This document shows positions 1 to 64,000 of a DNA stretch of 64,000 nucleotides, piece after piece. Under the pieces are notes generated by a model. The model was not told the DNA's origin. It ran no database searches and worked only from the letters and a program-made list of their open reading frames with translations. A program made the position numbers and the translations under genes. How positions within the stretch are numbered: the first letter of the stretch is position 1; each line of letters opens with the position of its first letter. The DNA comes from Anaeramoeba ignava BMAN. Taxonomy: Eukaryota > Protista > Anaeramoebae. The stretch is taken from contig JAPDFW010000062.1 of assembly GCA_028826165.1 (NCBI GenBank), forward strand, positions 1-64,000, written 5' to 3'.

Positions 1-3000
1 AAAATGAATTATTTTCATCAAAAATGAAATTAACTTTCACTAAAAATAAGAGAAATGATTGAATTGGGAATTAAAACAAATCATTTCTTATTTGATTCTG
101 AAATTAAAAATATAATTCAACAAAATGAAAATGAAAATGAAATGAAAATGAAATATATATTTCTCCTTCTTTATATGATAAATTTATTCAAATTATAATT
201 GTTATTATTGGAATATTTTTCAAGAATATTAATCAAAATGAAAATTTAAAATTATTAGTTTCAGATCAAAAAACTATAAATAATATGTGGAAAACTTTTT
301 TTAATAAGTTTGAAATTCCTTGCTTTGAAATTGAAATAGAAAATCAAAATAACAAAATTATTGAACTTGATATTCCTTTTATATCAATAATTTATTCAAT
401 AATTCAACAATATCAAACAATTTCAGAACAAAAAATATCATTTTCTGAATTTATTCAAATTCCTTTTAATGATAAAAGAAATAAGAAAATTTTTAAAAAA
501 GAAAAAATAAATAAGGAAATTATTGGAAAGATATTATTAGATTTTATCAAACTATCTTTTAATCAACAACAACAAAATTTTTTAAATTCATTTAAAATTG
601 AATTTTTGATAAAATGGGTTCAAAATTATAAATCAGAAAATTCAAATTTAGAAGATATTTCTTTTATGGAAATTTACAAAATTTATTTTGAAAAAATTCA
701 TCAAAATTTAATTAATTTAATTGAAATTGATTCATATTTTAAAATTATTTCTGAAATGAAAAACTTTTCAATTTTATCATTTATGAAAAAATTAATTACA
801 AAATTACAAAAAGAACAATTTTTAATCAAAGAAAAAAGTAAAAAAATTGAAGAATTATTTTATTTCTTGATTGAAAATGAAGGAAAAACAGAAAAAAAAC
901 AAAAATCAATTGAATCTCTTTATGATAAATGGAATTTAGAATTATTTAAAAATGAATTTGGAATTGAATTAACAAATTTTAATGAAGAAATTTATCAAAT
1001 AATTGAAGATAAAATGATGATTAACAAAATAACAAGTGAATTGATTAAAGAATTATTTTCTCAAAATGTTAATTGCAATAATATTTTGATTTGCAAAAAA
1101 TCACAAAAAGAAAAATTACAAATTTATCTTACAATTAAACCCAAAAGAAAATCTAAATCTAAATCTAATTCTAATTCTAAATCTAATTCTAAATCAAATT
1201 CTAATTCTAAATCTAAATCTAAAGAAGAAGATGAAAATCAAAACAAATGTCCAATTTGTGAAGAAACTTTCCACAAAAATAATAAACATTTCTCAATTCT
1301 AAATGAAAATTATATTGATCATTATAGAAAAAAAATACGTTCTATTATTTTAAATTTTATAAAATATTTGGCATTTTATGGAGAAATTATTTTCAAAAAA
1401 TTACTTTTCAATAAGAAAATGAAAGGAAAATTTGATTTCACAAATATTCAACAATTTTTCAATTATTTAATTTCCAAAACAAACTATTTATTATCATTAA
1501 ATTCCATTGAAATTTTATATTCAGTTTATATCCCATTATTAACAAATTTAATTTCATTAAACGAAGAAGATGATATTATAAATTTTGTTGAGGAAATGTT
1601 ACAAAAAACAAATTTAAAATTATTGGAAAATCAACAAGAAAATATTATTCTTATCTGTTGTATGAAAATTCTTAATGAAAATGAAAAATTAATCAAATAT
1701 TTTATTCAAAGAAAAGAAGATCAAGAAAAAAGAAATCCAAAAATATTATAGCAATCTTTTTCCAAAGATGGATTTTCACTTAGAAAAATTGCAAAATTTC
1801 TTAAATCAAGAAAAAATTTTATTCAAAAACCACAAAAATTTATCAATAAAATGAAGAATAGTTTAATAAAAAAACAAGATACTTGGTTGAAATTTATTTA
1901 CAATGAAATTCAAAAAACACAAGGAATTAATAATCTCAAAAAATTTATCAAAAATTCTGTTGATGAAAAAATTAAAGAATGCCAATTTTCACAAGAGATT
2001 TTTAATAAATTTCAAGAAGATTTTCTTGATATTAATATTAAAGGAAAGAAAAAAGAGAAAACATTGATACATTATTATGAACAAAACAAAATTGGAAATA
2101 ATTTATTAAATCAATTTACAGAATCTCATATTGGATTTGTTAGTGAACATGGAACAAGTTATTTAGATTCCAAATTATTCCAAAATTTATCCAAAATCGA
2201 AGAAAAAATTGAAGATGAAGAAATTATCAAAATGGCAATTCATTCTATTGAGTTTATTAGTGGATTGAAAATTGAACCATTTCAGTTTTTGTTTTCATCA
2301 GATCTTATATTCGAAGTTGGAGAATCAAAATTAAAACAAGAATTACTTGAAAAATTATATTGGCCTTCAATGGGATCTTATTCATTTTATCCAGATTTTA
2401 TAAATGAAAAAGAAGAAGAAGATAAACTCAATTTATGGTCTTTATGCAAAAAAAATCATTTAAATTTTGTTAAATTTTCACATATTAATTTACAAAATTG
2501 GTGTGGATTTTGTTTATCCAAATTAAAAGTAAATCAAAATCAAAAGAAAATTGATTCCAAATTTTTTGAAAATTGCACTTCTTATTCAGTTTCTAAATTC
2601 CCAAATACAAATCCAGCATTTACATTTAGGAAAATGCATCCAATAACTTTCAGAATTATTCGCTTATTTATTCATCTTTCAGTTATTTCAATTTCAATAA
2701 TATCAGAAAAATTTTCCAAACATTTCATTTCACTTATTAATAATTTTGTTTTTAAACCAGAAACACAAGAAGAATTAATTAATCAATTAAGATCACACAT
2801 TGGGAATGATTTATCCATTTTATCAGGATTATTAAATTTATCAAATTACCAAACAATTCTTTATTATCATGAAACTTTGAATTTGATTTCTCAATATAAG
2901 ATTCCTGAAAAGTTATTCAGAAAAGACAATTTCTTGGATTTAGATTATAGAAACAAATTTGAAGAAGTTTTTTCAAACATTTATAACAAAAATCATTCAA

Positions 3001-5360
3001 CAATTATCGAGAAAGTTATTAAAAACACAAAGAAAATCCAGAAGATATTCAAACAACCAAGTGATAAATTAAATTTATTTGATTTACCAAAAACAAATTT
3101 ATATCATGTTATCAATTTATTTTATCAAAAAGAAGAAAACTCAATAATGTTTCCATTTGTTAAATTTGTTATTGAAAATATCCAAGAATTGAAAATATTG
3201 AATTTATTTGAAGGATTTATCAAATTTGGAAGTTATGTAATGCAAAAATTTAATCAAAAAATAACAAGAAAAGAATCCAGAACAATTCAATTCAAAAATA
3301 CTATTGAAAATGAAAATCAAGATTTATATTTCCAATTTCAAGAATATTGGAATTTATGTTCAAAAGAAACAAAATATTTACAAATTATGAATGAAATTCC
3401 AATCAATGAATTTATAATTGAAATTAATGAAGAATCTTTTATTGATGTTTGTTTGCCAGGAAAAGAAAACTATAATTTAATGATTTCAACATTAATTCAA
3501 CATGGAATTAATCTTAATAACAAATTTATTCAATCAAAATTACTATCTTCAATTTTTAACAAAATTAATCAAGAAAATTATGAAAATCAAGAAATTAATT
3601 ATCCAATTTCTTTAAATGATTTCAATTCAATTCAATTTTTCAATTTTGATATGAAAGAATTTGAGAAAATCAATAATTATAATAATTCATTTAATGAACT
3701 TAAAATTTTTGAAAATTATATTAAAAAAGAAATTGAAAATTTAAAGAAACCATTTATTTTATCTTCCAAAATTAAAAATTTTATTTATTACGATGAAAAA
3801 CCAGAATTAGATATTGAATTTCTTAATAATGAAAATTGGAAACAAGAAGAAGTTGATATTAAAATTTGGAGAAAAATCAAAAATGAATTGGAAAATTATG
3901 GATTATATGGAAAATGTAAAGAATTAATTGAAGTTGTGATTTCAAGTTGCAAAATGATTGAAATGAAAGATTCAAAGAAAATGAAAGATTTAAATGAAAT
4001 GAAAGATTTAAATGAAATGAAAGATTTAAATAAAATGAAAGATTTAAATAAAATGAAAGATTTAAATGAAATGAAAGATTCAAATGAAATGAAAGATTTA
4101 AATGAAATGAAAGATTTAAATAAAATGAAAGATTTAAATAAAATGAAAAATTCAAATAAAATGAAAGATTTAAATGAAATGAAAGATTTAAATGAAATGA
4201 AAGATTTAAATAAAATGAAAGATTTAAATAAAATGAAAGATTTAAATAAAATGAATGATTTAAATGAAATGAAAAATTTAAATGAAATGAAAAATTCAAA
4301 TAAAATGAAAGATTTAAATAAAATGAAAAATTTAAATAAAATGAAAAATTTAAATAAAATGAATGATTTAAATAAAATGAAAGATTTAAATAAAATGAAA
4401 GATTCAAATAAAATGAAAGATTTAAATGAAATGAAAGATTTAAATGAAATGAAAGATTCAAATGAAATGAAAGATTTAAATAAAATGAAATATTTAAATG
4501 AAATGAAAGATTTAAATAAAATGAATGATTTAAATGAAATGAAAGATTTAAATAAAATGAATGATTCAAATAAAATGAAAGATTCAAATGAAATGAAAGA
4601 TTCAAATGAAATGAAAGATTCAAATAAAATGAAAGATTTAAATGAAATGAAAGATTTAAATAAAATGAAAGATTCAAATGAAATGAAAGATTCAAATAAA
4701 ATGAAAGATTTAAATGAAATGAAAGATTCAAATAAAATGAAAGATTCAAATAAAATGAAAGATTCAAACAAAATGAAAAATTCAAATGAAATGAAAGATT
4801 TAAATGAAATGAAAGATTTAAATAAAATGAAAAATTCAAATGAAATGAATGATTTAAATAAAATGAAAGATTTAAATAAAATGAATGAGTTAACAGAATT
4901 ATCAATTATGAAATTTATACAAAATAAAATGGAAATTGATATTTTTGATGATATTGGATTTTCTTCACCAACTTTTAAAGAACAAGCAAAATTAAAACAT
5001 CTTTTATTTTTTCAAAATCATTTAAAATATGATTTAAAAAAAATTATTGAAAAACTTCCAGAAAAATTTAAATCTGAAATGGTTGCTTTCCAAAATAATG
5101 AATTACAAAACTCTTTAAAAAGAATTGATATTGATATTGATAAATTTATTGATTTATTAGAACAATTTATAACTAAAATTGAAGATAAATTTGATCCAAT
5201 TTATCCATTTAGAAAATTATTACTTTTTTCAATTAAAGACAAGAATTCCCAAATTTATAATGAAATTAAGAATAATTTTGATCAAAAAAATTTTATTTTA
5301 TTAGGGAATTTAGTTTCAGTTTATGAATTTACATTAAATTTTTCAAATCAAAAAAATTAA
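1..5360 (+). CDS. RNF213/mysterin-like E3 ubiquitin ligase, C-terminal portion (5' end outside window; one in-frame TAG and apparent frameshifts near 1-150)
   Basis: ORFs 285-1751 and 1851-5360 share a frame and are separated only by TAG at 1749-1751. Motifs: RING-like remnant CPICEE..H, degenerate RZ-finger CKKNH..WCGFC, RKMHPITFRIIRLFIHL and CLPG..LIQHGINLNNKF, which resemble the RNF213 E3 module. Confidence 0.65.
3961..4887 (+). repeat. 18-bp in-frame minisatellite (~51 copies) encoding MKD(L/S)N(E/K)
   Basis: Direct reading of aaatgaaagatttaaat(g/a) units; the frame stays open throughout. Confidence 0.95.
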
Positions 5361-5390
5361 AAATTAAATAAAAAATTATAAAAATATTTT

Positions 5391-5450
5391 TTTTCATTTT
5401 TCATTTTTTTCATTTTTCATTTTTCATTTTTTTCATTTTTTTCATTTTTT
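5391..5450 (+). promoter_or_regulatory. Tandem TTTTTCAT Inr-like elements immediately upstream of CPSF4
   Basis: The same TTTCA(T/C)TT motif precedes many start codons on the sense strand (e.g. 41507-41557, 29355, 36124, 28100-28045, 59665-59630). Confidence 0.45.
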
Positions 5451-5457
5451 AAAATAA

Positions 5458-6521
5458 ATGGAAATTGATTTTAAAGAACAAGAAAATATTCGTTTTGATT
5501 TTGAAGATTTTGTTGAAGAAGCTGATAAAAAAGCTTTTGAAACACTTGATCGTACTTTAAGAAAAGGGAAAAAATTTATTGTTTGTAAACATTGGCTTCG
5601 TGGACTTTGTAAAAAAGGAGATGAGTGTGAATTTGCTCATATTTATGATCATAGAAAAATGCCTGTTTGTTATTTCTGTGAGTATTAATATATTTAACTT
5701 TAATTTTCAAACAACAATAACAACTAATTTTTTTTTCAATTTAATTTTTATTTAATTTATATTTTTTTTAGGGTAATTTATTCTCTCCTTTTAAACCTTT
5801 CTTTTATAAAACATTTAAATTAAAATTCATTTATAAAATTAAAAATCAAATTAAAATTAAAATTAAAATTAAAATTAAAATTAAAATTAAAATTAAAATT
5901 AAAATTAAAATTAAAATTAAAATTAAAATTAAAATTAAAATTAAAATTAAAATTAAAATTAAAATTAAAATTAAAATTAAAATTCATTTATAAAATTAAA
6001 ATTAAAATTATAAATAAAATTAAAATTATAAAACAAAATCAAAATTAAAATTAAAATTAAAATTAAAATTAAAATTAAAATTAAAATTAAAATTAAAATT
6101 AAAATTAAAATTAAAATTAAAATTAAAATCAAAATTAAAATTAAAATTAAAATTAAAATTAAAAATAAAATTAAATTTAAAATTAAAATTAAAATTAAAA
6201 TTAAAATTAAAATTAAAATTAAAATTAAAATTAAAATTAAAATTAAAATTAAAATTAATATTATAAAATAGGTCAAAATATGGAGAATGTAATAATAGAG
6301 AATGTTTATATCGACATTTAGATCCTGGAAAAAAAGAAAATCAATGTCCTTGGTATTTAAGAGGATTTTGTAAACATGGAGAAAAATGTAGAAGACCTCA
6401 TATTAGAAAAGATCCTTGTCCAAATTATATTGCTGGTTTTTGTCCTCTTGGTCCTGAATGTAAACTTGGTCATCCAAAATTTGAAATTTCACCAAGAATG
6501 GAATCACTTAATCAAAAATAA
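5458..6521 (+). CDS. CPSF4: CPSF30/YTH1 CCCH zinc-finger subunit; exons 5458-5677, 5772 (1 nt), 6272-6521
   Basis: [26 protein letters not shown](W)[18 protein letters not shown] and [23 protein letters not shown] match CPSF4 ZF2-ZF5. GT-AG junctions were checked for phase. Confidence 0.93.
5820..6260 (+). repeat. (TAAAAT)n intronic microsatellite
   Basis: Direct reading; lies in CPSF4 intron 5773-6271. Confidence 0.95.
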
Positions 6522-6671
6522 TTTTTTACTTTTTACTTTAATTTTTAATTTTTGGATAAAAAATTTTTTTTTGTTCCACTTTTTTAATTTTATTTTTTTT
6601 ACCAGTTCAAATTTTAATAAAAGGAAAAAAAAAGGAAAATAAAGTTTTGTTTTGTTTTAAAAATTCATTTC

Positions 6672-9600
6672 TTAATCATCTAAACTTGGAAGTAAAAGTT
6701 CTTTCATTTTTTGTAAAAAAGTTTGAAGTTTATCATGAAAAGGTTTCATTGGAGGAGGACAAATTTTTGAATGTAATAAAATTCCATCATCCAATATTGA
6801 TTGTTGTTCTTTTAAACAATTTTTGAGTTTGGAAACATGAATTGGATTTTTATGATCTTCTTTCAAGAATTGAGGATTAAAAAAAGCATCTTGATATTTA
6901 AAAACACCTCCATTCACAGCAGCATCAATAACACCATTTAAAGCCATTGAAAAAGGATTAATATTTGGATCTTTTGTATTTTTGTATTTTTCAATGATTT
7001 CTTTTAATTCGGAATTTTTTTGTTCAACACTTTGTATTGCGTTAATAATTGGTGGGATTTCTTGGATTATCTTTTTGGATACTACAATAGAATGTTTTAT
7101 TGTTGGGAATTTCTCTTCTGTTAATAAATATGTTGTTCTTAGCCATAAATCTTTGAATTCATTATCACTTTTTTTATCTGTTTTTCTGAATGGTTTTGAA
7201 AATTTAAACACATTTATTTGGTTGTTTTCGTAAAATTTACGGATTTTTGTATTCATTTTTGATGGGAAAGTAATTTCTTTTTCTTCAATCTATTTTCAAG
7301 ATAAATATTATAAATAAATATTAAAATATTAAAATATTTCTTAAAATAAACAAACTTCTTCAATCGTTGATGGAGTTAAAGAAGCAATTAATAGAAATTT
7401 TCCTTCACTATTTTTCATTGATAAATCAGGTTCTTTTGAAATAACTTGAGCTTCAGGAAATTTTGATTTCATTCTTTCAATAAAAACACTTAACTGCTCC
7501 AATTCTTTTCCACGATAAACAAACTCTTTATCTTTAAATTGAAGATAAATTTCTGAATTAAAACCATTTCCATAATAACCAACAAGAAAATAACTAGCAA
7601 AAAAACGATCTGAAGAAGCAATTCTTCGAAACATTTCAGATTTTGTTCTGATGATTGAAGATAATTTTGCATAATCAAAAGTTTTAAGTTCATAATGATC
7701 ACGAAGAATATCAAGTAATTGAATTCCATTTTCCCAAAACTTTCCTTTATCAAATAAATCAACTGCATTATGAAGGATTCTTTCTTTTCTTTCTGTGTAA
7801 GTTTCACGCGGATAATTGAAACTACCTTCTGTTAATTTTTCCTCAAATTTGTCATCATTAAACGCGATAATTTTATTGACTTCCATTAAAACTAATCCTG
7901 CTTCTGTTTCATATCCAAATGCTTGATATAATTCTGCTAAAAGATGTGCGTATTTTGAATACATTCCATATCTTCTTGTTTTTTTCAAGTAATCCATTAA
8001 TGCTAATAATACTATTGCTCGTTCTTCTTGGAATTTTTCGCTTTGAGGATAGTCTTTGAGTTTGGATATTTGGTGAATTAAATGATTTAAAGATTGAACG
8101 AATTGATTGCACTATTTTTTTTTGTTATTTTTTGATAAAATTAAATTTTAATTAAAATTTTCAATTAAAATTTAAAATTTAAAATTCACTTTTTCTTGAT
8201 GCTTCTTATTTTCCCCAAATTTCTTCTCAATTTCAATAAAGAAATAATCCTTGAATTGTTGATCCTTTCCTTCTCTAATAAATTGATCAATTTTATCAAT
8301 AGTGCATTGTTCAATTAAAGAAAATCCATCTGTTTTTTCAATTTCTGAAATGAGCATTGAATAAAATATCTCAATTCCAAATTGCTTTAATTTTTCGTTC
8401 GAAAATAAAACTAAAGAAAGACATTCTTCAGCTAAAACTGAAACTAATTCGAATCTATGACCAGTTATCGAATTCCAGTTTTTATTGAATAAAGCAATGG
8501 AAACTAATCTTAAATCACCCATTGTTTCCATGATTTTATATTGTTCTAAATATGTCTTTTTTTCTAATTGTAAATTTTCTGATTTGATTAGCTCAATTAT
8601 GTTTTGGAAATATAATTCCCATATTTTTAAGTTAAACATTCCTCCAGTTATTTTGGATCTCATTATATGTGAAATGATTGAGAGGGTTTTAAAGATTATT
8701 CTATAATGGATGAGCTTCATATGAAACTAAATTAATTTAAATAATAATTTATTATTATTATTATTATTATTTTTTTTAAATTATTTTTTTTAAATTATTT
8801 TTTTTTGTTTTTGTTTTTTGATACATCTTTTGGATCTTGAAATAAATTCATTTTGTGAAATTCTAAAAAATTTGTAAAAGTTTCAAAAAAGAAAAATAAT
8901 CTTGTTGCAGGATTTTTGGAAAAGTTGATATAGAGATTTTCCATTTGACTTGAATCAATCATATAAAAAATTTGGATCAATGAATTGAATAATTTAATTT
9001 TACTTTCGGTTCTTTTTTGTTTGATCACTTGAATTTCCTTTTGGGATATTTTCTTTTCTTGGTTGTTGTATTGAGTAGTTTTTAATTTTGTTTTTTCCTT
9101 GAGTTTGACTAATTCCTTTGAAATTTGTCTTGATTTTCTTGCTTCACTTTTTTTGTTTATGTTTTGAATTTGTTTCTTCTCTAAACTTCTATTAAAACGC
9201 AACAATTTGAAAATAAATGGAGGCAATAAAGAAAGTTCCATAAACTCTGCAATATTTGTTTTTGCCAAAGAATCTTCCTTGAATATTCTCATTGGAGTTA
9301 TTGGGTTTTTCACAAGCGATTTTGTTTATATTTTCTAATAATATAATGATAATTTGCAAACATAATTCACTTTCTTCTTCTGATTTTCTTGTATGAAACT
9401 GGATTTCATTCAAAATGACAGGAATAATTATTGAACGTGATTTTTTGGTTTGAAATATTCCTGCCTTCAATAAAGAGGCAATGAACTCAAGTTTTGTTTG
9501 ATTAAGATTCTTTTGATCCTCTTTTCGAACCGATTCAATCATCAATTTAATTTCTTGAGTTAACTCATCCAAAGTGAAATCATTTCCTAATATTGAGAAT

Positions 9601-12600
9601 ATATTTTTGAAGTGTCTCAACGCCATTGCTTGGACTGCATTTATCCACACAGGCTCCTTTAAGGAAAGAAGTTGGCGAATTTGAGAAAGAATTTTTTGGA
9701 TATTTTTCTTAAACTGAGGCTGGTTTGATTTTTCTTGTGGATGTTCTTTGATATTGTAACTCCATGAATAAATGATGAATCTAAAAGTGTATTCTATTGC
9801 TCTCATTGATAGAAGCAAACTTGTTCTGTCTTGTTCGGCGATATTTTCGAGTTTTTTTGTTAAAACTTCGATAAAATGGGTATATGTTTTGCAGAGACTT
9901 CTTTGTAATTCTCCATAAGCTTTCATAATTTTCTCATCATTTCCTTGATTTTCTTGACTAACATGAAATCTTGTGCGGATGTAATCATTTAATACCCCAC
10001 TATAATGTTTGAATCTTTTATCCACAACAATTCCAATTACATATTCAATTGATTGTGTGATTTTCATTTTTTGTTCGAAATTATTTGATTGTTGACCTAA
10101 AATTATAAATAAAGTATCTAGAATTTCTCGGAAGCATTTGATGATTTCATATGGTGGTGATATTGTCATATCTTGTAGTATTTTAGGTAATGGGTGTTTT
10201 TTCCAATTGAATAATTGTGTGACATTTGAATCTTGAGTTAAAATTGTTGAACATAAATTAATATTAAAAGAGATGGTTTCTTTTCTAGCAATTAATTTTT
10301 TCGTTCTTTTCAAATATAAATTTTTAAATATAATTTTTAAATATAATTTTGATTTTGATTTTAATTTTGATTTTAATTTTGATTTTAATTTTGATTTTAA
10401 TTTTGATTTTAATATTTATTTTAATATTTATTTTAATTTTAAATATAATATTAATATTGATATTGATTTTTAATTTAATATTGATTTTTAATATTGATTT
10501 TAATTTTGATTTTAATTTTAATTTTAATTTTGATTTTAATTTTGATTTTAATATTGATTTTAATATTGATTTTAATATTGATTTTAATTTTGATTTTAAT
10601 TTTGATTTTAATATTTATTTTAATATTTATTTTAATTTTAAATATAATATTAATATTAATATTGATATTAATATTGATTTTAATTTTAATATTGATATTA
10701 ATATTGATTTTGATTTTGATTATAATTTTGATTTTGGTTTTAATTATAAATTTACGTCTCTGGACCAGGTGGTTGCATATAAAAATTGGGTTCATCTTGA
10801 ACTAATTTAGGATTATATCTAAATGTATTAATAGTAAGTTCACCTTGAGGAATAAAATTATCCTTATCAAAAAATTTCAGAAATCCAAAAGCAAAAGTTT
10901 TATTATCATGATTTTCATTAGTTGTACAATGAATAACTTCAATATAAAGATGACTATTTGCAAACATTTCACTTGGCATTGTGATTTTAAGTGTTTCTTT
11001 CCATTGAGGATTGTTTTTATGATAAAAAACATATGATTTGTATGTCTCCATAAAATCAGAACTTGTTCCAAAACTTAAACCTTCTTTGATAAAGTCTTTT
11101 TGGAAAGTAAAATCATTCAAACGAAGTGAAATTCTCAATTCAATATTTCTTGGTGTTCTTTTTCTTTCTTGAACAAATTCTCCTCCAGTAATTTCAATAT
11201 ATAAATCATTACGAATATAAGAAGGTAATATGATTTCTGGAAGTTTTGTTAATAAAGTAAATGAAATATCTCTGAATCTCATTTTTTTGGATTCTTCTGT
11301 ATTTGATTGATTATTTTGATTATTTTGATTTTGATTTTGATTTTGATTTTCATTTTGAATTTGATTTTGATTTTCATTTTGAATTTGATTTTGATTTTCA
11401 TTTTGATTTTGATTTTGATTTTCATTTTGATTTTGATTTTGATTTTCATTTTGAATTTGATTTTGATTTTCATTTTGATTTTGATTTTGATTTTCATTCA
11501 CTTGATTTTCTTCTTCTGAATTTTCAATTTCTTCTTGTTCTTTTAAAACAGTATCATAATCACCAGCAAATATACTCCAAGTGAAAGAAACTCCTGGAGA
11601 AGGTACTGGTTTCATACTTTGTTCTTCATTTATTATCATTTTGTGTATTTTGAAAAAATGTATATCGTTTGTACAAGTAAATATTTTAATTGTTGATTCT
11701 TGTTTTGCTTGTTTTGTTGTGTGAATCAATGGTAATTGAAATATTCCTGCTCCAAATGGTTTTCTATATTCTCTTGGTGTTACTTTACTATATTTTTTTT
11801 GGATTTTTTCGTCAACTAATAATACTCCATATTTAATGATTTTGCAAACAAGATATAATCCACCATTAAGATCTTCTTTACTAATATCTAAATTAATGAT
11901 TTTAATTTATAAATGAATTTTAATTTTAATTTTAATTTTAATTTTAATTTTAATTTTAATTTTAATTTTATAAATGAATTTTAATTTTAATTTTGATTTT
12001 GAATTTTAATTTTATAAATGAATTTTAATTTTAATTTAATTTTAATTTAAATTTTAATTTTAATTTTAATTTTAATTTTAATTTTAATTTTAATTTTAAT
12101 TTTAATTTTAATTTTAATTTTAATTTTAATTTAAATTTTAATTTATAAATGAATTTTAATTTATAAATGAATTTTAATTTTAATTTTAATTTTAATTTTG
12201 ATTTTAATTTTAATTTTCATTTTAATTTTATAAATGAATTTTAATTTATAAATGAATTTTAAATTTATAAATGAATTTTGATTTTATAAATTAATTTTAA
12301 TTTTAACCTCTAAAAATTGTTTTCAAAGTTCCATGTTTATTAATATCTTCATGCATTCCAGTTCTAGAAATAGGAATAACATAAGATTCTGATAAAACCT
12401 TATCGGATTTTTGACTATAAAGGAAGAAATGGAGTTCAGCATCACTACCTATTGGGACAATAGCCATATTAAATTCAAAAAGAAACTGAAAAAGATCAGC
12501 AACAACATCTTGTTTTTGAGAAGAAATAAGAGTCAAATCAGAACTTTCTTTTTGAGAATTAAGACTTGAATGCAAATCAAATAACTTGACAATTCCAACG

Positions 12601-13139
12601 TCTTTTTCGGTTGCAATTTTTTCATTATTCATTCTTGGTAAAAGTGGCAAATTCATAGTTTTTCTTCCATTTTCAATAACTTCAATTAATTTATTTCTTA
12701 AAATTTGTTGAGATGAAAAACTGATGTTTTGATTTTGCAATAAATTTTGTCTGTATTTCAACAACGTATAAATTTGTGTCTTTGCAATTTCAAATGCAAC
12801 AAAATCCTTTTTAAAAAAACATAAATCTTTCATTAAATATTTCCATTCAATTAAAGTGTCTTCACTTTCAATCATTGCTGGTGTTGCTTCAATAAATCCT
12901 GGATAATTATTCTCTGCTAAAATTTCCTTTGTTGGTGGTTCTCCTTCAAGCACTTTTATGTAGCATTGTGGCACTATTCCATGTTTTTTTGTGAGAATTT
13001 CTTTGACTCTGAACCATTCTTCGTTTTTTTCTTTTATTATTAAATATTCTCCAAATTTTATACTTAATTGTTGTTTTTCTTGAGCTATAAAATCATATAA
13101 AGCAACTCCATATTGATTTGTAATTTCCCATTCAGTCAT
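6672..13139 (-). CDS. DOCK-family (SH3, DHR1/C2, DHR2) Rac GEF; exons 13139-12308, 11887-10756, 10305-8825 (probable 1-nt error near 9310), 8726-8190, 8111-7356, 7289-6672
   Basis: N-terminal SH3 (ALYDF..EWF..GIVPQCYI), DHR1 (YKSYVFYHKNNPQWKET) and DHR2 (YFLVGYYGNGF, FVYRG, SMALNGVIDAAVNGG). All introns are GT-AG with matching phase. Confidence 0.92.
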
Positions 13140-13319
13140 TTCCGTTTTTATTTTTTTTTTTGATTTATAATTTGAAAATGAATGAAAAAATTTTTTAAAA
13201 AAAAGAAAAATGAAAATTTTTTTTTTGCTTTTTTTTTTCTTTTAATAAAAATTACTAATTTTGACATTTTTTTTTAATAACAATCCAAATCCACTTTTTT
13301 TCAAATTAATTCTAAATCA

Positions 13320-14005
13320 AATTCTAAATAATTTTATAAATAATTTTATAATTAATTTTCTAAATAATTTTTTATAATTTTTAATTTTTATAAATAATAA
13401 TTTTATAAATAATTTTATAAATAATTTAATTAATTTTATAAATAATAATTTTATAAATAATTTTATAAATAATTTTATAAATAATTTTATAAATAATTTT
13501 ATAAATAATTTTATAAATAATTTTATAAATAATTTTATAAATAATTTTATAAATAATTTTATAAATAATTTTATATAATTAATTTTATAAATAATTTTAT
13601 AAATAATTTTATAAATAATTTTATAATTAATTTTATAAATAATTTTATAATTAATTTTATAAATAATTTTATAAATAATTTTATATTTAATTTTATAAAT
13701 AATTTTATAAATAATTTTATAAATAATTTTATAAATAATTTTATAAATAAATATTTTAATTTTATAATTAATTTTATAAATAATTTTCTAAATAATAAAT
13801 AATTTTATAAATAATTTTATAAATAATTTTATAAATAATTTTATAAATAATTTTATAAATAATTTTATAAATAATTTTATAAATAATTTTATAAATAATT
13901 TTATAAATAATTTTATAAATAATTTTATAAATAATTTTATAAATAATTTTATAAATAATTTTATAAATAATTTTATAATTAATTTTATAATTAATTTTCT
14001 AAATT
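13320..14005. repeat. 12-bp (AAATAATTTTAT)n intergenic minisatellite
   Basis: Direct reading. The same unit recurs in the TFIIE-beta intron and, inverted, in a RasGAP intron. Confidence 0.95.
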
Positions 14006-14072
14006 AAATTTATTTGTAAAATGTTTTTTAAATGAAAAAAAAAGAATCAAAAAAGAAGAAACAGAAATTTCT

Positions 14073-17000
14073 TCATTTCTTCTTTTTAATTTTTTCAATA
14101 GTTTCAATATTAAAATCAACAATTTCAGTAGTTAAAGTAATATCCTTTTTCAGATTTTGAAATAACACGAACAACACCTCCTGGAATTGAATCAGACATC
14201 CAAACAATATGTATAGTTTTCTTTCCATTTTCATCAAGTGTATAACCTTCATATTTAATACATAATAAAGGACGATTTCCAACATAAATTTCTTCTCTTA
14301 ATTTAACTGCAACCTTTTTAATAATTTAATTTTTAAATTTAAATTTATAAATGAATTTTAATTTTATAAATGAATTTACTCTTTCACTATAACTTGAATT
14401 TGTTTCATCTCTTGCAACAGTTTTAATTGGAAATTTAATTTCTTCTGCAATCCATTGACTTCTTTCAATTGTATTATTTTCATTTGCTATTGTTTTCCAT
14501 ACATTACAACTATACCATCTTCCTTCAATATTCATAATTTGTCCACCAAGTTGAATCTTTATTTAATTAAATTTAATTCAATTTAATTAAATTTTAAATT
14601 TTTAAATTAAATTTAATTTAATACTTTTTCTCCTGTTAATTTCCCAAACATATTGTTCTTTTCTTCTGTACTTAATGATACAATTTTTGTATCTTGAACC
14701 ATTCCACGCTCTTTTTTCCTTTTTTCAATTTTCAATGAATATGTTTTTTTTGTAACTGAATATAAAGTATAAGTTATAAATCTCGTTTTTTGTTCTTGAT
14801 CACTCCGCCAAGTTTTTGTTGAAATAAAAGAACCTTCTTTACAATTAATCCATTTATAAGATTTCTTATGTTTTTTTTTCTTTTTTTGAGAAATAATTGC
14901 TTGATATGTATTTTCATTTCCTAATAAATTTGCACAATTATCACAAACTCGGCATGGAGTTTCAATTCCATATTTATAAATAGGCATTTTTTTAGAACAA
15001 CATGTTGAACAAAAAATTAATCCACAATTTCTACAATGATGTCTTCTTTTACGAACAGTAAATGGTGCTCGGCAATTCATGCAATTCTGTGTTAAATTAT
15101 TCTCCATCCATTCCGCTTTTTCAAATAGTTGAGTATTTAAAATTCGAGAATCGTTTGAAGAAATCAGAACATTTTCAATTTTTAATTTCCATCCTAATCC
15201 AGCTAATTCAAAGAAAAAGATATTTGTTTTATTTTCAATGAATTTTCAATGAATTTTTAAATTTATACATTCAACTCCAAGTTCTATTTGTGAACCTATA
15301 TCAACTGAGGATTTAATTATTTTTTTCTTTAATCCCTGTTTATTTTTTAAAATTTCATGGAGACTTTGCTTTCTTTTAGAATCTTTTGGTTGATTTGAAA
15401 CTGAGGATTTATCAACAAAAGTTTTTGATCTTCTGGATTTATTTTCTTTTGGTTTTTCCAAATTGTCTATATTAATATTTGAATTATTTGAATTATTTGA
15501 ATTATTTGAATTATTTGAATTATCAATAATTTGAGTTGATAAAGATTCCCTAATTGTTTCAAATGCTTTTTTTGATCTCATCCAAAGTAAAATATCGCTT
15601 GATGCAGTAACAGATATTAAATAAATTGAAACAGCACATTTTTCAAAATATCGGAAACCAAGTCGAGCTTCAACAACTCTATCCCCAACTTTTCCTGGGA
15701 TAATTCCTGTTCCAAAATATCCATCTATTGCATTTGCAAATGGATCTACATATGATTCACCTTTTACCCATCCATGAAAAGTAAATGAACCTTTAAAATC
15801 CTTAAAAAATAATTTATAAATTAAGAATTTATTCCAGTTAAATTTGTTTGAGTTTTGGAATTATAATCATTACTTTTCCTGGAATAAAAATAGGACTTCC
15901 AAAAACTTCAAATCCACTTAAATCAAGTTCCTTTTTTTTGATTAAATTTTAAAAGAAATATTGAATATATTTTTTTTTAAAAAAAAAATAAAATGATTTT
16001 ATAAAAACCTCCATTGCTTGTGATAAAAGATAAGATAAAGTAACATTCTTATTTGGGATTGCTTTAACTAAAAGATAAGCAAGCATATCTTCACCAACAA
16101 TAAGTTGAACTTCACAAATAGTTTGATTTTCTGGTTGATCTTCTTGTTCTCGAATCTAAAAATATAAATATAAATATAAATATAAATATAAATATTAATT
16201 GAAATTGAAATTTTAAGTTGAGATCAAAAATTACTGTCCAATTCATTGGTGCAAAAAAATTAATTGAAGGATTTCCACCATTCCAAACTGGATAATCTTG
16301 AATTGGTTGTTCAATATCTGAAGATAATTCGAATGTGCTACATGCAATTAAAAAATGATTTTTAAATTGATCCCAAAGAGAAGCTCTTGAGACACCACTA
16401 AAAAAAAAGAAAATTGATTTATAAAAAGAAATTAGAAAAGGAAATTAATTTAAATATATTAAATTCACACCATATCATAAAAAGAGTATTTTGTTGAATA
16501 AAAGCCATAGCTCTCATAATAACTGTACTTTCAACTTGAACTAGATTAGTTATTAGAATTAATAATTTAATTTATAATTTTAATTTATAATTTAATTTAT
16601 ATTTTATTTATAATTTTATTTATAATTTTATTTATAATTTTATTTATAATTTTATTTATAATTTTATTTATAATTTTATTTATAATTTTATTTTATTTAT
16701 AATTTTATTTATAATTTAATTTATAATTTTATTTATAATTTTATTTATAATTTAATTTATAATTTTATTTATAATTTTATTTATAATTTAATTTATAATT
16801 TTATTTATAATTTTATTTATAATTTAATTTATAATTTTATTTATAATTTTATTTATAATTTTATTTATAATTTAATTTATAATTTAATTTATAATTTAAT
16901 TTATATTTTATTTATAATTTTATTTATAATTTAATTTATAATTTTAATTTATAATTTTTTTATTTATAATTTAATTTATAATTTAATTTATATTTTATTT

Positions 17001-17959
17001 ATAATTTTATTTATAATTTAATTTATAATTTAATTTATAATTTTATTTATAATTTTATTTATAATTTTATTTATAATTTTATTTATATTTTTATTTTAAT
17101 TTTAATTTATAATTTTTATTTATAATTTAATTTATAATTTTATTTATAATTTTATTTAATTTATAATTTTATTTATAATTTAATTTATAATTTTTTTTAT
17201 TTATAATTTTAATTTATAATTTTATTTATAATTTAATTTATAATTTAATTTATAATTTAATTTATAATTTTATTTATAATTTTATTTATAATTTTATTTA
17301 TAATTTAATTTATAATTTAATTTATAATTTAATTTATAATTTAATTTATAATTTTATTTATAATTTAATTTATAATTTATTTATAATTTTATTTATAATT
17401 TAATTTATAATTTTATTTATAATTTAATTTATAATTTTATTTATATTTTTATTTATAATTTTATTTATAATTTAATTTATAATTTAATTTATAATTTTAT
17501 TTATAATTTTATTTATAATTTTATTTATAATTTAATTTCATTCAAAATACATTTAAAAGCCCCTACATCAAGAACTAAATCTTTTGTAGGAGAATACCAC
17601 CATTTTGAAGAGAATATTTGAAAACTATCACTTCTACAAAAAAAATCGACCCAATCAGCCAAATTAATTTCAAAAGGAAGAGAAGTTGCAGAAACTGAAA
17701 CAAAAGGAGCATTTGGATCAACTTCTGGCGCAAATAAACCAATAAGTTTCCATTGTGGAAATTTGTCACTGCCTTCATTGATGTCAATGTCAGTTACCCA
17801 GTTTTTTGGTAATGTAATGTTATATCCAAGTTTATTATTATGTTTTGGCACAACTTGTATTTGATGATGTGTTTTTTTTATTGTGTCTGTCCGATGTTTC
17901 GGGATTGTCGGAAGATCAAATAATGTTTGTGTCAATGTATTTTTTTTTTCAATGTTCAT
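14073..17959 (-). CDS. FYVE-domain protein with unrecognised N- and C-terminal domains; exons ~17959-17551, 16540-16471, 16397-16235, 16155-16009, 15930-15874, 15800-15269, 15202-14625, 14556-14380, 14313-~14073
   Basis: Canonical FYVE CMNCRAPFTVRKRRHHCRNCGLIFCSTCC..RVCDNC. Eight phase-consistent GT-AG introns; probable frameshift error near 14148. Confidence 0.8.
16560..17535. repeat. (TTTTATTTATAA)n intronic minisatellite
   Basis: Direct reading; fills intron 17550-16541. Confidence 0.95.
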
Positions 17960-18184
17960 TTTATTCCGGAAAATTGTTGCGTTTTTTTTTTTCAATTTTT
18001 TAATGTCAATTATTTCAAATTTATTATTTTTTTTTATTCAATTATTTTGTTAAAGAAATATAAAGCAAAAAGAAGAAGAAAAAGTGAAAAAAATGAAAAC
18101 AAAAAAAATGAAAAAAAAATTTTTTTTCTCCTTTTAAAAAAAAATAAAAAGAGAAAAAAATTTCCTTAAAAAATAAATCTATTT

Positions 18185-20290
18185 TTAAAAATAAAACCAT
18201 TTTCAATCTAATTCTAAATTTAGATCTAAATTAATTTATAAATTAAAACTTGTTTAAATATAAATTGAAAATTAATATAAAATTGATTAAAAAAAAGGTA
18301 AATTTTTTTATTTAAAATTTAATTAATATTTAATAATAAATTTAATTTGAATTTAATTCTAAATTTAGATCTAAATTAATTTATAAATTCAAAATTGTTT
18401 AAATATAAATTAGAAATTAATATAAAATTGATTAAAAATAAAACCATTTTCAATCTAATTCTAAATTTAGATCTAAATTAATTTATAAATTTAAACTTGT
18501 TTAAATATAAATTAGAAATTAATATAAAATTGATTAAAAAAAAGGTAAATTTTTTTATTTAAAAATCTAATTAATATTTAATAATAGATTTACTTTGAAT
18601 CTAATTCTAAATTTAGATCTAAATTAATTTATAAATTTAAACTTGTTTAAATATAAATTGAAAATTAAAATAAAATTGATTAAAAAAAAAGGTAAATTTT
18701 TTTTATTTAAAATCTAATTAATATTTAATTATAGATTTACTTTGAATTCAATTCCAAATTTAGATCCAAATTAATTTATAAATTTAAAACTTGTTTAAAT
18801 ATAAATTGAAAATTAAAATAAAATTGATTAAAAAAAAATGTAAATTTTTTTATTTAAAAATCTAATTAATATTTAATTATAGATTTAATTTGAATTCAAT
18901 TCTAAATTTAGATCTAAATTAATTTATAAATTAAAACTTGTTTAAATATAAATTGAAAATTAATATAAAATTGATTAAAAAAAAGGTAAATTTTTTTATT
19001 TAAAATTTAATTAATATTTAATAATAGATTTAATTTAGATCTAATCTTAAACTTAGATCTAAATTAATTTATAAATTTAAAACTTGTTTAAATATAAATT
19101 AGAAATTAATATAAAATTGATTAAAAAAAATGTAAATTTTTTTATTTAAAATTTAATTAATATTTAATAATAAATTTAATTTGAATTTAATTCTAAATTT
19201 AGATCTAAAATTAATTTATGAATTAAAAATTGTTTAAATATAAATTGAAAATTAATATAAAATTGATTAAAAAGATAAATTTTTTTATTTAAAATTTAAT
19301 TAATATTTAATAATAAATTTACTTTGGATCTAATCTTAAACTTAGATCTAAATTAATTTATAAATTTAAAACTTGTTTAAATATAAATTAGAAATTAATA
19401 TAAAATTGATTAAAAAAAAGGGTAAATTTTTTTATTTAAAATTTAATTAATATTTAATTATAAATTTACTTTGAATCTAATTCTAAATTTAGATCTAAAT
19501 TAATTTATAAATTTAAAACTTGTTTAAATATAAATTGAAAATTAATATAAAATTGATTAAAAAAAAGGTAAATTTTTTTATTTAAAATCTAAATAATATT
19601 TAATAATAGATTTAATTTGAATTTAATTCTAAATTTAGATCTAAATTAATTTATAAATTAAAACTTGTTTAAATATAAATTGAAAATTAAAATAAAATTG
19701 ATTAAAAAGATAAATTTTTTTATTTAAAATTTAATTAATATTTAATAATAGATTTACTTTGAATTCAATTCTAAATTTAGATCCAAATTAATTTATAAAT
19801 TTAAACTTGTTTAAATATAAATTGAAAATTAATATAAAATTGACTAAAAAAAAGATAAATTTTTTTATTTAAAAATCTAATTAATATTTAATAATAGATT
19901 TAATTTGAATTTAATTCTAAATTTAGATCTAAATTAATTTATAAATTAAAAATTGTTTAAATATAAATTGAAAATTAAAATAAAATTGATTAAAAAAAAT
20001 GTAAATTTTTATTTAAAATCTAAATAATATTTAATTATAAATTTACTTTCAATCTAATTCTAAATTTAGATCTAAATTAATTTATAAATTAAAACTTGTT
20101 TAAATATAAATTGAAAATTAATATAAAATTGATTAAAAAAAAATGTAAATTCTTTTATTTAAAATTTAAATAATATTTAATAATAGATTTACTTTTAGAT
20201 CTAATCTTAAATTTAAAAGATCTAAATGAAAATTTTAAAAATTAAAAACTTGTTTAAATATAAAATTGAAAATTAAAAATAAAATTGTTA
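18185..20290. repeat. Tandem satellite, ~146-bp unit, ~15 copies, palindrome-rich
   Basis: The AGATC(T/C) core recurs at 18222, 18367, 18469, 18615, 18762, 18910, 19055, 19201, 19344, 19491, 19637, 19779, 19925, 20068 and 20218. Confidence 0.93.
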
Positions 20291-20919
20291 AATAAAAATA
20301 AAAATAAAAATAAAAATAAAAATAAAAATTGATGAAAGAAAATTAATAATTTTTTTTATTTTTGGATATAATTGATATTTAATTATAGAGGCATTTAAAA
20401 TATAATTCTAAATTTAGATCTAAATATATTTATAAATATAAAGTTGATGAAATCTATACAAATTAAAAGAAAATAAATTATTTGTAAAAATGCCAAATCA
20501 TCAAATTTTTTTAAATTAAAGATAAATTAGGAATTAATTAAGGAAATTATAAAAAGAAGATTTGTTTTTTTAATTAAAATCAATTTAAAATTTAAATTTA
20601 AGAAGACTAACACGTTTTATTTTGAAAAGATTGGTTTTCCTTTATTTATTTTCTTGAAGAAGGGGGTTTTTTCTAATTAAAAAAAATCTTTCAAAAAATT
20701 TAAAAAAGAAAAAATTAATTGAATTAATTTGATTTGTTTTTGTTTTTGTTTTTTTAAATTTAATAATTAAATGATCAAAATTCTTTTTTATTTTATTGTT
20801 TCATTTTTTAAAAAAAAAATTAGAAACAATCCAAAATCATTTTTTCATTTATTCCTTTATTCATTTTTTCATCTATTTCTTATTTTTTTATTTAAATTTA
20901 AATTTAAATTTAAATTAAA

Positions 20920-21413
20920 ATGTCAACATCTCAAATAACAACTCGTTCAAAATCAAAAAGAAAAATAGAGACTTATAAACTTGATAAACCAACACAAAGT
21001 ATTCTTCTTCCAACTGAAAGTAAAAGAATTCTTTTAATTTGGCTTTTTTATAATATTCAAAATCCTTATCCAACAAAAAGAGAGAAACAACAACTTTGTG
21101 AAAAAGCAAATATGAATCTTGAACAAGTTAATAATTTCTTTATTAATGCAAGAGTAAGTAATTAATAAATTAAATTAAATTTTTTTTTTTTCATCAAATT
21201 TTTTTTCTTTTCATCAAATTTTTTTAGAGAAGAATTTTAAGACCAATTGTTGAAGCTATTCAAGAAGAAGAAAAAAAAAAAGATTCACCAACAACTCATC
21301 AAATGAGATTAAAATCTGGAAAAAAAATTCCTGTTTCAGAAATTGATTTTGAACATTCACCAACTTTAAATTCAAAAAATAATTATGATAATTTTGAAAG
21401 TGGACAAAATTAA
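20920..21413 (+). CDS. TALE-class homeodomain protein; exons 20920-21153, 21228-21413
   Basis: LLIWLFYNIQNPYPTKREKQQL..QVNNFFINAR|RRILRP, with the PYP TALE insertion and a GTAAGT..TTTAG intron. Confidence 0.9.
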
Positions 21414-21565
21414 AATTCCAAAAAAAGAATTTGTTTTTTTTCCTTTTTTTTTAATGATAATAAAATAAAAATTTTTTCTTTAAATTATTTTTGAAAAATT
21501 TTTTTTATTTTGGAATCATTCATTTTGAAAAGAAATAATTAAAATAATTGAAATAATTGAAATAA

Positions 21566-24500
21566 TTAATTCGCAATCAAAGAATATTCTTTTTGTTTAT
21601 TCTTTTTTTTTGATTTTTCTTGATTTGAATTTTCTTTTTCATCCAAATCATCTTCTTCAAGAGTAATTAATTGAGTAGATTCATTTGTATAAACAGGAAC
21701 TTGAGGTAATTGGATTTCTACTGGTTTTGGGATAGTTAAATTTTGTGGAGGCATATTAACAAAATTTTGAACAGGAAAAGGATTTTTTTGAATATTTTTT
21801 TGATTATAATTTTGTTGTTGGAAATTTTGGATATAATTTTGTTGGTTGTTTTGTTGTTGGAAATTTTGAATATAATTTTGTTGGTTGTTTTGTTGTTGGA
21901 AATTTTGGATATAATTTTGTTGTTGTAAATTTTGTTGTTGTAAATTTTGTTGTTGTAAATTTTGTTGTTGTAAATTTTGTTGTTGTAAATTTTGTTGTTG
22001 TAAATTTTGGTTTGAATTCATTAAAGGTCCAGGAAAAATATTAACTTGAGGTTGATTCATATTTGTTGAATAATAATATTTGTTTTTTTCTCCCATTTCT
22101 TGCATTTCAATTTCCATCAAAATATTTGCATTATGAATTTTATTATTTTCAAGCCATTCGCGTGCCTCTTTAGTCAAATTCTTATCAAGAAAACGTTGAT
22201 GAACCACAGCACGATTATAGTCTGCAATACGCTGACGAATTTGTAAGACAATTTCAGATTCTTCAGGAAATGTTTCATAAACCTCTTTCATAACAGCAAT
22301 TTTTTTCTGATAATTTGACTCCAAAATGTCTTCAGAAGAGAATTTAATAGGATCTAATGATATTGGTTCAGGAAACATTGAAGACCCGATTTTGGGGAGT
22401 AGATTTTGCTTGAGAAAATTGTCGAGTTTATTGTCGCGAAAGAAATCAGGCGAACTTGTGAACAATTTATGACAAATTCTCAATGTGGCAAGATAATCAC
22501 CAGATGAAAAGGCTTTTTGCATTTGTTCATATTCACTTGTTGCTTTTGAGATGATTTTGCTTGCATTTTTTCCTTCTTTTCCAAGTGAAAATCCGCTTCC
22601 AATCATGGATTTCTTAATGATTTCATTTGAAACATAATCGTCGATAATTTTGGACCAAATTGGGGATAATTTTTTGAGATCAGGCAAAATTTTGAGTCCA
22701 GTTTCACTAACAATAAAACTAAGAATAGCCTTTTCATTTCCTTCTTCGCCAACCTTATTGATATTTTCGATAATTAAAGGGTCTGGTTTTCCATCGAGAC
22801 TGGGAAGTTTCTGACTCAACTTTGCTCCTCTAACAAGAAGAGACACACATTTTCCAAAAACTGGAGGTTTAAGAACAGCAAGTGTTCGGATCAAAGTGGA
22901 TGATCCAACTGCCAAATCATGGGTCGTTTTGACATGATCAATACTTCCAAATCTTTTGATGTTATTGACTTCAAATGCTTGAAGAATTCTGTCAGAATTT
23001 TCCGAAATCATTCCTGGAAACAGAAGCATATCCTTCGCTGCTTGAAGAACAACATCGAGATCTTGTATTTCTAAGCATAAATATGGTACAAATTTTGATA
23101 GTGCAAAATATGTTTGTTTTCCTCCAATTTTAAACGCTTTTTTAGTCATATCTTCTTCAAGATTTACAATATCATCAGGAAATCTTTTGAGTATATTTGA
23201 AATTATTTCATCCATGTTGGAAGACTGTGTGAAGGATTGATATTGATGTGAGATGTTTTTAAATTTAGTGATTGGTTTTCTGAAAATGATTTATAAAGTG
23301 TAAGTGCAGATATTGCAAGATTAAATAAGGCAATTGCGTTGTTAGGTGTTGTTCTTATTGAGAGGATTTTGAGGTAACTAATGATTTTCTCTAAGTAATG
23401 GAAGTCTTTTTATTTTTTTAATTTTTAATTTTTAAATGAATTTTAATTTTAATTTTAATTTTTATCCGATTTTAATTTTAATTTTAATTTTAATTTTTAT
23501 TTATAAATGAATTTTAATTTTAATTTTATAAATTAATTTTAATTTTTAATTTTAATTTTGATTTTTATCTGATTTTAATTTTAATTTTAATTTATAAATG
23601 AATTTTAATTTTAAATTTAATTTTGATTTTATTTTTAATTTTAATTTTAATTTTTAATTTTTATCCGATTTTGATTTATAAATGAATTTTAATTTTAATT
23701 TTTTAAATTTAATTTTTAATTTTAATTTTTAATTTTTAATTTTAATTTTAAATTTAATTTTAATTTTAAATTTTGATTTTTATTTTTAATTTTTAATTTT
23801 AATTTTTTAATTTTAATTTTAATTTTAATTTTTAAATGAATTTTAATTTTAAATTTAATTTTAATTTGAATTTTAATTTTATAAATGAATTTTTGATTTT
23901 ATAAATGAATTTTTAATTTATAAATGAATTTTTAATTTTATAAATGAAATTTTATTTTATAAATGAAATTTTATTTTATAAATGAAATTTTATTTTATAA
24001 ATGAATTTTGAATTTATAAATGAATTTTAATTTTAATTTTTAAATTTAATTTTAATTTATAAATGAATTTTAATTTTTATCCGATTTTTGATTTTTAATT
24101 TTTAATTTTTATCCGGTTTTGATTTTTAAATGAATTTTAATTTTAATTTTAATTTTTAATTTTAATTTTAAATTTAATTTTAATTTTAATTTTAATTTAT
24201 TTTATAAATGAATTTTAATTTTATAAATGAATTTTAATTTTAAATTTAATTTTAATTTTTATCCGATTTTGATTTATAAATGAATTTTAATTTTATAAAT
24301 GAATTTTAATTTTGATTTTAAATTTAATTTTATTTTATAAATGAATTTTGATTTATAAATGAATTTTGATTTTATAAATGAATTTTAATTTATAAATGAA
24401 TTTTAATTTTATAAATGAATTTAAATTTTGATTTTCAATACCATTCTGAATAATATCATTTTGTGCATCTTTTGAATCCCCCTTTTCTTTCCGTTCCCAC

Positions 24501-27500
24501 ATCTCATTTAATACTTCATTTAACTTTATAAATCCTTGAAAAAATAAAGATTCCTGTTTAATAAAAAAAGAAGTATTAGAAGTTGCAAGCTCAATCAAAA
24601 TTTTAAGAGCAGGAATTGTAATAGAATCAACAAGGGAATTCAAAACAAGATTTTTCTGGGTGTCTGTGACCTCTGAAAGGGGATGAGCATCGACATCAGT
24701 TTCAGCATGAGCGCCAAGAAGCCTCATCATAATTTCATGAACTGCCTTGAACGTTCTATGATTGTGGCAAACCTCTGATCTCAAGGCATATTCAAGCCAT
24801 GAAATCAAGATCTGCCTTCTTTCATCATCTTGAGACAGATGAGTAGTGAAAACAAGAGCAGCAAGCTCTGTGAATCTCTCTGTCTCGTTATATCCATGTC
24901 TTATTGCTTCCAAAATTGTTTTAAAAAGTAAATTTCCGAGTAATAAAGATGGAACATGATCTTTGTTGATATAGAAAATTCTGAGACACTCGCGAAGAAG
25001 GTGTATCACCTCTTGCTCTGATTGGTCTCCAGAAATACCATCCAATTGCATATTCGCAATCTGCTTGTCAATAAAAGGCATCAGGAAAGTGGTCCAAGTG
25101 TGCTCATTAAATTTTTCCGAAATTCCGATGATTGTCGAGATTGTTTCCCGAGTCACAAGCTTATCGTCAAGAGCCATGTCCCAGAAATACTTGGATGACG
25201 GACACCTCTCAAGAAGTGCTGATAATGTTTCCAGGAACTCTTGCGAGCGCTCATTGGAATCCTCGGAATATTTCGACTTGGTAATTTTGTCACATGAAAG
25301 AAGTAAAGTTGTTAAAATTTGTTGATTTCTTTCAATATCAATGTTCTCCATGTTCTGCGAAGGATTCTGGATCTGCGCCTTCGTGATGTTGTCCTCCGCG
25401 TCCACTCTCTGAATAACTATTGTCCCCGTTGTTGTTGCAACATTGATGGAATATGTCAATTTTTCTGGGAAACTTGAATCATCATTCGAATTTTTTGAGT
25501 TTTGAATCCGATGAAGAATAATTTTAATCGGGGTAATATCACTTGAGTTGATTCCGCCAAGCTCCCAAAATGTGTCCAATGCCAAATAGTCGTTTGCTTG
25601 TTTTGAAAGCTCAATCAGAACTTCCTTTTGTTGGTAAGTTGATAGTGACTTTAAAATTTTCAGTGCGGATCTTCTTTGTGTCTCAAAAATTGTTGTTTGA
25701 CATGCAATATCAGTAAGAAGTTTGATTTGGAAATTAAAAACGGTTTTTGCGTTCTGGAACTTTGGCACTCCAAACTGTGATAAACTTAGTAAAACTTCCT
25801 CTAAACTCATTAAAATTTCCAGAGTTCGTAAAAATTCGATCCGATTTTCATCTGGAATTGAATCGGATTTTGTTGCGTTTTGGATAAGATTTGTTGTTTG
25901 AATTATAAAATTCAATAACTTATTTCCTTGGTCAATAATTAATAATGATAAAAACTTGGGTTTTGTTGTGAATATCTTGATAATTTTCCCAAAACTTCCT
26001 AATAAACTTCGAGCTGTGTAATCGTGGCAACTTGGATCAAATATAAGCCATTTTGGATGAAGTGCATCAATTGCATTGATTGTTGTTTCAATAATTGAAA
26101 TTATGAGTTGTTCGAATTGATTTTTTTGTGGGCTGAACATCAATACTCTAATATTTATTTCAATTTTTATTTCAATTTTTATTTATATATTTTAATTTTT
26201 ATTTCAATATTTATTTCAATATTTATTTCAATATTTATTTCAATATTTATTTCAATATTTATTTCAATATTTATTTCAATATTTATTTCAATATTTATTT
26301 CAATATTTATTTCAATATTTATTTCAATATTTATTTCAATATTTATTTCAATATTTATTTCAATATTTATTTCAATATTTATTTCAATATTTATTTCAAT
26401 ATTTATTTATATATTTATTTCAATATTTATTTATATATTTATTTCAATATTTATTTATATATTTATTTCAATATTTATTTTAATTTTTATTTCAATTTTT
26501 ATTTATTTTAATATTTACTTCAATATTTATTTATATATTTATATATTTATTTATATATTTATTTCAATATTTATTTCAATATTTATTTATATATTTATTT
26601 CAATATTTATTTCAATATTTATTTCAATATTTATTTTTAATTTTTTATTTTTTTTAATATTTTGTTTCAATATTTATTTATATATATTTATTTCAATATT
26701 TATTTTCAATATTTTTTTTAATATTGTTTATATTTATTTATATATTTGTTTTTTAATATTTTGTTTTTAATTTTTATTTATATATTTATTTTCAATATTT
26801 ATTTCAATATTTATTTCAATATTTATTTCAATATTTATTTCAATATTTGTTTCAATATTTATTTCAATATTTATTTCAATATTTATTTTTAATATTTATT
26901 TTAATATTTATTTATATATTTATTTATATATTTATTTCAATATTTTATTTCAATATTTATTTCAATATTTATTTCAATATTTATTTCAATGTTTATTTAT
27001 ATATTTATTTATATATTTATTTCAATATTTATTTATATATTTATTTATATTTTTATTTCAATATTTATTTTGTTTTTATTTTAATATTTATTTCAATTTT
27101 TATTTTTAATATTTATTTCAATATTTATTTATATATTTATTTTATATATTTATTTTATATTTTATTTTATATATTTATTTATATATTTATTTTATATTTT
27201 TATTTATTTATATATTTATTTATATTTATTTCAATATTTATTTCAATTTTTATTTATATATTTTAATTTTTATTTCAATATTTATTTATATTTATTTCAA
27301 TTTTTATTTATATATTTATTTCAATTTTTTATTTCAATATTTGTTTCAATATATATTTCAATATTTATTTATATATTTATTTATTTAATTATATATTTAT
27401 TTTATGTATTTGTTTTAATATTTATTTTAATTTTTATTTCAATATTTATTTCAATATTATTTCAATATTTATTTCAATATTTATTTCAATATTTATTTAT

Positions 27501-28041
27501 ATATTTATTTTAATATTTATTTTAATATTTATTTCAATATTAATTTCAATATTTATTTCAATATTTATTTCAATATTTATTTCAATATTTATTTCAATAT
27601 TTATTTCAATATTTATTTCAATATTTATTTATATATTTATTTTAATATTTATTTCAATATTTATTTATATATTTATTTCAATATTTATTTCAATTTTTAT
27701 TTCAATTTTTATTTCAATATTTATTTTAATTTTTATTTCAATATTTATTTCAATTTTTATTTATATATTTTAATATTTATTTTAATATTTATTTTAATAT
27801 TTAATTTAATGTTTATTTATATATTTATTTCAATTTTCCTGTTGTTTTACTGATTGTATTGATTTGCTAAAATAACTGATGCTTGAATTGTTTGTGTTTC
27901 TGTTACTTCAATTGAAAAATTTCCAAGAGATTTTACAAATGAAGCTGCTTGTTTATACCAAATATCAAAAATTTCTGCTCCACAATCCCCTTGTGTATAA
28001 GGATCATTTGAGCGTAATTTTTCTAAAGCTTGTGAAAACAT
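21566..28041 (-). CDS. Large hypothetical helical protein with Q/N-rich C-terminal repeats; exons 28041-27851, 26147-24442, 23405-21566 (probable 1-nt error near 23280)
   Basis: Three long coding-like ORFs joined by phase-matched GT-AG introns (CA|A, G|AC). No family recognised. Confidence 0.7.
23410..24435. repeat. Intronic (TTTTAA)n / TTATAAATGAATTT mosaic repeat
   Basis: Direct reading. Confidence 0.9.
26150..27835. repeat. Intronic (ATATTTATTTCA)n minisatellite
   Basis: Direct reading. Confidence 0.95.
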
Positions 28042-28177
28042 GAAATAAATGAAAAAAAATGAAAAATGAAAAATTGAAAAAATGAAAAAATGAAAAAATT
28101 AAAAAAATTGCGAAAAAAATTCCTGTTCTAATTTCCATCAAAATAATTCCACTTTTCTTTTACATTTTTATTTTTAT

Positions 28178-28946
28178 TTTGATATTGATATTGATATTGA
28201 TATTGATATTTATATTGATATTTATATTGATATTTATATTGATATTTATATTGATATTAATATTTATATTGATATTTATATTTAATTTGATTTTAATATT
28301 TATATTAATATTGATATTTATATTTATTTTGATATTGATATTGATATTGATATTGATATTGATATTGATATTGATATTGATATTTATATTTATATTTATA
28401 TTTATATTGATATTGATATTTATATTGATATTGATATTGATATTGATATTGATATTGATTTTGATATTTATATTGATATTGATATTTATATTTATATTGA
28501 TATTTATATTGATATTGATATTTATATTTATATTGATATTGATATTTATATTTATATTGATATTGATGATTGATATTTTATATTGATATTGATATTTATA
28601 TTTATATTGATATTGATATTGATATTGATATTGATATTGATATTGATATTGATATTTATATTGATATTGATATTGATATTGATATTGATATTGATTTTGA
28701 TATTGATTTGATATTTGATATTTATATTGATATTATATGATTTATATTGATATTTATATTGATATTTATATTGATATTTATATTGATATTTATATTGATA
28801 TTTATATTGATATTTATATTGATATTTATATTGATATTTATATTGATATTTATATTGATATTGATATTGATATTTATATTGAATTTGAATTTGAATTTGA
28901 ATTTGAATTTGATATTTATATTAATTTTGATTTTGATTTTGATTTT
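28178..28946. repeat. Intergenic (ATATTG/ATATTT)n microsatellite between divergent genes
   Basis: Direct reading. Confidence 0.95.
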
Positions 28947-29442
28947 AAATTAAACCTGTCAATTTATAAAATGGGGGTAAAAAAAATAATCAAACAAAAC
29001 AAAATTCTTTTTTCTTTTTCTTGATCAATTTTAATTGAAATTTTATTTGAAATTTTAATTGAAAAAAAAAATAATTATGATCCCAAAACTGGGGGATTAA
29101 ATATATCAATTGAAAAATTTTAATCATTTTTATCATTTATTTGCTTTTCTTAATTTTAATTCACAAATAAAATAATAAAAATGGGGGATTTATGACAACA
29201 AAAAAAAATCTTTTTTATTCTTAATTTTGAAAATAGATTATTTATTCTTTTTTTGATTTAATACGTTTTATAAAAGAATTTAATAAAAAAATTTAATAAA
29301 AAAATTTAATAAAAAAAGATCGAAATTTAAAAGAATTTTTTTATTGAAAGATCTTTTTCACTTTTTTCAATTTTATTTTGAAAAATTTTTTTTACTTTGA
29401 TTTTTTACTTTATTTTTTAAAAACAAATCCTAAAAAAGCAAA

Positions 29443-31558
29443 ATGGGAAACGTAAATTCTGCTAAAAAAAAGATTTCAAAAAGAGAAATTAAAGAATATA
29501 AAAGAAGAGTATCTCGTTGTTCTGAATCAATTCTTTTAGTTGATGATAAAGCTAATTTTATTAGAGCAAACAGAGCTGCTATTAAAATGTTCAAAGCAAA
29601 ATCAAAAAAAGATGTTCTTTCAAGAGGCCCAGCTGGTTTAGCTGGTCCTTATCAACCTGCTTTTAAAATGCCTACAAAACAAGCTACTGATTTGATATTG
29701 AGAAATGCTTTTGAGTAAATTCTCTTTTTTCCTCAAATTTTTTTCAACTTTTTTGCTAATTTATTTTTTTTTTCTTTATTAAAAAAAAAGATCCCCTGAT
29801 GGTTTTTATGATTTTGATTTTCTTCATATTGATCTTGATGGGAAAGAATTTTGGTGTCATGTAAATTTATTAATAATCTAAAATAAATATTCAAAAAATA
29901 TTCTAATCAAGATTTAAATAAATATTGAAATAAATATTAAAATAAATATTAAAATAAATATTTAAATAAATATTGAAATAAATATTAAAATAAATATTAA
30001 AATAAATATTTAAATAAATATTAAAATATTGAAAAAAATATTTAAATAAATATCCAAAATAAATATCCAAAATAAATATTAAAATAAATATTAAAATAAA
30101 TATTAAAATAAATATTAAAATAAATATTATTCAAAATATAAATATTATCCAAAATATAAATATTATCCAAAATATAAATATTATTCAAAATATAAATATT
30201 ATCCAAAATATAAATATTATCCAAAATATAAATATTGAAATAAATATTTAAATAAATATTCAAATAAATATTGGAAATAAATATTATCCAAAATAAATAT
30301 TAAAATAAATATTAAAATAAATATTAAAATAAATATTAAAATAAATATTAAAATAAATATTAAAATCAAGATTTAAATAAATAATAAAATAAATATTTAA
30401 ATAAATATTAAAATAAATATTGAAATAAATATTATTCAAAATAAATATTAAAATAAATATTATCCAAAATAAATATTAAAATAAATATTAAAATAAATAT
30501 TCAATAAATATTCAAATAAATATTGAAATAAATATTATCCAAAATAAATATTAAAATAAATATTAAAATATTGAAAAAAATATTGAAAAAAATATTCAAA
30601 TAAATATCCAAAATAAATATCCAAAATAAATATCCAAAATAAATATTAAAATAAATATTAAATTAAATATTATCCAAAATAAATATTCAAAAAATATTCT
30701 AATCAAGATTTAAATATAAATTTTCTTATAAAAAAAAAGGTTTGGTTAACTCCAATTAATTGGGATGGAAAAATGGTTCTTCAAGGATATACAAGACCTG
30801 TTTCTGGACCTGGAGTAACTAAAGCATTTGATTTAGGTGAAGAAGCTTCTTTTTTTGTAAAACCAATTGCTGAAAAAATGTTACAAGCAAAATCAAAAAC
30901 AGAAACAGATTCACAAACTGATTCATTTATTGGAGATGATTTTAAATCAACTACAGAATTTTCAGATACAGAATATTCATCAAAAATTTCTGGACATTCT
31001 CCAAAAAACTCAGAAAATCCAACAAAGGAATCAGAAAGATCACTTAGAGAATCACAAAAATCAAAAAGAGAAGAAAGATCAAATAGAGATCAAGAAAATT
31101 TTCCAAAAGAATCAAAGAAAAAAAATGCCAAATCAAAGAAAGCACAAAGAGATACAACCACAAATTTTTCAAACATAATTCTTTTTGAAGCTGATGAGAA
31201 TACAGTCCAAATACAAAATCGAATTGATAAAATCAAAACAGTTGTTAGATCTCATGATAATCCAGTTCTTGAAAAAACCGTTGTTCAAGAATTAAATGAA
31301 ATCAAGAAAATATTCAATGAATCAACTCAAATTCTCCAAAAACATATTTCTCAATTAGCTGATAAATTACAAAAAGAAAGAAATCAAAATCAAGAAAAAT
31401 ATTCTCAATTAGAATTACATTTACAAAAAAGTCTTTCAAAAACACAAGAAGCTCAAAATGGATATGAAACTTTATTCAACAAAATGAAAGTTATTGAAGA
31501 ACTCTTTGATGATAAATTGGCACAAATTTTACATCCTCAATTCGAAAAACAAAATTAA
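29443..31558 (+). CDS. PAS-domain + coiled-coil protein, paralog A; exons 29443-29714, 29791-29860, 30740-31558
   Basis: ESILLVDDKANFIRANRAAIKMF..FDFLHIDLDGKEFWCHVWLTPI..MVLQGYTRPV is a PAS-like pattern. N-terminus MGNVNSAKKK; C-terminal heptads. Confidence 0.82.
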
Positions 31559-32016
31559 TTAATTCATTAATTCATTCCACTTTTTTCTTTGATTTTATTT
31601 TGAATTTTATTTGAAAATGAAAATTTCGAAAATTAATAAGGAATTTCAAGTAAAAAAATTTAACTCAAGTTTAATAAGAAATTTTGAAAAGGCAAAATCA
31701 AATTTTTGTTTGAAAATTTTTTCTTTTTTTTTCAATAAAAAATTTAATTTTTGTTGATCTTGTTTTGTTTTATTTTTTAATTTTTTTTTTTATTCGCAAT
31801 TCGAAAAATAAAAAAAAAGTAATTATTTCAATAAAATTTGATCATTCATTTTTTTTTCAAAAAAGATAAAATAAATGAATTTTTAAATTAATGAACCATT
31901 TCAAAAAGATTTTTTTTTATCATTTTTTTTCTTTTTTTTCTCTTTCTCCATTTTTTTTTTCACCTTTTCAAAAACAAAACAAAACAAACAAAAAAACAAT
32001 TCAAAAAAAAAGCAAA

Positions 32017-35000
32017 ATGGGAAACGTCAATTCAGCTAAAAAAAAGATACTCAAAAAACAAACAAAAGAATATAAAAAGAAAATTGCACAATTTAGCGAA
32101 GCAATAACACATTCAGATGAGAAAGGCAATTTTTTATATGTAAACAAAGCAGCCGTTAAAATGTTTAAAGCAAAATCCAAAAATGAAATTCTCTCTAGAA
32201 ATGCAGGAAGTTTAGCTGCTGCTTATCAACCTGCTTTTAAAATGCCTACTTATCAAGCAATAGGAGTCATTGGGAAAAATATTTTTGAGTAATTTGTTCT
32301 TTTTCTTTTAAAAAAAAAACGATCAAAAAAAAATCAAAATAAAATTTAAATTTAAATTAAAAATCAAATTAATATTAAAAATATTAAAAGATCCCCTGAT
32401 GGTTTTTATGATTTTGATTTTCTTCATATTGATCTTGATGGGAAAGAATTTTGGTGTCATGTAAATTTATTAATAAATATTAAAATAATTAATCAAATAA
32501 ATAATCAAATAAATATTTCCAAAAAAATTATTCCACAAAAATTATTCCAAAAAATTCTTTAAAACTATTAATTAAAAAAATATTCAAATCAAGATTTAAA
32601 TATAAATATTATCCAAAATAAATATTTAAAATAAATATTTCAAAATAAATATTTAAATAAATATTGAAATAAATATTGAAATAAATATTATCCAAAATAA
32701 ATATTATCCAAAATAAATATTCCAAAATAAATATTCCAAAATAAATATTATCCAAAATAAATATTATCCAAAATAAATATTATCCAAAAATAAATATTCC
32801 AAAATAAATATTAAAATAAAATTAAAAAATATTGAAATAAATATTATCCAATATAAATATTCCAAAAATAAATATTAAAATAAATATTCCGACCAATATT
32901 ATATAAAATAAATATTATCCAATATAAATATTAAAATAAAAAATAAAAATAAATATAAAAAAAATAAATATAAATATCCAAAATAAATATTCCAAAAATA
33001 AATATTTAAAAAATAAATATTAAAATAAATATTTAAATAAATATTAAAAATAAATATTCCAAAATAAATATTATCCAAAATAAATATTATCCAAAATAAA
33101 TATTGAAATAAATATAAATATTATCCAAAATAAATATTATCCAAAATAAATATTATCCAAAATAAATATTATCCAAAAAATAAATATTCAAAAAAATATA
33201 AAATATCCAAAATAAATATTATCCAAAAATAAATATTATCCAAAATAAATATTATCCAAAATAAATATTATCCAAAATAAATATTAAAATAAATATCTAT
33301 CCAAAATAAATATTAAAATAAAAATATCCAAAATAAATATTATCCAAAATAAAAAATAAATAAATATTATCCAAAATAAATATTATCCAAAATAAATATT
33401 ATCCAAAATAAATATATCCAAAATAAATATTCCAAAATAAATATTGTATCCAAAATAAATATTAAAATAAATATTCCAAAATAAATATTAAAATAAATAT
33501 CAAAATAAATATTTAAAAAATAAATATTATCCAAAATAAATATTATCCAAAATAAATATTCCAAAAATAAATATTCAAAATAAAATAATATCAAAATAAA
33601 TATTTCAAAATAAATATTGAAATATAAATATTATATCCAAAATAAATATTCCAAAAATAAATAAATATTCAAAATAAATATTGAAATAAATATTATCCAA
33701 AATAAATATTGAAATAAATATTATCCAAAAAAATAAAATATTAAAATAAATATTATCCAAAATAAATATTGAAATAAATATCCAAAATAAATATTATCCA
33801 AAATAAATTTTGACCTGGGGAACTCAAATATTATCCAAAATGGTTAAATATTATCCAATAAAATAAATTTTATCCAAAATAAATATTATCCAAAAATAAA
33901 TATTATCCAAAAAATAAATATTCAAAAATATTTCCAAAATATAAATATTATCCAAAAAATAAATATTATCAAAATAAATTATCCAAAATAAATATTTCGT
34001 CGGAAATAAATATTAAAATATTAAAATAAAAATATTAAAATAAATATTCCAAAATAAATATATCCAAAATAAATATTATCCAAAATAAATATTCCAAAAT
34101 AAATATTATTAAAAAATAAATATTATCCAAAATAAATATTATTCCAAAATAAATATTATTCAAAAATAAATATTCAAAATAAATATTATCTAAAAAATAT
34201 TAAAATAAATATTAAAAATATCCGAAGTTATTCAAAAATATAAATATTATCCAAAAATAAATATTAAAATAAATATTTTAAAATAAATATTTAAATAAAT
34301 ATTCCAAAATAAATATTCCAAAATAAATATTCCAAAATAAAATATCCAAAATAAAATATCCAAAATAAATATTCAAAAAATATTCTAAAATAAATTTTAT
34401 CCAAAATAAATATTATCCAAAATAAATATATCCAAAATAAATATTAAAAATAAAATATTAAAATAAATATTTCAATATAAATATTAAAATAAATATTATT
34501 CAATATAAATATTATCCAAAATAAATATTTCAAAAATAAATATTATCCAAAAAATAAAATATTCCAAAATAAATATTCAATATAAATATTATCCAAAATA
34601 AATATTATCCAAAATAAATATTATCCAAAATAAATATTATCCAAAATAAATATTCAATATAAATATTATCCAAAATAAATATTTCCAATATAAATATTAA
34701 AATAAATATTATTCAAAAAATATTCAAAAATATCCTAATAAAAATTTTCTTATAAAAAAAAAGGTTTGGTTAACTCCAATTAATTTGGGAGGAAAAATGG
34801 TTCTTCAAGGATATACAAGACCTGTTTCTGAACCTGGAATAACTAAAACATTAGATTTAAGTCAAGAAGCAGCTTTTTTTGTAAAACCAGTTAGTGAAAA
34901 ACAAAGTAAATCAAATTCCAAATCTTCCAATTCAAAAACAGAAACAGATTCACAAACTGATTCATTTGTTGGAGATGGTTTAAAATCAACTACAGAATTA

Positions 35001-35498
35001 TCAGATACAGAAAATCCTGTGAATTTTTCAGAAAAAACAAAAACAGAATCAATCCAAAAAACAAAAGATTTACAAGATCGAATTGAATCATTAACAACAT
35101 CAAGTCATTCAAGCATAATTCTTTTTGATAATGATGAAAATGAAGTCCAATTACAAAATCGAATTGATAAAATCAAATCAACTGTTAGATCTCATGATAA
35201 TCCAGTTCTTGAAAAAACCGTTGTTGAAGAATTAAATGAAATCAAGAAAATATTCAGTAATTCAACTCAAACATTCCAAAAACAAATTTCCCAATTAGCT
35301 GAAAAATTACAAAAAGAAAGAAATCAAAATCAAGAAAAATATTCTCAATTAGAATCACATTTACAAAAAAGTCTTGCAAAAACACAAGAAGCACAAAATG
35401 GATATGAAACTTTAGTTAACAAAATGAAAATTATTGAAGAAGTTTTTGATAACAAATTGAATCAAATTTTACATCCAAAATCCGAAAAACAAAATTAA
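32017..35498 (+). CDS. PAS-domain + coiled-coil protein, paralog B; exons 32017-32288, 32391-32460, 34764-35498
   Basis: Same exon structure and homology as paralog A. Confidence 0.82.
32480..34740. repeat. Intronic (AAAATAAATATTATCC)-type minisatellite; related repeat at 29880-30716
   Basis: Direct reading. Confidence 0.9.
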
Positions 35499-36217
35499 CT
35501 AATCAATTAATCAATCAATTAATTTCCTTTTTTTCTTTTTAATTTCCTTTTCTTTTTCTTTTTCTTTTTAATTAAAATTTGATCCTTTAAAAAAATAAAG
35601 GAAGCAAATTATTTTTGAAGAAGAAGATTTTTTTTAAATTTTTTATTCATTTAATTATTTGATCTTTTTTAATTTTGATCAAATTTTTTTTCCATTTTTT
35701 TTGTGCTTTTGTTTTGAATGAATATTATGATTATTTGATAAAATCTTTCACTTAAAATTAAAATTTGAATTGATCTTCAAGAAATATGATTAAAATTCTT
35801 TTAAAAATTTATTTTTTGTTTGTTTTGTTTGTTTTGTTCTTTGAAGGAAATCAATTTGATCTTCACTTTTCACTTTTCTATTTAATTTTTATTGAATTTG
35901 CTGAATAAGAAAATAAGCTTTTTAAATGGGGGTTTAGAGTGAATAAGAAAAAAAATCTTTGAAATTCTGAATTTAAGTTGAATAAGTAAGTATTAAGTTA
36001 ATTAATTTTTTAATATTTTTATGAATTAAAAGAAAGTTATGAATTGATTTAAATTGATTTGATTTAATTCTTTTTTTTTTTAAAAATTGATCAATTTTTA
36101 AAAGGAATTTCTTACAAAATTTTTTTCACTTTTTTTTTTTCATCAAATCTTTTTTTTATTGGAAAAATTTTTTTACTTTGATTTTATTTTTTATTTTAAA
36201 CAAAAAAAAAAGGAAAA

Positions 36218-38278
36218 ATGGGAGTTTCAAATTCTGCGAAAAAGAAAATTTCCAAAAGAGAAATTAAAGAATATAAAATGAGAGTAGAAAAATGTTCTGA
36301 ATCAATTCTTTTGGTTGATAATAAGGCTAATTTTATTGAAGCAAACAAAGCAGCTGTTAAAATGTTTAAAGCAAAATCAAAAAAAGATGTTCTTGAAAAA
36401 GGTCCAAATGGTTTAGCTGGTCCTTATCAACCTGCTTTTAAAATGCCTACAATGCAAGCTTCTGCTTTGGTTCTGAAAAATGCTTTTGAGTAAAATTCTC
36501 TTCTTTCCACAATTTTTTTTTATAAAACAAATTAAAACAAATTAAATTTAAATCAAATCAAAATCAAATTAAATTAAATCAAATCAAATCAAAATCAAAT
36601 TAAATCAAATCTCAAATCAAATTAAATTAAATCAAAATCAAATCAAATCAAATTAAATTAAATCAAATTAAATCAAATCAAATAAATATCAAATCAAATC
36701 AAATCAAATTAAATTCAAATTTAAATCAAATTAAATTAAATAAATCAAATCAAATTAAATCAAAATTAAATTAAATTAAATTAAATATCAAATTAAATCA
36801 AATTAAATCAAATATTAAATTAAATTAAATTAAAAAAATTAAATTAAAATCAAATCAAATCAAATCAAAATCAAATCAAATTAAATCAAATCAAATCAAA
36901 TTAAATCAAATCAAATCAAAATCAAAAATCAAATAAAAAATAAAATCAAATCAAATCAAATCAAATCAAATCAAATTAAATTAAAATTAAATCAAATTAA
37001 ATCAAATCAAAAATTATCAAATTAAATCAAATTCAAAATCAAATCAAATCAAATCAAATCAAATCAAATCAAATCATATCAAATCAAAATCAAATTAAAT
37101 TAAATTAAATCAAACCAAATTAAATCAAATCAAATTAAATCAAATCAAATTAAATATTAAATTTAAATCAAATCAAATTAAATCAAATCAAATATCAAAT
37201 CAAATTAAATTAAATCAAATCAAATTAAATCAAATTAAATCAAATCAAATTCAAATCAAATCAAATCAAATTAAATCAAATCAAATTAAAATCAAATCAA
37301 ATCAAATCAAATTAAATTAAATTAAATTAAATTAAATTAAATTAAATTAAATTAAATTAAATCAAATTAAATCAAATTAAATCAAATCAAATTAAATATC
37401 AAATCAACAAAAAGATCTCCTGATGGTTTTTATGATTTTGATTTTCTTCACGTTGATTGTGAGAATAAAGAATTTTGGTGTCATGTAAATTTATAAACAT
37501 TTCCAAAAATAAATATTTAAAAAATAAAATTGTCTTAAAAAAGGTTTGGGTTACTCCAATTAATTGGGGAGGTGAATTGGTTCTTCAAGGATACGCAAGA
37601 CCTGTTTCTGAACCTGGAATAACTAAAACATTTGATTTAAGTGAAGAAGCAGCTTTTTTTATAAAACCAGTTGCTGAAAAAATGTTACAAGCAAAATCAA
37701 CATCCAATTCAAAAACAGAAACAGATTCACAAACTGATTCATTTATTGGAGATGATTTTAAAACAACTACAGAATTATCAGATACAGAAAATCCTGTAAA
37801 TTTCTCAGAAGTAACATCACAAACAGATCAAGAAAGAAAACCAAAAACATCAAGCAAAAAACAAAAAGAAACAATAAATTCAAGTTTTCCCAATGTGATC
37901 CTTTTTGATAATGATGAAGATGAAATTCAATTAGAAAATCGAATTGATAAAATTAAATCAGTTGTTAGATCTCATGATAATCCAGTTCTTGAAAAAACCG
38001 TTGTTCAAGAATTAAATGAAATTAAGAAAATATTCAGTAATTCAACTCAAAATCTCGAAAAAAAAATTTCTCGTTTAGTTGATAAATTACAAAAAGAAAG
38101 AAATCAACACCAACAAAAATATTCTCAATTAGAATCACATTTACAAAAAAATCTTTCAAAATCACAAGAAGCTCAAAATGAATATGAAGTCTTATTTTCC
38201 AAAATGAAAAGTATTCAAGAAATTTTTGATGATAAAGTGAATCAAATTTTAAATCCAAAAATCGAAAAACAAAATTAA
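36218..38278 (+). CDS. PAS-domain + coiled-coil protein, paralog C; exons 36218-36489, 37415-37484, 37544-38278
   Basis: Same exon structure and homology as paralogs A and B. Confidence 0.82.
36525..37410. repeat. Intronic (AAATC/AAATT)n pentamer repeat
   Basis: Direct reading. Confidence 0.95.
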
Positions 38279-38816
38279 TCAATTAATTCCACTTTTTTTT
38301 TTCTTTTTTTCTTTTCTTTTCTTTTCTTTTCTTTTCTTTTAATTGGGAAATTAAATCAAAAATTAAATCAAAAATCATTTTATTTTTTAGATCATTTAGA
38401 TCATCAATAAAAAAAACTAATAAGAAGATTAATAAAAAAATTAATAAGAAAATTAATAAAAAAATTAATAAAAAGATTAATAAAAAAATTAATAAAAAGA
38501 TTAATAAAAAGATTTAATTAAATAAAGGAAAATTAAATAAAAAAACAATTTCTTTTTATTTTTTAAGGGGATTAAATAATTTAAATAAACAGATCAATTT
38601 AAAAAAAAATTTTTTTTCTTTGTTTTTTTATTTTAAAATTTAATTTTTCATTTTTCAAAGATCAATTTTTATTTTTAAAATTTTTATTTTTTTCTTTCAT
38701 TTTTTAATCATTTTTTAATCATTTCTTTAAGAAATTAAAAATAAAAAAATTTTTTTAAATTAATTTAATTTAAAAATAATCAACAAAAATAAAAATAATA
38801 AAAAAAATTTTTTTGA

Positions 38817-41105
38817 ATGGGAATTTGTAATTCAAAAAGAAGACGACTTTCTTTATCAAGTTTTGAATTAATTTTATTAATTGGAGAAGGAAGATATGGA
38901 AGAATTTATGTCGCAAAAGAAAAACGAAGTCAAAAAAAATTTGCGATAAAAATAATAAATAAAAGTTTTCTTTTGGATCAAAAAGTGCCAAAACTTGCAT
39001 TTCAAGAAAGAGATTCACTTTGTTCAATTTCAAGTCCTTTTGTTGTAAAATTGTATCATTGTTTTCAAGATGAAGAAAGTTTGTATTTTGTTATGGATTG
39101 GATTAATGGTTTTGATTTATTTGAGCATCTTAATGGTTTTAATACTTTTCCTGAGTATCTTGTTCGTTTTTATGCTGCTGAATTGATTCTTGCTTTACAA
39201 CATATTCATAAAGCTGGATTTGTTCATGCGTAATTAAATCAATTCAATTTAATTTAATATTCAATATTCAATATTCAATATTCAATATTCAATTCAATAT
39301 TCAATTTAATATTTAATTCAATTTAAGATCAAATTTAAGATCAAATTTAAGATCAATTCAATTCAATTAAAAATCATATTCAATATTCAATTCAAATTCA
39401 ATTTAATTTAATTCAATTCAATATTCAATTCAATATTCAATTCAATATTCAATTTAATATTTAATTCAATTTAATTTAATTTAATTTAATTTAATATTCA
39501 ATTTTAATATTCAATTCAATTCAATTCAATATTCAATTTAATTTAATTTAATTTAATTTAATATTCAATATTCAATATTCAATATTCAATTTTCAATTCA
39601 ATATTCAATTCAATTTAATTCAATTTAATTCAATATTCAATTGAATATTCAATATTCAATATTCAATATTCAATATTCAATATTCAATATTCAATATTCA
39701 ATATTCAATATTCAATATTCAATATTCAATATTCAATATTCAAATTCAATATTCAATTTAATATTTAATTCAATTTAAGATCAAATTTAAGATCAAATTT
39801 AAGATCAATTCAATTCAATTAAAAATCATATTCAATATTCAATTTAATTCAATTCAAAGATCAATTTTAAGATCAATTCAATTTAATTTAATTTAATTTA
39901 ATTTAATTCAATTTAATTCAATTCAATATTCAATATTTAATTCAATTTAATTTAATTTAATTTAATATTCAAAAATCATATTCAATATTCAATTCAAATT
40001 CAATTTAATTTAATTTAATATTCAATATTCAAATTCAATTCAAATTTAATTTAATTTAATATTCAATATTCAATATTCAATTCAAATTCAATTTAATTTA
40101 ATTTAATATTCAATATTCAATATTCAATATTCAATATTCAATTCAAATTCAAAAAAAAATCAAAAATTAAAAATCAAAAATTAAAAAAATTTAAAATCAA
40201 TTCAAAAATAGAGACTTAAAACCTGAAAATATTTTAATTGATCCAAATGGACACATTGCATTAATTGATTTTGGATCTTCAATATCAAAAGAAATAATTG
40301 AATCAAAAAAAGCACTTCCTGTATTAGGGTCATATCAATATATGGGTAAATCTCTTCAAATTAAAAAAGAAAAAAAAAACTTTTTTTTTCCTCATAAATT
40401 GAAAATTTTCTTTTAATAGCTCCAGAAGCTCTTAATATAGAAAAAATAGGGTTTGAAATTGATTTTTGGAGTTTAGGAGCAATTATATATGAAATGGTTC
40501 ATGGAACAGTATTTATTAATAATTAAAAAAAAATTTACACTTGTTATATTTATAATAATTTTTTGTTTATTTTTTGATTTTGTTTATTTTTAGCCACCTC
40601 ATTATGCAGAAACACAACCTCAAACAATTCAAAATATATTAACTGAAGAATTAGAACTTAATCAAGAAATTTCAGAAGAAATCAAATCTTTATTAAAAGG
40701 AGTATTTTTTTTTCTTCATTTTTTTTGTAATTAATTTATATCTAAATTCATTATTTTTTTAGTTATTGCAAAAACAACCAGAAAAAAGATTAGGTTTTAA
40801 TGGAATTGATGAAATTAAAAATCATCCATTTTTTGAAGGAATTGATTGGGATAAAGTTTTAAAAAAAGAATATGAACCATTTTTTATTCCTGGAGTAAAA
40901 ATTAAAATTAAAATTCATTTATAAATTAAAATTAAAATTAAAATTAAAATTAATTTTTATTTTTAAAAAAAAAAAGCCAAAACATCTTATTAATGAACAT
41001 AAAAATCAACTTGAACAACTTGTTCTCCTTTCTTTAATTGATCAAAAAGATCAAAAATTATTCTCACATTTTGATTTTAATCCATTTTTGGGTGATGTTA
41101 TTTGA
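38817..41105 (+). CDS. AGC-group Ser/Thr kinase; exons 38817-39229, 40212-40345, 40420-40508, 40594-40701, 40763-40894, 40977-41105
   Basis: [48 protein letters not shown] and C-tail FSHFDF. Confidence 0.92.
39240..40200. repeat. Intronic (CAATATT/CAATT/TAATT)n repeat with an internal ~90-bp duplication (39302-39392 and 39754-39843)
   Basis: Direct reading. Confidence 0.9.
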
Positions 41106-41206
41106 TACAAAAAAAAGCAAAAATGAAAAAAGAATTTTTTTGTGAATTTTTTTTTATTTAAAATTAGTTTTTGATTTTAAATTTAATCTTTTTTTTTTTT
41201 GATTCA

Positions 41207-41506
41207 AAATCAAAAATCAAATTTAAAAATTAATAAAACAAATTTAAATTTTGGAAATTGTTTTTATTGGAATTAATAATTAATAGTAATAATTTCTCTT
41301 CCAGTTCCTCGAATTAATAAAGCTCGAGAAAGTTCATTTGTTAAAACATCAACATATTCCATATAATCTGTTGGCATTTGTTCAAATTCTGGACATGGTA
41401 AATTAACAAGAACCATTTCAGATAATTCACTATATTTAATCATATAAAGATTTAGTCTTTTAGCAGCTTCAATTCTAAGTGTGTGTGAATGTGAATCAAT
41501 GATTTC
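41207..41506 (-). pseudogene. 300-bp remnant of the SLC12 3' end (last 77 codons, stop codon and 3' flank)
   Basis: Near-identical to 44264-44563; no in-frame start (TGA at 41521-41519). Confidence 0.9.
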
Positions 41507-41557
41507 TTTTTCATTTTTTCATTTTTTTCATTTTTTTCATTTTTTTCATTTTTTTCA

Positions 41558-44108
41558 ATGCAAACAAATCAATCAAAATCAAAATCAAAACACAAAAAAA
41601 GAAACAAACAAACAAAAAATTTTCAAACACAATCTTCAAAAATTCCACAACAAAACAATCAACAACAATTAGAAGAAGAAAAAGAAATTCAACAAGAACA
41701 AAAAAAATCAAGAAAATCAAAAAAACAACAAAAAACACATCAAGAAAAGAATGAAGATAATCAACAAATTTCAATTTTGGATCATTCCAAAGAGGAAAAA
41801 GTTTATAAAGTGGAAATGATTGATATAAATAAGAATTTAGATTGCCCTGAATCAATAAAAAATTTGAAATTCAACAACTCAACTCCAATTTTGATTAGAC
41901 AACACACACAACAAATTCTTCAACAAATTCAAACAGAGGATATTCTTCAATCTTATATGTTCAAAGGACCACCAGGAGTCGGAAAATCATATATACTTTA
42001 TCATATTGCAAATTATTGTTCCAAATTGAAAAATTGGATTGTTCTTTATTTACCAAATACTGCTGATTTAAGAAAAAAAAAAAGCTATATTGTAGCAAAG
42101 AAAATTATTCGCAAATTAAATAAAAACTATGGACTGTTACTCAAGAAGTATTTCTTTTTCACATATGACAAGGAAATCTGGGAGATAGAAAATCCAAACC
42201 AAGAACAAAAATTGAAAATGATTGGCATTTGTGAAGATTTGTTGAATGAACTTGTCGTCTCTGATTGCGAAAATATTCGAATTTTGATTGCAATTGATCA
42301 ATGGAATATCTTATTTCGTAAAGAACAGGAATCTCCAAAACATATTTTAGATGTTTTCAAATTTATTCCCAAAATAAGTTATGGATTTTTCCTAGCTGCT
42401 GTAAGTGCAAGTTTTCAAGATCCTGATGAAACTTATGATGATTCAAGTTTTTTTTCAATACAAACACCTTTGGGAATTTTTAATGAAGATGAATTTAAAT
42501 CAATTGTTGAATGGTCAAAAACAAATGGATTATTACCTCAAGATTTATCAAACACAGAAATTGAAAAATTCACAGCAAGTATCCCGAAATTAATTGGTTT
42601 TCTTTTTCAATCATTTAAAAATCATAAATTATATAACAAAAAAGATTGGTTAAATGATGCTCAACAACTTGCTAAAAATTTCTATCAAAAACTAATTTTA
42701 CATGTTGTTAATAAAAAGAAAAAGAAATATGGTGCAGTCAATTTCATTTCCAATATTTATTTGAATTCACCAATTGGATATTTGTCAGACGAATGGGAAT
42801 CATTAGGATTATTTAAAAAGAATGATGAAACTCATGAATTTCTTCCTATTTGTGAATCAGTTAGAAAAGCATTTATTTCTGTAATGAATACAAATTTTGA
42901 TGAATATATTAATGTTTTAGCTCGTGAAAAAAAAGTAAAATGGAGAGCATTAGAATTATATGTTTTCAAATCTTTCATTTCTAAAATTAGAGGAGAAATA
43001 AAAATTTCAAAGCATTAATCTAAAAGGAGAACAATCAGCAAATCCACCAAATTGGAAAATTCAATTGACTCAACAAATTTATCAACAAAATTCACATAAT
43101 CTTGATAAACTTGAACCAGGGACTTTTTTGATTTGTTATGAAGATCATCCTGCTATTGATTGTGTTGCTTATTCAACAAATGGAAATTTATTTTATATTC
43201 AAATCTCTGAAGAATCATATTCAAAACATTCCAAATTAGATTCTATTTTTCAAAAGAAATTCAACAACACTCAAGAAACTATTTTAGAATATTATTCAAG
43301 AATTTGTGGAATAAAAACAGAACCCAATAAATGTCAAGTTAAAACAGAAGAAACAAAAGAAACAAAAGAAACAAAAGAAACAAAACGAGATATTCAATTA
43401 CCACCAAATCAATATTACATTTATATTACAACAAATCCACATTATTATAAATATAGCAATACTGAATATTCAAATGATCCAGTTATTTTAATCAATTTTG
43501 AAAATATTTCCGAACTTAATCCCGAGCTCTGGCATTTAATTTCAAAGTTTTTTTCTAAAAAAAAAAGAAAAAAAGATTCTAACAATCAAAATAATTTTTC
43601 TAATCAAGAAATTGATAATTTAAAAATTCAAAATGTTTCAAATTTATCTTCAAAGAAAAGAAAACAAAATTTACATTCAAAACGAAAATCAAAACCAAAA
43701 TCAAAACCAAAATCAAAACGAAAATCAAAACCAAAATCAAAACGAAAATCAAAACCAAAATCAAAATCAAAACGAAAACCAAAATCAAAACCAAAACCAA
43801 AATCAAAATCAAAATCAAAATCAAAATCAAAATCAAAATCAAAATCAAAACCAAAACCAAAATCAAAACCAAAATCAAAACCAAAATCAAAACCAAAATC
43901 AAAATCAAAATCAAAACCAAAATCAAATTCAGATTCAAATTCAGATTCAAATTCAAATTCAAATTCAAATTCAAATTCAAATTCAAATTCAAATTCAAAT
44001 TCAAATTCAAATTCAAATTCAAATTCAAATTCAGATTCAAATTCAGATTCAAATTCAGATTCAAATTCAGAAAAAGAGAAAGAAAAATTTAGTTTTGATT
44101 CTGATTAA
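41558..44108 (+). CDS. Intronless P-loop NTPase + PD-(D/E)xK-like nuclease protein (Crinkler/RHS-type architecture); +1 frameshift near 43001
   Basis: Walker A GPPGVGKS, Walker [10 protein letters not shown] and downstream [19 protein letters not shown]- and N/S-rich repeat tail. Confidence 0.72.
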
Positions 44109-44329
44109 GAAAATAATTGATTGAAAACAAGAAAAATAAATTTATTTTATAATTGAGTTAAAAATAAATTAAATAATGATCAATAAGAATTTTAATTTAA
44201 ATTTAAAATCAAATCAAAAATCAAATTCAGTAAACATTTTTCCTTAATCCAAAATTTAAAATCAAATCAAAAATCAAATTTAAAAATTGATAAAACAAAA
44301 TTTAATTTTGGAAAATATTTTTATTGGAA

Positions 44330-47300
44330 TTAATAATTAATAGTAATAATTTCTCTTCCAGTTCCTCGAATTAATAAAGCTCGAGAAAGTCCATTTGTTA
44401 AAACATCAACATATTCCATATAATCTGTTGGCATTTGTTCAAATTCTGGACATGGTAAATTAACAAGAACCATTTCAGATAATTCACTATATTTAATCAT
44501 ATAAAGATTTAATCTTTTAGCAGCTTCAATTCTAAGTGTGTGTGAATGTGAATCAATGATTTCAGGATCATCAATAATTTCTTTTGCTTTTTCTTTTTCA
44601 TCAATAGGTTCAATTTCATTTGTCTGAGAAATTTCAGCAAAAGGTTCATCTCCAATATTATTGATAATATTAAGTTTCTGAAGAGATAAACTTTGATGAA
44701 GCATTCCTTGTTCAATTTCATCAAGCATTAATAAACTTCCTGATTTTTGAACATGAATATTATCAAATAATTCATGTCGATCTTGAATATCTTCATTTAA
44801 ATGTGACATAAATGGTAAGAAATCTTCAGCTTCTAATTTAATTACAAATACTTTTGCTGGAATTCTTAAAGAATACATAAGTGTTTCAATTTTACTTTTA
44901 AGTTCATTTTCATCTTCATGAGCTTCAGCAACTGTAAATATTCTAAGTTCACAATTTTGCCATACTTTGTTTCTTTTTAAAAGAAGTGCAAGAATAAGTT
45001 CTAATCCTCCATCATGAACAAACCACCAAAGATCCATTGTTCCTGAAAGTATTGTATCATTATTAGGAAATCTTGATAAACTTTTACAAACAATAACTGA
45101 TTTTCCAAGATCATGACAAAGATGAAGAATATTAACAAATTCAAATGACCAAATTGGATCTGATTTCCAATTTTTAGGCCAACCAAATACAACTGTATTT
45201 GGTGTAAGTGCTCCAAGTCCTGATCCTTGAATTAAAAAGGAAATTCCACTTTCTATTGATTGTGAAATTACTACATTTGAAAATGCTCTTACTTTTTTTT
45301 GATTTATATCTTGTGTTATTGTTTGTTTTATACTCTCTGCCTTGTCTATATTTTCTTGAGTTTCTTTTCCTTGAATTACACAACCAGCTATTGATAATCC
45401 TCGATTTTCTTTTAGTTGATAAATAAATTGAATTAATTCTCTATGAGTTGGTTCACCATTTTCATCAACTTTAAGTAATGTTAAAATTTGAGGTCTCCAA
45501 TTTTTATGATGAACTTCACGAGGATCTAATTGAAGTAAATTATTTAATGCTTGTTTAAATCTTAATCCACTTATTGAATCACCCCATTCTTTTTCTACTC
45601 CTTTCCATTCTATATAACGATATATTGCAAAAATGAGAACTAAAACCGCAAGTGTTGTATACCATGAAATAAGGAACATCTTTTTGGATTATTTTTATTT
45701 TTATTTTAAAATATTATTATTTGAAATATTTTTATTTAAATTTTTATTTGAAATATTTATTTGGATTATTTATTTTTATTTGAATATTTTGATTTGAAAT
45801 ATTTTGATTTGAAATATTTTGGTTTGAATATTTATTTGAAATATTTTTATTTGGTTTGAATATTTTGGTTTGATATATTTTATTTGAATATTTTGATTTG
45901 GATATTATTATTTGAATATTTTTATTTGAAATATTTTATTTGATTTGAAATATTTTTATTTGATTTGAAATATTTATTTGATTTGAAATATTTTTATTTG
46001 ATAAAATACCATAACTCCACTTAAAATAAATCCAATAAGAGCAGTACTCCAATGAAAATATTTCCATCTTGGTCTGAAACTTGGTGCTTTTAATACAGAA
46101 AGATTAAAACAAGTTAAATTAATACCTCCATAACAAATAAGTAACAAAATTGTGATAATTGGAGCAACATTATCCATTTCACCTAATTGAACAAAAATCA
46201 TACTAATAATCCAAGTTAAAATAAGTGCTCTTCTTGGTTCTTGTTCTTTATGCATTTTTTCAAATGGTTTTAAAAATGGAAGAAGATGATCTTTTGATAA
46301 AGCTTGTAAAATTCTTGGACTAACTGTTAAAGCTTGCAAAGTCGCTCCAATAGCTGCTAATATGATTCCAATTTCAATAATATTACTTATTGGCCATCCA
46401 ATATTTCTAACCATAAATTTATCAGTTTCTAAAACTGTTCTTGTTGTTACTGAACCAAAGAAAATTGCACATGTAATATAGATTAGTGTGATAGTTATAA
46501 TTGCTGAAAGTGTTCCTATTGGAATTGAATGTTGTGCATCTTTTAAATCACCTGAATAATTTGCTCCTGACAAAAATCCTGATATTATTATGAATATTTG
46601 AATATTTTGGAATATTTTGAATATTATTTTGAATATTTTGAATATTTGATTTAGAATATTATTTTGAATATTATTTTGAATAATTATTTTGGAATATTTT
46701 TGGATATTTTGGAATATTATTTTGAATATTTTGATTATTATGAATATTTTGAATATTTTGAAATATTTTGAATATTTTGAATATTTTGAATATTTTGGAT
46801 ATTATTTTGAATATTTTGGAATATTATTTTGAATATTTGAATATTATTTTTGAATATTTTGATTATTTTTGAATATTATTTTGAATATTATTTTGAATAT
46901 TATTTTGAATATTATGAATATTATTTTGGAATATTATTTTGAATATTTTGAATATTTTGAATATTTTGAATATTATTTTGAATATTTTGAATATTATTTT
47001 GAATATTTTTGAATATTTTTGAATATTATTTTGGAATATTTTGAATATTTGATTTAGAATATTTTGGAATATTTGATTTTGAATATTTGATTTAGAATAT
47101 TTTATTTTTGAAATATTATTTTTTGAATATTATTTGAATATTTTGAATATTTATTTTGAATATTTTGGAATATTTATTTTGAATATTTATTTTGAAATAT
47201 TATTTTGGAATATTATTTTGGAATATTTTTGGATATTTGATTTAGAATATTTGAATATTATTTTGAATATTATGAATATTATTTTGAATATTTTGAATAT

Positions 47301-50300
47301 TATTTTGAATATTTTGAATATTATTTTGAATATTTTGAATATTTGATTTAGAATATTATTTTGAATATTATTTTGAATATTATTTTGAATATTTTGAATA
47401 TTTGATTTAGAATATTTATTTTGGAATATTTTGAATATTATTTTGAATATTTAGAATATTTGAATATTATTTTGAATAATTATTTTGAATATTATTTTGA
47501 ATATTGATTTTGGATATTATTTTGAATATTTGATTATTTTGAATAATTATTTTGAATAATTATTTTGAATATTTGATTTTGAATATTATTTTGAATATTT
47601 ATTTTGGAATATTTTTGGATATTTTGAATATTATGAATATTATTTTGGAATATTTGAATATTATTGAATATTTTGAATATTTTTGAATATTTATTTTGGA
47701 ATATTATTTTGAATAATTTTGGAATATTATTTTGGAATATTATTTTGGAATATTATTTTGGAATATTTTTGGATATTTGATTTAGAATATTTGAATATTA
47801 TTTTGAATAATTATTTTGGAATATTTTTGGATATTTTGAATATTTGATTTTGAATATTTATTTTGAATATTTTGAATATTTGATTTAGAATATTTTGAAT
47901 ATTTGATTTTGAATATTTATTTTGAATAATTATTTTGGAATATTTTGGAATATTTTTGGAATATTATTTTGAATATTTTGAATATTATGAATATTATTTT
48001 GAAATATTAGGAATATTTTGAATATTTTTGAATATTTTTGAATATTTGATTTAGAATATTTATTTTGGAATATTATTTTGAATATTATTTTGGAATATTT
48101 TGAATATTTGATTTTGAATATTTATTTTGGAATATTATTTTGAATATTTTGAATATTATTGAATATTTTGAATATTTTGAATATTTATTTTGGAATATTT
48201 ATTTTGGAATATTTATTTTGAATATTTATTTTGAATATTTTGAATATTTATTTTGAATATTTATTTTGGAATATTTGATTTGGAATATTTGATTTTGAAT
48301 ATTTTGAATATTATTTTGAATATTTTGATTATTTTGAATATTTTGAATATTTGATTTTGAATATTTATTTTGGAATATTATTTTGAATATTTGAATATTA
48401 TGAATATAATTTTGGAATATTATTTTGGAATATTATTTTGGAATATTATTTTGAATATTATTTTGAATATTTTTGGATATTTTGGAATATTATTTTGGAA
48501 TATTTTTGGATATTTTGAATATTTGATTTTGAATATTTATTTTGAATATTTTGAATATTTGATTTAGAATATTTGAATATTATCTTTGAAATTGCAAAAA
48601 ATTAAAAATTACCTGTAACAGCAGGAAAATAAACTGATAAAAGTTGGGGAAAAGAAGTTGAACCAGTTGCATCTTTAAATGAAGATTTCATATTATCTTT
48701 CAATTTACTTGAATTAGCAGCACTATATTCACTTGATGCTCTTGAATTTGGTCCAATAAAGAAACCCAAATACATTGAAAGAACTGAAATAAGAACAATA
48801 ATTAAAAATAGTGCTCCAAATCGAGATACATACTTTATTCCAACTAAGAATTGAAATAATATTTTGAATAATTTTGAATAATTTTGAATACTTTAATATT
48901 TTTAAATACCAAAAACAAGAAGCATCAAAATTGTAAGAACAATCATTGAAAATATTTGTTTATTATATGTACTTGTAAAGGTATAATGAGTAATTGACTC
49001 AAAAACTTCAACAGCTCCTAATGTGTGTAAGCTCGCAAGTAGTACAGTTCCAAGAAAATAAAGAACTAAACCAGAAAAAACAATTTTTTTGAGGGAATTA
49101 GATAAGAATTTAATTTTAATTTAATTTTGATTTAATTTAATTTGATTTAATTTGATTTAATTTTAATTTAATTTAATTTTTGATATTTGATTTAATATTT
49201 AATTTAATTTGATTGGATTTAATTTGATTTAATTTGATTGGATTTAATTTGATATTTGATTTGATATTTAATTTAATTTGATTTGATATTTGATTTGATA
49301 TTTAATTTGATATTTAATTTGATATTTAATTTGATATTTGATTTAATTTTGATTTAATTTTGATTTAATTTGATATTTGATTTAATTTGATTTAATTTAA
49401 TATTTAATTGGATTTAATTTGATATTTGATTTAATTGGATTTAATTTGATTTGATATTTGATTTGATTTAATTTGATATTTGATTTGATTTGATTTAATT
49501 TGATATTTAATTTGATATTTAATTTGATATTTAATTTGATATTTGATTTGATTTGATTTGATTTTGATTTGATTTAATTTGATTTTTTATTTAATTTAAT
49601 ATTTAATTTGATATTTGATTGGATTTGATATTTAATTGGATTTGATTTGATATTTGATTTAATTTAATTTGATATTTGAATTTGATTTGATATTTGATTT
49701 GATTTTTCTATAAAATTTATTACGCCCAAAAGCTCCTCCAAATGCAGGTCCAAGTGCTCTTGAAATCATAATATAAGCTCCTCCAGCTAAATTTAAAATT
49801 ATTGTTATTAAAATTATTGTTATTGTTATTAATAAATTTAATAAAAAAAGAAGAGAAAAAAGGATAAATTACGTGGCAAAACTCCATTAGTTGAAACAGC
49901 AGATAAAGAAAGACCAGTTAATAAAGCAATAGAACATGACATAATAACAATTAATAAACCAAGACCAACTCCAGCATGTCCAATAACCCAAGGAAGTCTT
50001 AAGAAAAGCAAAATACCTAAAATCTTTTGCATTGAAGGAAAATAAACACCTAAAACTGTTCCAATTAATGCTTTTTTGGTTTTTGGTTTTGAAGGTTCTT
50101 CATTATCTCTCTTTTCAATAACATCTTTTCCAGTAAAAAATTCTGAATGAGGTTGTTCTAATAAAAGTTCAGAAACTCTATAACGTCCTTGAGCCTTTTT
50201 TTTGAATTGAATTAAGAATTGAATTAAAAATTGAATTAAATTGAATATTGAATTGAATATTAAATTGAATATTGAATTGAATATTGAATTGAATATTGAA

Positions 50301-50828
50301 TTGAATTAAATTGAATTAAATATTGAATTGAATATTGAATATTGAATTGAATATTAAAAATTGAATTAAATTAAATTGAATTGAATTGAATATTGAATTT
50401 AATTGAATATTGAATTTAATTGAATATTGAATTGAATTGAATATTGAATTGAATTGAATATTGAATTGAATATTAAATTGAATATTTAATTGAATATTGA
50501 ATATTGAATTGAATTAAAAATTGAATTAAATTAAATTGAATTGAATTGAATTGAATTGAATTAAATTAAATTGAATTGAATTGAATTGAATTGAATTGAA
50601 TTGAATTGAATTGAATTGAATATTGAATTGAATTGGATATTGAATTTAATTTACTTCTTTAAATAATCTTGATGTTGTTGGTGTTTCTCCTTTTTTTTGT
50701 ATACTTGTTTGATTTGAAAGTGTTTGTGTTTGTGTTTGTGTTTGTTCTTTTTGTTGTTCTGGATTTGTAAATGATTCTAATTCAATTTCTGTGTTTATAT
50801 CTGTTGTAACCCAATCAGTATCAGTCAT
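44330..50828 (-). CDS. SLC12 cation-chloride cotransporter family (KCC/CCC-like), copy 1; exons 50828-50655, 50194-49873, 49786-49724, 49065-48910, 48843-48613, 46578-46010, 45679-44330
   Basis: GTVLGVYFPS..LFLRLPW, GGAYIMISRALGP, FPAVTG..SGDLKDAQHSIPIGT, KNWRPQ, DLWWFVHDGGL and C-terminal LLIRGTGREIIT. Confidence 0.93.
46585..48590. repeat. Intronic (TTTTGAATATT)-type repeat; paralogous shorter repeat at 53670-54450
   Basis: Direct reading. Confidence 0.92.
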
Positions 50829-51435
50829 TTTATTTTTTTTAATTTAAATTCTGTTTGATTTTTGTTTGATTTTGTTTTTTTAAAAAAAAAGAAAAAGAAA
50901 AATGAAGAAAATTTTATTTTTGATTTTTTTTTGATTTTCTTTATTTGCTTCTTGAAAAATAAAAAATAAAATAAAAAACAAAATAAAAAACACCCCAAAA
51001 AAATATTTTCTCTTTTTATTTGGAAAGTAATTTCTTTTTATAAATTTGAATAAAGAAAAAAAAAAGTAGATTTATTTTAAAAACAAAGTGGAACAACAAT
51101 TAACTTTTTCTTTTAGGATCAGTTTAAATATTTTTTTTAAAATTAAAATTAAAATTAAAATTAAAACTAAAAAACATTTTAATCCCTCTTAAATCAAACT
51201 GACGTATCAAATTTTAAAAATTTGAATCAGGAAATCAAAAATAAATTTATTTTATAATTGAGTTAAAAATAAATTAAATAATGATCAATAAGAATTTTAA
51301 TTTAAATTTAAAATCAAATCAAAAATCAAATTTAGTAAACATTTTTCCTTAATCCAAAATTTAAAATCAAATCAAAAATCAAATTTAAAAATTAATAAAA
51401 CAAAATTTAAATTTTGGAAAATATTTTTATTGGAA

Positions 51436-54400
51436 TTAATAATTAATAGTAATAATTTCTCTTCCAGTTCCTCGAATTAATAAAGCTCGAGAAAGTCCAT
51501 TTGTTAAAACATCAACATATTCCATATAATCTGTTGGCATTTGTTCAAATTCTGGACATGGTAAATTAACAAGAACCATTTCAGATAATTCACTATATTT
51601 AATCATATAAAGATTTAATCTTTTAGCAGCTTCAATTCTAAGTGCATGTCTATCGAAAAATTGACTATCAGTATCACTTTCGATTTCTTTTTCATTTTCT
51701 TTATCATTTTCTTTTGCTTTTGCTTTTGCTTTTTCTTTTTCAATTTCTTTTTCAATTTCATCTTCATTTTCGATTTCAACAAAAGGTTCATCTTCAAGCT
51801 TAAGATGAGTATTAAGTTTCTGAAGAGATAAACTTTGATGAAGCATTCCTTGTTCAATTTCATCAAGCATTAATAAACTTCCTGATTTTTGAACATGAAT
51901 AGTATCAAATAATTCATGTCGATCATGAATATCTTCATTTAAATGTGACATAAATGGTAAGAAATCTTCAGCTTCTAATTTAATTACTAATACTTTTGCT
52001 GGAATTCTTAAAGAATACATAAGTGTTTCAATTTTACTTTTAAGTTCATTTTCATCTTCATGAGCTTCAGCAACTGTAAATATTCTAAGTTCACAATTTT
52101 GCCATACTTTGTTTCGTTTTAAAAGAAGTGCAAGAATAAGTTCTAATCCTCCATCATGAACAAACCACCAAAGATCCATTGTTCCTGAAAGTATTGTATC
52201 ATTATTAGGAAATCTTGATAAACTTTTGCAAACAATAACTGATTTTCCAAGATCATGACAAAGATGAAGAATATTAACAAATTCAAATGACCAAATTGGA
52301 TCTGATTTCCAATTTTTAGGCCAGCCAAATACAACTGTATTTGGTGTAAGTGCTCCAAGTCCTGATCCTTGAATTAAAAAGGAAATTCCACTTTCTATTG
52401 ATTGTGAAATTACTACATTTGAAAATGCTCTTACTTTCTTTTGATTTATAGCTTGTGTTATTGTTTGTTTTATACTCTCTGCCTTAATTATATTTTCTTG
52501 AGTTTCTTTTCCTTGAATTACACAACCAGCTATTGATAATCCTCGATTTTCTTTTAGTTGATAAATAAATTGAATTAATTCTCTATGAGTTGGTTCACCA
52601 TTTTCATCAACTTTAAGTAATGTTAAAATTTGAGGTCTCCAATTTTTATGATGAACTTCACGAGGATCTAATTGAAGTAAATTATTTAATGCTTGTTTAA
52701 ATCTTAATCCACTTATTGAATCACCCCATTCTTTTTCTACTCCTTTCCATTCTATATAACGATATATTGCAAAAATGAGAACTAAAGCTGCAAATGTTGT
52801 ATACCATGAAATAAGGAACATCTTTTTGGAATATTATTTGAATATTTATTTGAAATGATTATTTGAAATATTATTATTTGAAATATTATTATTTGAAATA
52901 TTTATTTTATTTAAATTATTTGATTATTTTTATTTGGATTTTTATTTGAAATGATTATTTGAAATATTATTATTTGAAATATTATTATTTGAAATATTTA
53001 TTTTATTTAAATATTTATTTGAATATTTTGATTTGAAATATTTTATTTGATTTGAAATATTTTATTTGAAATATTTTTATTTGATAAAATACCATAACTC
53101 CACTTAAAATAAATCCAATAAGAGCAGTACTCCAATGAAAATATTTCCATCTTGGTCTGAAACTTGGTGCTTTTAATACAGAAAGATTAAAACAAGTTAA
53201 ATTAATACCTCCATAACAAAGCAATAACAAAACTGTGATAATTGGAGCAACATTATTCATTTCACCTAATTGAACAAAAATCATACCAATAATCCAAGTT
53301 AAAATAAGTGCTCTTCTTGGTTCTTGTTCTTTATGCATTTTTTCAAATGGTTTTAAAAATGGAAGAAGATGATCTTTTGATAAAGCTTGTAAAATTCTTG
53401 GACTAACTGTTAAAGCTTGCAAACTTGCTCCAATAGCTGCTAATATGATTCCAATTTCAATAATATTACTTATTGGCCATCCAATATTTCTAACCATAAA
53501 TTTATCAGTTTCTAAAACTGTTCTTGTTGTTACTGAACCAAATAAAATTGCACATGTAATATAGATTATTGTAACAGTTATAATTGCTGAAAGTGTTCCT
53601 ATTGGAATTGAATGTTGTGCATCTTTTAAATCACCTGAGCGATTTGCTCCTGACATAATTCCTGATATTATTATGAATATTTTGGAATATTTTGGAATAT
53701 TTTCAATATTATTTTGGAATATTTTGAATATTTTGGAATATTTGAATAATTTTGAATATTTATTTTGGAATATTTTGAATAATATTTTGAATATTATTTT
53801 GGAATATTTTGAATATTATTTTGAATATTATTGAATATTATGAATATTATTGAATATTTTTGGATATTTGATTTAGAATATTTTTGAATATTTTGAATAT
53901 TATTTTGGAATATTTTTGGATATTATTGAATATTTTGAATATTATTTTGGAATATTTATTTTGAATAATTATTTTGAATATTTATTTTGAATATTTTGAA
54001 TATTATGAATATTATTTTGAATATTATTTTGAATAATTTTGAATATTATTTTTGAATATTATTTTGGAATATTTTGGATATTTTGGAATATTATTTTGAA
54101 TATTTATTTTGAATAATTATTTTGAATATTTATTTTGAATAATTATTTTGAATATTTATTTTGAATATTATGAATATTATTTTGAATAATATTTTGAATA
54201 TTTATTTTGAATATTTTGAATATTATTTTGAATATTTATTTTGAATATTTGATTTTGAATATTTTGAAATATTTGAATAATTTTGAATATTTATTTTGGA
54301 ATATTTTGAATAATATTTTGAATATTATTTTGGAATATTTTGAATAATATTTTGAATATTTTGAATATTATTTTGAATATTATTTTGAATATTATTTTGA

Positions 54401-56206
54401 ATATTTATTTTGAATATTTTGAATATTTTTGAATAATTATTTTGGGATATTATCTTTGAAATTGCAAAAAATTAAAAATTACCTGTAACAGCAGGAAAAT
54501 AAACTGATAAAAGTCGGGGGAAAGAAGTTGAACCAGTTGCATCTTGAAATGATGAATCTAAATTACTTTTCAATTTACTTGCATTAGCAGCACTATATTC
54601 ACTTGATGCTCTTGAATTTGGTCCAATAAAGAAACCCAAATACATTGAAAGAACTGAAATAAGAACAACAGCTAAAAATAAAGCTCCAAATCGAGATACA
54701 TGCTTTATTCCAACTAAAAATTGAAATAATATTTTGAATATTTGATTTTGAATATTATTGAATAATTTTTAATATTTTGAATATTTGATTTAGAATATTT
54801 TTGAATACTATAGACAAGAAGCGTCAAAATTGTAATTGCAATCATTGCAAATATTTGTTTATTATATGCGTTTGTAAAATTATAATGAGTAATTGACACA
54901 AATGCTTCAACAGCTCCTAATGTGTGTAAACTTGAAAGTAATGCATTCCCAAGAAAATAAAGAACTAAACCAGAAAAAAAATTATTTTTTGTTGGAGAAT
55001 TAGATAAGAATTTAGTTTGATATTTAATTTTGATTTAATTTAATTTGATTTAATTTGATATTGATTTGATTTTTGATATTTGATTTGATATTTGATTTAA
55101 TTTAATATTGATATTTAATTTAATATTTGATATTTAATTTGATTTAATTTGATTTGATTTGATATTTGATATTTGATTTGATTTGATTTGATTTGATTTG
55201 ATTTAATTTGATTTTGATTTTGATTTGATTTAATTTAATTTAATATTTGATTTGATTTGATATTTAATTTGATATTTGATTTAATTTTGATTTAATTTGA
55301 TTTGATTTGATATTTGATTTGATTTTTCTATAAAATTTATTACGCCCAAAAGCTCCTCCAAATGCAGGTCCAAGTGCTCTTGAAATCATAATATAAGCAC
55401 CTCCAGCTAAAATTATTATTATTATTATTGTTATTAAAATTATTGTTATTGTTATTAATAAATTTAATAAAAAAAGAAGAGAAAAAAGGATAAATTACGT
55501 GGCAAAACTCCATTAGTTGAAACAGCAGATAAAGAAAGACCAGTTAATAAAGCAATAGAACAACACATAATAACAATTAATAAACCAAGACCAACTCCAG
55601 CATGTCCAATAATCCAAGGAAGTCTTAAGAAAAGCAAAATACCTAAAATATTTTGCATTGAAGGAAAATAAACACCTAAAACTGTTCCAATTAATGCTTT
55701 TTTGGTTTTTGGTTTTGAAGGTTCTTCATTATCTCTCTTTTCAATAACATCTTTTCCAGTAAAAAATTCTGAATGAGGTTGTTCTAATAAAAGTTCAGAA
55801 ACTCTATAACGTCCTTGAGCCTTTTTTTTGAATTAAATTGAAAATTGAATTAAAAATTAAATTAAGAATTGAATTAAAAATTAAATTAAAAATTGAATTA
55901 AGAATTGAATTAAAAATTGAATTAAAAATTGAATTAAAAATTGAATTAAATATTGAATTAAATATTGAATTAAGAATTGAATTAAAAATTGAATATTGAA
56001 TTAAATTAAGAATTGAATTGAATTGAATATTAAATTTAATTTACTTCTGTAAATAATCTTGATGTTGTTGGTGTTTCTCCTTTTTTTCGTGTTTGACTTG
56101 AAAGTGTTTGTGTTTGTGTTTGTTCTTCTTGTTGTTCTGGATTTGTAAATGATTCTAACTCAATTTCTGTGTTTATATCCGTTGTAACCCAATCAGTATC
56201 AGTCAT
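51436..56206 (-). CDS. SLC12 cation-chloride cotransporter family, copy 2; exons 56206-56045, 55820-55499, 55406-55344, 54964-54809, 54713-54483, 53661-53093, 52821-51436
   Basis: Near-identical exons and intron positions to copy 1; canonical MQNILG and GIMSGANRSGDL. Confidence 0.93.
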
Positions 56207-56461
56207 TTTATTTTTTTTAATTTAAATTCTGTTTGATTTTTGTTTGATTTTGTTTTTTTAAAAAAAAAGAAAAGAAAAAATGAATTAAAGAAAAAAAAAT
56301 TTATTTAATTATTTAATTGATTACTAAATAATAAACAATTCCAAAAAAAAAATATTTTCCTTTTCAAAAAATGGATTATTTAACCTTTAAAAAGAAAGAC
56401 AAAATTTTATTAAACAAAGTGGAACAATAATTGATTTTTTCTTTTAAAAAATGATCTTTAT

Positions 56462-59400
56462 TTATTTTCTTTTAGTTGTTCTCCCTCTTCTTGGTTTTTT
56501 AGTTTGATTTCCAAAATTTTCTTCAAAATCTGGAACAACTTCAATTAAAGAAACTCCTAAAGATTTAATTTCTTCATTTGTTCTTTGTTCTTTTTCTGAT
56601 AAATCAAACCACAATGATTTAAATTTTGGATCAATATTGAGTTCGAATTCTTCATTTATTCGAAATAACGTGTATTTTTTATTATCATCATTTTGAATTA
56701 GAATAATTTTCTTTTGTGATCCTAATTCCTTTTTTATTAAAAGTTTTATAAATAATTTTATAAATAATTTTATAAATAATTTTATAAATAATTTTATAAA
56801 TAATTTTATATTTAATTTTATATATAATTTTATAAATAATTTTATAAATAATTTTATATATAATTTTATATTTAATTTTATATTTAATTTTATAAATAAT
56901 TTTATAATTAATTTTATAATTAATTTTATAATTAATTTTATATTTAATTTTATATTTAATTTTATAAATAATTTTATAATTAATTTTATAAATAATTTTA
57001 TAATTAATTTTATAATTAATTTTATAAATAATTTTATAAATATTTTTATTAATAATATTATAATTAATTTTATAAATAATTTTATAAATAATTTTATAAA
57101 TAAATTTATTAATAATTTTATAAATAATTTAATAAATAATTTTATAAATAATTTTATAAATAATTTTATAAATAATTTTATAAATAATTTTATAATTAAT
57201 TTTATAATTAATTTTATAATTAATTTTATAAATAATTTTATAAATAATTTTATATATAATTTTATAATTAATTTTATAAATAATTTTATAATTAATTTTA
57301 TAAATAATTTTATAATTAATTTTATAATTAATTTTATAAATAATTTTATTAATAATTTTATAAATAATTTTATATTTAATTTTATAATTAATTTTATAAT
57401 TAATTTTATAATTAATATTATAAATAATTTTATAAATAATTTTATAAATAATTTTATATATAATTTAATAAATAAATTTATTAATAATTTTATAAATAAT
57501 TTAATAAATAAATTTATTAATAATTTTATAAATAATTTTATAAATAATTTTATAAATAATTTTATAAATAATTTTATAAATAATTTTATATTTAATTTTA
57601 TATTTAATTTTATAAATAATTTTATAAATAATTTTATAAATAATTTTATAAATAATTTTATAATTAATTTTTATAATTAATTTTATAATTAATTTTATAA
57701 TTAATTTTATAAATAATTTTATAATTAATTTTATAAATAATTTTATATTTAATTTTATAATTAATTTTATAATTAATTTTATAAATAATTTTATAATTAA
57801 TTTTATAAATAATTTAATAATAATTTTATAATTAATTTTATAAATAATTTTATAAATAATTTTATAAATAATTTTATAAATAATTTTATAAATAATTTTA
57901 TTAATAATTTTATAAATAATATTATAATTAATTTTATAATTAATTTTATAATTAATTTTATTAATAATTTTATTAATAATATTATAATTAATTTTATAAT
58001 TAATTTTATAAATAATATTATAATTAATTTTATAAATAATTTTATAAATAATATTATAATTAATTTTATAATTAATTTTATAAATAATTTTATAAATAAT
58101 TTTATTAATAATATTATAATTAATTTTATAAATAATTTTATAATTAATTTTATAATTAATTTTATAAATAATTTTATAAATAATTTTATAAATAATTTTA
58201 TAAATAATTTTATAAATAATTTTATAAATAATTTTATAAATAATTTTATAAATAATTTAATAAATAATTTTATAAATAATTTTATAATTAATTTTATAAA
58301 TAATTTTATAAATAATTTTATATTTAATTTAATAAATAATTTTATTAATAATATTATAAATAATTTAATAAATAATTTAATAAATAATTTTATATATAAT
58401 TTTATAAATAATTTTATATTTAATTTAATTAATAATTTTATTAATAATTTAATAAATAATTTTATATTTAATTTTATAATTAATTTTATAAATAATTTTA
58501 TAAATAATTTTATAAATAATTTTATAAATAATTTTATAAATAATTTTATAAATAATTTTATAAATAATTTTATAATTAATTTTATTAATAATTTTATAAT
58601 TAATTTTATAATTAATTTTATTAATAATTTTATAATTAATTTTATAAATAATTTTATAATTAATTTTATAATTAATTTTATAATTAATTTTATTAATAAT
58701 TTTATAAATAATTTTATATTTAATTTTATAAATAATTTTATAAATAATTTTATATTTTATTTTATAAATAATTTTATATTTAATTTTATAAATAATTTTA
58801 TAAATAATTTTATAAATAATTTTATAAATAATTTTATAAATAATTTTATATTTTATTTTATAATTAATTTTATAAATAATTTTATAAATAATTTTATAAA
58901 TAATTTTATAAATAATTTTATAAATAATTTTATATTTAATTTTATATTTAATTTTATAAATAATTTTATATTTAATTTTATAAATAATTTTATAAATAAT
59001 TTTATATTTAATTTTATATTTAATTTTATAATTAATTTTATATTTAATTTTATAAATAATTTTATAAATAATTTTATAATTAATTTTATAAATAATTTTA
59101 TAAATAATTTTATAAATAATTTTATAATAGTCTACTTTCACATCCATCAAAATATCAGGATAAGCATCTTCTAAATCAGAAAAAGCTAAACCATTTTCTG
59201 AATGATTTACCAAATTCAAAATATCATCTTTATTATGAACTTGGTGTTTAGATTTATATAAAAACATATTATCTTTAATTTCAATTTTAGGATTTTTTTT
59301 GAGAGTTTGAAACAATTCATTTTTTGCTGAATGACCATGTTCAAAAATATCAACACCAGTTTGACTATGAATCTCTCCTGCAGAAAATGGTCTTCTTTCT

Positions 59401-59609
59401 GATTCACCAAGAAATGTAACTACTTTGTATATTTGAGATTCAATTGATACTTTTTGGTTTTGATTTCTTGAATTAAAAATTGTTGCATCTGTTTTTATAA
59501 GTCTTGTTTTTTTTTGATTTGTATTTTGATTTGTATTTTGATTTCTGTTTGTCTTTGCTTTTGTTTGTCTTTTATAAAAATTTAATCTTGTTTCTTTTAA
59601 ATCAGACAT
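56462..59609 (-). CDS. GTF2E2: Transcription initiation factor IIE beta subunit; exons 59609-59136, 56728-56462
   Basis: LKKNPKIE..FLYKSKHQVHNKDDIL..GLAFSDLEDAYPD and, in exon 2, LFR..IDPKFKSLW, which match TFA2/TFIIE-beta winged-helix motifs. Confidence 0.82.
56745..59126. repeat. ~2.4-kb (AATAATTTTATA)n 12-bp minisatellite filling the TFIIE-beta intron
   Basis: Direct reading; source of the spurious IIYK tail of ORF 58449-59609. Confidence 0.95.
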
Positions 59610-59705
59610 TTTAAAAAAAAAATGAGAAAATAAAAATGAAAAAAATGAAAAAATAAAATGAAGTTTTTTTTATTATTAAAAAAAAAAAAAATTTCAATTT
59701 GATTT

Positions 59706-62700
59706 TTAATTTTGACCCTTTAATTTGCGGAAAGCATTAGACCAATCAGGATAATCAGAGGAACTAATAGAAACAGTAACTTCTCTAAAATCAGGAGCTT
59801 TTTGGATCAGATTAACTTTTTTCCTTGTAGACATACGAGGAGATTCCAAAGTGATAGTGCTATGAATATTTAAAATTTGGATCGGAAAATCTGAATCAGT
59901 TGAAGGTTTCTTTTTAAAAATGCCAACAAATTTATCCTTCATAATCATATAGTATTTCTTTGGTAAAAAATCACTTTTCTTGTTTGTAACAAGTTGGATC
60001 TGACTTTCCATTCTTGAAGGAGCGTTAGAATCCTTCCATTGATTCAATAATAGCAAATCAACCTCTTCTTTAGTCATATTTGACTCTTCATTCCATTTTC
60101 TATTCTTCATAATTGCAAGTACATGTTTCCCAATAAACTTTGTTGTGCTTGTCATTTCTTCCAGTGCTTTTTCAAATGATGCCAGTAGTTTTTCATGAGC
60201 ATTTGTGTCAAATTCTTCGGATTGTTCTTCGTTTTCTACTATTAAATCTGCAAAATAATTTTTCAAATCAGATCGAATGTCTAAAAGAATCTCAATTTGG
60301 GTTAAATTATCAGGTGAAGTAAATATAGATCCGATTGTTGTTGATTGAATGGGTTGATCTTCTTTAATCACGTTCTGTTGATAAAAAGGGATTTTAAGTT
60401 GAGTTGAATCAAGATTTTCAATATTCTAAAAAAATTATTTAATAAAATTAAATAAAAATTATTTATAAAATTCTTTATAAAATTAAATATAAAATTAAAT
60501 ATAAAATTATTAATAAAATTATTTATAAAATTAATTATAATATTATATATAAAATTATTTATAAAATTAAATATAAAATTATTTATAAAATTCAATAAAA
60601 AATTATTAATAAAATTATTTATAAAATTATATATAAAATTATTTATAAAATTATTTATAAAATTATTTAATAAAATTATATATAATATTATTAATAAAAT
60701 TATTTATAAAATTAAATATAAAATTATTTATAAAATTATTTAATAAAATTAAATAAAAATTATTTATAAAATTATTTATAAAATTATATATAAAATTATT
60801 TATAAAATTATTTATAAAATTATTTATAATATTATATATAAAATTATTTATAAAATTAATTATAATATTATATATAAAATTCATTTAGAGAAACAAACAG
60901 ATAAAAATTCAAATAAATTTTTCCTTTCTTGTAATCGTGATTCAATTTCTGAATTAAGTATTTGGAATTGTTCTCTTGATTGACTAAATTTGGTTCCTCG
61001 AGCTAATTGTTGAATCACAGTTGAGATCAATACTAATCCACGATTTACGAAATCATTAGTCTTATCTAATAATAATTTAAATCAAAACATTTCTTTAAAT
61101 AAATAAATTAAAATATTTATATATATTTCAATTTACAATTAATAATGGAAAACTTATTTGGAGAAACAATCACTGGACAGAATAGTTTTAAAAGAATAAA
61201 TGAACCAATTACAACAAGTGGATCGGATTCGTCTTGAGAAGTTTTGGCGATTTCATTAGCGACGAATCTTAGTTGAAAAGGGAAATTTTCTTTTGATTCG
61301 TAAATTGCGTTCCAAATAACGGAAATGAATTTTTTCAAGTTTACGAGATTGATTTGGAATTTGTCAGCATCAACAACATTAAGATCAATCTCAAACTCTT
61401 TACTGGAAATACACAAATCATTGATTGGAGATTTCAGTGTTGAAATGAGATATTTATTGCCGTAAGTAATTGCGTATAAAGATAAAAGTTTTGAAGGTAA
61501 TGTGTTTAATCTAAACATGTGTTCGTGCTTTGTTTTTGTTTTTTTTTCTTGGTATATTGCGTATTTTATAAGAGGAAAAGCAAGTCCCAAATGGTCAAAA
61601 AAATCAAATATATAAGAAGCAAATACAGAGAAGAATTCTTGTGAATAATCCCGCGAAAATAAATGTTGGAAATAAATAAAATCATTGAGATCGAAAAAAT
61701 TTGAGAATTGAGGATTAAATTTTTCGAAATCCTCACTATTTTCAATATTTTCGTTGTTATTTTCAATATTTTCATTATTTTCGTTGTTTTCATTATTTTC
61801 ATTATTTTCATTGTTATTTTCTTTATTATCTTTCTCAATGATTTCCAGATATTTTTGGTTAAACATTTCATATTGATCTTCACTTTTTTGATTTTCATGA
61901 ACAATAAATTTAATTGTTGATCCAAAAGCATGTCTTTTTGATATTGACAAGAATTTTTGAGCATGTGATTGGGGTGAATTTAAACGCCAATGTCTAAATA
62001 ATTCTGTGAATATATCAAGAAATTGATCGAAGTTAGGTATTCCACAAACAACATTTTCAAGACTATGAGTAATAGTTTCCTTAAAAGAATCAACGTTTTC
62101 TAATTGAAAACAAAACAGTAAATTAATTTTTGAATTATTTGAATTAATAATTTTTGAATTATTTGAATAAATATTATTTTAATTAGTAATATTTAAATAA
62201 ATAATTTTTGAATTAATTTTTAAATAAATAATTTTTAAATTAATAATTTAAATTAATAATTTGGATTCAATCAAATTTTACTTTCGGTAATTATTTTCGT
62301 TTTCATGAGTAATTTTGTAAGACGTGATGTGAAGCATTTTATAAACTCTATATCATAGAAATATAATTGAAATAAATGATTTAATGGTTTTGTCATTGCT
62401 TTTGAAGATTCACGAAGAATATTATTTTTGGTAAGAATATCCATAATTTGGGTTTTCATTTGAGGAACATCATCTTTATATTGGATAATACTTAATTTGA
62501 TTTGAGAATTAACAGTTGAAAGAAATTTGGGTATTCCATAAGATTGAGCGATTTTTTTAATAGAAGAAAGAAGGGCTTTATTATTTCTTGTGAATTCCTA
62601 TATCAAAATATTTTAAATTAAATTAAATTAAATAAAATTAATTAAATTAAATTAATTAAATTAAATTAAATTAAATTAAATTAAAATTAAATTAAATTAA

Positions 62701-63912
62701 ATAAAATTAAATTAAATTAAATTAAAATATTCACAGGTGTTCCTATTTTTTGTGCTTCTTGATCAACAGCAGATATTAGGAGATTTTCACCTTTAGAGAA
62801 CTCTTTAAGATTGTTGAGAATTTTGTGCATGTTTCTTTGTATTTTTTTCTCGTGATCTCTGATAGAATCACTTAATCGAGAAATTTCAGACATTTTATCT
62901 GTTTTAACAATCATATTTTCTTTTGGATCAGCAATTTTAAACTGTTCAGCATGAATTTGTAGTGATTCATCAACGGAATCTTTTTTAAGATCAATTCCAA
63001 ATGATTTTGTGAAATCCGACACTAATTTATCAAGTATTTCTCCTTGATTTTCTGTGATTTCTTGAGTTGATTTGTGATTTTTTTCGTCAGGAAATAATTG
63101 GCTGATTTCAACAAGAGTATTTGAAATTCTTGACAAATTCACACTGTTGTCAACTTGCGATAAATCAACTTGAGTTTCAGCTTGTTTTTGTTCGGATTGT
63201 GAATGTTTTGGTTCGGATTGTGAAAATCTTGAATCGGAAAATTTTGAATCTGAAAATTTTGTGTTTAATTGAGGTGTTGACAATTTGAAGTTGAATTTTG
63301 ATAGAATATTATCCAGTTTAGGTGTGTTTGATTTTGGGCGTTCAATTTTTTCTTCTAAATTAACAGGAGATTTTTGTTTTGATGATTTTTGGGTTTCTGT
63401 AGTTTCATTTATGCTTGTTTTTTTAGCTAAATATGGAGAAGTTGGGGATTTTCTTTGGGGTGTTGCATCGGTATTTTTGTTTTGCGTTGTTGAATATCTT
63501 GAAAGCATCTCATGAATGTTTGAATTACTTTTTTCGGATAAAGTTGGAGAAGGCGATTGATTTCTTTTTGTTTGAATTTCTTTTTGATAAATGGAAGTTG
63601 GAGATTTTGGCTTTCGAATTTGATTTTGTTTGTGTTTCTTCGTTTTGTGTTGTTTCTGTTTTAGTTTCTTTGTGTGATATCATTTGATTAATTGGCGATT
63701 TTGATTTTTGTTTGATTCTTGATAAAATATCTTGGATGTTTGATTTCTAAAAAGAGGTGATTATTAATAAGATGAAATTTTTCTTTTTATTAATGTTGAG
63801 TTACTTTTTCTGCACTTTGTTCTGTTGGAGTTTTGGGTCTTTCTTTTAATGGAAGTCCTGATTTCCATAAGAACATTTGGGCAAGAATTTTCAAAATTTC
63901 GTTTTCGTTTCC
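59706..63912 (-). CDS. RasGAP-domain protein with probable C-terminal PH domain (5' end outside window); exons include ~63746-62735, 62597-62282, 62099-61137, 61065-60899, 60425-59706
   Basis: MFRLNTLPSKLL (arginine finger), FPFQLRFV, GSFILLKLFCPVIVSP and RGLVLISTVIQQLA. Phase-consistent introns; probable frameshift error near 63610. Confidence 0.85.
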
Positions 63913-64000
63913 CTTAATTTTAATTTTAATTTTAAATTTAAAATGAATTTTAAAATGAATTTCAAATTGAATTTTAAATTTAAAATGAATTTCAAAATGA

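Follow-up and report, generated by a model that had tools for sequence, protein, structure and literature searches.

Exons of a single nucleotide have been documented in a plant and in a fungus. In Arabidopsis thaliana APC11, the exon is A333, for which proof came from sequenced cDNA, resequenced genomic DNA, and minigenes carrying base substitutions (Guo and Liu 2015; PMC4674806). In Fusarium, CYP621A has a one-nucleotide exon that 20 species share and that SRA reads confirm (Nelson and Syed 2026; PMC12940212). A preliminary description of the DNA analyzed here proposed another exon of this kind, the base G5772 in the CPSF4/YTH1 gene of Anaeramoeba ignava BMAN. It cited the APC11 precedent, which the literature confirms and which CYP621A now accompanies. 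The CPSF4 product is a zinc-finger subunit and acts as the reader of the poly(A) signal. Our analysis suggests that G5772 is probably a one-base exon of A. ignava CPSF4 that restores a TGG codon, and we consider this the best reading of the locus.

The A. ignava locus resembles APC11 in several respects. In both genes, one base lies between a canonical AG and a canonical GT inside an annotated single intron, the gene is essential and single-copy, and the public model is rescued by a shift of the upstream donor, by 10 nt in APC11 and by 4 nt in CPSF4. In each, 44 nt separate the exon, or candidate exon, from a branch-like A on its upstream side, and relatives without the intron are available in the form of rice APC11 paralogues and the A. 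flamelloides CPSF4 gene. The two cases differ in the base (A in APC11, G in CPSF4) and in the lineage, a plant as opposed to a metamonad protist. Unlike APC11, CPSF4 also has an in-frame single-intron alternative, and its one-base exon is a candidate drawn from genomic sequence.

The likeness to CYP621A concerns the codon and the way in which the exon was recognized. The single base occupies the central position of a conserved codon (Gly in CYP621A, Trp in CPSF4), it was deduced from phase incompatibility with an intronless relative serving as a length marker, and the overall intron is conspicuously longer than the genome median. The Fusarium exon is backed by 20 species and by reads, whereas the A. 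ignava candidate comes from the genomic sequence of one strain. An intronless orthologue and a mis-annotated nearby donor support both published cases, which thereby serve as precedents for CPSF4.

Recursive splice sites, or ratchet points, are found in long Drosophila and vertebrate introns, where juxtaposed 3' and 5' splice sites lead to intron removal in two ordered steps. The juxtaposition of splice sites in CPSF4 would likewise force two-step removal. Ratchet points leave zero bases (AG directly abutting GT) and serve very long introns, whereas the CPSF4 site would retain one coding base within an interval of 594 nt. G5772 intervenes between the AG and the GT, and the site, though it can function in a similar way, is not a ratchet point. 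Our literature search found no work linking Anaeramoeba with microexons.

Identity of the locus

The window, that is, the whole stretch of 64,000 nucleotides analyzed here, comprises bases 1-64000 of contig C63, and the genome searched holds 42,843,398 bases in 147 contigs. When the last exon was compared with the whole 42.8-Mb genome, it gave one match, and the locus is the single CPSF4/YTH1 orthologue of A. ignava BMAN. Since CPSF4 is single-copy in this genome, the gene must give a working protein.

Coding exon 1 (5458-5677, + strand) starts with the ATG at 5458 and encodes the N-terminal region, zinc finger 2 (ZF2), and the first Cys-Tyr-Phe of zinc finger 3 (ZF3). Its translation begins M-E-I-D-F and ends M-P-V-C-Y-F, T5677 is the first base of the following codon, and the unspliced frame meets a stop at 5686. 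In the last coding exon (6272-6521, + strand), G6272 would close the split codon and is followed by S-K-Y-G-E-C. The block translated from 6273 to 6518 contains the remainder of ZF3 and two more CCCH fingers, ZF4 and ZF5, before the TAA at 6519-6521.

Pfam detected CCCH zinc fingers in both coding blocks (zf-CCCH and zf_CCCH_4 in exon 1). In alignments, residues 37-73 of exon 1 correspond to residues 62-98 of human CPSF4 and residues 40-73 to residues 64-97 of yeast Yth1, while residues 1-73 of the last exon correspond to human 100-172 and residues 1-74 to yeast 99-174. PDB chains were matched collinearly (CPSF4, E = 1e-22 and 6e-31; Yth1, E = 5e-15 and 7e-15). The tandem CCCH fingers are thus collinear with ZF2-ZF5 of human CPSF4 and yeast Yth1, which places the protein in the CPSF4/CPSF30/Yth1 family. 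Every named top match is CPSF4/Yth1, and together with the single locus this establishes orthology, in agreement with the gene identity given in the preliminary description. The deposited protein, KAJ5076198.1 (P0001; 157 aa), carries the name [quoted passage not shown].

A search of metagenomes yielded a best match of 59% identity and no closer relatives, and no transcript-derived copies of the protein were found among the protein collections searched. The exon 1 reading frame was not found on any other contig on record, and the locus occurs once in the assembly.

Zinc finger 1 is absent from both Anaeramoeba CPSF4 proteins, in which a short acidic N-terminus (5458-5570 in A. ignava) directly precedes ZF2, as is also the case in microsporidian Nematocida orthologues. 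The gene upstream (1851-5360) is an intronless frame of 1169 codons whose region at about 4000-4900 encodes dozens of M-K-D-L-N-E/K hexapeptide repeats. Elsewhere in the window, 13264-14015 and 56744-59130 contain almost no G or C; the GC fraction of 13501-14000 is 0.004, and a 2.4-kb run free of G and C extends over about 56.7-59.1 kb.

Layout of the splice junctions

By direct reading and with a script, we located all sequence features listed in the preliminary description at the positions it gave. The reading frame of exon 1 (ATG 5458 ... TGT TAT TTC T) leaves T5677 in codon phase 1 immediately before GTGAGT at 5678-5683. At the other end of the interval, the final acceptor AG (6270-6271) is followed by G6272 and then by in-frame TCA AAA TAT GGA GAA TGT. 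Inside the interval, a run of eight Ts (5762-5769) directly precedes an AG, such that T5769, A5770, and G5771 are followed by G5772 and then by G5773, T5774, and AATT. One base therefore separates a canonical AG (5770-5771) from a canonical GT (5773-5774).

The proposed intron 1 (5678-5771, + strand) is 94 nt long, runs from GTGAGT to a T-tract and TAG, and is free of G from position +7 to its AG. It contains a branch-point-like ACTAAT (5723-5728, + strand) 44 nt upstream of G5771. The proposed intron 2 (5773-6271, + strand) is 499 nt long, runs from GTAATT to AAAATAG, and is free of G from position +2 to its AG. Between them, the proposed one-base exon G5772 (+ strand) would be the central base of a Trp codon divided into T, G, and G, and it is flanked by the sole internal AG and GT. 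A scripted count found just three Gs (5771, 5772, and 5773) among the 586 bases from 5684 to 6269, so that exactly one internal AG and one internal GT exist there, which makes the route through G5772 the sole canonical one with two introns.

Only two canonical GT-AG paths retain both the frame and all conserved residues. The first removes introns 5678-5771 and 5773-6271 and joins T5677, G5772, and G6272 into TGG; it gives C-Y-F-W-S-K-Y in a 156-residue protein, with the mRNA junction TATTTCTGGTCAAAA. The second is the public gene model, which uses an alternative donor, GTATTA (5682-5687, + strand), and removes one intron from 5682 to 6271. It reads TGT GAG and gives C-Y-F-C-E-S-K-Y, with Cys-Glu in place of Trp and the mRNA junction TTCTGTGAGTCA. 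The earlier statement that a single intron is out of frame is thus correct for the donor at 5678 and incorrect for the GT at 5682, from which the single intron is in frame, as in the public model.

The introns do not show U12-type features, as the U12 5' motif (G/A)TATCCTTT, defined in the supplement of PMC11550330, compares with the donors GTGAGTAT and GTAATTTA.

Most of intron 2 is occupied by a hexamer microsatellite, (ATTAAA)n (5813-6263, + strand; 74.7 copies by Tandem Repeats Finder). These roughly 75 sense-strand copies spell AUUAAA, a variant of the poly(A) signal, within the gene for its reader. The same repeat fills other introns in either orientation, for example at 40895-40976 (+ strand) of contig C63 and at 31284-31684 of contig C65, and the array in intron 2 is probably just a common microsatellite of this genome.

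Comparison with orthologues at the junction

The alignments described above were used to examine the two sides of the junction. Exon 1, read up to its terminal Phe (5676), ends at residue 98 of human CPSF4 and 97 of yeast Yth1, and the block that begins with Ser (6273) starts at residues 100 and 99, respectively. Exactly one residue is therefore missing between the two blocks.

The sister species A. flamelloides has an uninterrupted 570-nt orthologue (P0151; KAJ6245906.1, 189 aa) in which M-P-V-C-Y-F-W-S-K-Y is encoded, its Cys-to-Lys portion by TGC TAC TTT TGG TCC AAA. Because this intronless gene carries TGG at the corresponding position, the product of splicing through G5772 agrees with the sister protein at every residue spanning the junction. 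In an alignment of 15 sequences, an extra column at the junction is present in the public A. ignava model only.

We then counted the first spacing of ZF3 in 224 orthologues, namely those retrieved sequences whose ZF2 and ZF3 were recognizable by pattern. The spacing is C-x8-C in 219 and x7 in 4, and x9 occurs in the public A. ignava model only. At the position of the predicted Trp, the 219 orthologues with x8 have Tyr (111), Phe (103), Trp (4), or Asn (1), so that the residue is aromatic in 218 of 219. The expectation in the preliminary description that TGG would provide the C-x8-C spacing and an aromatic residue is well supported by these counts and by the A. flamelloides TGG. G5772 is needed for both the frame and the length of the orthologues, as the in-frame path from the donor at 5682, which leaves it out, breaks the spacing.

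These data bear directly on the possibility that the public model is right, with a single 590-nt intron from GTATTA (5682) to the AG at 6271, a Cys-Glu pair, a C-x9-C finger, and a merely coincidental presence of GTGAGT and AG-G-GT. Given the prevalence of C-x8-C and the near-invariant aromatic residue, it would require a one-residue insertion together with the loss of the aromatic residue in an RNA-binding finger, making A. ignava the sole C-x9-C among 224 where its sister has Trp. The public model is nonetheless canonical (GT-AG) and in frame, and KAJ5076198.1 was deposited from a pipeline with RNA-seq available. BMAN poly(A)+ RNA-seq (BioProject PRJNA634776) was mapped with HISAT2 (PMC11550330). 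In our judgement, an aligner of this type is unable to place a one-base exon and would lay such reads across a 5678-6271 intron with one inserted base, leaving the gene finder to choose the in-frame donor at 5682. The deposited model therefore does not discriminate between the two paths. Overall, we regard the public model as unlikely to be correct. The two forms could also be made side by side, both being in frame.

Splice signals in the A. ignava genome

To place the junctions in their genomic context, we assembled a strict sample of 34 G-free intron-like units bridging open frames in 260 kb; being G-free by selection, the sample is silent on G-containing introns. Its median length is 94.5 nt (n=34), as compared with 94 nt for intron 1, and the published A. 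ignava introns have a median of 102 nt and a mode of 76 (PMC11550330 supplement). Among acceptor pentamers (n=34), TTTAG occurs 13 times, AAAAG 11 times, and AATAG 3 times; the internal acceptor is TTTAG and the final acceptor AATAG. The typical length of intron 1 and its use of the commonest acceptor pentamer both count in favor of the one-base exon.

The donor hexamers of the sample (n=34) include GTAAAT (11), GTAAAA (6), GTAATT (5), and GTATTT (3). The intron 2 donor, GTAATT, is among the three commonest and is typical for this genome. The donor of the public model, GTATTA, also belongs to a class in use, as GTAT-type donors are found in 6 of the 34 credible introns, which speaks for that model. 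GTG donors are uncommon (2 of 34, the donor at 5678 included), and GTRAGT is rare, with GTGAGT occurring 13 times per 519 kb when both strands are counted. The earlier designation of GTGAGT as the best donor is apt by the general eukaryotic consensus, but given its rarity here the argument does not carry over to this genome.

The ACTAAT motif, proposed earlier as a branch site, is present, but it is weak as branch evidence: just 2 of the 34 introns, intron 1 being one of them, have a CTAAY at a distance of 10-55 nt from their 3' end. We dropped this motif as an argument on the grounds that it is not general.

Three paralogues in the window share one intron position, with intron lengths of 59 nt (37485-37543), 879 nt (29861-30739), and 2303 nt (32461-34763), and their exon borders were fixed by the mutual similarity of the three copies. 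Internal AGs are skipped at +51, +510, and +847 in the 879-nt intron and at +133 and +1767 in the 2303-nt intron. A rule that the first AG at least 50 nt past the donor serves as acceptor is thus not absolute, and we dropped it as an argument. Since long paralogous introns skip internal AGs, the AG at 5771 could be passed over as well, a further point on the side of the public model. The long paralogue introns are filled with local repeats, and several of the skipped AGs sit in a repeated TCTAATCAAG unit.

Chance expectation and genome-wide scan

To estimate the chance of encountering the internal site, we took 260 kb of genomic sequence and used the regions in which A+T makes up at least 90%. 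Per 586 nt, the expected number is 0.015 for AGGGT and 0.13 for any AG-N-GT. The public model needs three coincidences at once: a GT exactly 4 nt upstream of the donor that it uses, an AGGGT in an otherwise G-free interval, and the spelling of the very residue found in the sister species. All three are expected if G5772 is an exon and are accidents under the public model.

The preliminary description had suggested scanning the genome for further AG-N-GT sites within introns of incompatible frame. The scan showed no enrichment. T5-AG-N-GTAAT occurs 13 times genome-wide, versus 32 for the reversed-pattern control, and WTAG-N-GTAA occurs 592 times versus 3937, or 182 versus 855 in its AT-flanked version. 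In the last two comparisons, acceptor-N-donor strings are four to seven times rarer than the reversed strings, perhaps because AT-rich DNA avoids stray splice signals. For the three-base version the count is 3318, versus 5850 for the reversed control, and the matches fall partly in regular arrays; on the minus strand of G000:C1:409310-413131, dozens of ATAG-NNN-GTAA matches are spaced about 71-94 nt apart.

We inspected 32 other AG-N-GT sites, and none had two intron-like flanks with coding sequence beyond. They fall in ordinary exons, at exon ends, on the strand opposite a gene, or in repeats. The only other tandem pair of G-free intron-like units in the 260 kb lies 5 nt apart. With AG-N-GT below control and no similar architecture among the inspected sites, a class of one-base exons in this genome was rejected. 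The AG-G-GT site of CPSF4 stands nearly alone, with no class to lean on.

Alternatives that yield the same mRNA

The intronless TGG of A. flamelloides and the unique spacing of the public model support G5772 as an exon, but the mRNA alone, one of the checks put forward earlier, cannot prove it. The predicted TGG mRNA is identical for a one-base exon, for a G missing from the assembly, and for shifted non-canonical intron borders.

In the second of these cases, the true acceptor would be AG followed by GG TCA, one ordinary intron (5678-6271) would give TGG, and AG-G-GT would be coincidental. Nanopore R9 data underlie the assembly (ABruijn, Racon, Nanopolish), which was polished with Pilon just twice (PMC11550330), the site lies 8 nt from a 450-nt microsatellite, and an added G would yield the same Trp. 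Against this, short reads should have polished a GG correctly in the last exon, whose sequence is unique, and long open frames nearby are intact, including the 1169 codons just upstream, which points to a low indel rate. An assembly error would also still require the AGGGT coincidence estimated above. We judge such an error to be quite improbable.

A single intron with non-canonical borders, either GT...TA (5678-6270) or TG...AG (5679-6271), would likewise give the TGG mRNA, with the same mature sequence as the one-base exon. Only 55 of 32,108 annotated BMAN introns have non-canonical borders (33 AT-AC, 20 GC-AG, 1 GT-AA, and 1 TA-AG), with no GT-TA or TG-AG among them (PMC11550330 supplement), and such borders would leave the internal AG-G-GT unexplained. 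This explanation is, in our view, exceedingly improbable.

Proposed splicing of CPSF4

With G5772 as an exon, the Trp codon of ZF3 would be split by two spliceosomal GT-AG introns lying one base apart. The internal AG at 5771 and the GT at 5773 would both be used, and removal of both introns would produce TGG and a protein with the family's C-x8-C spacing and aromatic residue. Pairing of U1 at the second donor (about 5770-5778) would overlap the 3' splice site of intron 1, and for this reason the introns are predicted to be removed one after the other. The order could be either, in a manner similar to recursive splicing that retains one base. Skipping of G5772 from the donor at 5678 would be expected to cause a frameshift and an early stop, and retention of intron 2 would place a TAA after TGG.

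The A. ignava lineage may have gained these introns, or A. flamelloides may have lost them. Introns 1 and 2 show no similarity to each other, and genome matches to intron 1 are of low complexity only. Origin by tandem duplication or from a mobile family was rejected, as the two introns are unlike and no repeated family was found.

The preliminary description had also suggested a frame-sensitive regulatory switch at this junction, for which we found no support. A bolder reading is that the A. ignava spliceosome has no practical lower limit on exon size and constitutively splices a single coding base by two ordered reactions. At its furthest, this reading adds autoregulation of the poly(A)-signal reader through the fragile junction and the AUUAAA hexamers of intron 2, where a surplus of CPSF would cause cleavage inside the intron or upset the order of splicing, giving frameshifted or truncated transcripts. 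We consider this bolder reading very improbable.

Significance

The CPSF4 site probably extends a known but very rare type of exon to another lineage and to an essential gene. If the reading is true, G5772 would, as far as our literature search shows, bring the number of nuclear one-base exons to three and be the first from a protist. It would also be the first outside plants and fungi, and it would lie in the single gene for the poly(A)-signal reader.

Such a gene structure is rare, and public annotation would have missed it here. The Cys-Glu of KAJ5076198.1 probably stands in place of a Trp in the real protein, at a site within an RNA-binding finger. Pipelines that combine an aligner with a gene finder would silently "repair" genes of this type by means of a shifted donor, and intronless orthologues can expose such cases.

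If G5772 is indeed an exon, spliceosomes far from those of plants and fungi can join a single nucleotide, and the A. ignava gene would add to the indications that a very AT-rich genome tolerates extremely small exons.
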